A stretch of 62,375 nucleotides of DNA, counting the filler, from Aduncisulcus paluster (taxonomy: Eukaryota): assembly GCA_024181965.1 (NCBI GenBank). It is 5 parts of 5 records of this genome, joined end to end, with 100 filler letters (N's around TTAATTAATTAA, not from the genome) between each part and the next. Parts side by side here need not be neighbours in the genome. Positions count along the whole stretch, not along the records: positions 1 to 25,374 come from BQXS01009964.1; 4 more parts are not named here. The stretch is one strand, 5' to 3'. Positions 1-62,375 of the stretch are shown piece after piece (position 1 is the first letter of the stretch; each line of letters begins with the position of its first letter). Below the pieces are notes generated by a model. That model had not been told where the DNA came from and did not search any database. It saw nothing but the letters and a program-made list of their open reading frames with translations. The position numbers and the translations under genes were made by a program.

Positions 1-489
1 TGATAAATCAGGATTCTCGACTCGATCTAATGCTGCCTCAACCCTCGTACGGAAGGAGTCAACGCTGATCCCTTGAAGAAAATACTTCTTCGTCAGAGCA
101 GGGGAGGGTCGTTCTTCCTCAGCCACCAGTCGAATCGTCTTCCGGAATTGTTTAACGTAAATGGCTACAGCTTTTTCGGTTACCTCAGTCAAAACAAGCT
201 TCTCGAAACGGTAAAGGGCATCAAGTCCAGATAATTTCCCAAAGAAAGATGAAACAGCCTCAACAAAAGTAGACTCAGAGGCTCGAACTTCTTCAGGAGT
301 CATATCCTCGGGATTAGGTAACTTAACATGGCAAACGTCTTCGTAGATGGATAAGATATCCAAATCAATCAGAGTATACATGTCAGCAGTACCATGTCGT
401 GCTCGGTATTGTTCGTAAGCAGATTCAAAACGAGCGAAGTCTTTTTGCGAATAAAGAGCCAGAAAAGGGGGTCTTAGTGAGTCAGACAT
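1..489 (-). CDS. Gag-like protein of an LTR retrotransposon, running off the window start
   Basis: Manual translation from ATG at 489: MSDSLRPPFLALYSQKDFARFESAYEQYRARHG...KKYFLQGISVDSFRTRVEAALD, open to base 1. The N-terminal P-x-L...F..F...Y..Y...G pattern is shared with ORFs at 11495, 17674 and 25883. Confidence 0.6.
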   Translation of the reverse strand, partial: MSDSLRPPFLALYSQKDFARFESAYEQYRARHGTADMYTLIDLDILSIYEDVCHVKLPNPEDMTPEEVRASESTFVEAVSSFFGKLSGLDALYRFEKLVLTEVTEKAVAIYVKQFRKTIRLVAEEERPSPALTKKYFLQGISVDSFRTRVEAALDRVENPDLS

Positions 490-763
490 TTTTTGGTGAT
501 TAAGATCTTAATGTGCCAGTAATGCTTGAGTCAAATTTATTAGAAATATTTCAACAGCGTTCATCTATAAATAGAACATCGAGAAAGAAGTAAAACGATA
601 ATAAAAGTAGATAAAAGGTCTTAGTGAGTCAGACATTTTTTGGTGATTAAGATCTTAATGTGCCAGTAATGCTTGAGTCAAATTTATTAGAAATATTTCA
701 ACAGCGTTCATCTATAAATAGAACATCGAGAAAGAAGTAAAACGATAATAAAAGTAGATAAAA
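470..763. repeat. Perfect 147-bp tandem duplication covering the gag start codon and upstream region
   Basis: 470-616 is identical to 617-763 (ggtcttagtgagtcagacat...aaagtagataaaa). Confidence 0.9.
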
Positions 764-957
764 TATAATTATAGAAATAAATTATAAGCTGTTATAATTT
801 ATTTCAAGTCTAATACACCACAAGAAAGGCAGCCAGAGTGTGGGTCCTGGAGTAGAGAGTTGGGATAGGTCAGCAGAGATCTCTATCATCTCTCCGGCGA
901 GAGCGATGATGAGGTCAACCGAGGGGAGCTCGAAATCCTCGGCATGGGCATCAGCCA

Positions 958-1130
958 CTATGCCGAGGTTTCGCCAGAAAGTTGGAATGTCACAAGAAAG
1001 ACACCTGAGCAGAAACCACTTGGTGTTGACCAAGCAACCTCAGAGAAGAACGAATTTGGGCAGCAGCTATGGTTGGCAAAATGCCCTACCCCTTTAGAGA
1101 TTGCGGAGGGCAGAATAATTCTGTCACCAA
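958..1130 (-). pseudogene. Frameshifted C-terminal part of the SET domain
   Basis: GVGHFANHSCCPNS matches the SET NHSC-x-PN motif and lies in the adjacent frame directly after the YR-SET ORF. Confidence 0.8.
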
Positions 1131-2353
1131 AGGACATTATGTCCTTCGATGACCGAACGTGTTTCCTCTGATGACAGAATTTTCCTGGCACCAACGTGAC
1201 AGGTGAGGCCAGAGAACTCACACAGAAAGGTTTTTGCAGGAACAGCAACCTTCGTCTTCAGACAAAACCCCACTTCATAATTCTTCCAAGCAGCATAAGT
1301 CAGTGGGGTCTCCCAAAGACTCAGGGAAACGTCCCCATAATCATGACCATCGATTCTAACCAGCAGGTTAGGGTAAGTACAAAGGGTCATGACGTGTGAG
1401 CCAACGGTTCTTGCTACTTCTTCGTCGGTCGGATTTCGCCTAGGGCGACAGCAAAGTTTACCGACGTAAGCGGCGAGGACAGAGTTCTTGTTGACACTTC
1501 TCCCCCTTACAAAAACACCCTTCCCCATTTCCGAAGTCTCACGAACCTCCACTTTCCGTTCAGTATCACTAAACAGTTGCATAAAAGTCCTTTTAGCAAT
1601 CTTCGGAAGTGTACCCACACGAGCTTTACACAGATGAGAAAGAGCGAGAGGAGAAGCATTGGGGTAAACCAGGGAACAGATCTTCTTGTCAAGATCAGAG
1701 AGAGGAACAAGGGGAGGAATCTTCAAAGAAGACAGAGATTCGGAAGCAGTTTCCAAAAAATTCAACCAATCTTCCTTATCTCCAGAAACAGCGCAAGTTC
1801 TATCCAGGTAGATTTGCGTTGTTTTCGAATCAGAGTGCCTTCCCAATTGTCTTAGTTGCCCTTCATCCCCACCAAGCAAACGGTACACACCAAGCATTGT
1901 CCGCTTTAGAGAGTGAGGTTTGACATCAGTTCCCGCGGCACCTTTATACACACGTTTCAGAGACTGATAAAAAGTGCTTCTACGGTCTTCTACATCCTCA
2001 AAAAACAGAATAGAGTCCTCGCAGGAGTGTCCAGAAGCAGAGTGACACTTCTTGAGGAGCTCAAACGTGTTATTGAGGGCAAGAACAACATTCCGACGCA
2101 GAAAAGTAGGGAGAAAAGACAGTAGATTGGTTCCACTTTGTTTAACCACAGCACTCTTACAGGCAAAGTCCATGTAAGGCTCAGAAATACCAAAGTGGCA
2201 CTCGGAAAACTTCACGTTAGAGAGATCACCACCCCGAAGACACAAGAAGAGCTGACAAGAGAAAGCTAACAAATATTGTATAGCTTTCTCTCTTCTCTCA
2301 ACATCAAGGGCACAGGAAAATTTTGACAAAATATCATCAAGGATCTTCTCCAA
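1124..2353 (-). CDS. Tyrosine recombinase (Crypton/DIRS-like YR domain) fused to a SET domain
   Basis: YR catalytic signature LRGGDL...KPHSLKR...LGRHSDSKTTQIY, followed in frame by a SET N-terminal motif VEVRETSEMGKGVFVRGRSVNKNSVLAAYVGKL and a second one, GFCLKTKVAVPAKTFLCEFSG. The frame continues upstream past a single TAA (2408-2410) into ORF 2408-2875. Confidence 0.8.
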   Translation of the reverse strand: MEKILDDILSKFSCALDVERREKAIQYLLAFSCQLFLCLRGGDLSNVKFSECHFGISEPYMDFACKSAVVKQSGTNLLSFLPTFLRRNVVLALNNTFELLKKCHSASGHSCEDSILFFEDVEDRRSTFYQSLKRVYKGAAGTDVKPHSLKRTMLGVYRLLGGDEGQLRQLGRHSDSKTTQIYLDRTCAVSGDKEDWLNFLETASESLSSLKIPPLVPLSDLDKKICSLVYPNASPLALSHLCKARVGTLPKIAKRTFMQLFSDTERKVEVRETSEMGKGVFVRGRSVNKNSVLAAYVGKLCCRPRRNPTDEEVARTVGSHVMTLCTYPNLLVRIDGHDYGDVSLSLWETPLTYAAWKNYEVGFCLKTKVAVPAKTFLCEFSGLTCHVGARKILSSEETRSVIEGHNVLW

Positions 2354-2871
2354 GACATTGAGAGGGACAACAGGGGGAGGACGAGAGGGTGTCTTTTGGG
2401 GAGGCAGTTAGGGAATCAAGGATAAACTTTTCCTCGGGAGTGAAGAAGGGCAAGTCACGAAGAACCATTTTGAGTCGACCATAAAGAGAGGTCGACAGGT
2501 AATGTTGGGCAGAGCATTACGAAAACGGCGAGAGAGGAAAGTGTATAACTCCTTAAGGAGACGTAGGCTCTTGCCACTCTCTTTCAGAAACTGGGAAACA
2601 GCAGAAAATGAAAAATCACTACAGAGAAGGTCCTGAAAGTGCGGAAAGACAGTGGGATCAGCTACCGAACGGAGTCGGTGAGAGGACGCAATAGTGGCCT
2701 TAAGAGGCAGAAAGTCGGAGACAAAGGGTGGGGATTTAGTCCCGCATTTACACTTGATGAATAACTGCCTTTCGTGCTTAAATCGGAGTTCATATCCTTC
2801 CAGCGAGTCATCATTCACCATTGGGATTTTTTCATTTAGCTTGTTTATCTCCTTGAGTAGAGTTTGTTCTC

Positions 2872-3906
2872 TCATTTTCCCATTATTCTTCTTCTTTCTT
2901 CCTTACGTTGGATAGCCTCGATATGATGGCTTGAATGGCCGATTCCTGCCATGTGAGCTCGTCCGGCATCGCCGTATGCAATCAGAAGCTTCTTTTTCTC
3001 GTCCCCTGCCAGACGGACCAAGATGCTCCCGAAACGCATTACAAAGGAATTTTTTCTAATTATGTTACCAAATTTATGGCGTCTGAACACTGGGGCTTCG
3101 CGTAATTTTGAAAGTGAATCCCAATGGTGAAGGAGCTGCTTAAATCGGAGTTCATGTCCGTCCAACGAGTCATCCTTCACCATTGGGATTTTATCTTGGA
3201 GCTTATTGATCTCATTGATAAGAGTTTTTTCTCTCACTTTTCCGTTCTTCTTCTTCTTTCTTCCTCTCCTTTTCTTTCCTCTTCGCTTTCTTCTTCCTCC
3301 TTTCTTCTTTTCTTCTCTCTCTTTCTCTTTTTCTCTTTGCCAAGGAAAAAAGGCCTTTCTTCCTCTTCCTCTACATCTTTTTGAAACAAGATATCCCCCA
3401 CCATCAACAATTGTTCTTAAGGAGGGAAGGCTCATGTTGACGGTAGGGGATAACTCTAACTATCTGGTCTTTGATGTGGCTGTGGTACTGTTCGGAACCA
3501 GATATCACAGCCACACCAATAGGGAACTTATTCCAGGGTCTAAGCCCACACACATCACTGGAGAAGAAATAAGAGGAGGAGCAAGTGGTGATGAAGATGG
3601 AGTTGAAGAAGAAGTAGGAGCAAGAGAAGAGGAAAGAGACGAATAAGGGCTGGATCGGCTTGGGAACCCAAACAGAGTTCTCGTACTGATTCCATCCGTA
3701 TGGATGGAAAGTACCCCACAAGAACTCCGTTTGGGTTTCTCTACTTGGTTTCTAAACGTTTTTAACCTCTTGCCGAGGAGTTTCTTTCCTTTTTCGCTTA
3801 ATGTTAGTGGACGAGAAGTACAGGGGCGAGGGAGGGGATGAAATGCGGGGGAACCTTTGGTGTGGGGTAGAAGAGGGGGGACACGAATTTGGTTGGGGGG
3901 GATCAC
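2872..3906 (-). pseudogene. Fanzor1 (eukaryotic TnpB-like RNA-guided nuclease) remnant, C-terminally truncated
   Basis: Motifs in order: AFHPLPRP, SIHTDGISTRTLF (3691-3699), RuvC-I CVGLDPG (3532-3546), FRRHKFGNIIRK, LLIAYGDAG (2968-2982). ORFs 3505-3906 and 2872-3435 share a frame split by two stops. No RuvC-II/III motif was seen. Confidence 0.75.
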
Positions 3907-4088
3907 ACGTGCTATTGTGATAAAGGATTCTGTCTCTTAATAGCCGAATGTGTAGATGTCTCAATGAAAGATCATCTGACAAAAACGAAAAATATATTTA
4001 AAAAAAGGGCATTCCTATATATTTGTAAATCCTCTTGGGTCCAATCATGATGATGATTTCTTCCTCTTCATCCTCTTCTTCCTCTTCG

Positions 4089-5744
4089 TCAATATAATCG
4101 GCCGAGATCGTGGGCAGTGGTGTTCACGTAATTACCCTCGCTATGACTCAAGGGACTATCCCGGAGAAGAGTCCCTTCTTCACCACAGAACGCACCCATA
4201 TCGTCATCATCCCATCCTCCATCTGCACCAAACTCCTCCCCACACCCATATGGATCGGAGATCATCCCATTTTGGGGGATAGCACACGGCCAGTCAACCG
4301 AACCTTCTCTGACAACTTCCAGGACCTCAGAATCCCTGGTAATATTGATAGCGAAGTCAACCTTCTCATTGTGCTTTTCAAATGTCATTGAAAACTCAGG
4401 AAGGGAAGAAGAAGGTTGAACATCGCTCGCCAGCGCCATCTCGTATTTCGAGACACCCTCACCATTCACCAAGAAGTCAACAAGCCAATAATAGCCTCTT
4501 TAGGACTTACAGATTGACTCTCAAAAGAAAAATGACAATGTTGGAAAAGATGATCCGGCAAGAAACAAGGAACACCAAGATCACTCCTCCAACACGACTG
4601 TTTTCTTCCGACCTTACCCTGTCGAGATGCAAAGGTTTTCATACCCCGGAAAGACCGAACGACACTCCCTCTGGACCCAACTTTCACATCCTCTTCATGA
4701 AAGAGGAGATCAATCAGGTCCATAACAGAGCATCGACGGGCTTTACCATCGACTACGACCTTCACACTGAACATAGTGTATGGGTGATAGGACCTAATGA
4801 AAGGAACATTAAATACCCTTCGTAACACCGCAGAAACCCACATAAAATTGGAATTCATGAAAGCAAAGCGAGAAATATCAACGTCAGCTCCAATGGGAGT
4901 ACCGTGGGAAAAGGCACAGAGCTGTTCAAACAACATATCATAGACATTATCAGACTTCAACATCTCGTTGTCCAAAGGAGGCAAACAAACCTGTTTACCA
5001 TCTTTAATCAGAGATTTACGCATCGAAATACCAGAGAATGAGGGATGAAGAGCCTTACCACATCTAACCACTCGTTGAAGAGAAGACTCGGCAATGGGGC
5101 CATATTCAACGGGGACAGAATCACGGCTAGGAAGAGACACGCAAAAAGAACGATCTCCAGAAGGGGAGCAACGGAAGGGATAACGGATATCTCCAATGTC
5201 AAAGGGTCCAAGCAAACCTTGAATGACAGAATAAATCTGCTCCATGCAGAAAAGAAAACGATGCCTTGAGATCACAGATGACTGGACATCAATGTCTTTG
5301 TAGGTAGAGTCGAGCTCTCCAATGAGGCTGAGCTGCTCAGATTCAGATTTTCCGTAATCCAACACCCTCCCCACAGACGTGGGTAGAAATGGATAAGCCT
5401 CGAGCACGGCAAATCTGCTTGATACCAGCTATGGCGTCGGTAGGATCATCAACTGAAACGGAAGCAAGCTCAGCCATAGCTGCTGATAGCCTGGCAAGCT
5501 CTTTCTTCACGTGAGCCATCATCACAGCCTTCAAGTGTGAGGCATGCTTCTGAGGAGAAAGGAGATCACGAAGAGAAGCAGCTACACTTGGAGAAGCGGA
5601 TGGCCTGCAGCTTAGAAAGGTTCCAGGGGTCTCAGAAAGGGGATTAACACATTTTGTTATCTCTTTTAGAGAGGATTCGACATATGATATATTATGTAAT
5701 TTTCTTAGTAATTTATCTTCAAGTCGTGGTACATCATGCCACAC
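4089..5744 (-). pseudogene. Unknown element-encoded protein in three overlapping ORFs (5343-5744, 4466-5407, 4089-4472)
   Basis: Consecutive overlapping minus-strand ORFs consistent with one frameshifted gene; no recognised domain. Confidence 0.4.
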
Positions 5745-5939
5745 GATGAGGACATATGATATGTTATGTCTTCAAGTCGTGGTACACCATGCCACGTGTT
5801 GAAGTACAGTATAGTGGATATATTTTACTCAATATACTTTGAACATATTGAACAACGATTTCTGGTTGAAGAAAGACATTGTTTGCACATAGGATTATTG
5901 CAGGATGGACAAATCTTGCAAACTGTTTTCAATTGACAT

Positions 5940-6275
5940 CTACACGTCATTGTACTTTCCTTTTCTTCCTCTTCTTCCTTTTCTATCTTCAATTAACTTT
6001 TTTTTCTTATATTCAACCTGTTTTCTTTTATAATCATTTTTCCAATCAATCAAAGTATCATACATTAATAATGGAGAGTGAAATTGCGATTTTAAGAATC
6101 TCCTCAACCAACTTTCAGAGATCTTAGGGATTTTATGCTTAAGATTGGTCGTTGGATGAATTTTTAGCACACTATTTGCAAGTGAGACGAAAGTTTTTAT
6201 ATCTACAGGCCATTTTGTATACGATGGCGTTCTTAACTCTATCCTCGCAATACAATAGTGTTTGAGGATATTCAA
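5940..6275 (-). pseudogene. CENP-B/Tc5 (pogo-type) helix-turn-helix fragment
   Basis: KISESWLRRFLK resembles the S-x-G/S-W-L-x-R-F motif of HTH_Tnp_Tc5. Confidence 0.5.
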
Positions 6276-6538
6276 TACAATTTCCTTTTTTTACCTTTGA
6301 TTTTTTATCCTCTTTTCTCCCCATTGCAAAGAAAACAACAAATTTTTTGAAAATCTGATCTACATTTTTTCGAAAAAATTCTCGATTGAATAAGATGTCC
6401 ACGGCAACCAGCCAAAAGTCTTGCTTGGATATCTCCACACTTTTGTCTAACCCTGTGCTGAGAGTAAAAAGTATTCAGTAAGTCAATTTATTATAAACAA
6501 CGGAATCCCACTGCCTTCTAACTGTTTTCTCTACCCTT

Positions 6539-7516
6539 TCACCAAGGGGATTTCCTTGATAAGGCAACCCTAAGGTAGTTTTGGGCCTTATCAAGCATCT
6601 CCTCGCTCTCTTCCTCTTCCTCTTCTGCAGAAGGGAGCTGGTCTTTGATAATGTTTAGAAACACTTTGTAAAAATCTATGTCCTTCGCATCTAGAGAGAG
6701 ACAGAGAGAGAGAGGAAGTAAGATTAGAATTAACAAGAAGTAACAGAATTAACATTAGAAGTAATAGAAGTAATTAACAGTACGTACCGACATTAACAAT
6801 GCATTCCATACATGCGTCTATACTATCTAGGAAATAAAATGGAATTAGGGACGACGGATAGTGTATATCGCCATCAGGAGCCCATTGTACAGGCACACTT
6901 GGAATTCCACCAAGTATAATGCTTTGCTCGAACATTACGGCAGTAATTGAATACATAATTGAATTTTTATCGTGGGAAAAATAAATAAAATTGTCCATCT
7001 CCTCGTTAAATAAATTACTACTAGTAATAGTATCTAAATCGCCATCTTCAGCAGATAGTTCCCCTTCGAATGAACATAGTGGAGTAGATGGTGGTGGAGT
7101 AGATGGAAGTGGCACGCAAATGGAGCTGTAGAAAGAGATCTTTGAATAAGAAAATCATGGGAACGACGATAATAATCAAGACAAACATCCTCATCTTTAT
7201 CAAGCAGTGGAAGTCCCACTAAGACAGTGTGAGATTCTGGGAACAACAAAAGAGGTTGATACAACATTGAACCATCTGCGTGGGTTTCTTTGAGCCGTAG
7301 ATACCCTTGACATGGGCTGTCATCATCACCACAATGCCATGCACCTGGGAGGTCAATGTCTTTCCACGGAACAATGGTTCTTAGACAAATCGGATTTGTA
7401 CATTGAATCGAATAATGACAATTCCTAATGTTATCAACGGTGGAATCTTTGTGGAGGAAGGGTGTCAGATCCACACTTTCTTTTCGAAATCCACCTTTCT
7501 TAGTTTCAACGTACAC
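6539..7516 (-). pseudogene. Element-encoded protein with a CW-type zinc finger; spliced and frameshifted
   Basis: YSIQCTNPICLRTIVPWKDIDLPGAWHCGDDDSPC resembles zf-CW. The downstream ORFs 6774-7115 and 6539-6736 join in frame across an intron. Confidence 0.45.
6691..6787 (-). other. Spliceosomal intron (97 nt)
   Basis: Minus strand GTACGT...CTAAT...pyrimidine tract...CTAG. Removal joins ...CIVNV|DAKDIDFYK in frame. Confidence 0.7.
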
Positions 7517-8067
7517 ATCTTTAAAAAGATGTCTTCAACAATTGAATATTGTTATTCATATGGGGAAAAAGTTATGAGAACAGTTGTAAGAATGGATCAC
7601 CTCTAGGTAGCAAGCCCTTTCACAAGGAATAAGTGCTGATATTATACCCTTACGATCAAGATCTTCAATAGAAAGCACCCTAAAGGTTTCAGTGGGATAG
7701 TCTCCCTGAATCTCAGCGACATAGAACTCTTTCCGACAGTTGGGGCATTTTTTATAAGGCAGGTCTAGGATGTAGGNNNNNNNNNNNNNNNNNNNNTCAA
7801 CGTACACATCTTTAAAAAGATGTCTTCAACAATTGAATATTGTTATTCATATGGGGAAAAAGTTATGAGAACAGTTGTAAGAATGGATCACCTCTAGGTA
7901 GCAAGCCCTTTCACAAGGAATAAGTGCTGATATTATACCCTTACGATCAAGATCTTCAATAGAAAGCACCCTAAAGGTTTCAGTGGGATAGTCTCCCTGA
8001 ATCTCAGCGACATAGAACTCTTTCCGACAGTTGGGGCATTTTTTATAAGGCAGGTCTAGGATGTAGG
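7506..8067. other. Assembly overlap duplication around a 20-N gap
   Basis: 7506-7776 is repeated at 7797-8067 on either side of the N run. Confidence 0.9.
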
Positions 8068-8379
8068 AATACCTTGTCTTCCCAGACTGTGCATGGGTCA
8101 TGAGAACTCTTCACTCCAAAAAAATGGATGTTACCCAATCTTCGACGAACATGGAATGTTCACAAAGGAATAAGACAATATTAAGTATTTCACCTTTTTA
8201 TGGTTTGACATACCATCGAGAAAAACTTGTATTCATACGACAAGAAAAGGAATGTGTGGCAGTGATAGTTCTTCTTCTAGTTCGTATAGAACTTCCACCA
8301 GCTGTTTCTGCATCCAAAAACTTCTCTAATCACGGATTGAATCCATTCCGACGCTCGTCCAGATTCCAGAGAAGTATAT

Positions 8380-9200
8380 TATAGTGAAATGCATCGACTG
8401 CCGCTACGGCGGAATGTTAGTAGCATTCTTTCATCGGTCATAGCTGACATTCTTGTTTTTTCCAGCTGCTTCAGAAAGGATTTCCGATATGAATCAATGG
8501 ATAACAAGCAATTTTGATGGGGACTCTTAAAATATTGGTTTACCGGAACCAATAATAACTTTGGGAAATCCGAGGACAAATTCCTCGAGTTCGGCCGAGA
8601 CAAATTTGTATGTCCCTCTCTTCTCCTTTCCTCTTAGGCATTCCCACGCTGTCAAAAAGAAAGAGATAGGTGTCTTGGCATTTACATTTTGAACAGATTA
8701 GCCGGCCTTCATATCCAAGAATTGCCTTCCGCTGAGGAGTGTCAGCCACGATCGAGTGGAGGTAGCATCGGGGACGTGTCTGTTTACCATCCACTTCCAC
8801 AAGAAATCCCTTTTGTAGGGCCGCGACCTCGGCCACGAGCTTCTCCATGGCATCAATCGTGCCATCATGGGGAAATGCCCCAACCTCCCAAGTGTTATTC
8901 ATCAGTTTTCTCTCTTGGAGAGGGAGATTGATACACTGGGCCTTCACTACCAGCACACTTGTTCCACTCTTTTCAACCATGACGACTCCATCCAAGAAGA
9001 ACGGGAGCCCCACACACCATAAGCGTTCTGTTTGTTCAGTACAGTCAAGTTGGCACCAGTCAATTGCGTCTGCATGCCTCTGAAAGTTTACGCATTCCTC
9101 CCCGGTGGGAGGACTCAGGCCCATGCAGTCTCTGCATTTCAGCAGTTCATCCAGATTGTCAGTTATAATGGCTTTCAGGAGTGTCCGTTGAGTAATTCTT
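8380..9200 (-). pseudogene. CMC (EnSpm/CACTA-Mirage-Chapaev)/Plavaka-type DDE transposase, fragmented
   Basis: LPFFLDGVVMVEKSGTSV (first Asp), HSIVADTPQRKAILGYEGRLICSKC (second Asp plus CxxC), and VDAFH (D-x-x-H) in another frame near 8385-8400. Confidence 0.7.
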
Positions 9201-11085
9201 CTGGTAACATCAGCTCTTTGGCGGGATGAGACCGACGACGTGCAATAATTCGGATTTTGGATAAATTATTTCGCATGACGCATTTTGGGAATTTTTCGTG
9301 TACAAGATCATAAACGTGTTTCAAGACAAGTAATATTCTCTTCGGAGGTCACAGAACTTATGCCCGTACCGACAGAGACACCACGAAGTGGAGGTTATTT
9401 CCATCATTTATGAAGACTCCACTCTCTTTACGAAAAAAGACACAGTGAGAAAGAGCAGAAATATGGCCTCCTTGGAGATGGCTCGGCTATTGTTATTTCC
9501 CACGCAGGCATTATGCCAAACATCAATCATTTTTCTTCGGGGAAAGGTATCCCATTTGTTATGATATTTTAGGTATTTTTATATGATTTTATTCTATTTC
9601 TCATGTTGCTATTTTTAGCTTCGGTTTATTTGTTTGTTTCAGTAAATTTGCAACGTTATAACACCATTGTCTTTAGTCTTGGGAATTGGATTCGCAGCTG
9701 GTATGAAGGTACTACTAAAGTGGGCAAAGAAACTTATATTGGCTCAAAGGGGACATTAAAAAGAAACTCAGACCCATGCTGAGTAAACAATTATCAATTA
9801 CTAATTGTCAGTAACTTAAAATAAGGTGCATGTGTCTCAAAGTTCCAGCAAAAAGCCGTGCGGGAATAATGTAGTACAGTTATCGAAAATCGAAAATGAT
9901 CTGTCACGGAAGCAATTCAATGAATTTTTCATCTCCACCAAGATAGCAGATGTGAATAGGTTTATTACGGCGCTGTAAGATGTTCGCGACATCTATATAG
10001 TATTGGGCCTTTTATAGCTCAGCTGGTTTGTCAACAGTGTTGCAACACTTTGTCAACATAATATTGGATCGCCTGGAATATTCGGAACTTGCTGAAATGC
10101 AAAGAAAGTTTCTTCAATGCTTGAAGCCTTTGAAAATGTATGAATACATTGGGAAAATTATTATAACGTTTTAGCTTATCCAGCCGCTCGAGCTCGATTT
10201 CACCGAAGTTTGAGAGAGATCTCGCTCGTCTTGTATCCTTCTGACGGAGCAGCTCGACTTGTCTTTGGAGTCTTATAATAGCTTCTGAGCACCTGCTCTT
10301 TAACTGAGGTTCCTGTGATGGTTTCTTCGACCTCGTCTGGTTCTGGGTCATGTTAGTTTCTTCGTGATTGTCTAGGCATTACTACAGCTCGCGCTTGTTT
10401 AAATGTGAACAAGACAGGAGATGTTATCCTTGCGAGTATGAACCCGATCCGATCGGAGTGGGAGGTTCGTTATCAGAAAGCTTCGCACGTTAAGTCAATC
10501 AGCAATTATATCCTGGAATTCTTTTCTTAAGGAATAGGATAATCGACGGGGAGGAATATGAATCGTTTTTATTTTACAAAATGGCTTTTTAAGTCATTTG
10601 ACGCTCTTTCGATAATTTCTTTTTTTTGTAGATTCTAATCTTCCACACAATGCTCTATAACTAACCCAAACTTTAATCCCATTTCGATCCTTTTTTTCTA
10701 ACAGGTCAATTTCTTCAATCATTTTTCTTGTTTCTTTTCAAATGGCGATCATTTTTAGAATGAGTCTGATTGAACAATTTCTTTTATTATGGTATGGATA
10801 TTAGTATAATTGTAATTATATGTCACATATTTATTTATTTTACTTATTATTATTTATTTATTTTGATATCAATAATAGTCGGAAACACATTGATTAAACC
10901 ATTTTGATCATTTGTGTAGAGGGTTATTATTTCATAATAACTTGTAATTCGTTTGAAATCCTTAAAATATCCCATTCGATTGTCACTGAGAGGGTTGTGA
11001 TAGGAGCAAGAAGTAATCTATTGCTAAAGACTTTTCCAAAAGTTTTCAATGAATATAGTGGAGAGATATGTCGCACTAGTATAAT

Positions 11086-11146
11086 TGTTGACTGGTTATA
11101 GTTTCAGGCTTGAGTTCTATAATTAGAGCATCCTGAGAAGGTGACA
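11086..11146 (-). repeat. Short LTR-like repeat (TG...CA)
   Basis: tgttgactggtta...ttctataattagagcatcctgagaaggtgaca, related to 14148-14222. Confidence 0.5.
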
Positions 11147-11309
11147 GTATTAATACTGTTAACTTGGTACAATTTATTAAATAAAGAACGGACAACAAGG
11201 TCTAAAAATAGACACTGAGAAATTTTATGAAACGGTAAACAATATATTATATTATAACAGATATAATAACACTATTATAGCAGATATAATAACACTCAGT
11301 AAATTGTCT

Positions 11310-11495
11310 TCAAGCTTAGATTTAATTCCTGTTCTAAAGGACAGCGCAGATACTGAGCAGAAGTGGGGTCAATGTTCCTTGCCCCCGAGAAAGATAATTC
11401 TGGAATTCAGCAACGAACTGGGACCAAGACTCGGTCGTGACCTGATCGAGAAAAGGCCTTACAATTTCCTCGGAATAAAGACGCTTTGAGTTCAT
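11310..11495 (-). pseudogene. Gag-like N-terminal fragment
   Basis: MNSKRLYSEEIVRPFLDQVTTESWSQFVAEFQNYLSRG, same family as 1-489. Confidence 0.5.
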
Positions 11496-13385
11496 ATAAT
11501 AATCGTTCAATAATATTATTGTTGAATACTTTTGAAAGCAATCAAATTTATTAAAAATAAAACATGTGTAGACTCTGATCTAAAATTGAATCTTCTGATT
11601 GTTTATCTTCGTTAAGCTGTGACTTTTTGATGCAACAGAGATAAATGATGAAGAACATGATGATCAACAACTACAGGACAATAATACCCACTAAAATCCA
11701 TTGGAGGGGGAAATTAAGGATTTCATCAATGGAGGAAGAAGTTGACCATAATAATATCCACAAGAAACATCTAAATCGTCAATCTCAACAACATAGATCA
11801 TATCTTGTTTCCTTTCACAGACGCTACATTGAACAGCATTTGAAACAACCGCCTTCACACAAATGTTACTCGCCCTATCCAAATAGAAACCATTCCAGCA
11901 ACTAAATTAATAGGAGCCATAAGTTTTCTTTCTGCATGTTTTGTGTTCATAGGATTTGACCATCAAAATTTTTGAAAGACATACATTATGTTCTTATTGA
12001 TTGGTTGAGGCTACGCGTGTAAAATATCTTTTAATTTAGAGAACTTCGGATGTAGTCTATTGCGACTCCTTCACATTTTCCGACTATTTTTTCCATAATC
12101 CTCGAAAATGTGACGGGGCTGTCATTATCTCGAATGGCATTACATTCCATCGGAACACCCCATGGTACGGCAAAGGGGGGTGTGATGTTCCTTATCTGTA
12201 TTCCGAAATCTTCCGTTTCGATGTTATTATATCATCAAAGGCTTGAGGATCGAAGAGGGAACATAGAACATATTATCAAAGGCTTGAGAATCGCCATCAT
12301 CACAAAAAAAATCCTCTTCGCCGGCTTCTTCAAAGTATTCAAGTGAAAAGTTGTCTAATATGTCGGATGAAATCACTTCTTCTTCTATTGGTTGAATAAG
12401 AAGGATTCGCTTCTCGATTGGAAGATACATCAAATATCGACATTCCCAGAGGATATCCTAAAAAGTATCAAGAGTTATGGCTGGAGTAATAGTGTTACCA
12501 TGTTCAATCACTACTGTAGTGATCAATAGTATTAATGGACTACTATATCCGCATGTGAAATCCGTTGGCTTATTGAACCTTTTATAGGTGGCTTTATGAA
12601 GATTACCAAACGAACATCGACAATTTTGGCACACTATGCGTATCTTTTCTTTATCAAGTTGAAAGGGAAATGTATCTATGACTTCTCATGAGATTCGTGA
12701 CAAAATCACTTTGAAGATGATCTCTTTGGTGATCACTTCAGCTGAGTGAAAAATGTTAAATCTGTGGATAAAACCGCGAAACCTGTGGTGAACACCATGA
12801 AATCTGTGGACACTGTGCATAGTGTGAAGCAGAATGTGAGTTCGGTGTCCAGCGTGAATCCGGGAGGCTCCGTGTCCAGAGTGAGACCTGAGAGCTCAGT
12901 GAGTGGTGGAAGCCAGCCTGTGAAAGAAAAAGAGACTGTATAGGACGAAGAGGAGGACAGTGAAAGCTCTACAAACAGAATTGGGCGCCTCCTGCGTGAC
13001 CCTAATCTTTCTGATGAAGATCGTATAGACTATTTCTTTCTGGGTAGTGAGTATGAAGCTGAGAAGGAAAGAATCGACTGTGAACGGAGTGAACATGTAT
13101 GGAAAGTGGTGGCTAAGAAAGAGGTAAGATATCAAGAAAAGGAAGCAAGTTTAATCCCAGTGAAGCCCAAAGAAGTGCCTGAAACCGTGATCGCCCCTAA
13201 GGTGAAAGCTTTGGTGGAAGAAGAAAGAACTAGAGCTGCCTTTGAAGTGATGGTGAAGATCTAACTGTGAAACTGGATGAAAAATTGAAAGGTGTGGAAC
13301 ATGTAACTGATGAAGACAGAGAACGTTTCGGAAACTCCATTGCAGGAGTAAAAGAAACTAAATGTTATTTTGATGTATCATTTCC

Positions 13386-13630
13386 ATGTTGTTAGTGGTC
13401 AGTGATTTATTCAGTGGCTTCAAGCCATCCAAGTTGGATGAATATCCTGCAAACGTTGGGAAGTTCAGAATTGAGCTTAGTGATCCTGACGTGGTGGTGA
13501 GTGAACCTTTCCGAAGGATCAGACGTGATTGGTCCCAGGAAATATATGAACAACTTATCGACATGGAACGAAAGAAAGTGATTCGTCCCAGTACGACTGA
13601 GTTTCATTGTGCAACCGTGATAGTGCCCAA
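13386..13630 (+). pseudogene. Ty3/gypsy reverse transcriptase N-terminal fragment
   Basis: FRIEL...EPFRRI...LIDMERKKVIRPSTTEFHCATVIVPK matches the gypsy pre-RT I-x-P-S-x-S...V-x-K motif. Confidence 0.75.
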
Positions 13631-14147
13631 GACTATACACACTATCAAGTTCCTCAGTTTCAATATAGAGAAAATCATGATTGAGCAGTAATTCCAGGCC
13701 AGTTATTAAGTAAGGAAGACCGACAACAAGAGAATTTCAGACATATGTCTTCGTAGAGGACTTGCTCTTTGGCAGACTACTTAATTTAGTTTCACTTGGT
13801 AGTTTCTCCTTAATTTCTTGGACTTTGATGTCTTTCTTTCCCGCATCTGACTACAGATTCCTCAACGCTTGCTGCAGGACATTCTCCGAAAGAATCATTC
13901 TTCATATGATGAGTCATCAAAAGGTTGAATTCTTCTCTCCAAATGAGAAAATTCCAATTCCAGGATTTTCACTCTCTCCTTTGCAACAAGAGGCTTCTTT
14001 TTTTCTGTCAACTGAATTGCTTTCCACTCCATTTTTTCTGTTTCTAGGCTTTGAATAATGTATTTACACATCATTTCTGGGAGTAACTCCTTCGAGGAAG
14101 AGTCTTCTTCATCTTTTTCTTTGCTTCTTTCTTTTTCTTCCCCACCT

Positions 14148-14230
14148 TGTTGACTGGTTACAATTTACTAAATAAACGAAAAGGCTTGTGTTCTATAATT
14201 AGAACATCCTGAGAAGGTGACACTTCCCCC
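14148..14230 (-). repeat. Short 3' LTR-like repeat with adjacent polypurine tract
   Basis: On the minus strand GGGGGAAG directly precedes TGTCACC...GTCAACA (75 bp). Confidence 0.5.
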
Positions 14231-14375
14231 TAGAACCAAGCATATCGTTGTTTTTCCCTTTCTTTCTCGAATTTCTAAAAATAGACATTCATTCAGAAGC
14301 TTTCGGAATCATTTTAATTGATTATTTTCGTAATTAAAATTAAAATGATATATATAGAGGTAATTCTATACTGTA

Positions 14376-14960
14376 CTAGTAAAAAGATTTTCGGTCCTTA
14401 TACTCAACCGTTGCTCCTACTGAGAATTGTTGAATTGTAGCATCTACGATCAGTTTCACTTCTGGAAAATGTGTTGCAGGAGGAAGTTCCTCGATTGGAG
14501 GTTCAATTAATAAAGTTGGAGTCACATTTCTCTCCAATGTGACAATTCCATGCCATACATTTGTGCCGAATGCGGCCGTTTTAAGCATGGAATACGTACT
14601 CAGATCTTTCAAGGTATGGCCTGATCTTAGGACTCTTAAACTGCAGTAAGATGTCTCTAGGTGTCATTTTCGCTTTTATACATGTTCCATATCATGTAAA
14701 TACAAAGATTCAATATACCGAAATTGACGCTTTGTTAAACCTGAGAAAGATTTAAAATCAGCATTAGATGACCTAAAAACTTCGCGAATAAAGGGATCAT
14801 TACACCCATGTCTGTCAGATGGTGCAGAAATATCACCAACTTCGGTTTCTAATAATGAGGGTGGTTGGGATAAAAATTCTTCTTCTAAAGCATCGTTTTC
14901 ATCAATATCCCTTTCTATCATTTCGCTAAATCTCCTTCTCATTCCTGTATTGCTGTCCAA
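14376..14960 (-). pseudogene. ISL2EU/Harbinger (IS5-like, DDE_Tnp_4) transposase fragment
   Basis: DFKSFSGLTKRQF (HTH_Tnp_4-like) and HFPEVKLIVDATIQQF...KSFY (first catalytic Asp region). Confidence 0.7.
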
Positions 14961-15289
14961 TTAAGCTTGATATGTGGCTAGATCCATTACACCCTCATCA
15001 CCCCTGCTCGCCGTCATCGGTTACAGAGGGTTCAGACATGTTAGACCTCCCACCTTAGCCCTCGTGGGGCTAATGGACAGTACAGCTGACTCGAAAGTGT
15101 GAGAATTCTGAGATGAAACTGACATACTGCTGGAGTCTATTGTATCCTCGTATCGGTTCGAGCCGGCAACCGTCCATCATAAGAGTAAATTGTGTCACCA
15201 TAGCCGTATTCCCCCTGGGAATCTAACAGAGTCAAAGTGCAGGGAGAGTTCGATGGAGTAGTAATACGTTTATTATGGTGTTAACCAGT

Positions 15290-15427
15290 CATAATGGCCT
15301 AAGGCTATTGCCTATGCAGCGGGATTGATACCTTTCGGTACTAACATTCGAGAGGAGAGAGCATTCTTCCTGTCATTTCACCCCAGATCGCTTTCACTCA
15401 ATGAGTTCATGCCTTGGGGGTAGACAG
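15290..15427 (-). ncRNA. Conserved structured RNA motif, copy 1 (class unknown)
   Basis: Homologous to 22774-22914 with compensatory changes in hairpins; TACC-GAAA-GGTA tetraloop on the minus strand. Confidence 0.45.
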
Positions 15428-15728
15428 TTGGAAATAGATCTCCTTGGCTAGAATTTGGTTGTATTAAACTTTCGATACAATTTCCTTGAGCAAGTCTGAA
15501 CTTTCTAGAAGGAATTGATATAATAGTTTGGGGGACATCATTTTAAGACCGTTACTTATGAAATAACTGCTGGAAAAGGTGAAATTGCCTTTATATTTGA
15601 AACTGTTATTTTTGTGCTCATGCAAGTAAGAGAAGTAACATCTGTTGACAAGGAAGTAAGAGAAGTAATAACAGTGTAAGGGAATCGAGTTTGGTGGAAA
15701 ATAGAAAGAATACTATTCTGACTAGTAG

Positions 15729-16373
15729 CAAGGCTCGAACATGTGTCACCAAAAAAATGGCTTCGGTGGCGCCCGTGTCGCCACAAAATCATAAAATGTG
15801 TCACCGTGTGTCCCTGAGTAGTAAAACTAATATTTGACCTTCTAAATTTATTATTATTTCAAATTAAATCCGCCCATAGATAAGATAAAAACATGTTCTT
15901 CACTTAAGCATCTTCTTAGATAAGTATATACTCTTTTAAAGGCCGAAAAAAATCTCTCAACGTCAGCTCCAGAGAATGGAATTGCAGCAACTTTCATTCC
16001 AACACACTTAAACTCATCAAACGATGTTTTCTCCCAGAAGTCTTGATGATGTTATGTCCTCTAAGAATTCTGATTGATTTTAATTTTTTTATAGGTTCGT
16101 TCCTTCTGGGATGGAGTGATAAAATCGCTATCATCAATTTTAAGTTTGAAAATTTTAACGAAATATTCCATTATAAAATGAACAATATTACGCATTATAT
16201 ATTTTTGTTTCCAAGATAACTACCATAATTTACAAAATTGATGCTGATTTCCAACAAAATGTATGAAATTTATTTTTAAAAAAGTGTTGTTTGGTGACGC
16301 CCGTGACACCAAATTTCAAATTTGGCTCCTGGTGACGCCCGTGTCGCCGATGGCGACACATGTTCGAGCCTTG
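15729..16373 (-). mobile_element. Non-autonomous hAT DNA transposon (645 bp)
   Basis: 19-bp perfect TIR caaggctcgaacatgtgtc, 8-bp TSD ACTAGTAG (15721-15728 and 16374-16381), subterminal gtgacgcccgtgtcgcc repeats, and an internal hAT dimerisation remnant FWEK...IPFSGADVERFFSAFK. Confidence 0.93.
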
Positions 16374-16467
16374 ACTAGTAGTCATTTTGATTTTATTTGA
16401 AATAGTAAATTTGGCCCCTTTCAGAAGTGAAAGTATTAAAATAATATTATTATATCGAATTTTTTTT

Positions 16468-16956
16468 CTAAAAATAATTTATTGAACTAGACCATGGCAA
16501 ACTTTGCCGTTCGCTGAGTTCTTCAAATTTGGCAATGTAGTTTAGGACCGTTTGGCGCTCTACAGATTCTAAGCGACCTAACTTCACATAAGGGTCTTCG
16601 GTGGGCACGATAGGAGCAAGACTTTGGAGCGTAGGAGACGTAACTGGGTTGAGTTGGCTTGAGTCAATGTCGGATGTTTTCCTTTCAGCATCATGTGACA
16701 CTTTTTCGGCACCCTCATCCTCGACTGTGGTGCGAGGATTTTCCTTAGAAGTAGATTTCTTAGCCTTTGGAGCGGAATCTGGAACATCCCTTTCGGTGAT
16801 TTTGGAATCATCAACAATTTCAGCTTTTTCCGTTTTAGTAGCAGTGATTTTGTTTCCAGTATCAGTAGGTTCTACTGAATCTTGCTTTTTAAGGACAGAT
16901 TTTCCCTCTTTAGAGCGTTTGGCGGTTTTGGCGCTTTTAGTTGTTTTGGCACACAT
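16468..16956 (-). pseudogene. Gag-like N-terminal fragment
   Basis: Basic low-complexity N-terminus ending in SVERQTVLNYIAKFEELS, a gag-like Y...FEEL helix. Confidence 0.35.
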
Positions 16957-17083
16957 AATTCAATAAAAACTTCACGTTTCAAGGTCTTTGTTACAAAATA
17001 ATTATTTTGTGGCGATCTCTATGGAGATGATGCATACAAATTTACTCAATAAAATCTAGGCTACCGCATTATTGAACTAGACC

Positions 17084-17943
17084 ATGGCAAAGAAACGTAA
17101 GGCGAAGAGTGAAGCCAAAAAGAAGCTTCGCGAGAAATCTTCAGGAATCTCAAGCATGACAGCGAATGTAGGAACGCCAGTAACCCCAATAAGAAGGGAA
17201 GTTACACTTGAAATGGAACCCGTTACTTATCCCACCCCACCAAAAACATTGGATCAATCTGAGAGCATAGTTGCATGCTGAGCATTCAGACTCAAATTGG
17301 CACGATTTCAAGGAGGATGGAAGATATGGAAGGGAAATACGAAAAAATGGAATTAAAGTTAATGGAAGCAAAAAAAGAGGGAGCCTATCGCCAATAAGAT
17401 GGTTGTAAAGACATCTTCTGTGGGTGAAAGCTCTGAAGGATTGGTGAATTGCAAGAAAGAAACAAGTGCGAAGACGTCAACGTCACATCTGCGAAAAAGA
17501 CCAATGGAACTCAGCGAAATCTCTGAATCTAATGATGAAAACTCGGATGTTGAATTTAAATCAACAAAAAGTCCACAAAATGTTGACATTGGATCAGGAC
17601 ACCCAGTTGTGACTCAATCGTCCAGGAAAATGAAAGATTTATCGAATCAGACCAAAGCATTATCATTCAGTTAATGCCTGTCGAAAGTCCACCCGTTTTA
17701 GACGCTTTTCTAAAAGAAGACTACAAAACATTTATTCGACTGTTTAAAGAGTACAAAAGACGCAGAGGGAGACTTCAGTTATCAGCTTGCATATCCGAAG
17801 CCGTAGCGTTCAGCGTAGCGGCGATAACTGGTGAGGTTAAGCCCTCGAAAGAGGTGGTCGCTGACATTAATGGATATGTACAGGGAGTTTTAGTACTCAT
17901 TTGGTACAAAAATGGTCAAAATGAGGAATTAAAAAAAAAGTAA
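17084..17943 (+). pseudogene. Degenerate gag-like ORF
   Basis: Broken basic/Ser-rich ORFs leading to PPVLDAFLKEDYKTFIRLFKEYKRRRG, same family as 1-489. Confidence 0.5.
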
Positions 17944-18061
17944 ATCTATTTTTAGAAATATATCGGCCAGCCGCATATGAGAGGGCAACCATCTACCACT
18001 GAACTATGGAGATCCACAAAAATATAGGTTTGAAAAAAATGTATTGAAAAAAATATCGACA

Positions 18062-18220
18062 AATTGTTGCTTTATTTCGAAATAACTATTTTAGGAAATG
18101 ACCAAAATGAGATCAAATTTGGTCGGGAAAATCAGATCAAAGTTTGATTCACTTTTAGTCCGGAATAAAAAAAGGATCAAATCTGATCATTAATTTTGGT
18201 CCATTTTACTCTTGGATCAT
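18062..18220. repeat. Dispersed repeat rich in GATCAAA/TTTGGTC motifs, copy 1
   Basis: Aligns by eye with 25962-26128. Confidence 0.75.
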
Positions 18221-18304
18221 TAAGGAAGAGAGTGGTAAATATTAACTGGATCCCTTGCCTTCAAGCTCTCCGTCGTTTGAGCTTATCATTGATCAAACAA
18301 GGAG

Positions 18305-18987
18305 ATGTATACCTCATCAAAGGAACAGGATGGACTGCTTCAACAACAAATATCAATTCGAGACTACGGCAGTTTAAGGCGGCTTGGAGTGCGCACACTG
18401 CAACAGGTAGAGCAGCTCCATATTACAAAAACAACTCAATATGTAGACCACTTCTCTCTACATTCCCACAATTCGGCGATTAGGGTTCATCTTATAACCA
18501 ATCATACTATAAGTATGTCTGTATGCCCGCTATGTCATCAGGATAACACCCAAACACATGTATTTGGCGGATGTAGAGAGATGATGAACATCTATACCAC
18601 GCGTCATCATGAAATCAGGAAGTTCATTGCGGAATTCATCCGGATCAAGCTCCAAACAGCGGTTCGAGAGGAAGTTATCGAAGGCCATCTGAGATACGAT
18701 ATTCTGGTTGGAGAGGGTGAAGCGACCAAATGGTTGGATATAACAGTCACATATGAGGACGCTCGCCTTCACTCCATAGAAAAGAGACTATCGGAGAAGA
18801 AAGAGAAATACGGTGACAATGGTTGTGTGCAGTAGTAATCGGACATTCAGGAGTCATGGCGCAGCCATCATCTGACTTCATTCGCTCTCTGGGCTTGTCA
18901 ATGAAGAATCTGAGGCAATTTGAATTCAGAGTTGGATGCATAGTCTTAAATTATGCAAAAAAGCTCTTAGGCTTCCAAAAAAGATGA
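18305..18987 (+). pseudogene. C-terminus of an RLE-type non-LTR retrotransposon ORF (CCHC plus restriction-like endonuclease)
   Basis: CPLCHQDNTQTHVFGGC, RHHEI, LRYDILV, WLDITV, KKEKY; continues after a frameshift as VVIGHSG...FQKR*. Confidence 0.85.
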
Positions 18988-19946
18988 TCAATACAAAATG
19001 AAAATCGGATCACGGTTGAATTTATCCGGTGAAGATTACAATGGTACTATTGAAAAAGAAAATTTTAAATTATCTTGTCTCTTAGAATGCCAGAATCATC
19101 AATTTCAAGGTTAATTTTGTTCGCAAAAAGAAGGATCGTCCACAGAAAATATTTTCAGAGCTCAAACTCATCAATTATTAAGAAAAGTGCTAACCATGCC
19201 TAAAGAGCCAAACCCTATCCGAATCTGCGTGTGAAAGGTAGGCGAAGCGGCTCTATAGACTTGGCCAACACCACTATACATTATTTGAAACGATTACGTC
19301 CGCCGAAAGAGCACAAACTCCTGGCTCTTATTGTTTGGCGCAAGCCTCAAATAAAGACTATAATACTATACTGTACTCTCTATAACAATTTAAACGGAAT
19401 TAATATCATTTAAATGCAAGATATAAACTCGAGAAAAACGAAAGTACAGTATATTAGTAAGAAGTTTATTAAGATGTTATTGGTTAATCCACCATAAACT
19501 CCCTAGGGAAAATTCCCCTGGGGTGGGTTTGGTCCTGCCTGGACATTCTGTGGAGGCTTTGCTTCCTTTTTATCACATTTCCTCGCCTCGTCTCACCGTC
19601 GCATTCTTGTTCATAGGGAGATAGAGGGTTATTGATGACAATTAAAGGGCTTAGCGTTTCATCTGCCATCTCTCAGTGGAAAGGGCCATCATTGTGCTCG
19701 AGATTCAGAAAGTTGTCATTTTGGTTGAAGTGTCTCTATGACAATCTGTGACATTCAAAAACGAGAGAACTCTGTTTGGTTTCATCTGCAGTAGTGTTTA
19801 CTCTGATAGCTGCCTATCTGAGCAATGAGATTCGAGAGATAAATACTACTTTCAGGGATGTATTGAAGTGATGAAGAAGAAGAGGTATGTCCATTAAGTT
19901 AAGATAGTACAATATAGTACATTAGATTCCTTGGTATCTCATCAGC

Positions 19947-20400
19947 TTAGGGATCCATTTTAAACAAATAGCGCATAATTAGTGCCGTTAGGGCCTTACT
20001 TATATCATGGTGTTGCTGCCTATAGAGGGGCATGAGGGCATCACCCCCCCCAAGGACGTGGTTTTGGGAGTTTGTTCCGTGGCATAGTGGACAGTTCGTC
20101 GGTGTCGTTGGTCTGGCTGTTAACATGTGTATTCTCGTGGACATAAAGCTCGGAAAAGCATGGAAAAGTCGCTGACTAATCGGCGATTCCTTGAAGTATG
20201 GTGCTTCCTGGCCGGTCCATTCATGTGCCGCCCATGCAGCCAGTGTACTCTTTCTTCTGTGTGTTTCCAGAGCGATAGTGTCCTTAACAGTTTTTAATTC
20301 TTCCCATGTGTTTTCACTTTCATCGTATCCAAGCCATTTGACGAAAAATTCCAGATTCTTCTTTGTCTCTCCACGATGATTTTTAATATACTCTATACGA
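19947..20400 (-). pseudogene. Second RLE non-LTR retrotransposon fragment
   Basis: STRIHML...CPLCHGTNSQNHVLGG...QHHDISK, paralogous to 18305-18987. Confidence 0.75.
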
Positions 20401-20412
20401 TATTCTCCCTCA

Positions 20413-21060
20413 CTAGAGGCAGCTATATCTCTCTAATTCTTCTAAAGAATGGCTTCCTTTGACTGGGACTAATCGTTTGATATGCACCTTCAGTGTTTTA
20501 TCATCGTCGATCAGTGATCTGATTTCGACCCTATTGCATTTCAGTGGATCCACCACCTTAAAGGGGCTTCTCATTCTTGCAGATAGTTTTGAAGCTTTTT
20601 TGTGAGGCAATAACCATACAAATTGATCTTTTTCTACTGAATCCATTATCAATTCCTTCTTAACTTCCTCTTGAATTCTTTTGGCTTGTTTTGCCAAATA
20701 AACCAATAAATCTCTATGCTCTTTCATGAAAACAGCCGCATTCTCCTTTGATTTCTTCGATCCTAAATGAACTTCCAGCTCTTCGACATTGTTCGTAAAC
20801 AAATCGAATAATTTAGTGGGATCTCTCGCGAACACCATTTCAAAGGGTGTGAATCCCGTAGCGGAACACTGCTGAGTATTCATCAAAAACTGTATTTGAG
20901 GCAAAACTAAGTCCCAATCATATGGACCGGTTCCATTAGCCAGCATAGCTCGGAGGAACTTTAATAACTCTCTGTTGGATCTTTCCACAATGCCATTCGA
21001 TTGTGGGTTGTGAGATATAATCCTATGGTGTTTTACCCCTAAACAGTGGTTGAGATTCGC
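20413..21060 (-). pseudogene. LTR retrotransposon integrase (rve core C-half and GPY/F region)
   Basis: HNPQSNGIVERSNRELLKFL, WDLVLPQIQFLMNT...ATGFTPFEMVF, KLSARMRSPFKV. Confidence 0.9.
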
Positions 21061-22045
21061 TGTTGTCATCTTTTTCAACGAGTGAGGCTCCAACTGATTC
21101 ATGAGAGGTCTGACTTGTATATTCCTGAGAGTATTCATCGAAGTACGAATATTGGGATGATGCAGTTTCTGAAGAAGATGTAGTTTCTCGCGTTGTATCG
21201 GAGGAGCTGTGGGAGGTCACTGGTGTGCTGTCAGGTGTGTGTAAAGATTGCTGGAGTTCAACATTGATGGTTCTTGACTGAGTTGGGTGCCAGGTTGAGG
21301 GGGAACTTGCCTGGGTGGTTGGATGTCTGATACGGATTGGGGTAGATGGAGATCTAGCTTGAATAGAAACTGCTGTTCGACCCTCGGCTTGATGTAGGGT
21401 TGACACTATGAGTGGGAGAGCTGGTGATTCTGGGGGAGAGAGAGAGATCGTTGCCTTCGTGTATTACACTCCTGGGGTGAAGTGCTAGGTTGTGATGATT
21501 GCAAGCGTATTTCCGTTGTCGGCCTTCTGGGTGCCGATAGTTCAGATAGGGAGGAATCACGTCGACTTATCTGGGTGGATGAAGTTGACGGGACAAGGGA
21601 TCGTCCAGAGGTTGTTACGGCTGTCGCTTCACTGTCATCTTGTGGTGACGAGTGGAAGACTGTCCTGTTTTCTCGGATGAATGCTCGCATTGATTGTGGT
21701 AGACGGCTGAGGTCCGTTCTCGTAACATAACCGATGTGGGAGACATGATGGGTAGTGTTTGTCGGACAAACTTTGTCCCTTGTGAGTGATGAGCTTCTGG
21801 TGTCCGTAGATTATATCTCGGCAGGTGTCGCATTTATACTTGGCGATGCAGATCCTTGTGCATTTGCATTTCTTCTTTCTTGAATGCATTCGAAAGTTGA
21901 TAAATCCTTCCCAATAACTGCCACAGGAGCAAATAATTTCATCTGTGATCGTCGGTTCAGTCGACATGAGATGTCTGTAAGCAAAATTGCAAACAGAAAT
22001 TAAAAGAAGTTTGGTGGATGTATTTCTTACAAATAATTCATACAT
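21061..22045 (-). pseudogene. Zinc-finger plus Ser/Thr/Pro-rich N-terminal region, probably of a non-LTR retrotransposon
   Basis: CSCG...MH and CDTC...ITH zinc-finger-like motifs followed by frameshifted low-complexity ORFs. Confidence 0.4.
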
Positions 22046-22773
22046 TACATTTAAGGAGTACAGAAATTCTAATATTCGAATTATCAGCCCAGCAGGAGTT
22101 AACTTAGGGAATACTTGATTAAATTCTGATCAGAGCAAATGAACATTATATATAAAAGAAATAGGTAAAATTAAGTTATTAATTTGATCTTAAAGTTAAT
22201 TTAAGGTTTGAACGCATTGAAATAATAGTGTATAAGACTTTTCATTGTCACAATGAAAAGAGTGAATATGTCGGAGGTACAAACCATATAATCTTGTAAT
22301 TCATAACGATTATATGATAGGGATCTTAAATATCTCTATTCTAAAAAAGACAAAAAGTATAGTGAAAGACAAAGAGTATACTTCATATCTGACCTTGATC
22401 CTTCGTCTCACATCGAAGAAGAAATTTAAAATAAATAGCGATAAATTAGGATTTTATTGAACTTTGCCCCTAAATAATCCTTTTATCAAGGAGATAGTCC
22501 CCTGCACCAATGGATACAATTATCAAAAAAATAAAAAATACGTATATTCTAACTTTAAGTCCCTTTTATTTATTTGTTACAAACAAATTACGAGTAGTAA
22601 TTCATAATTCTACACATGATTCAGCCCGCCATTTCCAATTTGAGTATTTTTTCCCTTTTTGTTTACATTATAATAATTGTTGTATGTTAACTTTACGATT
22701 TTATATTTTTTTGTTCTTTACTAAAGAACTACTATAGTATAGTAGGGATACATTTATTGAGGTTTTACCCGTT

Positions 22774-22914
22774 CATAACGGCCTAGGGCTTATGCCCCTG
22801 CGGCAGGACCAATGCATAACTGCACACGCTTCGTCCCAATATCAGTCTACTTAATACCTTTCGCCCCAGATCGCCGTCGCTAAAGAGCACAAAGGGTCCT
22901 TGAGGGTAGGTGTT
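22774..22914 (-). ncRNA. Conserved structured RNA motif, copy 2 (class unknown)
   Basis: Shares cataaYggcctaRggct...tttcRccccagatcgc...gggtag with 15290-15427. Confidence 0.45.
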
Positions 22915-24604
22915 ACAGCATACAGGTATCTTCCTTAACATAGTATGTTAATAATTCTTTTCTTAAACTGAATGAAAAGGGGGAAATGTCCCTTGCAACA
23001 GATTCAGTTCGTTATTGCTTCGTCTTGTTAATTATTCCGGTTATTATTATAAGTTAAGTTTATTTAGATGTTATGGGTTCATCTTCTGTAAACTGCCTGA
23101 GGGGATACCCTTTGCGGCTGGCTTGGTCCTCGCCGGACATTCTGGGAAGTTCCAATTCATCTATCAACTCTCATCGTCCTCCTTTCACTTTCACCATATG
23201 GTTCATGGGGTCCAGGAGGGAGGGAATTGGAAGATGGCTGGAGACTATTGCATTACATGCTGAGTTTCTGGTAGTACATTGTATTGTCTGTTTGTATCTG
23301 CGGTGGGAAGTCTTCACGTGTTCATGTGCCTGGAGCTGATTTGCGTCTCTGACCACATTGTTTTCTGGAATGTGTGCATGGGAGATCTTTCATTGCAGGA
23401 ACGGGGAGGATATACAATGTACTTCTACATATTAACAATGGAATTCCGTTCTGAGCTTGAAGGGCTGGGCTGTGGAGGTGTCATGATCGAAAAGTGAAGA
23501 CTTGGGTCTATTATAATTTCGGTTTTGCCTTCCTTGTTTGACCGACTAGGGAAGCATTTGTATGTGATATAAAGTCTAATCTATTAAATCTCATTCGGGT
23601 TGCTTCGTTCTGGAATCCTGTTCCGGATATACATCGGGAGGCCTATCGAGTGCCACATCACTGGATCAAAGCTTTCAGGTAAAGTACATTACTAATGAAA
23701 CATAGTATGTTTTGTACTGTATGCATAAGATTATCCTTAACTCGTACATTGATGTTCCTTTCTGTTCGTGTTCTCTGATATTGTAAAATTGACTTGAAAG
23801 TCTTGCTGAGTCCGATCTCTCGAACATAGTTGAAACTGTTATATTATAATATGTTTGTAATGGCTAGGTCCTTGTATGCTCTGTGCTTGCCTGTGAGCTC
23901 TTGATACGTAGGATTACTTCGGCTGGTCTTCGATCTTGAAGTGAAAAATGTAACCTTTTCACTTAAAACTTTCATGACCGGAATGATATCTTAGCTGGAG
24001 GTGAATTAGACTTACATTAGTTAAATCGATGTTTAAAATTCGGATTCATTGAGGCTTCTTCTGTGAGAGGGAAGATTCACTTTTCTGAGGCATGACTGAC
24101 TCGTTTGGTGAAAAGCTCTGTGGTTTTTCCGAGGAAGCAGAAGTCATATCCATATTAAGGAGTAATAGATACTTGTAGTTAGCACACATGTATTATGAAA
24201 GATAGGAACATATCAGTCATATGGTTTACCAGGGGAAATTTTCCAGGTTCTCATCATGGAGTCTGAGGTAGTGAACAGGAGGAACGCATATTAGTTTTAT
24301 GTAGACCTATATGCGTACTAATAATAATTAAAACATATCTTCAAGATTAACTTACAGACCTTGTGGTAGAGGTGGGTCGAAAGTCAAAATTTTCATTGAG
24401 ACTTTTTGATGGGGTATGAATGATAATAACGTGAGGGTATTGTGACGTAGTATTATAAATAAATAATAAACTTTTCAGAGTTCAGCAAGGCAGTGGTCAT
24501 TATCACTGTGAAAGTCAAAAAATTTAATAGTCTTTTTTTTCTTCGTGATAATTCTGTGAGAATATTGAATTAAGAGGCATCATTATATATTTACTCTCTA
24601 TTCC

Positions 24605-24880
24605 GCAAATTTGAGTGATCCAGAATCCACTAATGCCTGCAAGGTTTTTCCGTTATTAATAGTCACTCCATACGTTAGGAATTCCGTTACCAACCAAAGC
24701 CTTCAAGGAACCTTCTTCCTTAACTTGTCTTTTCTGAGGACAATTTGATGCATAATATCCCATTTGTCCGCATTTAAAACAACGAACTTCCAACAAAGGT
24801 TTCATCTTCTTCCTCTTCTCATCTTCTTCTCTCTTTATACCCTTTTTCCGTAATTCAGGGTGTAATTTCCAACACTTCAC
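24605..24880 (-). pseudogene. Gag zinc knuckle and aspartic protease start of an LTR retrotransposon
   Basis: KCWKLHPE, RCFKCGQMGYYASNCP, then LQALVDSGS in a shifted frame. Confidence 0.8.
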
Positions 24881-25374
24881 AACTTATGAGAAGCCGGAAC
24901 AAGCGGGAAGAAAGAGGCTCGAGCCGTAAGCTTTGGTATTTTTAGGTGTTCATCTCTCTGAGGAGAGTTGCATCGATGGCAATAATGGAATACATGAACC
25001 TGTATATATCGTTCACCATTCCATAGAGGTGTGACTGACTAGAAAGAGGACATTACAAAATGAATCAAGGGAACGTGGTACCGATGATTCATTAAATGAA
25101 CAGCAAAAGAGAATTTTAATTCTCGAAAAGTGGGCATACGAGGATAAACAGTTGAAGAGGCCACACCGAACAGGCAGCGCAGAGGTTGGTGGGCATGTAG
25201 GTTTGTTCACATTAATTCAAACGCTCACAAGAATCTACATGCCACCCAGAAGGAATAAGGTTAAAACGATCAGAAATGAAGAAGAACTGGGTACTAACAA
25301 AGAAGAAGAAGAAGAGTCAAAAGAAGAAGTACAAGCTTCTCAAGACGAGGAAGCATCAGCTGAGAGAATTACAG

Positions 25375-25474
25375 NNNNNNNNNNNNNNNNNNNNNNNNNN
25401 NNNNNNNNNNNNNNNNNNTTAATTAATTAANNNNNNNNNNNNNNNNNNNNNNNNNNNNNNNNNNNNNNNNNNNN
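25375..25474. other. Artificial contig linker
   Basis: N run containing TTAATTAATTAA (stops in all six frames). Confidence 0.95.
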
Positions 25475-25632
25475 CACAATAATACCATAAGTATTACCAT
25501 GGTAATAATTTTGGTAATACCATTAAATTTAAAGGTAATACCAAAAGTATTACCATGGTAATACCATTATATATTTAATGGTAAAGCCTCTTCCCATAAG
25601 ATTAATACCATATGGTAATACCATGGTAATAC
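25475..25632. repeat. Array of palindromic TACCATGGTA/GGTAATACC motifs, likely a transposon subterminal region
   Basis: Multiple taccatggta and ggtaatacc units visible directly. Confidence 0.65.
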
Positions 25633-25634
25633 TT

Positions 25635-25883
25635 TTATTCGGAACGATAGTGAATTGTGGAGGATTTCCCAAAAACCGCGGTGATTTCATCGAAACTATC
25701 TTTTTGTTTTGTAACGTCAGTAAACTCCACAATACACGAAATGATACTCCAACAAATTGGGTCAATGCATTTGTCGAATGATTTCTTTCCTCCTTTTTTC
25801 GTATACACAAGGTATTCCGTCTTAAACTTTTCCCACGTTTCTTCCGTGAATTTCTCCAGTATTGGAGGTTGTATGGTTGCCAT
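25635..25883 (-). pseudogene. Gag-like N-terminal fragment
   Basis: MATIQPPILEKFTEETWEKFKTEYLVYTKKGGKKSFDKCID, same family as 1-489. Confidence 0.55.
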
Positions 25884-25961
25884 TTAGATACCTAGTAATA
25901 TTACTATGATAAAATAAAAATATAAATAAATTCGTGAGCAAAATTTATTATTATTACTAAT

Positions 25962-26128
25962 AATTGTTGCTTTATTTCGAATAAAAATAACTATTTTAGG
26001 AAATGACCAAAAGTGGATCAAATTTGGTCGAAAATATCAGATCATTGTTTGATCCACTTTTGGTCTCGGATCAAAAAAGGATCAAATTTGGTCTGTGAAA
26101 TTGGTCCATGTTTGCTCTGGGACCATTT
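25962..26128. repeat. Dispersed GATCAAA-rich repeat, copy 2
   Basis: Homologous to 18062-18220. Confidence 0.75.
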
Positions 26129-26449
26129 TCAGACGAAAATTTCCCACCATGTATTACACCCGTCCTCCTATTTATTAATATTAAGAATAATATTATTATT
26201 TAATCATGATATTCAAAAGTTTTGAAACATTATTTATCAAGAATAATATGGTGTAAGGCAAACAGTAAAAAAAAAAACGAATCATTCCATGCCGAATAAG
26301 ATATTCGGAAACGATTAAACTTATTGAAACTATGAGAAAAAAATACCTCAAATAAAACATGAAAAACAACAAATAATAGCGAAACAACCAAATAAATTGG
26401 AGCGATTATGGAAAAATTAATATATCAAGATTTCTAATGTTTTTCAGAA

Positions 26450-29400
26450 TTATTCGGCTTTTCTCGCGAGATCACTTTCCTTGGCCTTCTTTCTCAGGAA
26501 ATCTTCACTTTCCTTTCCAGTCTCCTTCACTAAGAAAGCGAATTCGCCTTCCTTTTCCAAGAGTTCATGGGGAGATCCAATTTCAAGAACCCGACCGTCA
26601 CCAAGAACCATGATACGATCAAAATCGATAACAGTGTGAAGACGGTGAGCAACAGTAAGCAAAGTACAATGAGAGAATTCCTCTCTCAAGACCTTTTGGA
26701 TGGCAGTATCACTTTCGTTGTCGAGAGAAGCTGTGGCTTCATCAAGCAATAAAATCTTGGACCCAACGAGAAGAGCACGGGCGAGACAAACAAGCTGACG
26801 CTGACCTTGACTGAGATTTGACCCATTATCGGCAATCTTCATGTCTAATTGGTCTTTTTGCTCGGAAACATAGGTATCAAGAGAAACTTTGCGAAGAACT
26901 TCCCAGAGCTCCTCATCAGAAGGAACAGGCCTCGTCAGAACACGAGAACAGTAAAAAGCAGACTCAACGTCATCCAGACCATGCTTTCCAGTTCTGGCAA
27001 GAGAAATAGGGTCAAGATTATCACGAAGAGTTCCAGAGAACAAGAACCCTTCCTGTGGAATAACAGAGAGAATAGAACGAGCATCGTGAAGTGGCAATGT
27101 ACTCAAATCAACTCCATCAACAAGGATTTGACCTGCCTCAGGCTCAACGATACGAAGAAGAGCAGTTATGAGTGAACTCTTTCCACTTCCTGTCTTTCCA
27201 CAAACACCAAGCTTCTCACCAGGTCTCAGAGTAAATGAGATACCATTCAAAACAAGAGGGAGTTTAGGTCTGTATCTCATATAAACATCCTTGACACAGA
27301 TTTCTCCCTTGCTGGGCCAAGCATCTGGAGCAGGAACACAGTGGGTGTAGCGTCTAATGTAAGTGTCATCCTCGCCCTCTTCCTCAGACTCTCCACGGAC
27401 AGCATAATCCTCCTTCTGAGCGTCAGATACATCAATGGCGCTGGGAGTCACGGGGGTGGCAAGAACGGAGCTACTCTTCATAGCTCTAATTTTAAGCTTT
27501 TCACTTTCAATATCTACAAACTGGCTTTCCATTTCAACATTGGTTGAGTATTCAGTAATTCTCTCAATACAACTTGAATCAGCCTGCAACTGAGCGAGCA
27601 TTTGGACGAGGTAAACGACAAGGTATATGAAGGAAACACTATAAGCGACAGCCATTCCAGCGTACTCAATACCCCAACCATGGGATACCAAAAGAATAAG
27701 GAAAGCGATCACAGAGAATTGGAGTAGAGCTCCACACAAAGACAGTCTGAAAGAGATCCAATTAAAGGAAACGATGAAAGGATAAGCAGCTTTCATGTGG
27801 GTTTTCAATATTGAATCATTTTCCTCACGGATACGATCCACAGCATTGAAAGCACGAACGCTGACAATTCCAGCCATTGTTTCATTGCATTTTGACACAA
27901 TGGGACTCCTTGTCTTCACTTCATTACGCTTGAGCTCACGAACACCAGAGGAGTACAGGCCCAACAGAACAAAGAAGATGATAGCAATGAGAATAAAGAC
28001 AAGCAACACAGGTGGGACGGCAATCCCTTGCATGATAATCATGGAGGCAAGCATCAAACCGATTCCAAGAAGACTCATTAGTGTGGAAGGAATCTGAGAG
28101 TCTAAAGTTGCAGTATCCTTGGAGAAACGGTTAACAATACGACCAATTGGAGTTGTCTCAAAGAAACGCATGGGGGCTTTCAGGATCCTTGTTAGCATTT
28201 TGATCATCATAGTCTGTGAAGCCTTAACACAAGCAAGCATAAGAATGATTGTGGCGATGAATGAGAAAAGAAGGGCAACAATAGCCAACAGACAATAAAC
28301 TGTAAGACCATTCCATTCTCTTCCAAAGATGTAAGTATCGCCAAGAGACCAATCAGCGATCCATGAATCCAAGAGACGCCCAAACGTTTGTTGAAGAGCA
28401 AGGAATACGGCGGCAACAATGACATTTCCAATTCCGGCACTGGCAATGAAAGCACCATAATTGGAGGCCTTAACAGCACCATGGGCATGCTCTTCCCGAG
28501 AAATGAGTTTATCGACGGCAGAATCCTTTTTAGCAAGGGAAGCATGATAATCCTTCATTGTCAATATCTTCTTCCGAGAAACCTTTTCAGATTCAGAATC
28601 CACGGTCTCTTCTGACTCTTCATCTTGCTCAAAGACACCCTCGAGTTCAATTCCTTGGCTAACAATCTCGGAATAGGAACCATCTGCGTGAACTTTCCCG
28701 TCTTTCAGAGCAATGACACGATCTGAACGAGGCAGATACTGAACTTGGTGAGTCACAAGAAGGATGGTACGACCCTTGAGAATCCCACAAAACACATCGT
28801 CAACAAGTCTCTTAGCAACATGGGCATCCACGGCACTCAGGGGATCATCAAGAAGAAGTATATCCGAATCACTATACACGGCACGGGCAAGAGAAACACG
28901 GGCCTTTTGTCCACCACTTAGTGTGAATCCCTTCTCTCCGATTTCAGTGAGATCACCATTCTTAAGCTGAATGAGATCAGGGACAAGACAACAGGCCTCA
29001 ACAATACGTTCGTATTTCTCCTTCTCATATGGCATTCCGAAGAGAATATTATCCCTGACAGAGGCGTTGAGGATGAAAGGTGTCTGTGAACTGTAAGAAA
29101 CAGATCCGTTTATAGTTACCGCACTCCAGGGTTCCTCGGCAACAGGTTGAACGGGTCTAGAAGAATGAATATGAGAGGCATCAACATCTCTTGGTTCAAC
29201 CACACGGCTGACAGGACGGCCAGAGGGAATCGGGATGGCAGGAGACTGGCTTCTTCTGTTTCCTCAACTCGGTCTTGGGAATGACGGGGAATGGCTCCGG
29301 CAGGAACAACATTAAGCTCCCCGAGAAGACTCATCAGGAAACTTGTCTTTCCACACCCAACTTTTCCCACAATGGTAGAAAAAGTCCCGTGTTTAATAGA

Positions 29401-31140
29401 AATATTGATATCCTTGAGCACAGGGTTGAATTCCTCTGGCTTCTCAGCTTTTCCCATGATGGTCTGAATGTACTCGACAGAAGGTGTTTGAGTGCCAGGG
29501 GAGGCTGAGGAGGAGGCTGAGGAGGAGGCTACAGCAGGGGAGATGGAACCAGAACGCACAGATTTACCACCACTTCCACCACGAGCCATGAATAGAGATT
29601 TGGAGGGTTTCTTCAAGGAAGCATCTTCAAGCTTTCTCTTGAGGAAATCCTTGAAAGAAGGGAGTTCAATCCCAGAATCCTTGTTATATGTAGCCTTCAT
29701 AAGTCCATATTCCACCTTGGCCCGAGCAGCAATGGCTTTGATCTCAGGTCCCTTCATTTCACGGGAAAAGAGCACAAGTTTAAGGTCTCTATCGATTCCA
29801 GACTTCCATTCAAATGACACAGGTCTAGACATCTTCAGGACAACGTCTCCCTGAGCGGGCTTCTTCTTGGGATCATAGGTACTCTTAAAAGCATGTTCAT
29901 CCTTCTCTGGGAGTGATAAGAATCCCCCAATACGATCACTGGACACTTTCATCTCGGCGAACATGACAAACATCATTGGAAGCATCTGGAATGGGCCACG
30001 TAAAAGGCCGAATAGAGTGATGGATTGGTAGACGACAACAGGGTTCAATTCATTACCCATAAGAGTGTAGGAAAGGAAAGTGAACAACAAAATGATGATA
30101 TCAAGGGAGGAGAAGAAGGCCATGATGACGGAACGAGAGATAGAGATGGCACGAACGTGTTTCATCTCTTCTTTACGTTTTTCACTGATTCTCTTCCACA
30201 TGGCACCTTCGTATGCGTACATTTTAATTGTCTTTATACCATTTAACACCTCAGTTGTCTGTCTAACACGTTCATCAGCCTCCTTCATCTTTCCCTTGAA
30301 GTTTGAAACCATAAACTTAATAAAGATGATGAGAACGGGCATAAGAACGAGAGCAGAACCAACACCAATCAGAGAAGAGACACCAATGTAATCCAAGAGC
30401 AGAATAATGGCAACAACAAGAGTGAGGAAAGAACCAATGAGATCAGGGAAGAATCCATACATTCTCTCCATTCTAGATGTATCATTTAGCATCAAATTGA
30501 TGACATTTCCACTAGATGCCTGAGATCGAGCTGCTTCACGGAGTCTAAGAACTTTGTTAAATAGAGTGCGGATGGTTCCAATACGACCCCTATGACCAGC
30601 ACCATATGATAAATAGGCAGAAACTGCCTTGAAATAATTACCCAAAAGAGCACCAACCATCAAAATACCAGCATAAATGAATCCTTCATAAAATGGAAGA
30701 GTGGGGGATGGGAGGGCTCTATCATAAATACATGTAAGAATCTTTTTGAGGAAAATAGAGGGAAGAAATTGGGTTCCAACATAAATAAAACTGAAAGGAA
30801 TGGCCAGAGCATAACGGAGTTTGTTCATAGCAAAGAAAGTACGAGGAACGGACCCGAAGCGTTTTTTTTCTGTCTTAGTTTTCTCAAAATTTTCGACAAA
30901 TTCCTTGTTAAGGATCTTGGGATCCCATTCTGATTTGATATCAGGCATATTTTCAACCTCCATAGATCCATTCTTCTTTGCATAGTGAAATAAAGGAGAT
31001 AGCCACGAAAATGTTCCATTAACAAACATATTATGTTTAATTTCAACATTTTCAAGGACTTCTACAGTCTCAGAATCACCCTTATCCTCCATATCAGGAG
31101 AACTAGGTGATCTGGCAACTGATAATTCTTGTTCAACCAT
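26450..31140 (-). CDS. ABCC/MRP-family full ABC transporter (TMD-NBD-TMD-NBD), split by one frameshift near 29250
   Basis: Walker A GKVGCGKT and GKTGSGKS, signatures LSGGQKARVSLAR and LSQGQRQL, Walker B LLLDD and LLLDEAT. The two ORFs 29116-31140 and 26450-29203 overlap. Confidence 0.93.
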
Positions 31141-31487
31141 AAAAATTCAATATAAAGGTTGGAAGCAAAAGAATATCAATCGAATGACAACAAAAATGTG
31201 GATTACAACTCAAATCAACGAATCAAGATCAATGATATCTACCGACTCACTCGAAATCAACAAATATTTTACAAAATAGAAAAGAATTAATGAAATTTAT
31301 TCCCATAAAACTCATGTTCACATATAGAAGAGATGCAATTCATAATTTCACCTGCAGAATGCAGATCAATGTTTGAGCATGCCCTATTGACAAAATTTTA
31401 AAATCAAGGGAATATTCTCATTATTATAACATATATATGCAAGATAAACCCCACAAAAAAGTTGAATATGAATCACAATCATGATAC

Positions 31488-32612
31488 CTATTTCGTTTCT
31501 TCCTCTCTCAATATTTTTGCAAATTTAGATGCCTCTTCGCCTGTTTTGAAATTGAAAGCGAATGTGATCATTTCTTGTTTCTTCAATTTCATATTGAGTG
31601 TGTCAATTTCCTTTTGAATCTCTGATTTCTTTTCTTCTGATTTCTCACTTTCCAATTTACCCTTTTGGTATCCAATTTCTGCATTAATTCCATGAGTACG
31701 GACTTCTTCATCGATAGCATTCAAAAGAATGACAATGACCCTCTTTGTGTTGCTAACAGACGCCTTGAGTCCCTTGTATACGGTAGCACAGATCACAATC
31801 TTTCCGGTCATCTCATTCCGACTCGTCACACATGCACGTTGGCCAGTCTCAGCGTTGTGACCGACAACACTCGTCACACACACGCCACGTTCAACCCACT
31901 CCTTCTCTCCATCCATGACACGCAGGGAGAATATCTTGGTCCTTGTGGAGAACAGGGAAGCGGAGGATGCAAGATCGGCAGTCTTCAGAGACGATTCCTT
32001 TGGTTGTGCGGTAGGCTGCTTGAGGGATTTCTTGGACAGGGGTTGGGTATGGGCGAAGGGAGAGGAACCTCCAAAGAGTGAAGATGATGTGAGGGTTTCT
32101 TCACTCTGCTTGGTATCTGATTTGGCACTCTCAGAGGAGCTCTTGAAGGAGAAACCAGTGTTTCCGAAGGCTTTCTTCCTCTCAGAATCGTCACCGGCAG
32201 CAAGAGAGCTGAACAATGACATACTGTTGGTGCCTTCTTTTATGTTACTGAACATACTGCCTCCAAAGGGCATGGATGGGTCGGAGGGTGCAGAAGAAGA
32301 GGCAGAAGATTCGAAGAGAGAACCGAATAAACTCTTCCCAGGTTGGGAAGAAGAAGTGGACTCACCTTTCACAGTGTCTTGAGAACCAAACAGACTGGAC
32401 TTTTTATCAGACTTCACAGCAACTTCTTCTTCTCTCTTCTCATCCGGTTGTTGATGAGGCTGCTCTTCTTCGACCTTTTCCAGGTCATGAAATGAACCGA
32501 ATAAACTCTTCCCAGACTCTTCAGGCTCCTTAGTCTCAGTCGATCCAAAGAGAGCGTTGGTAGATCCTGAAGATGGGCCAAAAAGGGCTGCTGTAGCATC
32601 ATCTTTATCAGA
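31488..32612 (-). CDS. FG-repeat/Ran-binding domain nucleoporin-like protein (Nup2/Nup50-like), 5' partial
   Basis: SLFG repeats, then RanBD-like LFSTRTKIF...EWVERG...RNEMTGK...FAFNFKTGEEASKF. The frame is open to the gap at 32612. Confidence 0.8.
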   Translation of the reverse strand, partial: SDKDDATAALFGPSSGSTNALFGSTETKEPEESGKSLFGSFHDLEKVEEEQPHQQPDEKREEEVAVKSDKKSSLFGSQDTVKGESTSSSQPGKSLFGSLFESSASSSAPSDPSMPFGGSMFSNIKEGTNSMSLFSSLAAGDDSERKKAFGNTGFSFKSSSESAKSDTKQSEETLTSSSLFGGSSPFAHTQPLSKKSLKQPTAQPKESSLKTADLASSASLFSTRTKIFSLRVMDGEKEWVERGVCVTSVVGHNAETGQRACVTSRNEMTGKIVICATVYKGLKASVSNTKRVIVILLNAIDEEVRTHGINAEIGYQKGKLESEKSEEKKSEIQKEIDTLNMKLKKQEMITFAFNFKTGEEASKFAKILREEETK

Positions 32613-32712
32613 NNNNNNNNNNNNNNNNNNNNNNNNNNNNNNNNNNNNNNNNNNNNTTAATTAATTAANNNNNNNNNNNNNNNNNNNNNNNNNNNNNNNN
32701 NNNNNNNNNNNN
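32613..32712. other. Artificial contig linker
   Basis: N run with TTAATTAATTAA. Confidence 0.95.
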
Positions 32713-32991
32713 AAGCACCAACCCTATCTTTTGATACCCTTCGCCTTGACAACAATTGGAGCCATTGGAGAGAAAGCTTGGGAGTTTATTGAGCACGTAC
32801 GGAGGAATGGAACCGATTTCATGGTACCTGGCCGAACCAGAGAAGAGAGATCACGTAGATGGGCATCTACCCTTCTATGTGGGCTTGGAAGAGGCCTGTG
32901 CATAAGAGAAGCGACTTGTGTATCGTCTTACAGCTGGAATTTAATCCAAAAGAAAGAACCAAAGAGCAAGGGTAGTCACCTAAGCTTTTAG
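32713..32991 (+). pseudogene. Extreme C-terminus of an RLE (CRE-like) non-LTR retrotransposon ORF
   Basis: IPFALTTIGAIGEKAWEFI resembles the PF..E..G..G..A..F motif that follows the RLE domain. Confidence 0.55.
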
Positions 32992-33374
32992 TTCTTTCAG
33001 CCAAAAAACACCCAAAAATCTCGCAAATTAAACCCAATTTTACTGAAACAATTTATCGTAAAATCCTAGTGTTTAAAAATTTAGCGAGAACCTGTTACGT
33101 CCTATAAATAAACCTGTTTTGAACTATTTTTTGAAGTAATCTTGCCATATTGATAACAAAAACAATAAAAATTACTTCTGATAATGGTGTTTAATAATAA
33201 ATCATCATGATGATTTCTTTGGGCTCACTAACTACGGCCTCTGAAACATTTGAGAAGGAAGAACTCGACCAGATGATTCTTTCACCCCTATTGAATGATT
33301 CAAACCGGAATGATAGATCATATTCTGATCACATACAAAATCATCTTTTGAAATAATTTAATTTTATTCATTTC

Positions 33375-35528
33375 TTGAAGACATACATAATGATTGACGA
33401 TCATCGAATTCCTGGAATTTCCATCGCCACAAAAATAGAGCCTTCACGAACTGTACAACCAGGTTCAACGGTAAAAGTAACATTTGAACTCAGTTTTTTC
33501 AAATCATATGTCATTAAAACTTTAATTGCACGCTTTCTCGGAGTTGAGAGAGTGAACATAAAGGGGAGGGCTATTAAGAACCTCGAAGGTGAGACTCTCG
33601 TCAAACTTCCAGGAGAAATCCCAAAAATGACTGCTGATCATGAAGATTATGAAGACATTTCCCCTCAGATAAGCTGTAGAGTGAAAGAGAGAGCATTGGT
33701 GCATGTTCGTCAAGATATATTACCATCTTTAATTTCTAGAAGACAAAGGGAGGAAAAAATATCAACTAAACTTGTTTGTGAGGCTGGTACGAAGAAGACT
33801 TTCTCGGTAGCTTTCTTGGTACCCTTCAAGCTCCCTCCGACAGCAAATTATGGTAATATTGCCACTATTAAGTATAATCTTGATCTTTTAATTGAAGCAA
33901 CTCCTATTATGGGCGAGATTGATGAAGGTTTTCTCTCCGAATCCAGTTATTCTCCTCCCAAAGAAATACCTTTTAACCCTCTTTCTCTTCTTCCAGTTAA
34001 ATCGACTTATTCTTCCCATTACCGTATTCCCATCAACGTATTTGCGTGTCCTTTCCTTACGGGTTCATTTCCTCGTATTGCTGAAAGCGGTATCTCCGTT
34101 GTTAAAGAGTTTGGTTCTCTCAAAAAGGGTGAAATTGAATTAACTACCGGTATTCCTTATCGCATATTCCAACCATCTTCCCGTGTACCAATCCATTTTC
34201 ATATTTCTAATACTTCTGCGTTCAAGCTCAAAAAACTCACCGTTAAACTAAAACAAAAGACTTCAATGTGGATATCTCCCGTTCACAAATGGCAAGAAAT
34301 ATCCAATATCTCCAAGATCACGGATAAATCCTTGAATGGACTATCTGAAGCCTCCGATACTCTCTTCCTCGATGTTCCACCTTTGTCGAGGATGTACGAA
34401 GAAACTATCATTACTCCTGAGTCCAAAAGGGTGTTTTCAGACTACAATAGACAAATGATGGCCAGGAAACAGTGGAAACGTGCCATTTGTGACTTTGTTG
34501 ACCATGTTAAGAGAGTTGTTGCTGCTCATTGGTCAAAAGGAATCATGTCAGCGTCTTCCAAGGGTTCACTGAGAGCTCCTCCCATGGGTATTTCGAGTTC
34601 TAATCCATATGGTGGTGATTCTCTTCATGTTAAGATGCTTCGTGGATCCAGCTCTCCCCCTGTTGCGGAACGTGAAATCACGTGTCATACTCAATTAGAC
34701 TATGAAACAATCCTTCAATCAGATCCATCGCCACCATCATTGGCATCTCCACAATGGGCACCCCGAGATAGTATATCTGATTTGGATTCTCTCTCATTGT
34801 CTGATCGGGATAAAGATGACTGTGTTGGGTGTAAATTGAAGATTCTTGGCCATGTAGATTCCACCATGGTCTCCTCTTCGCATCAACAGACATCTTCAGA
34901 ACACTCACCGTCCCATCCTTCCTCTCCCATGTATCCTCTTGAAGGGTTCGACTCCTCGATACTCGATGAGAAATCATTGTTAGCTGTGAGTCCCTTTGAA
35001 CACAATGGAAGAGATCTTGTCCCCCAGGTGGAGATCGATAGAAAGATACTCCTCGGTAAGCTTTCACTCGTTAAATACCTCTCTGATGATCAGATCCTTT
35101 CCATTCTCAGGAAAGCCAAGGATAGTGGACACGATGTCTCAATGGACGCTCTACTCGGGTGGGAACAATATCTGCACAAGTTCTTACTTGGAGAAGACCC
35201 AACAGATCCTTTGGCTCCTCGCCTTGTTCCTGAGAAAGGAAAGAAAAAGGGAGCTAATGGAGGGAAGAAAGGTAAGATATCGGATGGTTATGAGGGGTTG
35301 AGTGTTTCTCTTCCATCTCTGGATGTTGTTGGAGAGTGGCACGGAAGCCCTTCGCTTGATTTTGATCCCAAGAGTCAAATTGTATCTGTATCCAAGAAGG
35401 GATGCTTTAGCAAGGGTGCAGTGAGTTCTTGGTATCTTGTAGATCACGAGATTCGGGTTTATCTGACTCTTAGAGGAGGGTTTCAGAAGTGCATGCAGGT
35501 CGGAATGCCTGTTTTGATCTCAATATGA
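33375..35528 (+). CDS. Arrestin-domain (alpha-arrestin-like) protein
   Basis: FLGVERVNI, FSVAFLVPFKLPPT...IKYNL, VPIHFHISNTS...VKLKQ match arrestin N- and C-domain patterns. The likely ATG is at 33390. Confidence 0.7.
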   Translation: MKTYIMIDDHRIPGISIATKIEPSRTVQPGSTVKVTFELSFFKSYVIKTLIARFLGVERVNIKGRAIKNLEGETLVKLPGEIPKMTADHEDYEDISPQISCRVKERALVHVRQDILPSLISRRQREEKISTKLVCEAGTKKTFSVAFLVPFKLPPTANYGNIATIKYNLDLLIEATPIMGEIDEGFLSESSYSPPKEIPFNPLSLLPVKSTYSSHYRIPINVFACPFLTGSFPRIAESGISVVKEFGSLKKGEIELTTGIPYRIFQPSSRVPIHFHISNTSAFKLKKLTVKLKQKTSMWISPVHKWQEISNISKITDKSLNGLSEASDTLFLDVPPLSRMYEETIITPESKRVFSDYNRQMMARKQWKRAICDFVDHVKRVVAAHWSKGIMSASSKGSLRAPPMGISSSNPYGGDSLHVKMLRGSSSPPVAEREITCHTQLDYETILQSDPSPPSLASPQWAPRDSISDLDSLSLSDRDKDDCVGCKLKILGHVDSTMVSSSHQQTSSEHSPSHPSSPMYPLEGFDSSILDEKSLLAVSPFEHNGRDLVPQVEIDRKILLGKLSLVKYLSDDQILSILRKAKDSGHDVSMDALLGWEQYLHKFLLGEDPTDPLAPRLVPEKGKKKGANGGKKGKISDGYEGLSVSLPSLDVVGEWHGSPSLDFDPKSQIVSVSKKGCFSKGAVSSWYLVDHEIRVYLTLRGGFQKCMQVGMPVLISI

Positions 35529-37303
35529 TCATATTTCAGATGATTACACCTATACCGCACCCCATTCTATCTTATTCATATTATTCATGATTTATTTATA
35601 TCTCATTGAAAACAACAACGTTCACTTTTCATTATCTTATTTATTCAATATAATACAATTTAGATTTGTGCTTTTGTCCTTATAATAATATTGCTTCATG
35701 GTCTACTGTATGCCTTTCCACAAGACGACATCAATTCTATCATATATTAAGTATGTCTTGATATATTATGGTTCATTAATATTTGAGAGAGCGAGAGAAT
35801 CATGATCGTGAAGTGAAAAAATAGTTTATTTTTATTATTTATACAAATATTTATATACATTTATATACAAATTTTATTTCCTCCCTTTTTTTCGCAAAAA
35901 AAAATAACTAACAATACAACATTATCGTTGTTTATTTTAAACGCAATTCATTATTCTTAATAGAATTCTGGTTTGGACTTCTAGGAATTCACTTTCTGAG
36001 TTTTTGGAAGATCTTCAAAAAGTTACTTTTGATCTTTGAAAATTCTATTTTAAAGAAAGAAGATTTTAAAGTGCAAAAGAAAATGTTAATTACTTTTGTG
36101 TATTTCACTTTCGCTTCTACAATATAATTTACGTTATTTTTGAATATTTTATTAATTATATTTTATTAATTATATTTTGTTTTTTAACCCCTTAGATCAT
36201 TTTTTTGTAAGTAATTTGTCAGAGAAATTGAATTCCAACGACTCAAATCTGTGAACAGCGTCGATTGGGCTTCATGATCTCTTCAAGTGGGTATTTCGTA
36301 CTAACATATGTTAATACAAATGCAAACCTTAGAATAAATAGACAAGAAATCAAAATAAATTCATAGATCAAGTGAAAAGACGCATAGAATAACACAGACT
36401 GAAGACTAAAGAAAAAATTAAGAACTCAACGCAGAACAATGTCTTGATAGTAAGGGACTAAGACATATTAACATGAAATTATCGGGTTAATAACAGATAA
36501 AGACTCAAACAAACAAAAGAAAAGAAGAAGAACTCAGATGAAATTGTAACAATTGGATGAAATACAGATTATTCATTTAATCTCCATTTTATAACATTAG
36601 TTTGATTGAAAATGAAGAGAGAAGAAAAAAGATTTAAAAATAACAACGATTATATTGACTTCTCAGAAGGATTGGGGGTAGGGGAAAATATCATCGATTC
36701 TCCATCGACCGAGGAAATCCCTATCACACTGCTTGCCGTGTTTCCACACATAATACAGAATTTAAAAATGAAAATCAAGGTGAAAATGGTAACAATAGCA
36801 AAGCCGACACTAGAAAACAATGAATATCGATCATATTCGTCATACATAATCGAATAAGAGAAAGAGACTCACTTTATGGGGAAAGAATGTGTTATCTAAA
36901 TTCAAGAATGGGGACAATAATGACAATTTTGATATGTTTTTTTCGGATACCACTAGTATCGTAGAAAGGACAAACCTTCGCTGTCAACTTCGTAGCAACA
37001 GGATATTATTGCTTATTTAAACTCAAAGTAAATAATATATTTCATGTTCCAGAAATATTCTTTTTTGAAATTCTCAGATTACTTGCGGAATCAACGATAT
37101 GAATGGTAATGAGCTAAACTACCAATTTTAAATAATATATATCGATAATTAGGGAATTGAAGTATTATGTTCAAATTCTAAGCGCAAAATATCAATACTA
37201 AATCGATATGGTAATCAAGAATGAAGAATTTGCAAAAGTGTTGTTTCTTGTTGTTTTGGAAACATTACATGTTTTTCTAATCCTTCAATTGAGATAAAAT
37301 TCC

Positions 37304-40300
37304 ATGGACGAATATTATGATCTGGTTTTGGGGCTTTTCAACTCTTCTAGGAGTGATGGTTCTTTTCACCATCTTGATGTGTTCTTTTCGAATATTTTCA
37401 ACTCGGAAACGCTTAATCTTTCCAATATATATTTCAATGAATTTGTTGTTGTGAAATATATCATCCCAATTCTTAAAAATGAATATTTCCGAAACAATGT
37501 AAAGACTGTAACTCTTCCTGAATCCTTTCAAACAAAATCAAAGTACATGCCATGTGCCTCTGCCTATAGTTATAATGGAAATAGGCTTTGTTCTACTTTT
37601 CCAAGTGTTCATCACGCTCCTCCGCTATGTCTTATTTTGGATATTCTCATCGCCTTATGCTCTATTAGGGCACAAAAGTCCCGTGAAATCATTGATTTAG
37701 AGCATTCTAAAATAGAATTAGAGGAAGAATATTCCGATAGTTATGAAAATGAGGGTGATTTCGGAGATATTTTTTCCGAGAAGAATTACATTGGGGATCT
37801 CATTGACTGTGCTCATGTCCGGGATGAATTCTCTTTTTCAAAATCTGGACGAGTTCTTGGTTTTTCTGTTGATAATTATTTCGGTAAGCAGAAAGATTTT
37901 GAGGAATTTATTGAGTTTCTCTCTTCTGTTAAGTTGTCCTTAGTAGTATCAGATATTGATATGATCAGCGGATCTCCAACAATAATCCCTTCCAAAATAT
38001 CTGATATGTCATCTAAATATAAGAATAAGATTCCATATGGAGGTGCGTCTATGATTGAATTTTATTCCAAACACTTAGCACCAATATTCTACACATTTGT
38101 ATGTTGCAATTCTTCCATTGAAAATGATGTGGTATGCAAAAGATATGGATGTCCATTCTCCGAACAACGTGGGTTTAGAGTTAAAGCGGGGAAAATTCGT
38201 AAAATCCAGATCAAACAACATATCCAAGTTCCCCCCGATCTTGATTATCACATGCTCGAGGCTGTTTATTCTTCATATGTTCGTGACGATCGGATGGTAT
38301 TGAATTACATTGAATGCTTTGAAACAGAGCAGAGGAGACGGGCTTCAATTGAACGACGTATTTTCCTTCAGTCATATGGTATTGAACATCCTGGCGTTTC
38401 TTCCTCAGATTTAATAACTTCACCGAAACAAATATCGTCAAAAGATGGAACGTATCATTTTGACCTCGTGTCAATTCCTCATCCATCTTTCCGAGTATCA
38501 TTGCTTGAACCTAATACGACTGACATTCATACTCGACATGAACAGATATTAACATCCGCAAATAACATGAATCCTGTTACTTTTCTTACAATTCTCTTGG
38601 AACACGCTGCTCTATCCTTTCCAAGTTGTTCAACATGTTCCTTAGACGCTCAATCCTCGCCTGCTCCTCACCAAGTTTATAACTCATTGTCGATGGGAGA
38701 TATATGCCCATTGTTAACGTTTGAGATAACGTCTGCAATTCAGTTGCTTCGTACTTGGTATGCTGTGGAGATGGATAGATATGAATCATTTGTAAAAAGT
38801 TTGAATTCTCAAGGTATCTCTCAGGATAGCAATATATTCTTTCAAAAACATACATCATACAAACCATTCTCTTTCGTTTCCGCATATGATTTGTACTATC
38901 TTCTTACCCTTTTCGATTCCACACATAACAATCCGAACCTCGCTCAGGTTGAATTTTATGGCTATAATTGGAACAAGTTTCTCCACATTGCTGACGATCA
39001 AGTCCNNNNNNNNNNNNNNNNNNNNTGAATCATTTGTAAAAAGTTTGAATTCTCAAGGTATCTCTCAGGATAGCAATATATTCTTTCAAAAACATACATC
39101 ATACAAACCATTCTCTTTCGTTTCCGCATATGATTTGTACTATCTTCTTAACCTTTTCGATTCCACACATAACAATCCGAACCTCGCTCAGGTTGAATTT
39201 TATGGCTATAATTGGAACAAGTTTCTCCACATTGCTGACGATCAAGTCCAAGTTTCATATTTGGACATTAAATTTCCATTATCTCAGATAATTAGCTACC
39301 ATTCGACCATTGTTGAATTCATTATTCCCATTTTCCTCTCTGTTCTTTCAAAGCCATTGATATTGGGAGAATTCGAGCATGCATCCTCTCCCATGTCCAT
39401 TGATTTCTACCTTCGATGTATGGTCTTTGAAGGGATTAAACTCCCTCTTCTTGGTCTGGATTATTCTTTGACTGCTCAACAGAGTGGTTTATTATCTTTG
39501 GTCCTTCAGAATTCCTCATCTCACCTCAAGAAAATTAGATTTACACATGTTGAATCGTTATATCCAATATTACGGGCATTTTCAAGGGTATTTTCCGAAG
39601 AAGGAGAAGATGATTCTCTTCATGTTCATGACGACAGTGATGTGTTTCCCAGTCATCCTCATGGTGAACAACAGCATAGTATCTCTTTGAAGATAGTATC
39701 ATGTCCCATCTCACCAGTCGACCTTCTTTGTCTTGCTCAATGGATGCAGGGGCAAAGTGGATTGATACAGCCCAGATCTATCACATTTTTATATTCCNNN
39801 NNNNNNNNNNNNNNNNNAATATTACGGGCATTTTCAAGGGTATTTTCCGAAGAAGGAGAAGATGATTCTCTTCATGTTCATGACGACAGTGATGTGTTTC
39901 CCAGTCATCCTCATGGTGAACAACAGCATAGTATCTCTTTGAAGATAGTATCATGTCCCATCTCACCAGTCGACCTTCTTTGTCTTGCTCAATGGATGCA
40001 GGGGCAAAGTGGATTGATACAGCCCAGATCTATCACATTTTTATATTCCTACATTGTGGAGAGTGGGGAAGATTGGACCCAAGATGTCGAGGAATGGAGA
40101 GAGACGGTGGTGCCTGATATTGTGCAGAAAAGGCATTGCATTGGAAGTGAGATTGTCAGATGGGACAAGAATTCCATGTTTCATAAATATGCTGTTGAGC
40201 ACGGAATGTATCCAAAAGAAGCTTATTCTCTTCAGAAATGTATTGAAATTATTTCATCACGACCAATATTGTGTTTGTCAGAGCTCCAATTCATCGATTT

Positions 40301-41135
40301 CAACTTTCTCACAACCGAATGTTACTCTAATTTTATGACTATTCTGGGAAAGATCATGCAACTATGCGTCAATCTTAAATCGTTTAAATTCACAGATATT
40401 AGACTCGTTCGGTCCTTGTCAATTGTTCCCAAGGAATTTGTCCATACTTTCACTCCTGTGCTGAACAAAACACTGTATTCAAGCATACCAGCTGTGTCAA
40501 AGCTTGATCTTGAGGATATATGTATGGATAATGAGTCTTTTCCAATATTTTCCCAATGGGCCTCTGAAAGGAAAGACATTTTGGAATTTCTTGCTTTAAA
40601 ACAAATTGTAGCTCCCAATGTGTGCAATATTCCCAAGTTTGTCATCGATTTTCTTTCAAATCTATATTTAGATAACGCTATTTTTAGAACAACTGGAGAT
40701 TTGGTCCCTAAAAAGTTATCTTCTCCAACAAGATTTGTTGAATGTTACTTTTCCCAAGTTCTTGATCATTTTTCATATGTTATTAAAAATGATTCTTGTT
40801 ATAAAGCACGATTTGATAAGGTTTTATCAATGATGTTTCCATATTTGGAAAGATTTTCCTTCGATTCTTTTCGTCATCCGGCAGATCTTGCTGTTATCTG
40901 TAAGCATATTCCCACAGCTCAAAGATTGAAATCTCTTGAATTTTATATCGCCAATAGATTTGTTGCTATAAGGAAAGAGGAAGAGCATGAAATGTTGGAA
41001 ATAATTGCATTGGCAATTCGCCATTTGGGATGTCTTGAAACTCTCTCTCTTCCCGTTTTCTGTCAAGTTGAGAAATTCAGGGAAGAATTTCCATTTGTGA
41101 ATCATATCAACAAAATTTGTTGTTATTGTTTGTGA
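37304..41135 (+). CDS. Large hypothetical protein with a degenerate LRR/RNI-like C-terminus; interrupted by two assembly gaps
   Basis: Long ORFs 37304-39005 and 39026-41135 overlap through duplicated gap flanks; LxxLxL-type segments occur in the C-half. Confidence 0.65.
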
Positions 41136-41500
41136 ATTTTGAATTTGGCTAAAGGAAAATACGTTTTCGAGTTGCAGAGTCTCAAACTGTCAGAATTCCG
41201 CCGACAAATTTTTGTTAAAAACCACATTTATTGGGCATATTCAACGTGGTGTGTATATGGAGATATAATATCTCTTGTATAATATATAGTTTAGAGTGTA
41301 TATTACCTTCGAAATGTGATGGATCTTATTTTCGCCATTCATTCATAATTTTCATGTCTTAATCCATAAATCTTAATAAAATTCTCATTTATTGTTTGTT
41401 TTATGTGTAATTATTGTATTTATAGTGTTGCAGCATCCAAAAAAATGAACAATGCGAATTTGAGTCAGTACCACACATTTTTCAAAATATTTCAAAACTA

Positions 41501-43864
41501 ATGGATGGTAAAAACAAATATATTGTAAATAATGTGATTGCTAGGCTAGAAAAACAATTGTCTGAGCCTTTTGAAGATTCTTCTAGCTCAATCGATGATT
41601 ACAGAGAATATGAAAAAAATATTATGGAACTTCCAATAGAATCGCCATTTCAAGGATCGTCTACACTTCATCCTTTGGATTTAGCCTCACCAAGACATCC
41701 TACTCCACATTCACATACTATTTCCACATTTTCAAAATCAAGGTCATATTTTAGCGATTCATTTCAGCGTAGGCATGATATTGCTATGCAGAAACGTGCT
41801 CATAAATTACAAAAAGTGAAAAAAGAGAGAGAACAGAAAGAAATGCGAGAATGTTCCTTTACTCCTATCATTACGAGGGCCAAACCTATGACTCCGGCTC
41901 ACCCAGTTGAAAAACGATTGATGGAGAGTGTTATGCATCGAGAACGGACAATTGCGTCGAAACGTGATCAGATTCGTGCCAAAGAAATGAGAGAATGCAC
42001 TTTCCATCCCACAATCAACCTAACACCTCGTTATATGAAACATACATCCGGCCATATGCATAAAGATGATCTTAAACATAATGTTCGCCCTCATACTTCT
42101 GCCGGTCATTATCCTTCTTCCAATGCCTCAGTCCAAAGCGTTAAAGGAACCCCATCGATGAGTTCTGACAGTTTAATCCCGTCAGGAATACTCGATTCCA
42201 CTCAATTACATGATATAAAAAAAGAATCAACAGTTGAACTCACCTCTCCTCGTGGTGGAGAACAACAGCTCGTCATTTCTGTGTCTTCACTTCAAGGTGA
42301 CTCGGCGAGAAAGCAGCTTGGTGGGGATGATACAAAGGATGGTGAGCCATTATCTGCTCGGGAAAGGGCGGCGCAGGAAGAAGATCTGTCTGTAGAATCC
42401 TTGCAGAAAACACCAAGATGTTTCGAAGACAATAACTCAACGGTAACCTGTGTTGATGTCACCAATGAGAAATCGATTGTTATCCCCGTTCTTCCATTAT
42501 CCAGGTCGCCTGACCGTAGTAGTATGTCGCGGACATACATGGGAGGACAGGCATCGAAACCTGGGCAACATCGACACTCACATTCAAGAAGTCACAGTGC
42601 TGGATCATTCAGGGGATATACAAAGGCTTATCAACTCCATATCGATCCAAAAATGCGTGAGATTGAGGAGAAGAAATCTGCCAGGATACATGCTTCGTTT
42701 ACTCCCGATATCTCAGTTTCTCAATCGGTTGTACCGGTTCATGTTGACCGGTCAAAACCGGTAGGTGTCCGGTTGCTCGAACGAGAGAAGGCAACTTCAA
42801 TGAAACGTGCTCAACAGCTTCAGCGACAAGAATACCTCGATGCCTTGAAGAAGAAACGTGCGATGGATGAGAGGAAAGGTGAAAGAATGAAATTTTGGAG
42901 GGATTTCAAGGAAAGGACGGAGAACTACCACGAAAAGAAGAAACAACATATTTCTATCCTTGCCAAGCAACAGGAGGAAGAGAAGAGAATGAGAGAAGCT
43001 CAGAAGGAAAGAGAAGCTCTGGGGATTATGGGAACAGGGGTAATGAGAATGGATCGGACCGGTGGATATTCCGGTTACAACCGTCCATCGTCGGCTGGAG
43101 CCGCTAAACACAGGCGATCATCCTCGGCTGGTGCTGCTTCCAGGCGGAGTATTGTGGATCTCAGCCGGACATTCCATGATGATCGAGAGAATGCACGCAA
43201 AGTGAAGCTTGAGGAAGAGAAAAAGAAGTTCAAATTTAAACCTACAATCAACAAGCGATCCCGTGTTTTGAGCAAACGCATGGGCGATTCTCATGATACT
43301 ATGGTTTCTGCTACGGATCAAGCTGAGGATGGACAAGTTCCCATCAGTGCTCAAGAGGAAGATAGAGGGCACACTCCGGGTGTATCTGCGAGGTCTAGAG
43401 TCTCGTCGACAGCACAAAGACCGAAGAGCTCTGGAGGAAAAGGAAGGAATGGCAGTAGATCTGGTGAAAGTGTGTTTGATAAACTATGGAAGGAAGACCA
43501 ATCCATGAGACTGCATAAAGATCGACTCAGGAGGCAATTCGAAGAGGATGAAATCAAAGCAATATCTTCACCAACTATGTATGCCCCAAAGGCCTATAAA
43601 CATGTTCAATCACGGCTGCAGACGAACAAGGATGATTTCTTGCTTCGAGTTCAGGACAATGAGATCCGGCAGCTTGCAAAGATCAGGGCGGAACAAGAGA
43701 AGAAAATGAAAGATGAAATTCGCGAGTGCACTTTCCACCCGGTCTTGTGCTCTTCTGTTCCTAAAATGATCACAATGATGAAACAGGAACCTAAGTCGAA
43801 ATCTGTGAAAAAGAAGAGGAGGAGAAGGCATACTCAGCAACATCAACAATACGCAAACGAATAA
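41501..43864 (+). CDS. Coiled-coil protein with repeated EC(T/S)F-x-P motifs
   Basis: 787-aa ORF with ECSFTP, ECTFHP (twice), SFTP and FKFKP motifs. Confidence 0.8.
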   Translation: MDGKNKYIVNNVIARLEKQLSEPFEDSSSSIDDYREYEKNIMELPIESPFQGSSTLHPLDLASPRHPTPHSHTISTFSKSRSYFSDSFQRRHDIAMQKRAHKLQKVKKEREQKEMRECSFTPIITRAKPMTPAHPVEKRLMESVMHRERTIASKRDQIRAKEMRECTFHPTINLTPRYMKHTSGHMHKDDLKHNVRPHTSAGHYPSSNASVQSVKGTPSMSSDSLIPSGILDSTQLHDIKKESTVELTSPRGGEQQLVISVSSLQGDSARKQLGGDDTKDGEPLSARERAAQEEDLSVESLQKTPRCFEDNNSTVTCVDVTNEKSIVIPVLPLSRSPDRSSMSRTYMGGQASKPGQHRHSHSRSHSAGSFRGYTKAYQLHIDPKMREIEEKKSARIHASFTPDISVSQSVVPVHVDRSKPVGVRLLEREKATSMKRAQQLQRQEYLDALKKKRAMDERKGERMKFWRDFKERTENYHEKKKQHISILAKQQEEEKRMREAQKEREALGIMGTGVMRMDRTGGYSGYNRPSSAGAAKHRRSSSAGAASRRSIVDLSRTFHDDRENARKVKLEEEKKKFKFKPTINKRSRVLSKRMGDSHDTMVSATDQAEDGQVPISAQEEDRGHTPGVSARSRVSSTAQRPKSSGGKGRNGSRSGESVFDKLWKEDQSMRLHKDRLRRQFEEDEIKAISSPTMYAPKAYKHVQSRLQTNKDDFLLRVQDNEIRQLAKIRAEQEKKMKDEIRECTFHPVLCSSVPKMITMMKQEPKSKSVKKKRRRRHTQQHQQYANE

Positions 43865-44425
43865 GCTTTTCTTTCATTATATTTTCAAGAGCTAATTTTT
43901 ATCTCGCAAAATCATTTGTGTAATAACCGATTTGTTCAAAAATAAAAACATGTTAATGTGGTACATTTCACCTCTTTATTCTATTTATTCCTAGCTTGAC
44001 CAAATCAAGAGATTTTATCTTCTCGGAGACTCTCCCCCACATTTGAAATGTGACATTTCGAAATGGATCTTTCGTTTTTGTCGACAGCGGAAGAAAATGA
44101 GATTCCCATTGTTTTATTTTAGGGGTTTATTTCATATCATGAACTAATTAGATTGTTTAAACAATATTTTTGTTCAAATATTGGTTTTAACATCTGCTTT
44201 TTGTTTTTTTCAAATTCTACTGTTATTTCGCATAAGAATTGATGTACAAAGCATAAAATGGTTTTTGCCTTAATATTTTATATAGAAAATATCTCATATA
44301 TGGCGACCATAATGGAAATAACAAGCTTTGATATTGACAAGATTCTTTCAACCGATTGACAGATAAAATATTAGAGTTCGTTCGACATTTTCTTAATAGT
44401 TCATAATATACATTCCATTGTTTTC

Positions 44426-45917
44426 ATGCTGATGTTTTTAAGGATATTTTGCTTTCTGTTTGTGTTTTTAATTGTTGTTGTGTATTCAGATAACATAAAC
44501 AATATTAATATGTGTTTGTGTGAGATCGACGAAACTTTGTTTTCCATTGATGAATTTGTTGAGAATATCAATGGTGATGTTAGTCTTAGAAGTGATATTC
44601 CTGGATTTATCTCTTTCCCATGTTACGATGAATGTTCTGCCGAAGATGACGCCGAGTGCGATTCTACGTTTCATTTCGATGTATTCTCCTCAATTGAAAA
44701 TGATGAGTCAATTCTTCACTGTGTTTCACAACAGGAATCTTTCGATATAAAAGCTTTAGATTTCTCCTCGGATGATCCGGATCTTGGCCAATGGTGGCAT
44801 CTATTTGGTCCATTTGCTCCATCAGATTTTTCAAAAAAAGAAGTTTCCCCGTGGGTTGACACCCATGTTGATAATGAATGGGTACAATATGGGTTGTACG
44901 GATCTTCTGTGGTAGCTGTTATCGATGCTGAAACAGATATCAACCATATTGAATACTATAAACGTGTCCGTACTGATTTAAGTTATGATTTCCTTGAGAA
45001 TACTGAAGATCCGGGAGGAGATTTGTCTGAGGTACATGGAACTGCTGTTAGTGGGGTGATTCTTGCTGCTCTAGACAATGCAGCATGTGGAGTTGGAGTT
45101 GCTCCGAGTGCCCATCTTGCAGCAAGACGTGTCATTGGGGATTCTACAACAAAAATATCCCTTGCTCTCAGTATTTCCTGGCTTCATGCGGAAGTCGATA
45201 TATATAATAATAGCTGGGGAATTGTTAATGATTACGATGACAGTCCATTCAATGTCAGCGGATTCCCATTATTTAGGTCTGCAATCGTACAAGCATATAC
45301 AAATGGGAGAGATGCACTTGGGTCAGTGATTTTGGTGGCTGCAGGAAATGAATCTCTCGATTCTAATTTTAATCTCTTATCTTCATATCCAGAAGCATTT
45401 GTGATAGCTGCTGCGGCTCCATCTGGTTCATACGCATATTACAGTAACTTTGGGGAGAATATTATGCTTACTGCTCCAAGTGGTGGTTATGGTGTGAATG
45501 GTGATTACTTGGGGCTTTCTTCTCTCGTGCCAAACGATGGTTGCACTGATGTTTCATACAGTGGAACTTCATTCTCATGTCCAATTGCTTCTGGTGTTGT
45601 TGCGCTTATCCTAGATGCATTTCCAGAGATTTCTCCACAATTGGTCCGTGTCATCCTACACGCAAGTTCCAAACCAATTGATTATACCAATGTATCAACT
45701 GAGTGTTCAACGGTGAGCGAGAACGAGGTAACAGCATCAAGCAATGGATCTGCTAGGACTGTGACCCTCGAAGAAGAATCTGTTGAATTTGTATCCTTCG
45801 ATCCGCAATCGTCTCCTTCAGATTTCGATTCCTCACAATTTACGGTATCAACAGCAAAGACCAAAACTCGTGAGTTGACTCAAAAATGTGTGGATGAGAA
45901 CGGGGATTATCAGCCAG
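44426..45917 (+). CDS. Subtilisin/kexin-like (S8) serine protease, 3' partial
   Basis: Signal peptide; catalytic VAVID, HGTAVSG, AAGN and GTSFSCP motifs. Confidence 0.92.
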
Positions 45918-46017
45918 NNNNNNNNNNNNNNNNNNNNNNNNNNNNNNNNNNNNNNNNNNNNTTAATTAATTAANNNNNNNNNNNNNNNNNNNNNNNNNNN
46001 NNNNNNNNNNNNNNNNN
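45918..46017. other. Artificial contig linker
   Basis: N run with TTAATTAATTAA. Confidence 0.95.
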
Positions 46018-46472
46018 TACAATAAGCAAAGATCATGTTTCTCTTCGGTCTGTTACTGCTAAATTGGGAGATCAACTCTTTTTATTTAAACGTGCTGATG
46101 TTCATTTTATAAGGGGATCTGGACCACCATGTGATAGTGAAGGCAAAACTTCAAAATAATTCACGAATATCAATAAATAGAACAGATTTTGTTTAAGAAA
46201 AACATTCTTATATTTTGTTGCAATATTTATATTTTCTAATCAAATTTAGATTGCTAAAATGAAGTATATGATAATATAATTCGTTAATTGCATCTAGATG
46301 ACAACATTTTCCACAAGCTCGAGCTCCGAGCTGAGTCAGCTCGAGCCTGCTGAGCAGGCTGCTCGATCTGCCCAAATGCTTCTCGAATTTTTTTGCTTTG
46401 ACTGATATTCATGAAAAAATTCATTTTTGATATTGTTTTTGGTGTTTTGATGGAAATATATGCTGATCTACA

Positions 46473-49370
46473 ATGATCTATGATCAGAACAAATCAAGGT
46501 CACTTAACTATATTAATTTGCTTTCAAATTGTAGGGCTTTGAGATATTTCGGTGTGTATTGGTCTTTTTTCAAGTTTTTATTTGGTCGATCTCCGAGATA
46601 CATCACATCAAAGTTGTTGGACAGTGTGAGTGGCAAGCTGACTCCTCGATACATCTTGGAGCAATGTGTTGCACCCATTCCACCTGTGCCATGTGCATCC
46701 ACACTGCTCGCTCGTGTGAAGATGCTTGAGTGTCTCGCTCGTGATGTTGCGCCATGTGTGAGTGCTTCCAATATTGCATGTGCCATTTCTCGTGGACATG
46801 ACTGTGTGAGGAATGTTGTGCCTTTTCTGTCTCTCATCATCACAAGCGATGCCAAAGCATGTTCTACGCCTGCTTCATTGCTGTCCGAGAGTGAGCATGT
46901 TTCTGAAGGTCTTTGTGCATGCTTGCGTCTGTATGCTTCCAGTGCCAAACGTTTCCAATCTGCTGTCGTGAAGTTCAATGCACTTTGTTCCTCTCTTCAT
47001 GTTGACATTCGTGACCTTGAGGATGAGTCTTGGAGTGACCGAGTTGCTTCCATATGTCCATCGTGGGACTCTCTTCTGGATGCTCTGAATGGTGTCAGTG
47101 TTGATGTTCATGCTCATGTTGATGGTGTTGAAAAAGATAGAAATAGAAATGGTGATGGAGAAGGTGAAGAGAGTGAAGAGGGTGAGGATGAATTGGATGG
47201 ACATTTTACTTCTTTGAGTTCTATTAGTGCTCTATGTTCTTCTGTGCTTTCTTTCCATTCCTCCTCCTCCTCTTCTTCTTCTTCCTCATCCTCCTCATCC
47301 TCTGATGATTGTGCCTATGATGATGATGATGACAATAGATCAAAAGTTGCATGTTCATCGTTGACATCTCAGGATCAATCATCTTTTGATGCAAGAGTTA
47401 GTGCCACTCTTCGTTCTAAACTGTCCTCAATGTCCACCTCGAATATCGATATTCTACACTCCAAATTCTCTGACTCTGTGTCCTCATTACACACATGTCA
47501 AACCAAACTGTGTGAGCTCATCAGCTCTCATGTTGTGAAATGCGTGTCTCAAGGATCCGTGTCAGATTCCAAGCTGGCGACTCTTCGGTGCCGTGTTGAA
47601 GGGAAGAAATATGATGATGATAGTGCTTCTGCTGCTACCGTTAACGATGATATTCAGAGTGGCAGTCTTGTCGATGCCGAGGAGCATGTTCAAGAACAGT
47701 GTATGTATGAAAACACTGCCCTGAATGATCTGTCCAAACTGTTATCCCTCGATGGCGAATTCATGTATTCTTGCGAGTCCCTTGAATCGATTGTGGAACA
47801 GACTATCTCGGCTGTATGTTCATTGCTTGACGTGATATGCATGTATCTTGGCATTGTGTGTGAGCTGCATGAAGCTTTGTGTTGCTGTGTTGTGCGTGTT
47901 CATGAACTTATGGGATATCTGCCCAGTGTTCGTGAGATTGAGCATAGTGATACTGAGTTGAAGACCATTCGAGGAGAGATGGTGGAATTGAAGAAATTGA
48001 TGAAAAAGAACAAGATTAAGAAAAGGGGGACTGAAGAAGATCTTTCCTCACTCAAGGAACGTTTGTCTCGTATTGTACGTTCAAAGTCAACAACATCATC
48101 GTCTTCTTCTTCTTCTTCTGATTCTTCCTCATCTTCGCACACAGGTGGCATCCTTTTCTCCTCCTTTGCAGCATTTGACAATGTGGATGATGATGATGAT
48201 GATGGAGATGGCATTGCAGATACTGATGGTGACCGTGCAAGCTCATCTCGTATCCTTGAAGTAGAACAAAAGTGTCTGAAGTTTGATAAGAATATCTCTG
48301 GGATTCGGAACGAGATGAACAAACGGTTTATGCGCTGTATGACATTGCAACGACATGCCACTCGATTGGCTTTGGTCGGGTTCTCCATCCCTGCGCTTCT
48401 TGATGTATCTACAATCTCTCAATCCATTGAGGCAAGTTCGAGCATTCCTTTCTGCGATTCTGTTCCTCTTTTGTTCAGCACAAGTGTTGCTCTTGGGATG
48501 TTCCATGGTATTCGTGAACTGAAGAGTGGATGTTCCTCATCGATAGACAACGAGACAGATCATACTTCTGGTGCATTCCGTAACGAAGGAAATGTATTCA
48601 TTGCTTTCTGGGATCGGATAATATCGGGAACAACAGAATTTAAAGAGGAATCTTGCTCCTCTGAGAAGGTTGTTCTGAAATTCATTGATCTTCCAACTCC
48701 CTTGGACACATCATCATCATCCACTGATGTTGTCTCAACTTCACCCTTCAGGACACTGCTTCGGTCTGCCATCTCTGCTCGTGCTTGTGGAAAGTGTCCC
48801 TTCATCGTGCCTCTGCTATGTGCTTTCCATGATGAGCATGTTCACAATACTTCCAAGAGTGGTGCTTATTTGGTATTCCCACATTATTCTCGTGGTGACA
48901 TGATGACATGGATCCGTTCTTCACTTCCAAGTCTGTCCAGTGTACGTCAAGTGTTGAAATGTGTTCTGCATGCATTGTCATTCTTGCATGAACATGACAT
49001 TGTGCACTGTGATCTGAAACCTCAGAATGTGTTGATCGACGATAAGGGCAATGGTCTTCTGTGTGACTTCGAGGGAGCTGTCGATTGTGGCGAGCGTACT
49101 ATTGGACTGTTCAGTCAAACGATGCGAATCGGGACTCGAACATTCATTGCGCCTGAAATTGAGTTTGCCCTTAGACAGCATCGCCATCCACACCCTTCTC
49201 CTGCGAGTGATATGTTCTCATTCGGTATTCTTGTCCGTGATGTGTTCGATGCACTGAAGGATGTGTCCATGCCTGAGGAAGTGTGTTCCATATGTGATGC
49301 GTGTGCCAGTCCATCACCACAGGACAGACCTTCAGCCATGCAGATTCTTGCCGAGAAATGGTTCTTGTGA
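46473..49370 (+). CDS. Ser/Thr protein kinase with a long Ser/Cys-rich N-terminal region
   Basis: VVLK, HCDLKPQN, CDFEG, GTRTFIAPE and SDMFSFG motifs. Confidence 0.88.
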   Translation: MIYDQNKSRSLNYINLLSNCRALRYFGVYWSFFKFLFGRSPRYITSKLLDSVSGKLTPRYILEQCVAPIPPVPCASTLLARVKMLECLARDVAPCVSASNIACAISRGHDCVRNVVPFLSLIITSDAKACSTPASLLSESEHVSEGLCACLRLYASSAKRFQSAVVKFNALCSSLHVDIRDLEDESWSDRVASICPSWDSLLDALNGVSVDVHAHVDGVEKDRNRNGDGEGEESEEGEDELDGHFTSLSSISALCSSVLSFHSSSSSSSSSSSSSSSDDCAYDDDDDNRSKVACSSLTSQDQSSFDARVSATLRSKLSSMSTSNIDILHSKFSDSVSSLHTCQTKLCELISSHVVKCVSQGSVSDSKLATLRCRVEGKKYDDDSASAATVNDDIQSGSLVDAEEHVQEQCMYENTALNDLSKLLSLDGEFMYSCESLESIVEQTISAVCSLLDVICMYLGIVCELHEALCCCVVRVHELMGYLPSVREIEHSDTELKTIRGEMVELKKLMKKNKIKKRGTEEDLSSLKERLSRIVRSKSTTSSSSSSSSDSSSSSHTGGILFSSFAAFDNVDDDDDDGDGIADTDGDRASSSRILEVEQKCLKFDKNISGIRNEMNKRFMRCMTLQRHATRLALVGFSIPALLDVSTISQSIEASSSIPFCDSVPLLFSTSVALGMFHGIRELKSGCSSSIDNETDHTSGAFRNEGNVFIAFWDRIISGTTEFKEESCSSEKVVLKFIDLPTPLDTSSSSTDVVSTSPFRTLLRSAISARACGKCPFIVPLLCAFHDEHVHNTSKSGAYLVFPHYSRGDMMTWIRSSLPSLSSVRQVLKCVLHALSFLHEHDIVHCDLKPQNVLIDDKGNGLLCDFEGAVDCGERTIGLFSQTMRIGTRTFIAPEIEFALRQHRHPHPSPASDMFSFGILVRDVFDALKDVSMPEEVCSICDACASPSPQDRPSAMQILAEKWFL

Positions 49371-49835
49371 GAGAGAATACTATTCTCAGCATAGCAATCC
49401 ACAAACGTGTGATTCAATCACCAATTGTGATCGTGTTGATTTTGATTGTGTGTGTTTTAAGTTACTAACTTATATAAGTTCCCAATCAATGTGTTTATTG
49501 AGTGTAATTCATCAGATGTATATTTCTAAATTATGTGTAATGGTCTTGTCGTTCAGGAATGGAAACTGGACGGCATTGATGGTGTTGAATAGCTTCTATA
49601 TTGCTTCAATGGAGTCTTGCTACCATTGTCCTGGAGTTTATGGTAAAAAAAAGTAAAGGTAAACGTAAATCCCCGCTCTCTGGATATGATTCATTATGAT
49701 ATGAGCTCATTATGAACATCAGGGATATTATATCCCTAATAGGGACCCTATCTGATAATGTTGTGAAATTAGTGATTTCAAATAGCATTCTCTCATTGAT
49801 ATAATTGATGAATCATTCATCATACACACTTTCAT

Positions 49836-52800
49836 TTATAAAATACTCCCTGTATCTTCGTCATTCTTCTTTAGCCGATGTTCAATGATAGATTTGATCG
49901 ATGGACATTTGATTCCATCTCCAAACACTGGAAGATAGCGTTTGATGGACTGAACTTTCAATCTGGCATCATGAATGGTCATCCGATCTTCAGGATCTAT
50001 CATAACCAACATATTGTAAACCTCTTTCAAACACTCAAACACCTTCTTCCCATACGCCGTTTTCTTGAGATTTAGGAACATTGGACAATGATCAATTCCA
50101 GGAATCATTGGATCTCTCGCACCCAACACCTCCATAAGACACAAATGAATAGCCGTTGAATCGTTACCAGCACTGCGGAAGATGGGCATCCCCAAGAATG
50201 GAGGAGAACCATTGAACAGAGCAAATATTGTCATCCCCAAGGAATAAGCATCGCTGCTCTCATCATGATGTCCCTCCAAGGCCTCTGGTGCATTGTACAC
50301 AAGGGTTCCACATACAGTTTTGTTCATCTCTGCCCCTGCTTTCGCATCCTTCGATGATAAATGATGATGATGATGTGATGGAATATTGAGCTGATGTGAT
50401 GGAACCAGAGGACTTCGAGAGTGAATTCTGAAGCTTGGCTAACCCAAGATCACCGAGAACAACTTTGCACTCGTCAGTCTCTGGATTAATGCGAACAAGG
50501 AAATTTTCGGGTTTGATATCACGATGAGTAAACTTTCGTTTTTTAACATGCATTGCTGTAAAGATATCATCAAGACACTCGATCGTGGCAACACAGATAG
50601 AACCCATCCGCAATGGATCATATGAACTTAGAATGGCTCTATCATCGGGACCACCGGAATCACTCGAACTTGAACTTGAACTTGAACTCGAGCTATCGCT
50701 ATCGCTATCTTCTGACTCATCACCACTTTCTCCACTTCCATCCTTTCCAGCGACACACCATTCCCTTGCAAACTCGGATATATTCCCACCACGACAAAAC
50801 TCCATTGAAAACCCGAACACACCAGTGAACGAATCATCAAGAAAGTTGAAGATATACTCTGGCTTTGGAATCCGTTCTGAACATTGTTCATACAACTTTC
50901 TCAGAGTCGAAAACTCTTTCTTACATTCCTTGATCAGTTTTTTATCGGCTTGACGAAGCATTTTCTTAAAGATACACGGTTCTTGAACATCAGGAATCTC
51001 CACAAGAAGAACTTCACCGAACCCACCTTGTCCAATGATGCACAATGGTTCAATTCCTTGAGGATCATCCAATGTGTACTGCTTCGAGGATTTTGGAAGC
51101 TTTGGGGGGTTCACAGATAATGCAGGTTCCAATGGAAAGGGAATTGGAGAATCCGATAGATCTATTGGATCCTCTGGAGGTTTTGGGACTTCTGAGGAGT
51201 CTGAAGGTTCTAATGGTTCTGAAGCATCTGACATTTGTTCCAATGGATTTGGAACATTTGGGAGTATAATATGGTCTGATAGATTTGAATGCTCTGAATA
51301 GATTGGGGAGTCAGGGGGGGTTGAATGTTTTGAGGATTCCGAGGAATCAATTGGTTCTGAAGGTTCAATGGGTTCCAATGAATCGGAGGGTTCAATAGGT
51401 TTTGGACTTTCTGATGGTTCTGAAGGCTCCCAATGTTTTGAACTTTCTGAAGGTTCTGAGGGTTCTGAGATTTGAATATCCGTTTTTGAAGGTGTTATGT
51501 AAGGTAATCCCGAGGATAACATGGAAGTTGTGGACCTATTGGTCTTTGAGAAGCCATTTCCATTTCTATGATCCTTAACTAAACATAGAATTAGTAACAA
51601 TAAGAACAAAAATAACCATCCACCACTGATTCCTAAGAAAATGTACATTCCTTTAATGTCAGTGGTTAGCCAAAGCGCAATTACAAAGAATGTGCAAGCC
51701 AGTGAAAGAAAATTTAGTAACAGGAGAATGGGTGGATATTTCTCTGAGTAGACACGCCAGCCACACACCATCAGAATAAAACAAACCCAAGATAGACAAA
51801 GCAATCCAAGAAAAATATATTCAAAATAATTTGGGTATGGAACTGTGCTATAACCAAGGTAGTACATATTAGTTCCCATAGAAATACCATAGAAAAGTGG
51901 CCAAACGAAAGCACAAATTGGAGTTATCGCAGTGAGGAAAAAATTCTCTCCAAATAAGTCAACAAGAGAGTCTTCTCCTTTCAAGGCACAAGAGATTCCA
52001 ATGACCAACAAAATGGTGAAGAAGCTTGCAAAAATGATATTGTTCACAATTTCTCTTCCGGTTCCGAAAAAAGAACTTGAAGGATTGGATATATTGACAA
52101 GAATATTGCATATACAAAGCAAGATAAATCCCAGGTTAAAGAAAATGAACAACGGAGAGCCAAATGAATTCCAGTCGATTGAAGATGAAGAATGGATACG
52201 AATGCACCAAATAAATGAATTCATTCCAAAAAATATGCCGAGCAAAGTGTATGTCGCAATGACTGTAGCGGCACATCTGTCTTTGAGGACTCGCTTAAAA
52301 TACAGACATAAATAGGATAGAATTAAGAATAAAACCATGAAAAACCATCCAATGTTACGATGGTCCCACTCGTCCCAGAGCTTTGAGGACCATATCTGAA
52401 AGAAAACAGTGATCAAAAGGAGACCAATCGACATCCCGATGTAAATCTCCAACATTCCCCGATCATCACCTCCAGAACTTCTTGCATTACGAATATAGCC
52501 ATCCCCGGCCACAATACAAAGAGCAATAATTATGTTTACAATAAAAACAGCTGAAAATAGAATTTCTTCTTCCACAAATGTATCTTTGAGTATGACCACT
52601 ATAATAACCACCCAGATCATAATAGGAATTAATATCAAGGCGAAGTTCAAAGTCCATGCGGGTAAGGTGTTGAATCCCAATATTAAGAAACTACCAGCAA
52701 CGAGGGGTGTCCCATCACTTTGCTTATAGTTCACCTTATTGTAAACAATCACAATAAATGACAGAACAAACCCAACACAAGCAACTGCAATGCCAAAACC

Positions 52801-53394
52801 TGCCCAAATACAGTAATCTCCACGATCAGAACAATTATGGATGTAATACCAGAGAAACATAGAAAATAGCATTCCATCAAAATAATAGAATATGGCAACA
52901 GCGATTAAATCTTCCAAAACAACTAAACAATAGAACATAATGAGTCCAATCAAAATAATAAGCCATCCAAAACCTTTCTTTATCACAAGTTTACCGTCAG
53001 AATTGTTGAGATGGATGCTGGGAGAAAGATTACTCTCACCTGGTTTGTTCTTGGGATTATCGGACGATTTAGAACTTATTTCATCAATATTATATGCAAC
53101 AGGTTGATTATTATCTAAAGAATGTGCAATGTCCTTGTCATATTGAGGATTTAAATTCGGATCCTCCAAAGGATGTATTCCTCGAGGGTGTGCCCTTCGA
53201 TGCTGCAATTCTGATGAATTATAATGGAAATTGTCATATAAATGGGACTTATCGAACATATGATTCGAATCCACAATAGAACGGGCAGCTGTTGCATAAG
53301 AAAAATTGGCAAAGACAAAGAAGATAAAAAGGACAATAATACAATAATTCCACATTTTGATGTGAGAATATTTATGAAAGAGTTTTGAAATCAT
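49836..53394 (-). CDS. Multi-pass membrane protein kinase, split by a frameshift near 50350
   Basis: Signal peptide, more than ten hydrophobic segments, EPS repeats, IGQGGFGEV, HRDIKPEN, DLG; then GTLVYNAPE and SDAYSLG in ORF 49836-50327. Confidence 0.88.
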
Positions 53395-53922
53395 CTAGGA
53401 AGTAACGTCACGAACAAAATTAGCTTGGTTGAATCAAAAGTAAAAAATATATTATTATTATAGCCGAAAATAGATACTAGAAATCGATATATTAGATTTT
53501 AATCCCCTTGTTTTTGAATCCTCAAAGTAATTCTGGCAAAAAGTCCATGTCTATCCCATGGAGATATTCCTCCGGTTTAAATCCTTATTATATTCACATA
53601 CGAATTGATGGCCTTCCAAATAATGAAATTAAGAAGTTTTAATATCAAAAATACTTAATTTTTTTGGCTTATGTTATGGACTAGGGCCAGTAGAATAGAG
53701 AAGTTGAATCTCTCTGTTCGCCAATTCAAATTATCATCTAATATCCATCATAAAATTATCTTTGATATATTCTTTATCTTCAAGATGAATCATGACTATT
53801 TGCGACTTTTTTGAAAATGATATTTTTGCCACCACCAAGGAGTTGGATTCTTTTTCAAGAATATTCCATCATTTTTTGATATTTCTCTTTCAAAAATAAC
53901 CTAAATATTTTATTATTCTTTC

Positions 53923-55200
53923 ATGCGCTATTCGGAGTATTACGCTGACAATTTGAAGGTCACCTGTGACCGTGAATGTATATGTTGGACAATATCTACT
54001 TGTGCCCTTGCCGTTTTTGTTCTATTGGGAACTTGTTTTCTCGGTTATTTTAAGCCATTAACTCAACAATATTTCGATAGGGTGGATGACTTTGTTTCAA
54101 CGGTTAAAGCTCTTCCATTGACTTCTTTTGATGAATTTACAACTTCTTTTCAAGAAATTACTATGGATCTCTCCCTTTATGAGTATGATTATCATCTAGA
54201 TTTTTCGGATTTTACTCCTTTCACGAATCAAATTTGTCACATTGATTCTGGCGATATGAAAGTCCTAATTGATCGAGGAATTACTGAAGATGACATGAAA
54301 ACATTTTTTTATTCTTTTTCTCCACTTGATTCTCGGATCTTAGAATATGTTTCCTTTGACGATTCGATAATGCAAATTAAGTTATTTCAGAATTTATCGG
54401 AGTTAAAAAGCAAAGATGTTGAATACATCGAGCGAGACTATTCTGATTCGAACTCTAAATCCTGCGAAAAGGGACAATTACCTTGCCTTGATCAATGTCT
54501 CTCTGCTTCCTTTCCCCAACTCCTTGAAATTGATTTTAATCCCACAGAAGCGAGCTCTGAAGTCACTATGGTGAATGTGATGGGCCAAGATGATGAATCT
54601 TCTCCTTTCACGATGGATCTCTGGCTCTCTTATTCAGAAACCGATTTTTCATGCTCAGGAGTTTCGTATATCCCACTCGATTTACTATCTATTGATATAT
54701 TCGATGCCAATTCATAATGTACTGTCTATATGAGACATTTTGGAGGATCTTTCGGAACCAATGGAACAACCATGGTGAATCTAGGCATTATTTTTGTTGC
54801 TTTGGGATGTTTCATTGCCATTGGCATTGTTGTAGTCTACATTAATTCATATTCTGAATGCTGCAGAGGAGGAATATCATGCCATTTATGTTGTTCGGAA
54901 GAAGAAGAAGACATTCCTGATCTGGAAAATGGTATGAATGATGATGAAATCGTCAAACGTGGAATGTCTATCCCAAATTGCGAAGAAACCCACTCAAAAC
55001 ATGATCCAGCTACGTCGTTTTCACTTGTTAGCGTTGTTCCCGGTGGAGATACATCTTTTGTTGAAAGCGATAAACTTCCACATGATACTGCAAAGGATGA
55101 TGATGTTATTGTTGTTCCAATGGCTGCACCTGAATTTACCGTGCCAACTTCCTCGATTGTTTTATATCCTGACTGTCCAAAACCATCTTCACAAGCATAA
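53923..55200 (+). CDS. Two-TM membrane protein with one in-frame TAA at 54715-54717
   Basis: ORFs 53923-54717 and 54730-55200 are in the same frame with four sense codons between them; one TM segment in each half. Confidence 0.6.
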
Positions 55201-55942
55201 TAATATTGGTTTATATTGTTAAATATAACTATTTCTGTTGATACACCAATTTTTGTTTATTTTTCGTTTGTTTTTCATTATTTTAACTCTATTGTTCTTT
55301 CCCTCTTAAAACATTTGTACATTTTTTGTTGATATTTTCCCATTTGATTTTTGTTTTTTATTCTTTCTATATCCCATTTCTATATCCCCTTTGATTTACC
55401 TATAATATTACCATTCTAACTAAAGCCAACATGTTTAAGCTTTGATGCTAAACTATGATTCTCACCACCAATTCCAATTTCTATTTTTAGCTTTGTTTAT
55501 TAACTCCTTTTCTGACTCGTTACATTAACAGACAAACTGATGCTATCCAAGGTTTTCTTACTTACTCTCAGCCATCAGACAAACGTCTGATCAACCATAA
55601 TACTACCACAAGTCATTGCCATTTCCTCGAGTATCTTTGTTACAAGTAATTTCTATATTTTGTATAAAAAACATGTTAAAAAACTACTAAACAGGTTCTT
55701 ATAATATTTTTGATTATTTTACATTCCTCTTTGAAATTTCTTGCCTTTTAAAATAGACTGAGATCTATTATTCTTCCAAATTAAATAAATATATAATATA
55801 ATGAGATAAATCCAATGAAAATCTGCAAATCTGTAATATGTAATATTGAAGTTCTAAAATTAGAACATCGAATTCTATAAATAGACACGAAATAGAAGAT
55901 GAAAAGGGAATTCAAATTAAGCTATATGATTCATTCGCCTAT

Positions 55943-57391
55943 TCACACTGAAGACGCCCAGATCCGAACGTTCGGTCTGATTGAAAATTTCGAGAAAAAT
56001 GAAGAGTGGATTGAATTATGTAAGAGATTGATTAAAGGAATAAAATTACCATTTTCATTATATTTTGCCATCATATTAGCGATTTTAACGACTACTTTTG
56101 GCGTTTCCAAGTAATTGTAGCAGAGATAAAGGTGAGAAATGGAATGTCCAAGCCCATTAGCAACAATAACGAGATCTTGATCTGTCAAATGACACTCATT
56201 CAATGACAAACTCTTCAATGATCCAAAACATTTGCTCAAATCGAACAGAAGAGAGCCTTTATCGTGAGATGAAAGGTTATTTCCATCCAAAACAAGACGC
56301 TCAACTCCACAATGATGTACCAAAGATGTTACAAAGGGCACAACCGAAGATAAGAGATCACAAGCACTCAGAGTAACACTGTTAAGAGCTCGCAGATGGA
56401 AAAGAGGAGGAAATAGGGAGTGGGCGAGGGAGTTACTCAAATGAATGCCCAAAATAGACAAAGATGTGAGGGATGTAGATGCAAAACTATGAGATAACGA
56501 ATAAGATATCAATAAGGCCTGATATTGAGTCAACGGAATTCCCTCCAACTTTAGATCAACCAGGATATCACATGTCATAATAAAACGACAGATCGAAAAG
56601 AACATATCGTTCGGAATGGTGCGAGAAGAGGAGTGTGTCCTGATTATGATACTCCTCGTGAAGGGAGCAAGAAGGAAAAGAGCCGGTTGAAGACGGTTAA
56701 AACCGGCAATAACATCACCATCGAAACACATATCGATTCCTCTGCCAACCAATGAAGCAGAATGGTCATAAAATCTCTTGAGGGCTTTCTTATTTGAGCT
56801 GTCAATATCTGAGAACAATTCACTGATCAATTCTGGCGTGATCTGATCAGAAATGAGCCTAGAAATGGAACTTGTTGAGGGAGATGCCTGTGAAGAAGGG
56901 GAAGATCCAAGACTATGATTCAAACCTGATCCTTGATGTAATTTCATCGTACTTGGTGATGAGGGAGTCTCAGCAATCCCATGATTATCATCTGAGGAGA
57001 AAGACCTTGAAAACCCATCGGAATCTTCCGCATCTTCACGATGCAAGAGAGTATCTTCTCTGCCCAATGTGGCATCTACATGGATGGGGATTCCCTCCAT
57101 GGCCATTAATTCCTTCTTTCTTCTCTCCGCTTTCTCTTGAGCAATCTCACAACTCTCCTCTGAAATCTCCTCAAGTTTCTTAAGAGCCCCAATCACAAGC
57201 TTGGCATAGTATTTCAGTCCACAGCTATGCAAAGACCTCAGGAGAGAGGTCGTGATTGGATCAGATTTGAGAGGAGAAGGATATTCCTGAGATCCATGAA
57301 AAATGTCAGTTAATAGCTTTGTTCCTTGAACTTGGCGTTGCTCCTGTTTCTTCTGGCCATCATAGGGATAGCCACTGGAATCGTGGAGTAT
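55943..57391 (-). CDS. RNI-like leucine-rich repeat protein, 5' partial
   Basis: LVLDGNNL, LKSLSLNECHL and LYLCYNYL repeats; the frame is open to the gap. Confidence 0.8.
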   Translation of the reverse strand: MLHDSSGYPYDGQKKQEQRQVQGTKLLTDIFHGSQEYPSPLKSDPITTSLLRSLHSCGLKYYAKLVIGALKKLEEISEESCEIAQEKAERRKKELMAMEGIPIHVDATLGREDTLLHREDAEDSDGFSRSFSSDDNHGIAETPSSPSTMKLHQGSGLNHSLGSSPSSQASPSTSSISRLISDQITPELISELFSDIDSSNKKALKRFYDHSASLVGRGIDMCFDGDVIAGFNRLQPALFLLAPFTRSIIIRTHSSSRTIPNDMFFSICRFIMTCDILVDLKLEGIPLTQYQALLISYSLSHSFASTSLTSLSILGIHLSNSLAHSLFPPLFHLRALNSVTLSACDLLSSVVPFVTSLVHHCGVERLVLDGNNLSSHDKGSLLFDLSKCFGSLKSLSLNECHLTDQDLVIVANGLGHSISHLYLCYNYLETPKVVVKIANMMAKYNENGNFIPLINLLHNSIHSSFFSKFSIRPNVRIWASSV

Positions 57392-57392
57392 C

Positions 57393-57492
57393 NNNNNNNN
57401 NNNNNNNNNNNNNNNNNNNNNNNNNNNNNNNNNNNNTTAATTAATTAANNNNNNNNNNNNNNNNNNNNNNNNNNNNNNNNNNNNNNNNNNNN
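57393..57492. other. Artificial contig linker
   Basis: N run with TTAATTAATTAA. Confidence 0.95.
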
Positions 57493-57988
57493 GGATGGAA
57501 CAAATGGTGAATGTCAACTCCTTCATGAATCCATTGTTGACGATCCAATGTATGCATTCACACCTGGTCTGAAGCCTCTGTATGGCCTTGACATGCCTGC
57601 TGAAGCCACGTCAGAATCTGTGTTCGATAGAGTCATTGAAGGAGGGGTGAATGGGGCAGGATGGAAACAATTCCACCGTGGTGTTGGTGCTGAGACTGCA
57701 CGTGATGGTTTCTTCATCAAATCAATGTTTGAAAAGAAGAAAGAATACATCGACATTACTGGTTTATCTGAGGGTAATCTCGGACGATTCGTGTGCAAAG
57801 GTGAGTTCGGTGATGTTGATTACGACACAATCAAGCACATGGAGGATGGGAGTGTACCTGGTGGATGGTTCTGTCAGAGTGGATGGGGAGATGGCTGTTA
57901 CCCAGCTTTTCTCGTGAGGGATGATGATGGGAATGCCATTGCTATTCGGATAATATTTATTGCTGAACATGGCGAAGAGGAAGAATAA
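57493..57988 (+). CDS. DUF4241-like protein, 5' partial
   Basis: C-terminal SGWGDGCYPAFLVRDDDGNAIAIRIIF matches the DUF4241 SGWGDG-x-YP pattern. Confidence 0.6.
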
Positions 57989-58225
57989 CCTTGAGTTTCG
58001 TTTTTGCCCAAGTGGAGTTGAATCCACTGCTTCCAGGCTTGTATGCAGTCTATCTTTGATTCATATAGTATTGTATAGAACAGGATATGGAGGATCGTTC
58101 AACCTCATTCAAAGCCATGGAAAATAACTAATTCATATAATAGGTTTAAAAAAAATCGAAAATATTCTTCAAAATATAGATACTATAAAATAAAATAACA
58201 TTGTTAATCATGATGTGAAAAGCTA

Positions 58226-59560
58226 TTATTCTTTGATTCGAACATATCTAGCTGCATTTAGTTTTTGGCGAGCTTCAACAAATTTGTCACTAATTCTGAC
58301 ATATTTAAGCAAACCATCCCAATTTCTAACACTTAATCCACCTTTCTGAGCAATGGCCTTTTGTACTCTTCCGGCAAAGTGCTCAGCTTTTTCCCCAGGC
58401 TTGATTTTCATTGGTTTCAAGAACCATATATCGCATACCAAGCACCAAGAAGTGAGCATCCTTAGAATGTACCTTGCAAACGATTCTTTCCTTGAATTCC
58501 AATATCCAGAGAAGAACAAAGAATCGTATTTAATAGCAATAGGCACAACAGATACACTATCACCGAGTGAGAACGCTCCTTTCTTGAACATACATACAAA
58601 TCTATTATTTGTGCATGTTCCTTCCGGGAATAACAACAGAGCCTCTGCTTCATGTGGATCCATGGCCACGTGGTCTTTCATTCGTTGATACACAGTAACC
58701 TTATCTTGCTTTGTGAAACGGTCAAACCATAGCGGTTTTAACGGGGCCATGAAGACTCGCTGAAACCATCCAACCCACCCTGTGTGTTGTTGTCCTACAA
58801 CACTAAAGGGGGTATATGTCGAAAGAATAACCCAATCAAGCAGACTAGAGTGATTGGATACAAATACTTGATTACTCTGGCGTTTTGGAAGCACACCATG
58901 GAAGCGAATAACTCCACTAAAACACATTACGGCATAATTCATCGCTGCTTTCACTATTCTAGCTCGATAATATCTTACTTTTCCTTCCATTTTATGCAAA
59001 GGATGTGAAAGCACCAGAATGATCGCAAAAATTATCATTCCAGAAACGAACATTGTCAACCGAAGGGGAAATAGAACACAATACCGGAATAAGACACCAA
59101 TAAAGCGAGTTAATGACAGGTATATATTCCAGTTCCACTTTATAGTTTTAATATCTTCAAATAATTCACTGAATGAGTCATTAACGATTGCAGAAGCACA
59201 ATCAGAGGCCAATTCGCAAGCATCCAGAAGAGAAAATCTCTCTGCCGGAGTGGCTTGCGGACGAAGAAAAATACTAAATTCATCCTCTGTTGAAACACTT
59301 GTTTGTGCAAGAGAGGTTAAGGAACCATCAGTCTCTTTTACAGACTCAACAAATGATGAAACAGAAGCACGACGCCTTTCACGAGCAGTCGCAGCAGTAA
59401 TGACACCTCTAGCAGCCGAGGCAGAAATGTCATCAAGGAATTTGGCAGTAGGTTTCAAAGAATCCATAGATCCGACACCAGACCCACCAATACCAAAAAT
59501 AGGAAAACTAGAAACATCTTGTGTTGATTGATATTGTGCAATTTTGTCAGAAACAGACAT
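58226..59560 (-). CDS. Glycerol-3-phosphate acyltransferase (GPAT3/4, plant GPAT9-like)
   Basis: WNWNIYL, NHSSLLD (HX4D), FPEGTCTNN, FKKGAF and WDGLLKY motifs. Confidence 0.92.
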   Translation of the reverse strand: MSVSDKIAQYQSTQDVSSFPIFGIGGSGVGSMDSLKPTAKFLDDISASAARGVITAATARERRRASVSSFVESVKETDGSLTSLAQTSVSTEDEFSIFLRPQATPAERFSLLDACELASDCASAIVNDSFSELFEDIKTIKWNWNIYLSLTRFIGVLFRYCVLFPLRLTMFVSGMIIFAIILVLSHPLHKMEGKVRYYRARIVKAAMNYAVMCFSGVIRFHGVLPKRQSNQVFVSNHSSLLDWVILSTYTPFSVVGQQHTGWVGWFQRVFMAPLKPLWFDRFTKQDKVTVYQRMKDHVAMDPHEAEALLLFPEGTCTNNRFVCMFKKGAFSLGDSVSVVPIAIKYDSLFFSGYWNSRKESFARYILRMLTSWCLVCDIWFLKPMKIKPGEKAEHFAGRVQKAIAQKGGLSVRNWDGLLKYVRISDKFVEARQKLNAARYVRIKE

Positions 59561-60112
59561 ATATAAACAAATCAATTGTGATCCGAAGACAAAATGGAAT
59601 ATTTGAATTCTACACTTTTCAGTTCAGTCAAGCCATGATGTAGAAAAATATTTCTCATAAAAAAGATATTTTAAATAATTATCTGCCTTTGAAATTGCCA
59701 TACAAGTCTTTATAACTCAATACGAGACTTGGCTGGGTTCTTGCTTGAATTTAAGACTATCTATCCCCTATCTTCAAATTTTGTTTCAATAATTTACATA
59801 ATATTTTTTGAAAATGATATGAATATTTTCATATATCAATGACAACGTACATTGCGGGAATAGCCATTTATTGTTGGAAATTTGATCTTATAAATATGGT
59901 TAATTGAATATTCTTTGCATTTTTTATAAAATTATTGTTAATATTATTCGTGAATCATTCAATATGGTCTCTCGACGCTGGTTTTTGGTTTTTGATGTTT
60001 TGTCGAAATCATTTAGTTTTTTTCGAGAAATTTTAATAATTTTCATTGGTCTTTTGATTTTGATCTCTTTTCCGATCCTTTTATCTCAGAAATAACTATT
60101 TTTTTTATTTAT

Positions 60113-60958
60113 ATGGAAAATCCCCACGATTTTGTTTTACGGACTCAATTGTCCAGCAGTTATATTTCTGGTGATCCACTTGAATTCCCTGCACTTCCAA
60201 CCTCTATGACCCAACCTTCATTTCCCGCGTCTGATCTCTGTCTTGAAAGTCAGAAAGAAGACACTTCTGAAAAAATAATTATATCTTCTGCCACGTCTAA
60301 AGCCTCAGATCCTCAAGATAAACCTTCTGATGAGGTTGACCCTCCTACTCTCGTTTATTATGAGTCTCATGGAGAAGCAGATTGTATTCGGATTGCTTTC
60401 TCCTTATGTGGAATATCATGGCGTGAAAAGAAGGTGACTAGTTCTAATGAACGAGAATGTCGTTTATCTTCGCCCTTTTGTGAGTTACCGTGTCTTCATA
60501 TTGATGGACTAACCCTTAGTGGTGGAACTGCATCTCTCAGATATATTTGCTCTCGAAATGGTCTTTGTGGCCCAAACCTTGAAACCCAAACCCTTCTTGA
60601 AATCGTTGTTGGTGTATGTACTGAGCTTGTGTGGACAATGTGGAATGCTATGAATGATCTTGATGCTGAAGAAGAGGAAGAATCGCGCCGTGAACATCGA
60701 AAACAACTATTATACAAAAAGTTCATCAAGGGTCGGCTTCTATTTCTAAATAGAGAGTTTGTAAAATGCCATCCTGGACCATTTTTACTTGGTTCTCGCC
60801 CTTCATTTGGTGATATTCATGCCTTTTCAAGTCTTGATGCAATCGTTAGGTGTTTTCCGAATTCTCTTGTTCCTTTTCCTGGACTTTCATCGTTTTATGA
60901 GGAATTCAATGCCCTTCCAGAAATATCTCTCCTTAATCAGAGTGGAAAGCGGTTTTGA
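60113..60958 (+). CDS. Glutathione S-transferase (sigma/pi-like)
   Basis: LVYYESHGEADCIRIAF, PFCELPCLHIDG, LRYI and FLLGSRPSFGD motifs. Confidence 0.85.
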   Translation: MENPHDFVLRTQLSSSYISGDPLEFPALPTSMTQPSFPASDLCLESQKEDTSEKIIISSATSKASDPQDKPSDEVDPPTLVYYESHGEADCIRIAFSLCGISWREKKVTSSNERECRLSSPFCELPCLHIDGLTLSGGTASLRYICSRNGLCGPNLETQTLLEIVVGVCTELVWTMWNAMNDLDAEEEEESRREHRKQLLYKKFIKGRLLFLNREFVKCHPGPFLLGSRPSFGDIHAFSSLDAIVRCFPNSLVPFPGLSSFYEEFNALPEISLLNQSGKRF

Positions 60959-61281
60959 AATTTAGAAAATCAAATCATCGTACATTCATAGAATTAAACA
61001 TTAAATTAAATTAGATTATTCGATGGATCAAAATCAAAATCTTTTTCTTCACACTTCTGTATCTCAAACCAGAAGTCTCTGGGAATTCAATTCAATTGAA
61101 AGTTTCAGGAATAAGTTTTTCCCAGTGGGAATAGAGTAGGGAGTCCCTAATAAAGATAGTATTCTTAGAATACGTGTTTTTCTTCAATTGATTTGTTTTT
61201 CCACAATTGTCCTACTCTGACTGTTTCGTCCATTTTCTCCGAACAAGTTGTTTTGTTTGTTTTGTTTGATGGCCAGACAAG

Positions 61282-62172
61282 ATGCACCAAGCTCACAAAA
61301 TTCCATGGGATAACTTTATTACGTTATTAAGACTGGAAAGAGCTCAAAGGGATGATGAAAAAATTCGACCTGTGGGACATGCATACCAATGTTTGAAAAA
61401 GACGTTGTATGACTTTGCAATGACTGAATTAAAGAAATATCCAGTTGTTCGTCCCTTGAAATTAACTGATAAATTGGTAGATGAGTCTCTTGATGACCTT
61501 ACCGAGGATGAACGATATGAATTTCGTACCATTGCTGATTTTACGGTTAAACAGGCCCTTGAAGCATTTCCAGATGATAGAGTAACATTTGCACAATTTG
61601 TAAAAGCCCATTTATGTCATGGAAATATCTTATTTTTATTGAGGATGGTCAAGACAGGGTTTAGATTAGAGAAATGTTATGTCTGTGGATATTCTAATTT
61701 TTTCAATGGCGGAAGTGCAAATTGTTTTCTTGATTTTATGAATTATTATATTTTCTTTAATATTGCCTATAAACTTGGTGATGTGGCGACATTACCTGTT
61801 CATTTCCCCGAAGTTTCTCAACAAACTTATAAGTGGAGGCAAGGGGAAACAGTTGTCACTCATGATTATACTATTCAGAAAGAATCCGAGTATTATTTGT
61901 CCTTTGCGAAGAAAATGAGAGACTCAATTGCTGCTGGTGATTCCACTCTTTCCAGTGGTGAGTTCCTCACGTGGGATGATGTTAAAGAACACTGTAAATA
62001 TCTTTTTGCCACCATTTATAAGTTTATTGCCGTTGATATCTTCTCCGCGAAAGAGTATCCAACAATTCCTAAAAAGAAGGGTGAGCGAGGTTTAGAGACA
62101 TCTTTTCCAGCGACAGCTTATGTTAAAGGATATTTTGATGTGGCTGCAAAAGAATTTGCTGAATATTGGTGA
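61282..62172 (+). CDS. Hypothetical protein
   Basis: 296-aa ORF with host-like composition; no family recognised. Confidence 0.65.
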   Translation: MHQAHKIPWDNFITLLRLERAQRDDEKIRPVGHAYQCLKKTLYDFAMTELKKYPVVRPLKLTDKLVDESLDDLTEDERYEFRTIADFTVKQALEAFPDDRVTFAQFVKAHLCHGNILFLLRMVKTGFRLEKCYVCGYSNFFNGGSANCFLDFMNYYIFFNIAYKLGDVATLPVHFPEVSQQTYKWRQGETVVTHDYTIQKESEYYLSFAKKMRDSIAAGDSTLSSGEFLTWDDVKEHCKYLFATIYKFIAVDIFSAKEYPTIPKKKGERGLETSFPATAYVKGYFDVAAKEFAEYW

Positions 62173-62375
62173 GGGTTTGAGGTTATTGATTGGTTTCAAT
62201 GGGTATTTTTGTTATGAAATTATTGTTGAATTGAATTGATCACATTAGGTTTTAATACCTTCATGTTGTTTCGTAACTTGACGATACTATCAATTTCTAT
62301 TCTCCTTCCTCTATCCATGTGTCTTAAAATAGATGTTCTAAAAATAGAGTGGTGTAAATTATCAAATGAATTTCC

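Follow-up and report, generated by a model that had tools for sequence, protein, structure and literature searches.

In the primate protein SETMAR, a host gene captured a transposon, and the DDE transposase stands at the C-terminus of the resulting polypeptide. Cryptons carry additions of other kinds: the accessible part of Kojima & Jurka 2011 (PMC3212892) describes GCR1_C in CryptonF, a conserved unnamed C-terminal region in CryptonS and a separately encoded C48/Ulp1 peptidase, with no SET domain among them, which bears out what the original prediction for the present locus had said about Crypton accessory domains. Some retroelements, according to the part of a preprint available to us (bioRxiv 10.64898/2026.05.21.726589), carry DNA adenine or cytosine methyltransferases and chromodomains. 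Elements with chromatin- or DNA-modifying modules of their own, such as chromodomains and DNA methyltransferases, show genome parasites tuning the epigenetic landscape of their host. A search of literature full text returned no case of a tyrosine recombinase (YR) joined to a SET-type lysine methyltransferase; the supplements of Crypton papers may list more accessory domains. Here we describe a locus of Aduncisulcus paluster in which a YR is followed, in the same reading frame, by a SET-like sequence.

Results

One reading frame spans the recombinase and the SET-like sequence

The window, that is, the whole stretch of concatenated Aduncisulcus paluster DNA analysed here, is 62 kb long. The YR-SET locus lies on its minus strand, from position 2875 to position 958, and comprises the following features.

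2775..3265, minus strand: upstream rearrangement with a 129-nt direct repeat (repeat search and paralogue alignment)
2411..2875, minus strand: N-terminal part with a Met at 2875-2873; no family match in Pfam; region common to a paralogue fragment
2393..2458, minus strand: 66-nt GT...AG interval with an in-frame TAA (2410-2408) inside CTAAC (2411-2407)
1703..2407, minus strand: YR catalytic domain (PHROG, NCBIfam, hhalign, MAFFT and sub-threshold Pfam)
1526..1807, minus strand: linker of ~95 codons in the same open frame, reaching from the catalytic Tyr to the first SET-like motif; no family match
1271..1525, minus strand: first "SET N-motif" region, GKGVFV...AAYVGKL...RIDGHDYGD, a motif-level resemblance only
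~1525-1450, minus strand: GKGVFV...AAYVGKL, in the 427-codon frame
~1270-1200, minus strand: EVGFCLKTKVAVPAKTFLCEFSGL, in the 427-codon frame
1039..1270, minus strand: SET-like core with the second N-motif EVGFCL...FLCEFSGL, a +1 frameshift and NHSCCPN (Pfam SET and PDB matches)
1074-1054, minus strand: NHSCCPN, in the +1 frame (ORF 1257-958, terminating at TAG 960-958)
958..1038, minus strand: C-terminal end of the SET part, truncated: ...GVFLVTFQLSGETSA followed by TAG 960-958

As had been predicted, the YR signature runs without a stop into the SET N-motif GKGVF...YVG. Both belong to a frame of 427 codons (2407-1127, minus strand), one of only 20 stop-to-stop frames of at least 200 aa in the six frames of the 62-kb window. 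The second N-motif, the frameshift and NHSCCPN were likewise present in the predicted order, and the +1 shift was placed within 1146-1200, between the second N-motif and NHSCCPN. Because the YR and the SET-like sequence stand in a single stop-free frame, the two parts are supported as one coding unit in this copy. The frame is beyond chance, being one of few long frames and having family-level matches for both domains.

The recombinase domain retains four of its catalytic residues

Among PHROG profiles, the integrase family phrog_1 matched residues 168-396 of P0001 (E 6.4e-8), followed by phrog_216 (E 2e-5), and in NCBIfam the YR domain matched XerA (NF040815, E 1.5e-4). Pfam PF00589 gave E 0.0074 and 16.5 bits, under its cut-off of 27.1, yet the YR call was rescued because the other profile libraries match. 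We aligned the domain with XerD, Cre, lambda Int and a Mesorhizobium phage recombinase using MAFFT; with hhalign, the comparison to the same four proteins reached E 1.3e-4 and a probability of 54% over 141 columns, from Arg I to the Tyr. The Mesorhizobium tyrosine recombinase was the best match (E 0.3) of a tblastn search of phages, which yielded nothing significant, and it served solely as an alignment partner. In the ESM Atlas, 18 of the 30 clusters nearest to the YR frame share a PF00589-labelled set; in the listed clusters, 21-26% of the members bear this label.

The catalytic residues could be located one by one on the minus strand: Arg I in LCLRGGDL (R at 2236-2234), a candidate hairpin Lys at 2158-2156, box II HSLKR (H at 1915-1913, K at 1906-1904, encoded by AAG, and R at 1903-1901), the second His in GRHSD (1837-1835) and the Tyr nucleophile in TTQIY (1810-1808). 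In both the MAFFT and the hhalign alignments, R58, H165, H191 and Y200 of the 427-aa frame fall on XerD R148, H244, H270 and Y279, with R58 and H165 as column identities in the MAFFT alignment. The position of Arg II is taken by a Lys, aligned to XerD R247, Cre R292 and lambda Int R311, and an Arg follows one position later. The YR keeps Arg I, the two His and the Tyr nucleophile and lacks the HxxR form of Arg II, and the earlier reading of box II as HSLKR was correct.

We conclude that the 427-codon frame holds a YR catalytic domain, a call confirmed by these profile and alignment comparisons. As to the known eukaryotic groups, neither the frames nor the public gene model matched DUF3504, GCR1_C or DUF3435 in Pfam at E up to 1.

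The C-terminal part resembles SET lysine methyltransferases

In SET domains, the signature NHSCxPN lies at a set distance from an N-terminal E(Y/F)xG motif, and a C-terminal motif of the ELxF/YDY type bears the catalytic Tyr. At this locus, NHSCCPN lies ~50 codons past FLCEFSGL and aligns to the NHSC(S/E/R)PN of SETMAR, Set2-type, SUVH6 and H3K36 enzymes. Searches used a read-through (P0004) with an X inserted at the frameshift, the break being placed at CGTT, which is unique in that stretch. Pfam SET (PF00856) matched this read-through over profile positions 1-79 of 105 with E 8.1e-4 and 20.2 bits, against a cut-off of 22.4, and matched the unaltered piece with E 0.26. The matches to Phage_integrase and SET profiles that had been called for were mixed: PHROG, NCBIfam and hhalign supported the YR, whereas in Pfam both domains fell under their gathering scores.

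Comparison with the PDB was more uniform. Twelve of the 13 matches of the read-through at E<10 were SET lysine methyltransferases, led by SETMAR (3bo5, E 0.026) and a Set2-type H3K36 enzyme (E 0.06), and the NHSCCPN piece by itself matched SET enzymes in four of four cases. The Set2-type alignment is co-linear and matched in spacing: it begins at the N-motif, takes in NHSCxPN and stops at GE, just ahead of the expected ELxF/YDY-type motif. That motif was absent from all three frames just downstream, and the frame ends in ...QLSGETSA at TAG 960-958. For residues 275-427, the ESM Atlas returned SET or PR in 22 of 30 clusters, at scores of 0.91-0.93; by the tool's own account, 4-10 of every 100 shuffled proteins score as high. 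The SET part had no match in PHROGs or NCBIfam. A single-sequence AlphaFold2 model of the 427-aa frame had a mean pLDDT of 34.8, and confirmed neither the YR nor the SET fold structurally.

The tandem arrangement of SET domains in the original prediction did not hold up. The region of the first motif alone (1277-1573 and 1199-1573) had no SET match at E up to 10, and all SET profile and PDB alignments begin at the second N-motif; because the first N-motif by itself is without profile support, tandem SET domains are not shown. We regard the SET identity of the C-terminal part as borderline but coherent, judging from motifs and homology searches.

Lesions, a candidate intron and assembly artefacts

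An in-frame TAA at 2410-2408, which had gone unmentioned in the original prediction, is either a nonsense lesion or lies inside a short intron. The public gene model (P0002) skips exactly 22 codons, those of the 66-nt GT...AG interval, and this interval has CTAAC 13 nt ahead of its AG. The model is a chimera of 1846 aa, whose frame is wrong across NHSCCPN and which continues into the neighbouring gene. A split ABC-transporter gene, considered as a source of an intron consensus, was ambiguous, with 27 GT..AG candidates. An alternative genetic code with TAA as a sense codon was rejected, because the window, read in the standard code, has many long frames that contain conserved domains; among fornicates, the accessible part of PMC9161772 reports codon reassignment only in another lineage.

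Farther upstream, the two coding copies of the 129-nt direct repeat (2775-2903 and 3137-3265, 86% identical) flank the segment MRFGSIL...KKKLLIAYGDAGRAHM. In a paralogue fragment (P0003), this segment carries ~110 additional residues, indicating a deletion at the present locus. The scaffold also has 100% identical duplications of 147 nt and 204 nt that resemble assembly artefacts, and the frameshift could therefore itself be an artefact. Single-base indel errors are uncommon in Illumina-only assemblies. The announced Aduncisulcus paluster assembly is Illumina-only (PMC9933649).

Relatives and genomic surroundings

We searched 1.84 billion protein representatives with phmmer, using a query that included ~140 residues of the SET-like part, and found no relative beyond the gene model of the locus itself (P0002) and the paralogue fragment P0003. 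The latter comes from a 1,094-base contig of Aduncisulcus paluster and shares 48% identity over 2722-2456; as a diverged paralogue, it hints at a multi-copy family. A second YR-SET copy was found neither in the window (tblastn) nor in protein collections, metagenome contigs or viral contigs. RVT, RNase_H and rve had no match in 21 ORFs at 1-10.4 kb (both strands, mostly minus). Family matches were also absent from the P0003-like segment and from the ORFs that lie upstream at 3.4-8 kb. Chromodomain, ABC transporter and kinase genes also occur in the concatenated window.

Discussion

Origin of the locus

We propose, with a probability of roughly 55%, that the locus holds the decayed copy of a gene specific to its lineage, which most likely encoded the recombinase of a Crypton-like DNA element, with a YR followed by a SET-like domain. 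Its host would be a fornicate protist, and by Crypton-like we mean an element with a tyrosine recombinase only and no reverse transcriptase. A single long exon would have encoded the YR catalytic domain, a ~95-residue linker and a SET-like lysine-methyltransferase domain. In the intact ancestor, the YR would have cut and rejoined DNA via a 3'-phosphotyrosine intermediate, and may have excised the element as a circle and re-integrated it, the route proposed for Cryptons. In the same ancestor, the SET part may have bound S-adenosylmethionine and methylated a lysine at the element, either in a histone tail or in another chromatin protein; alternatively, it could have acted as a chromatin-tethering module only. 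That lysine methylation was deposited at integration or excision sites is conjecture. The present copy is expected to be inactive in both functions, and its signs of decay comprise the TAA at 2410-2408, the +1 frameshift, the missing SET end, the 129-nt repeat and the deletion relative to P0003. Several observations count against a Crypton-like element: only one copy with YR and SET is known, both Pfam scores are under their cut-offs, phmmer returned no relative for either domain beyond P0002 and P0003, and no marker of a known eukaryotic YR group was detected. Neither termini, target sites nor a second full copy were found, so the mobility of the candidate element is not shown.

The same damage could be read differently. 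If the 66-nt interval with the TAA is a genuine intron and the assembly introduced the frameshift, the locus might be a host gene that is live or was so until recently, in which a domesticated recombinase domain would serve as a DNA-binding module aiming a SET methyltransferase, analogous to SETMAR and to the Crypton-derived DUF3504 genes. The public annotation splices out the exact GT...AG interval with the TAA, CTAAC is 13 nt before the AG, the scaffold carries assembly artefacts, and neither termini nor additional complete copies turned up in the window or the protein collections. Arg II is a Lys here, and all domesticated DUF3504 domains have lost the second Arg, according to the accessible part of PMC3212892. 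Unlike DUF3504 genes, however, the locus keeps the Tyr nucleophile, both His and Arg I. The gene model that supplies the splice is plainly chimeric, being in the wrong frame at NHSCCPN and running into the adjoining gene, and a host gene would also have to accommodate a SET C-terminal motif missing from every frame, the upstream duplication and the deletion relative to P0003. If the window belongs to the announced assembly, the frameshift of such a gene would be a single-base error in an Illumina-only assembly, where such errors are uncommon. We consider a host gene unlikely.

Two further explanations concern the junction and the C-terminal part. A recombinase element may have landed beside or inside the remnant of an unrelated SET gene, the shared frame being fortuitous. 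The ~95 codons without family assignment between the YR and the SET-like part would suit such an accident, as would the rearranged upstream region and the lack of any other YR-SET example in protein, metagenome-contig and viral-contig searches. But where unrelated, decaying sequences join, the frames would have to agree and remain free of stops, and here 427 consecutive sense codons extend over the YR, the linker and ~140 SET-like codons; nor did the phmmer search of 1.84 billion representatives yield a similar host SET protein. We therefore hold an accidental fusion to be quite improbable. Least probable in our view is a C-terminal part of no SET ancestry: a lineage-specific domain at the C-terminus of a recombinase, in which the likeness of NHSCCPN and the N-motifs to SET would be due to chance. 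The sub-threshold Pfam SET score (E 0.26 when unaltered), the silence of PHROGs and NCBIfam, the absent ELxF/YDY-type motif and the ESM Atlas scores within reach of shuffled proteins all speak for a chance likeness, whereas the weak PDB matches were SET enzymes in 12 of 13 and 4 of 4 cases, the Set2-type alignment is co-linear with matched spacing, and an exact seven-residue NHSCxPN stands at the expected distance from the EFxG motif.

Taking the Crypton-like recombinase gene as the preferred reading, a broader proposal can be put forward, which we think doubtful at present: fornicates might harbour undescribed YR DNA elements with a SET-type lysine methyltransferase of their own, marking a histone or chromatin protein where the element sits or moves, and the window would contain a dead copy. 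If true, the union of a YR with a histone-type lysine methyltransferase would extend the idea of epigenetic tuning by genome parasites to histone marks and to tyrosine-recombinase elements, and YR-SET would be the protein-level counterpart of retrotransposons bearing DNA methyltransferases. The case consists of one decayed copy in a fragmentary assembly from a barely sampled protist lineage, and its present value is that of a lead.

Comparison with known systems

Cryptons (F, S, A and I) resemble the locus in having a YR as the sole recognisable enzyme of DNA breakage and joining, with no reverse transcriptase found nearby, and also, going by the accessible part of PMC3212892, in the lineage-specific extra domains C-terminal to the YR. 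They differ in that the extension here is SET-like, with no match to DUF3504 (CryptonA) or GCR1_C (CryptonF). Starship "captain" YRs are set apart by the lack of a DUF3435 match at E up to 1. In contrast to DIRS, Ngaro and VIPER elements, the locus had no RT or RNase H match in 21 ORFs within ~10 kb, and as to their repeats, only the coding 129-nt direct repeat and the artefact-like perfect duplications lie nearby. With DIRS/Ngaro and the methyltransferase-bearing retroelements, as far as the accessible portion of the source describes them, the locus shares a composite make-up, in which an epigenetic "writer" or "reader" module accompanies an enzyme of recombination or integration; the writers of the methyltransferase retroelements, on the same partial account, act on DNA rather than on protein lysines and are accompanied by RT and RNase H.

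The best profile matches of the YR (phrog_1, phrog_216 and XerA) are to prokaryotic and phage Xer/integrase recombinases, with which it shares the co-linear order Arg I ... HxLR ... GHS ... TTQIY, TTQIY being identical to that of E. coli XerD. It departs from these in its eukaryotic context, the Lys at Arg II, the C-terminal SET-like extension and a long N-terminal part with no match to a SAM-like core-binding domain. SETMAR, which joins a SET domain to a mariner transposase in primates and provides the best PDB match of the read-through, shares the combination of a SET lysine methyltransferase and a transposon-derived recombination enzyme in one polypeptide. Here, the partner is a tyrosine recombinase and is N-terminal; if our reading is true, YR-SET would parallel SETMAR from the opposite direction.

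A single open frame joins recombinase and SET-like sequence

The tyrosine recombinase (YR) runs in frame into SET-like sequence, as the original prediction had claimed. The locus lies on the minus strand and reads downward from a methionine at 2875-2873:

2875 to 2411, minus strand, N-terminal part, no family match
2410-2408, minus strand, in-frame TAA
2407-1127, minus strand, stop-free frame of 427 codons
1257-958, minus strand, +1-shifted second frame with NHSCCPN at 1074-1054, ending in TAG at 960-958

Within the 427-codon frame the YR is followed by some 95 codons of linker and then by roughly 140 codons that are SET-like, and the fusion is real in this copy. Because only 20 stop-to-stop frames of at least 200 amino acids occur in the whole 62-kb window, this frame is real or recently real coding sequence and not noise.

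The recombinase domain carries a lysine at the second catalytic arginine

Matches to the recombinase half
Pfam Phage_integrase: E 0.0074, 16.5 bits against a cut-off of 27.1
PHROGs phrog_1 (integrase): E 6.4e-8, residues 168-396 of P0001 (the read-through protein of the locus), the whole catalytic domain
PHROGs phrog_216 (integrase): E 2e-5
NCBIfam archaeal XerA: E 1.5e-4
hhalign against E. coli XerD, P1 Cre, lambda Int and a Mesorhizobium phage recombinase: E 1.3e-4, probability 54%, 141 columns, Arg I to Tyr
PDB: P. abyssi XerC-like 4a8e at box II, the sole recombinase match, E 1.4
ESM Atlas features: 18 of the 30 nearest clusters in the set labelled Phage_integrase, the family in 21-26% of members of the listed clusters; a lead only

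Catalytic residues were placed by MAFFT and hhalign alignments, which agree on R58 (2236-2234) at the Arg I position, H165 (1915-1913) at the box II histidine, H191 at the His/Trp position and Y200 (1810-1808) as the nucleophile (numbering of the 427-codon frame). Both put K168 (AAG, 1906-1904) on Arg II, with an arginine one position later, so box II does read HSLKR in place of HxxR. In Cre and Flp, replacing Arg II by Lys cripples the enzyme. Since AAG is one transition from AGG, the lysine could reflect either decay or a feature of the lineage.

One SET-like domain, shifted in frame and truncated

On the unaltered pieces, Pfam SET reached only E 0.26. We therefore read through the frameshift with an X at the break (window:961-1573, minus strand, step CGTT=X, CGTT being unique in that stretch), and this read-through, P0004, matched at E 8.1e-4 (20.2 bits against a cut-off of 22.4; profile positions 1-79 of 105). 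SET lysine methyltransferases made up 12 of its 13 PDB matches at E<10, the best named being SETMAR (0.026) and a Set2-type H3K36 enzyme (0.06), with SUVH6, ASH1L and KMT2C also present; the remaining match was a portal protein. The NHSCCPN piece alone matched SET enzymes in the PDB (4 of 4), and ESM Atlas features of residues 275-427, a segment that excludes NHSCCPN, pointed to SET or PR in 22 of 30 clusters. Aligned to the Set2-type enzyme, the read-through keeps the same order and spacing from EVGFCL...FLCEFSGL, past NHSCCPN, as far as ...SGE, so the frameshift resembles a simple change of one base within 1146-1200.

Tandem SET domains, also proposed originally, are not supported: every SET alignment starts at the second N-motif, and the first (GKGVFV...AAYVGKL, ~1525-1450), scanned alone, gave no SET match at E up to 10. 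The SET frame ends directly after GE, and the ELxF/YDY-like motif, which we take to be the C-terminal motif of SET, is absent from every frame downstream; the domain lacks its catalytic end.

A 24-nt inverted repeat (arms 1111-1134 and 1164-1187, 83% complementary, 29 nt apart, both coding) has its upstream arm, 1164-1187, inside the frameshift interval. Either chance or a past quasi-palindrome mutation could account for it.

Relatives and state of the copy

The window holds no second YR-SET copy, no relative was found among metagenome and viral contigs, and searches of protein collections matched only P0002 and P0003. P0002, a public 1846-aa gene model of the same locus, reads NHSCCPN in the wrong frame, extends into the neighbouring gene and is chimeric. 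It joins at least three unrelated stretches (window ~1-7500, minus strand: the 3.4-7.5 kb ORFs, the YR-SET remnant and ORF 1-507) and is not a reliable model of a single protein. P0003, a 244-aa fragment from a 1,094-base Aduncisulcus paluster contig, has its match confined to sequence upstream of the YR domain, at 48% identity, which shows that the N-terminal region has a diverged paralogue. Its tail (VIRPLPILSSSQKFSIDSL) matches another minus-strand frame (VLRDLPFFTPEEKFILDSL) than that of the recombinase at 2409-2465, so that either this copy or P0003 may have undergone an extra frame change. Upstream lie two direct copies of a 129-nt unit, at 2775-2903 and 3137-3265, with 86% identity; the segment that they bracket has some 110 residues more in P0003. 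Neither recombination nor methylation is likely to be carried out by this copy.

Assembly quality and neighbouring genes

The scaffold carries perfect duplications of 147 nt and 204 nt, typical of assembly artefacts, one pair flanking an N gap. The 147-nt tandem duplication (470-616 = 617-763, 100% identical), probably an artefact or a very recent event, spans the start of minus-strand ORF 1-507 (MSDSLRPPF...). The 204-nt pair (7506-7709 = 7797-8000, around the gap at 7777-7796) doubles the peptide ...PYKKCPNCRKEFYVAEIQGDYPTETFRVLSIEDLD... in P0002 and looks like an unmerged contig overlap. The announced A. paluster assembly is Illumina-only (MaSuRCA, N50 4.6 kb, BUSCO 40%; PMC9933649); if the window comes from it, this fragmentary state would account for the difficulty of finding repeats and paralogues. 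At 25375-25474, 32613-32712, 45918-46017 and 57393-57492 lie joins (paired 44-N runs 12 bases apart), the first of them starting right after base 25374, a position equal to the recorded length of the contig of P0002; the window looks like a string of several contigs, and linkage across these four is not physical evidence.

Elsewhere, a chromodomain ORF (19947-20432, minus strand; Pfam Chromo E 5.3e-10) stands at the end of a run of five minus-strand frames that overlap one another (19947-22129), whose scanned pieces matched neither integrase nor reverse transcriptase (RT); the run is either a chromatin gene, split or interrupted by introns, or what is left of an element. An ABC transporter (26450-31146, minus strand) is split across two overlapping frames, with 27 frame-restoring GT..AG candidates. 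One, of 29 nt (GTAAC...TTACAG, 29119-29091), suggests that introns in this organism may be very short.

Interpretation and comparison with known systems

The original observation is confirmed and its interpretation partly supported. We favour, at a little over even odds (about 55%), a decayed, lineage-specific, Crypton-like YR gene that would carry a C-terminal SET-like domain. Next, at clearly lower probability, comes a host or domesticated gene that has an intron and was misassembled. The TAA falls within a 66-nt GT...AG interval (2458-2393, with CTAAC inside) that may be an intron, since the public model splices it out; the lysine at Arg II also speaks for this reading, and the missing catalytic end of SET speaks against it. 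Accidental juxtaposition of YR and SET is improbable, given the one frame shared by both. We rate a spurious SET resemblance lowest, by a little; in its favour, the Pfam SET score stays under the cut-off, and against it, the PDB matches are nearly all SET enzymes. For the decayed Crypton-like gene, the proposed function, which we only infer, would be to methylate lysines where the element itself sits.

A DIRS/Ngaro-type retroelement is unsupported, because no RT, RNase H or integrase-core match came from the scan of 21 ORFs lying between 1 and 10.4 kb. The YR-only make-up of the locus resembles Cryptons; DUF3504 (CryptonA), GCR1_C (CryptonF) and DUF3435 (Starship captains) were all absent from profile scans. 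The expectation that Cryptons bear accessory domains other than SET agrees with the extras listed in the part of Kojima and Jurka consulted (GCR1_C, a conserved CryptonS C-terminal region and a separate C48 peptidase), where SET does not figure (PMC3212892). A full-text literature search, judged from titles and abstracts, returned no description of a YR-SET fusion. The nearest conceptual parallel is offered by retrotransposons bearing DNA methyltransferases and chromodomains, as presented in a 2026 preprint (bioRxiv 10.64898/2026.05.21.726589).

Follow-up and report, generated by a model that had tools for sequence, protein, structure and literature searches.

A probable Fanzor relic beside a tyrosine-recombinase frame in Aduncisulcus paluster, with an intact-looking paralogue

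The window, by which we mean the whole 62,375-nt stretch of Aduncisulcus paluster DNA analyzed here (filler included), holds on its minus strand a reading frame that runs from 3906 to 2875. It comprises 344 codons, two of which are stops, and we translated it by reading through both. The features of this frame are as follows.

3505..3906, minus strand: ORF, listed apart from the next one but in the same frame
2872..3435, minus strand: ORF, listed apart from the previous one but in the same frame, with a TGA and a TAG between them
3508..3906, minus strand: Fanzor remnant block 1, homologous to residues 187-298 of the A. paluster protein P0002 and holding TDG and the RuvC-I motif GLDPG
2905..3234, minus strand: Fanzor remnant block 2, matching P0002 residues 345 to ~445, with the RuvC-I-to-RuvC-II helices, RRHKF and IAYGD; the homology stops about here
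3699-3691, minus strand: TDG motif in the translated frame
3540-3532, minus strand: DPG of GLDPG, the RuvC-I strand, in the translated frame
3084-3070, minus strand: RRHKF motif in the translated frame
2979-2968, minus strand: AYGD of IAYGD, the canonical RuvC-II strand, in the translated frame
3505..3507, minus strand: in-frame TGA, within a palindromic insertion
3460..3462, minus strand: in-frame TAG, 15 codons past the TGA

An earlier note on this DNA had reported the four motifs in the order TDG, GLDPG, RRHKF and IAYGD, spread over separately listed ORFs and with the RuvC-I aspartate intact. All three observations hold: the motifs occur in that order in one minus-strand frame, the two ORFs share this frame and are split by the TGA and TAG, and the aspartate of DPG is, together with TDG, invariant across a five-sequence alignment of the family (alignment A1). 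With GLDPG, the window copy carries the RuvC-I catalytic aspartate that characterizes the Fanzor/TnpB superfamily. It also keeps a block of the form LPT.K...F.PL / G.R.L.K.LK / TDG, the RuvC-I strand, the later helices and the RuvC-II strand with its glycine. The window IAYGD aligns with LLAYGD of P0002, which places a glycine, as is typical of Fanzors, at what would be the position of the canonical RuvC-II glutamate; this assignment is drawn from the spacing in P0002, where Gly430 lies 46 residues before Glu476, and not from a structure.

Homology to P0002 ties the frame to a protein family. A phmmer search with the read-through frame as query against a library of 1,835,955,588 representative proteins returned four proteins at E ≤ 0.001. 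One of them, P0001 (1846 aa; E 9e-180), is the public gene model of the same locus. The best match besides it was P0002 (559 aa; E 4.4e-10), followed by P0003 (122 aa; E 1.5e-5) and P0004 (252 aa; E 9.2e-4), the last being another fragment of the same family. When P0002 was compared with the window by tblastn, residues 187-298 matched 3885..3532 (E 0.004) and residues 345-460 matched 3234..2881 (E 3.6e-8), the two blocks being collinear; the remaining seven matches lay at other places in the window and had E ≥ 1.2. Block 1 was also matched by P0003 (E 3e-10) and P0004 (E 6.5e-7). In Smith-Waterman comparisons with P0002, block 1 scored 137 (shuffle mean 38.3; z 16.7) and block 2, from which the low-complexity tract described below was excluded, scored 116 (shuffle mean 32.2; z 17.5), and in neither case did any of 1000 shuffles equal the real score. 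Identity between the window copy and P0002 is just 27-32%. Considering the E value of 4.4e-10 and the collinear blocks that beat all shuffles, we conclude that the homology of the window frame to P0002 is real.

Direct searches with the read-through frame, in which stops were written as X, gave a different picture. No Pfam family matched at E ≤ 1 and no PHROGs family at E ≤ 0.1, the NCBIfam search gave a chance-level match only, and the 12 matches among PDB sequences (all E ≥ 0.46) included no Fanzor, TnpB or Cas12; they were F-BAR and ribosomal proteins, matched via the basic low-complexity tract. The earlier note had expected the joined translation to match TnpB/Fanzor profiles. A direct match was thus lacking in Pfam, NCBIfam, PHROGs and PDB, but the translation has significant, collinear homology to P0002, a protein that itself passes such a profile.

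The earlier note had also surmised that intact copies may exist elsewhere in this genome, and P0002 is an apparently intact paralogue from A. paluster. Its UniProt label already reads "Cas12f1-like TNB domain-containing," and its residues 459-520 pass the Pfam profile PF07282 (Cas12f1-like TNB) with 37.7 bits versus a cut-off of 26.3 (E 2.3e-9). It further matches the phrog_506 transposase (E 2e-10), NCBIfam guided_TnpB over the last 58 profile positions only (E 1e-7, under the family cut-off) and, weakly, NCBIfam IS200_TnpB and Cas12f2. Among the 30 listed matches in its nearest ESM-Atlas clusters (score 0.98), 22 carry PF07282 and/or DUF8286, mostly in giant viruses; P0002 itself has no match to Pfam DUF8286 at E ≤ 1. 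Its two matches among PDB sequences were to acid phosphatase (E ≥ 0.19), with no solved Fanzor, TnpB or Cas12f among them, and an AlphaFold2 model built from the five rows of A1 (mean pLDDT 41.3, pTM 0.22) is too poor for fold comparison.

The arrangement of residues in P0002 is nonetheless recognizable. Bao and Jurka (2013, PMC3627910) give the Fanzor motif as D-X(125,275)-[TS][TS]-x-x-C4-X(5,50)-RD. PMC10711439 describes DPG at RuvC-I and an alternative glutamate six residues ahead of the zinc finger in Fanzors, and states that TnpBs usually carry D-hydrophobic-G and the canonical glutamate; PMC10530073 describes the replacement of the canonical RuvC-II glutamate by Gly or Pro, with a compensating glutamate ~45 residues off. 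P0002 has DPG at 296, Gly430 in LLAYGD at the old RuvC-II glutamate position, Glu476 in VDEYHTSKLCPYC, 46 residues past Gly430 and exactly six before the first CxxC (CPYC), a zinc finger formed by C483/C486/C502/C506 with CTDGC as its second half, and the RuvC-III RD at 512-513. Since these elements match the published Fanzor descriptions, we regard P0002 as having the Fanzor layout. It combines a TNB domain above the curated cut-off with D, alternative E, zinc finger and RD in that order, the combination that marks the Fanzor/TnpB group, and fails the strict regular expression given in PMC10711439 in two respects, a DPG-to-Glu spacer of 177 versus 120-160 residues and CxxxC versus CxxC. An assignment to Fanzor1 rather than Fanzor2 is suggested indirectly by the distance of P0002 from TnpB and by the tyrosine, not serine, recombinase that neighbors the window copy.

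Relative to P0002, the window copy is without the first ~186 and the last ~100 residues. By tblastn, P0002 residues 1-186 and 461-559 have no match anywhere in the 62-kb window; the sole match within the 461-559 region covers residues 501-521, at E 2.0, and lies elsewhere in the window. From 2940 to 1, no minus-strand frame contains the motif [TS][TS]xxCxxC. The likeness to P0002 stops near residues 445-460, and downstream of it neither ExxxxxxCxxC nor [TS][TS]xxCxxC was found, so the window copy has no detectable alternative glutamate. The C4 zinc finger/TNB domain (PF07282) was likewise not found in it, by Pfam or by tblastn of P0002 461-559, nor was the RuvC-III aspartate (RD), by the same tblastn or by motif search downstream. 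Left with one catalytic residue of three, and with neither zinc finger nor 3' end, the window copy cannot be an active nuclease. The guide RNAs of Fanzor and TnpB are encoded at the 3' end of the gene, according to PMC10432273 and PMC10530073, and the missing C-terminal end means that any 3' guide (omega) RNA region is gone too; Rfam searches over 1-10000 gave nothing above gathering scores. The absence of the 3' end, noted earlier, is therefore borne out, as the empty tblastn of residues 461-559 and the lack of a downstream [TS][TS]xxCxxC attest. Of the accompanying statement that RuvC-II and RuvC-III are missing, the part on RuvC-III stands, while that on RuvC-II needs revision: the canonical strand, IAYGD, is present, and it is the relocated alternative glutamate and the zinc finger that are absent.

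The remaining interval carries insertions, palindromes and repeats, listed here.

3665..3737, minus strand: hairpin H1, 21-bp outer and 8-bp inner stem, across the TDG codons; MFE -44.7, z -6.23
3471..3519, minus strand: hairpin H2, 14-bp main stem; MFE -27.9, z -4.74, 0/200 shuffles
3117..3190, minus strand: hairpin H3, 18-bp perfect stem, 100% complementary; MFE -39.5, z -6.75
3238..3381, minus strand: K/R/E-rich low-complexity tract, frame residues 176-223 (~48 residues), a purine-rich simple repeat
3137..3265, minus strand: 129-bp direct repeat, copy A, lying within the Fanzor frame
2775..2903, minus strand: copy A' of the 129-bp direct repeat, 86% identical to A, 362 bp downstream and in frame with a recombinase ORF

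In alignment A1, H2 coincides with an insertion of ~15 residues relative to P0002 and P0004, and the TGA lies in its 5' arm; the 5' arm of H1, the strongest 100-nt fold in the window, overlaps an insertion of ~9 residues relative to the relatives. H1 was also considered as a mir-219 hairpin and rejected, its Rfam scores of 27.5 and 26.3 bits (both strands) falling under the gathering score of 54.5. BLASTP of the frame with another family member, P0006, found no significant match over the segment that holds the stops (best E 0.06), so it is mainly A1 that speaks for formerly coding sequence around them. DPG and the next helix are 101 residues apart in the window copy versus 49 in P0002, the K/R/E-rich tract having doubled the spacing; the underlying purine-rich simple repeat (family D2) occurs 12 times in the first 9 kb. 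With two in-frame stops, truncation at both ends and insertions, the copy is degraded, as it had been described.

Being part of the Fanzor frame and alignable to P0002 ~340-375, copy A is native Fanzor sequence. Copy A' is a second Fanzor-derived piece. The homology between A and A' ends just ahead of the 3' arm of H3 and has its upstream limit in the purine-rich tract. Past A', the sequence is unrelated to that past A and runs in frame into the tyrosine-recombinase ORF. Over 42 codons, the two copies differ at 7 synonymous and 11 non-synonymous sites (dN/dS 0.32). These are too few to rely on, and they hint only weakly that A and A' may have belonged to working genes in separate element copies while they diverged, and were joined afterwards. 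Sequences of 271 nt and 147 nt nearby are duplicated in tandem without a mismatch (100% identity).

Directly downstream of the remnant, on the same strand, is a recombinase frame.

1127..2875, minus strand: tyrosine-recombinase frame, 583 codons, with an in-frame TAA at 2410-2408

Its start ATG overlaps the TGA of the Fanzor frame (ATGA). The encoded protein matches the phrog_1 integrase (E 4.3e-7 for a 409-aa ORF, 6.3e-8 for the read-through), phrog_216 (E 1.1e-5) and NCBIfam XerA (E 9.9e-5), and scores 16.6 bits against Pfam Phage_integrase (E 0.0069), under the cut-off of 27.1. Pfam detected no reverse transcriptase family in the 1846-aa P0001, which spans the region. The neighboring ORF thus has a tyrosine-recombinase catalytic domain with no reverse transcriptase detected, as would a Crypton-type element. 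A search for relatives of the recombinase read-through gave 0 matches among 8000 scored candidates (proteins of 320-1021 aa). The window holds no second copy of the recombinase locus, and with this single decayed locus element ends are not definable. Elements that combine a Fanzor1 gene with a Crypton tyrosine recombinase are described in PMC3627910, PMC10711439 and PMC10530073, and the adjacency seen here therefore fits a known kind of association. From this one decayed locus, we infer that the remnant may once have been part of a Crypton-like tyrosine-recombinase element; the adjacency may also be accidental, a product of rearrangement.

The gene model P0001 offers another account of the locus, in which the remnant functions within a long, spliced gene of several domains, as a domesticated, nuclease-dead Fanzor segment fused to a tyrosine recombinase. 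P0001 aligns in 15 exact blocks to the minus strand, 8101->1, and GT..AG ends can be drawn for the gaps that take out the TGA and TAG (99 nt, in frame), the TAA (66 nt) and the frame change at 2904-2795. The shared frame of copy A' and the recombinase ORF fits such a gene, and the dN/dS of 0.32 between A and A' is a weak sign of past constraint. Introns are a routine means by which gene predictors get across pseudogene lesions, and 3 of the 14 introns in P0001 remove precisely the stops or the frame change; we read the model as a probable bridge of this kind. It needs its 14 introns within 8.1 kb, whereas the A. paluster draft (25,863 contigs, N50 4.6 kb) has 11,743 introns for 15,316 proteins, <1 intron per gene (PMC9933649). 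The 99-nt "intron," moreover, is in frame and coincides with the palindromic insertion and with sequence that still aligns to relatives in A1, and the catalytic parts beyond RuvC-I are all absent. We consider a functional fusion gene unlikely.

Still less probable, in our view, is a gene that is intact in reality, its C-terminal exons lying past the recombinase, off the start of the window, or having been lost by mis-assembly. The minus-strand reading does leave the window at position 1, and the exact 271-nt and 147-nt tandem duplications suggest artefacts of assembly or very recent rearrangement. Such an explanation has to contend with the two nonsense codons, with the absence of the N-terminal 186 residues as well, with the lack of any C-terminal match to P0002 in 62 kb and with the order A-B-A'-recombinase, which is not expected from a simple insertion into an intact gene. 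The least probable account is that the motifs are a chance resemblance in a stretch unrelated to TnpB/Fanzor. Although no profile was matched directly and part of the frame is low-complexity sequence that can inflate scores, a match at E 4.4e-10 in 1.84 billion proteins, two collinear blocks outside the low-complexity tract with z ~17 each, and three further paralogous fragments that match the same N-terminal block by tblastn make coincidence very hard to maintain.

We therefore favor, at a probability of roughly 85%, the reading that the minus-strand interval 3906->2905 is a non-functional, doubly truncated Fanzor relic of type-1-like character in a probable fornicate genome, without a guide-RNA region. 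Its ancestor would have been an active guide-RNA nuclease on a mobile element, possibly one with a tyrosine recombinase (Crypton-like). In the history we propose, the N-terminal ~186 and C-terminal ~100 residues were lost, and with them the alternative glutamate, the zinc finger, the RuvC-III aspartate and the 3' region. Further decay shows in the two nonsense codons, of which the TGA sits within an inserted palindrome, in the expansion of a simple repeat that added the K/R/E-rich tract, and in a rearrangement that set the short Fanzor piece A' directly ahead of the tyrosine-recombinase gene.

The family to which this relic belongs appears confined, among the named relatives found, to A. paluster proteins. 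A word-indexed search with the whole of P0002 gave 3 matches among 7999 scored candidates, all from A. paluster, and one with residues 400-559 against 5.8 billion proteins returned only P0002 itself among 163 candidates. Searches of viral contigs with A1 (68 pattern matches) and of metagenome contigs with P0002 (208 pattern matches) gave no confirmed relative. P0005 (575 aa) shares 82% identity with P0002 across 59% of the P0002 length; by eye, the likeness covers the N-terminal ~340 residues and unrelated sequence follows. P0006 has a GIDPG strand and a 39-residue helix piece (85% identical), and in P0003 and P0007 DPG is mutated to DED (alignment A1). The non-Fanzor halves of P0005 and P0006 had seemed by eye to resemble upstream ORFs, an idea that was dropped, as tblastn found neither in the window at E ≤ 0.01. 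The window copy is 27-43% identical to each relative found. On these comparisons there are at least four putative, mutually distant Fanzor sub-lineages, most of them broken, and this state argues for long residence in the genome and against contamination. The other long ORFs in the window, which encode ABC transporters, protein kinases, an arrestin-domain protein, a RanBP1-domain protein and a subtilase, have a eukaryotic look, and GC in the window is 0.31-0.46; the A. paluster genome has a GC content of 39.1% (PMC9933649). This agreement, and the A. paluster origin of every named relative, lend indirect support to the fornicate assignment in the earlier note.

Within the TnpB/Cas12 RNA-guided nucleases, Fanzors make up the eukaryotic branch, and they attract interest as compact genome editors. 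It seems that none has been described so far in fornicates. A full-text literature search found no Fanzor together with a metamonad, Giardia or Excavata and no TnpB together with a metamonad, although the supplementary tables of the 2023 surveys may list some; the one paper returned for Fanzor together with Trichomonas is an AlphaFold 3 review, and Table 1 of Bao and Jurka (PMC3627910) has no metamonad among its entries. The window remnant is itself dead, and its value is as a signpost to the divergent, possibly active paralogue P0002. The fornicate family is so divergent that standard profiles catch only the last ~60 residues of the intact-looking copy. If P0002 is active, it would represent a distant, short Fanzor and add a new host supergroup to the range of the family. 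A wider picture, which we put forward tentatively and regard as doubtful, is that the Fanzor lineage of A. paluster (Fornicata, Metamonada) is old, diversified and extremely divergent, comprises at least four sub-lineages and would be the first described in metamonads. Its compact 559-aa member with a full D-E-D triad might act as a guide-RNA nuclease and be linked to a tyrosine-recombinase element, and its dead copies would decay via hairpin-forming templated insertions.

Four known systems provide points of comparison. Prokaryotic TnpB (IS200/IS605, IS607) is approached by P0002 in its TNB/RuvC-III end, where ~58 residues match guided_TnpB (E 1e-7, under the cut-off), and the matching part is wholly absent from the window copy. 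The giant-virus (Nucleocytoviricota) TNB/DUF8286 proteins are the nearest ESM-Atlas clusters to P0002 (score 0.98; 207-209 of 256 features; 623-707 aa; PF07282), a likeness that is a language-model lead only, with no relative confirmed in viral contigs. The MCi-2A Fanzor element of Mucor circinelloides carries a Crypton tyrosine recombinase (PMC3627910), and at the window locus, too, Fanzor-derived sequence is found with such a gene, directly upstream of a same-strand tyrosine-recombinase ORF; the window locus differs in being a single decayed locus, with no element ends, second copy or recombinase relatives found. The fourth system is Fanzor1, represented by SPu-1-1p/SpuFz1 of Spizellomyces punctatus (Bao and Jurka 2013, PMC3627910; Saito et al. 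2023, PMC10432273). From it P0002 differs in its short length (559 aa), the CxxxC of its second finger half, its 177-residue spacer and the lack of a sequence match to solved Fanzors, and the window copy in having neither alternative glutamate, zinc finger, RuvC-III nor either end of the protein. The window copy nevertheless shares with Fanzor1 the DPG and the glycine-bearing RuvC-II strand, and P0002 shares with it the order D...[TS][TS]xxC4...RD, the DPG, the RuvC-II glycine and the alternative glutamate, together with a divergent N-terminal half and a eukaryotic host.

Strong predicted folds are concentrated at the start of the window. When non-overlapping 100-nt folds are ranked by strength across the 62-kb window, 12 of the top 25 fall within positions 1-9000 (~14% of the window's length), an enrichment that is a raw count rather than a GC-matched one, with GC somewhat higher in this segment. 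Examples of strong hairpins from the 100-nt fold scan, together with the other features of this part, are as follows.

871-970, strong 100-nt hairpin fold
1081-1180, strong 100-nt hairpin fold
3101-3200, strong 100-nt hairpin fold
3641-3740, strong 100-nt hairpin fold
4651-4750, strong 100-nt hairpin fold
5711-5810, strong 100-nt hairpin fold
4089-8101, minus strand, ORF series upstream of the Fanzor remnant
470-616 and 617-763, exact duplication of 147 nt, 100% identity, direct tandem
7506-7776 and 7797-8067, exact duplication of 271 nt, 100% identity, 291-nt spacing

The strongest fold in the window (3641-3740, about -45 kcal/mol) covers the codons for the conserved TDG motif in the Fanzor remnant, the decayed Fanzor1-like pseudogene fragment. 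Because two of the three hairpins in this remnant coincide with insertions relative to homologues, these data suggest that the insertions were templated, by fold-back or template switching. In P0006, a further A. paluster relative, homology to the intact-looking relative P0002 stops at ...EVLKE. The homology between the 129-bp direct repeat copies A and A' ends just ~6 residues away (3137 and 2775, respectively), beside the 18-bp hairpin. These end points could mark either a site prone to breakage that both share or, in this Fanzor family, an exon boundary that has gone unrecognised.

The upstream ORF series supplies residues 1 to ~800 of the public gene model P0001, several of whose predicted introns in this interval have good GTAAG donors; no family was found for these ORFs in Pfam, NCBIfam or PDB at useful E-values. 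They may belong to a host gene or to a gene of another mobile element. Both exact duplications lie within this long chimeric model, and the 271-nt one copies an N-terminal segment that is CPNC zinc-ribbon-like. The two may have arisen by duplication very recently, or they may be artefacts of the assembly.

Past the recombinase domain, the ~220 C-terminal residues of the tyrosine-recombinase ORF (1127-1800, minus strand) show a weak language-model likeness to SET-domain proteins (Atlas score of 0.87; 115 of 256 features), and no SET family matched this part in Pfam at an E-value of ≤1. We treat a putative recombinase-SET fusion only as a lead; such a fusion, if true, would be unusual.
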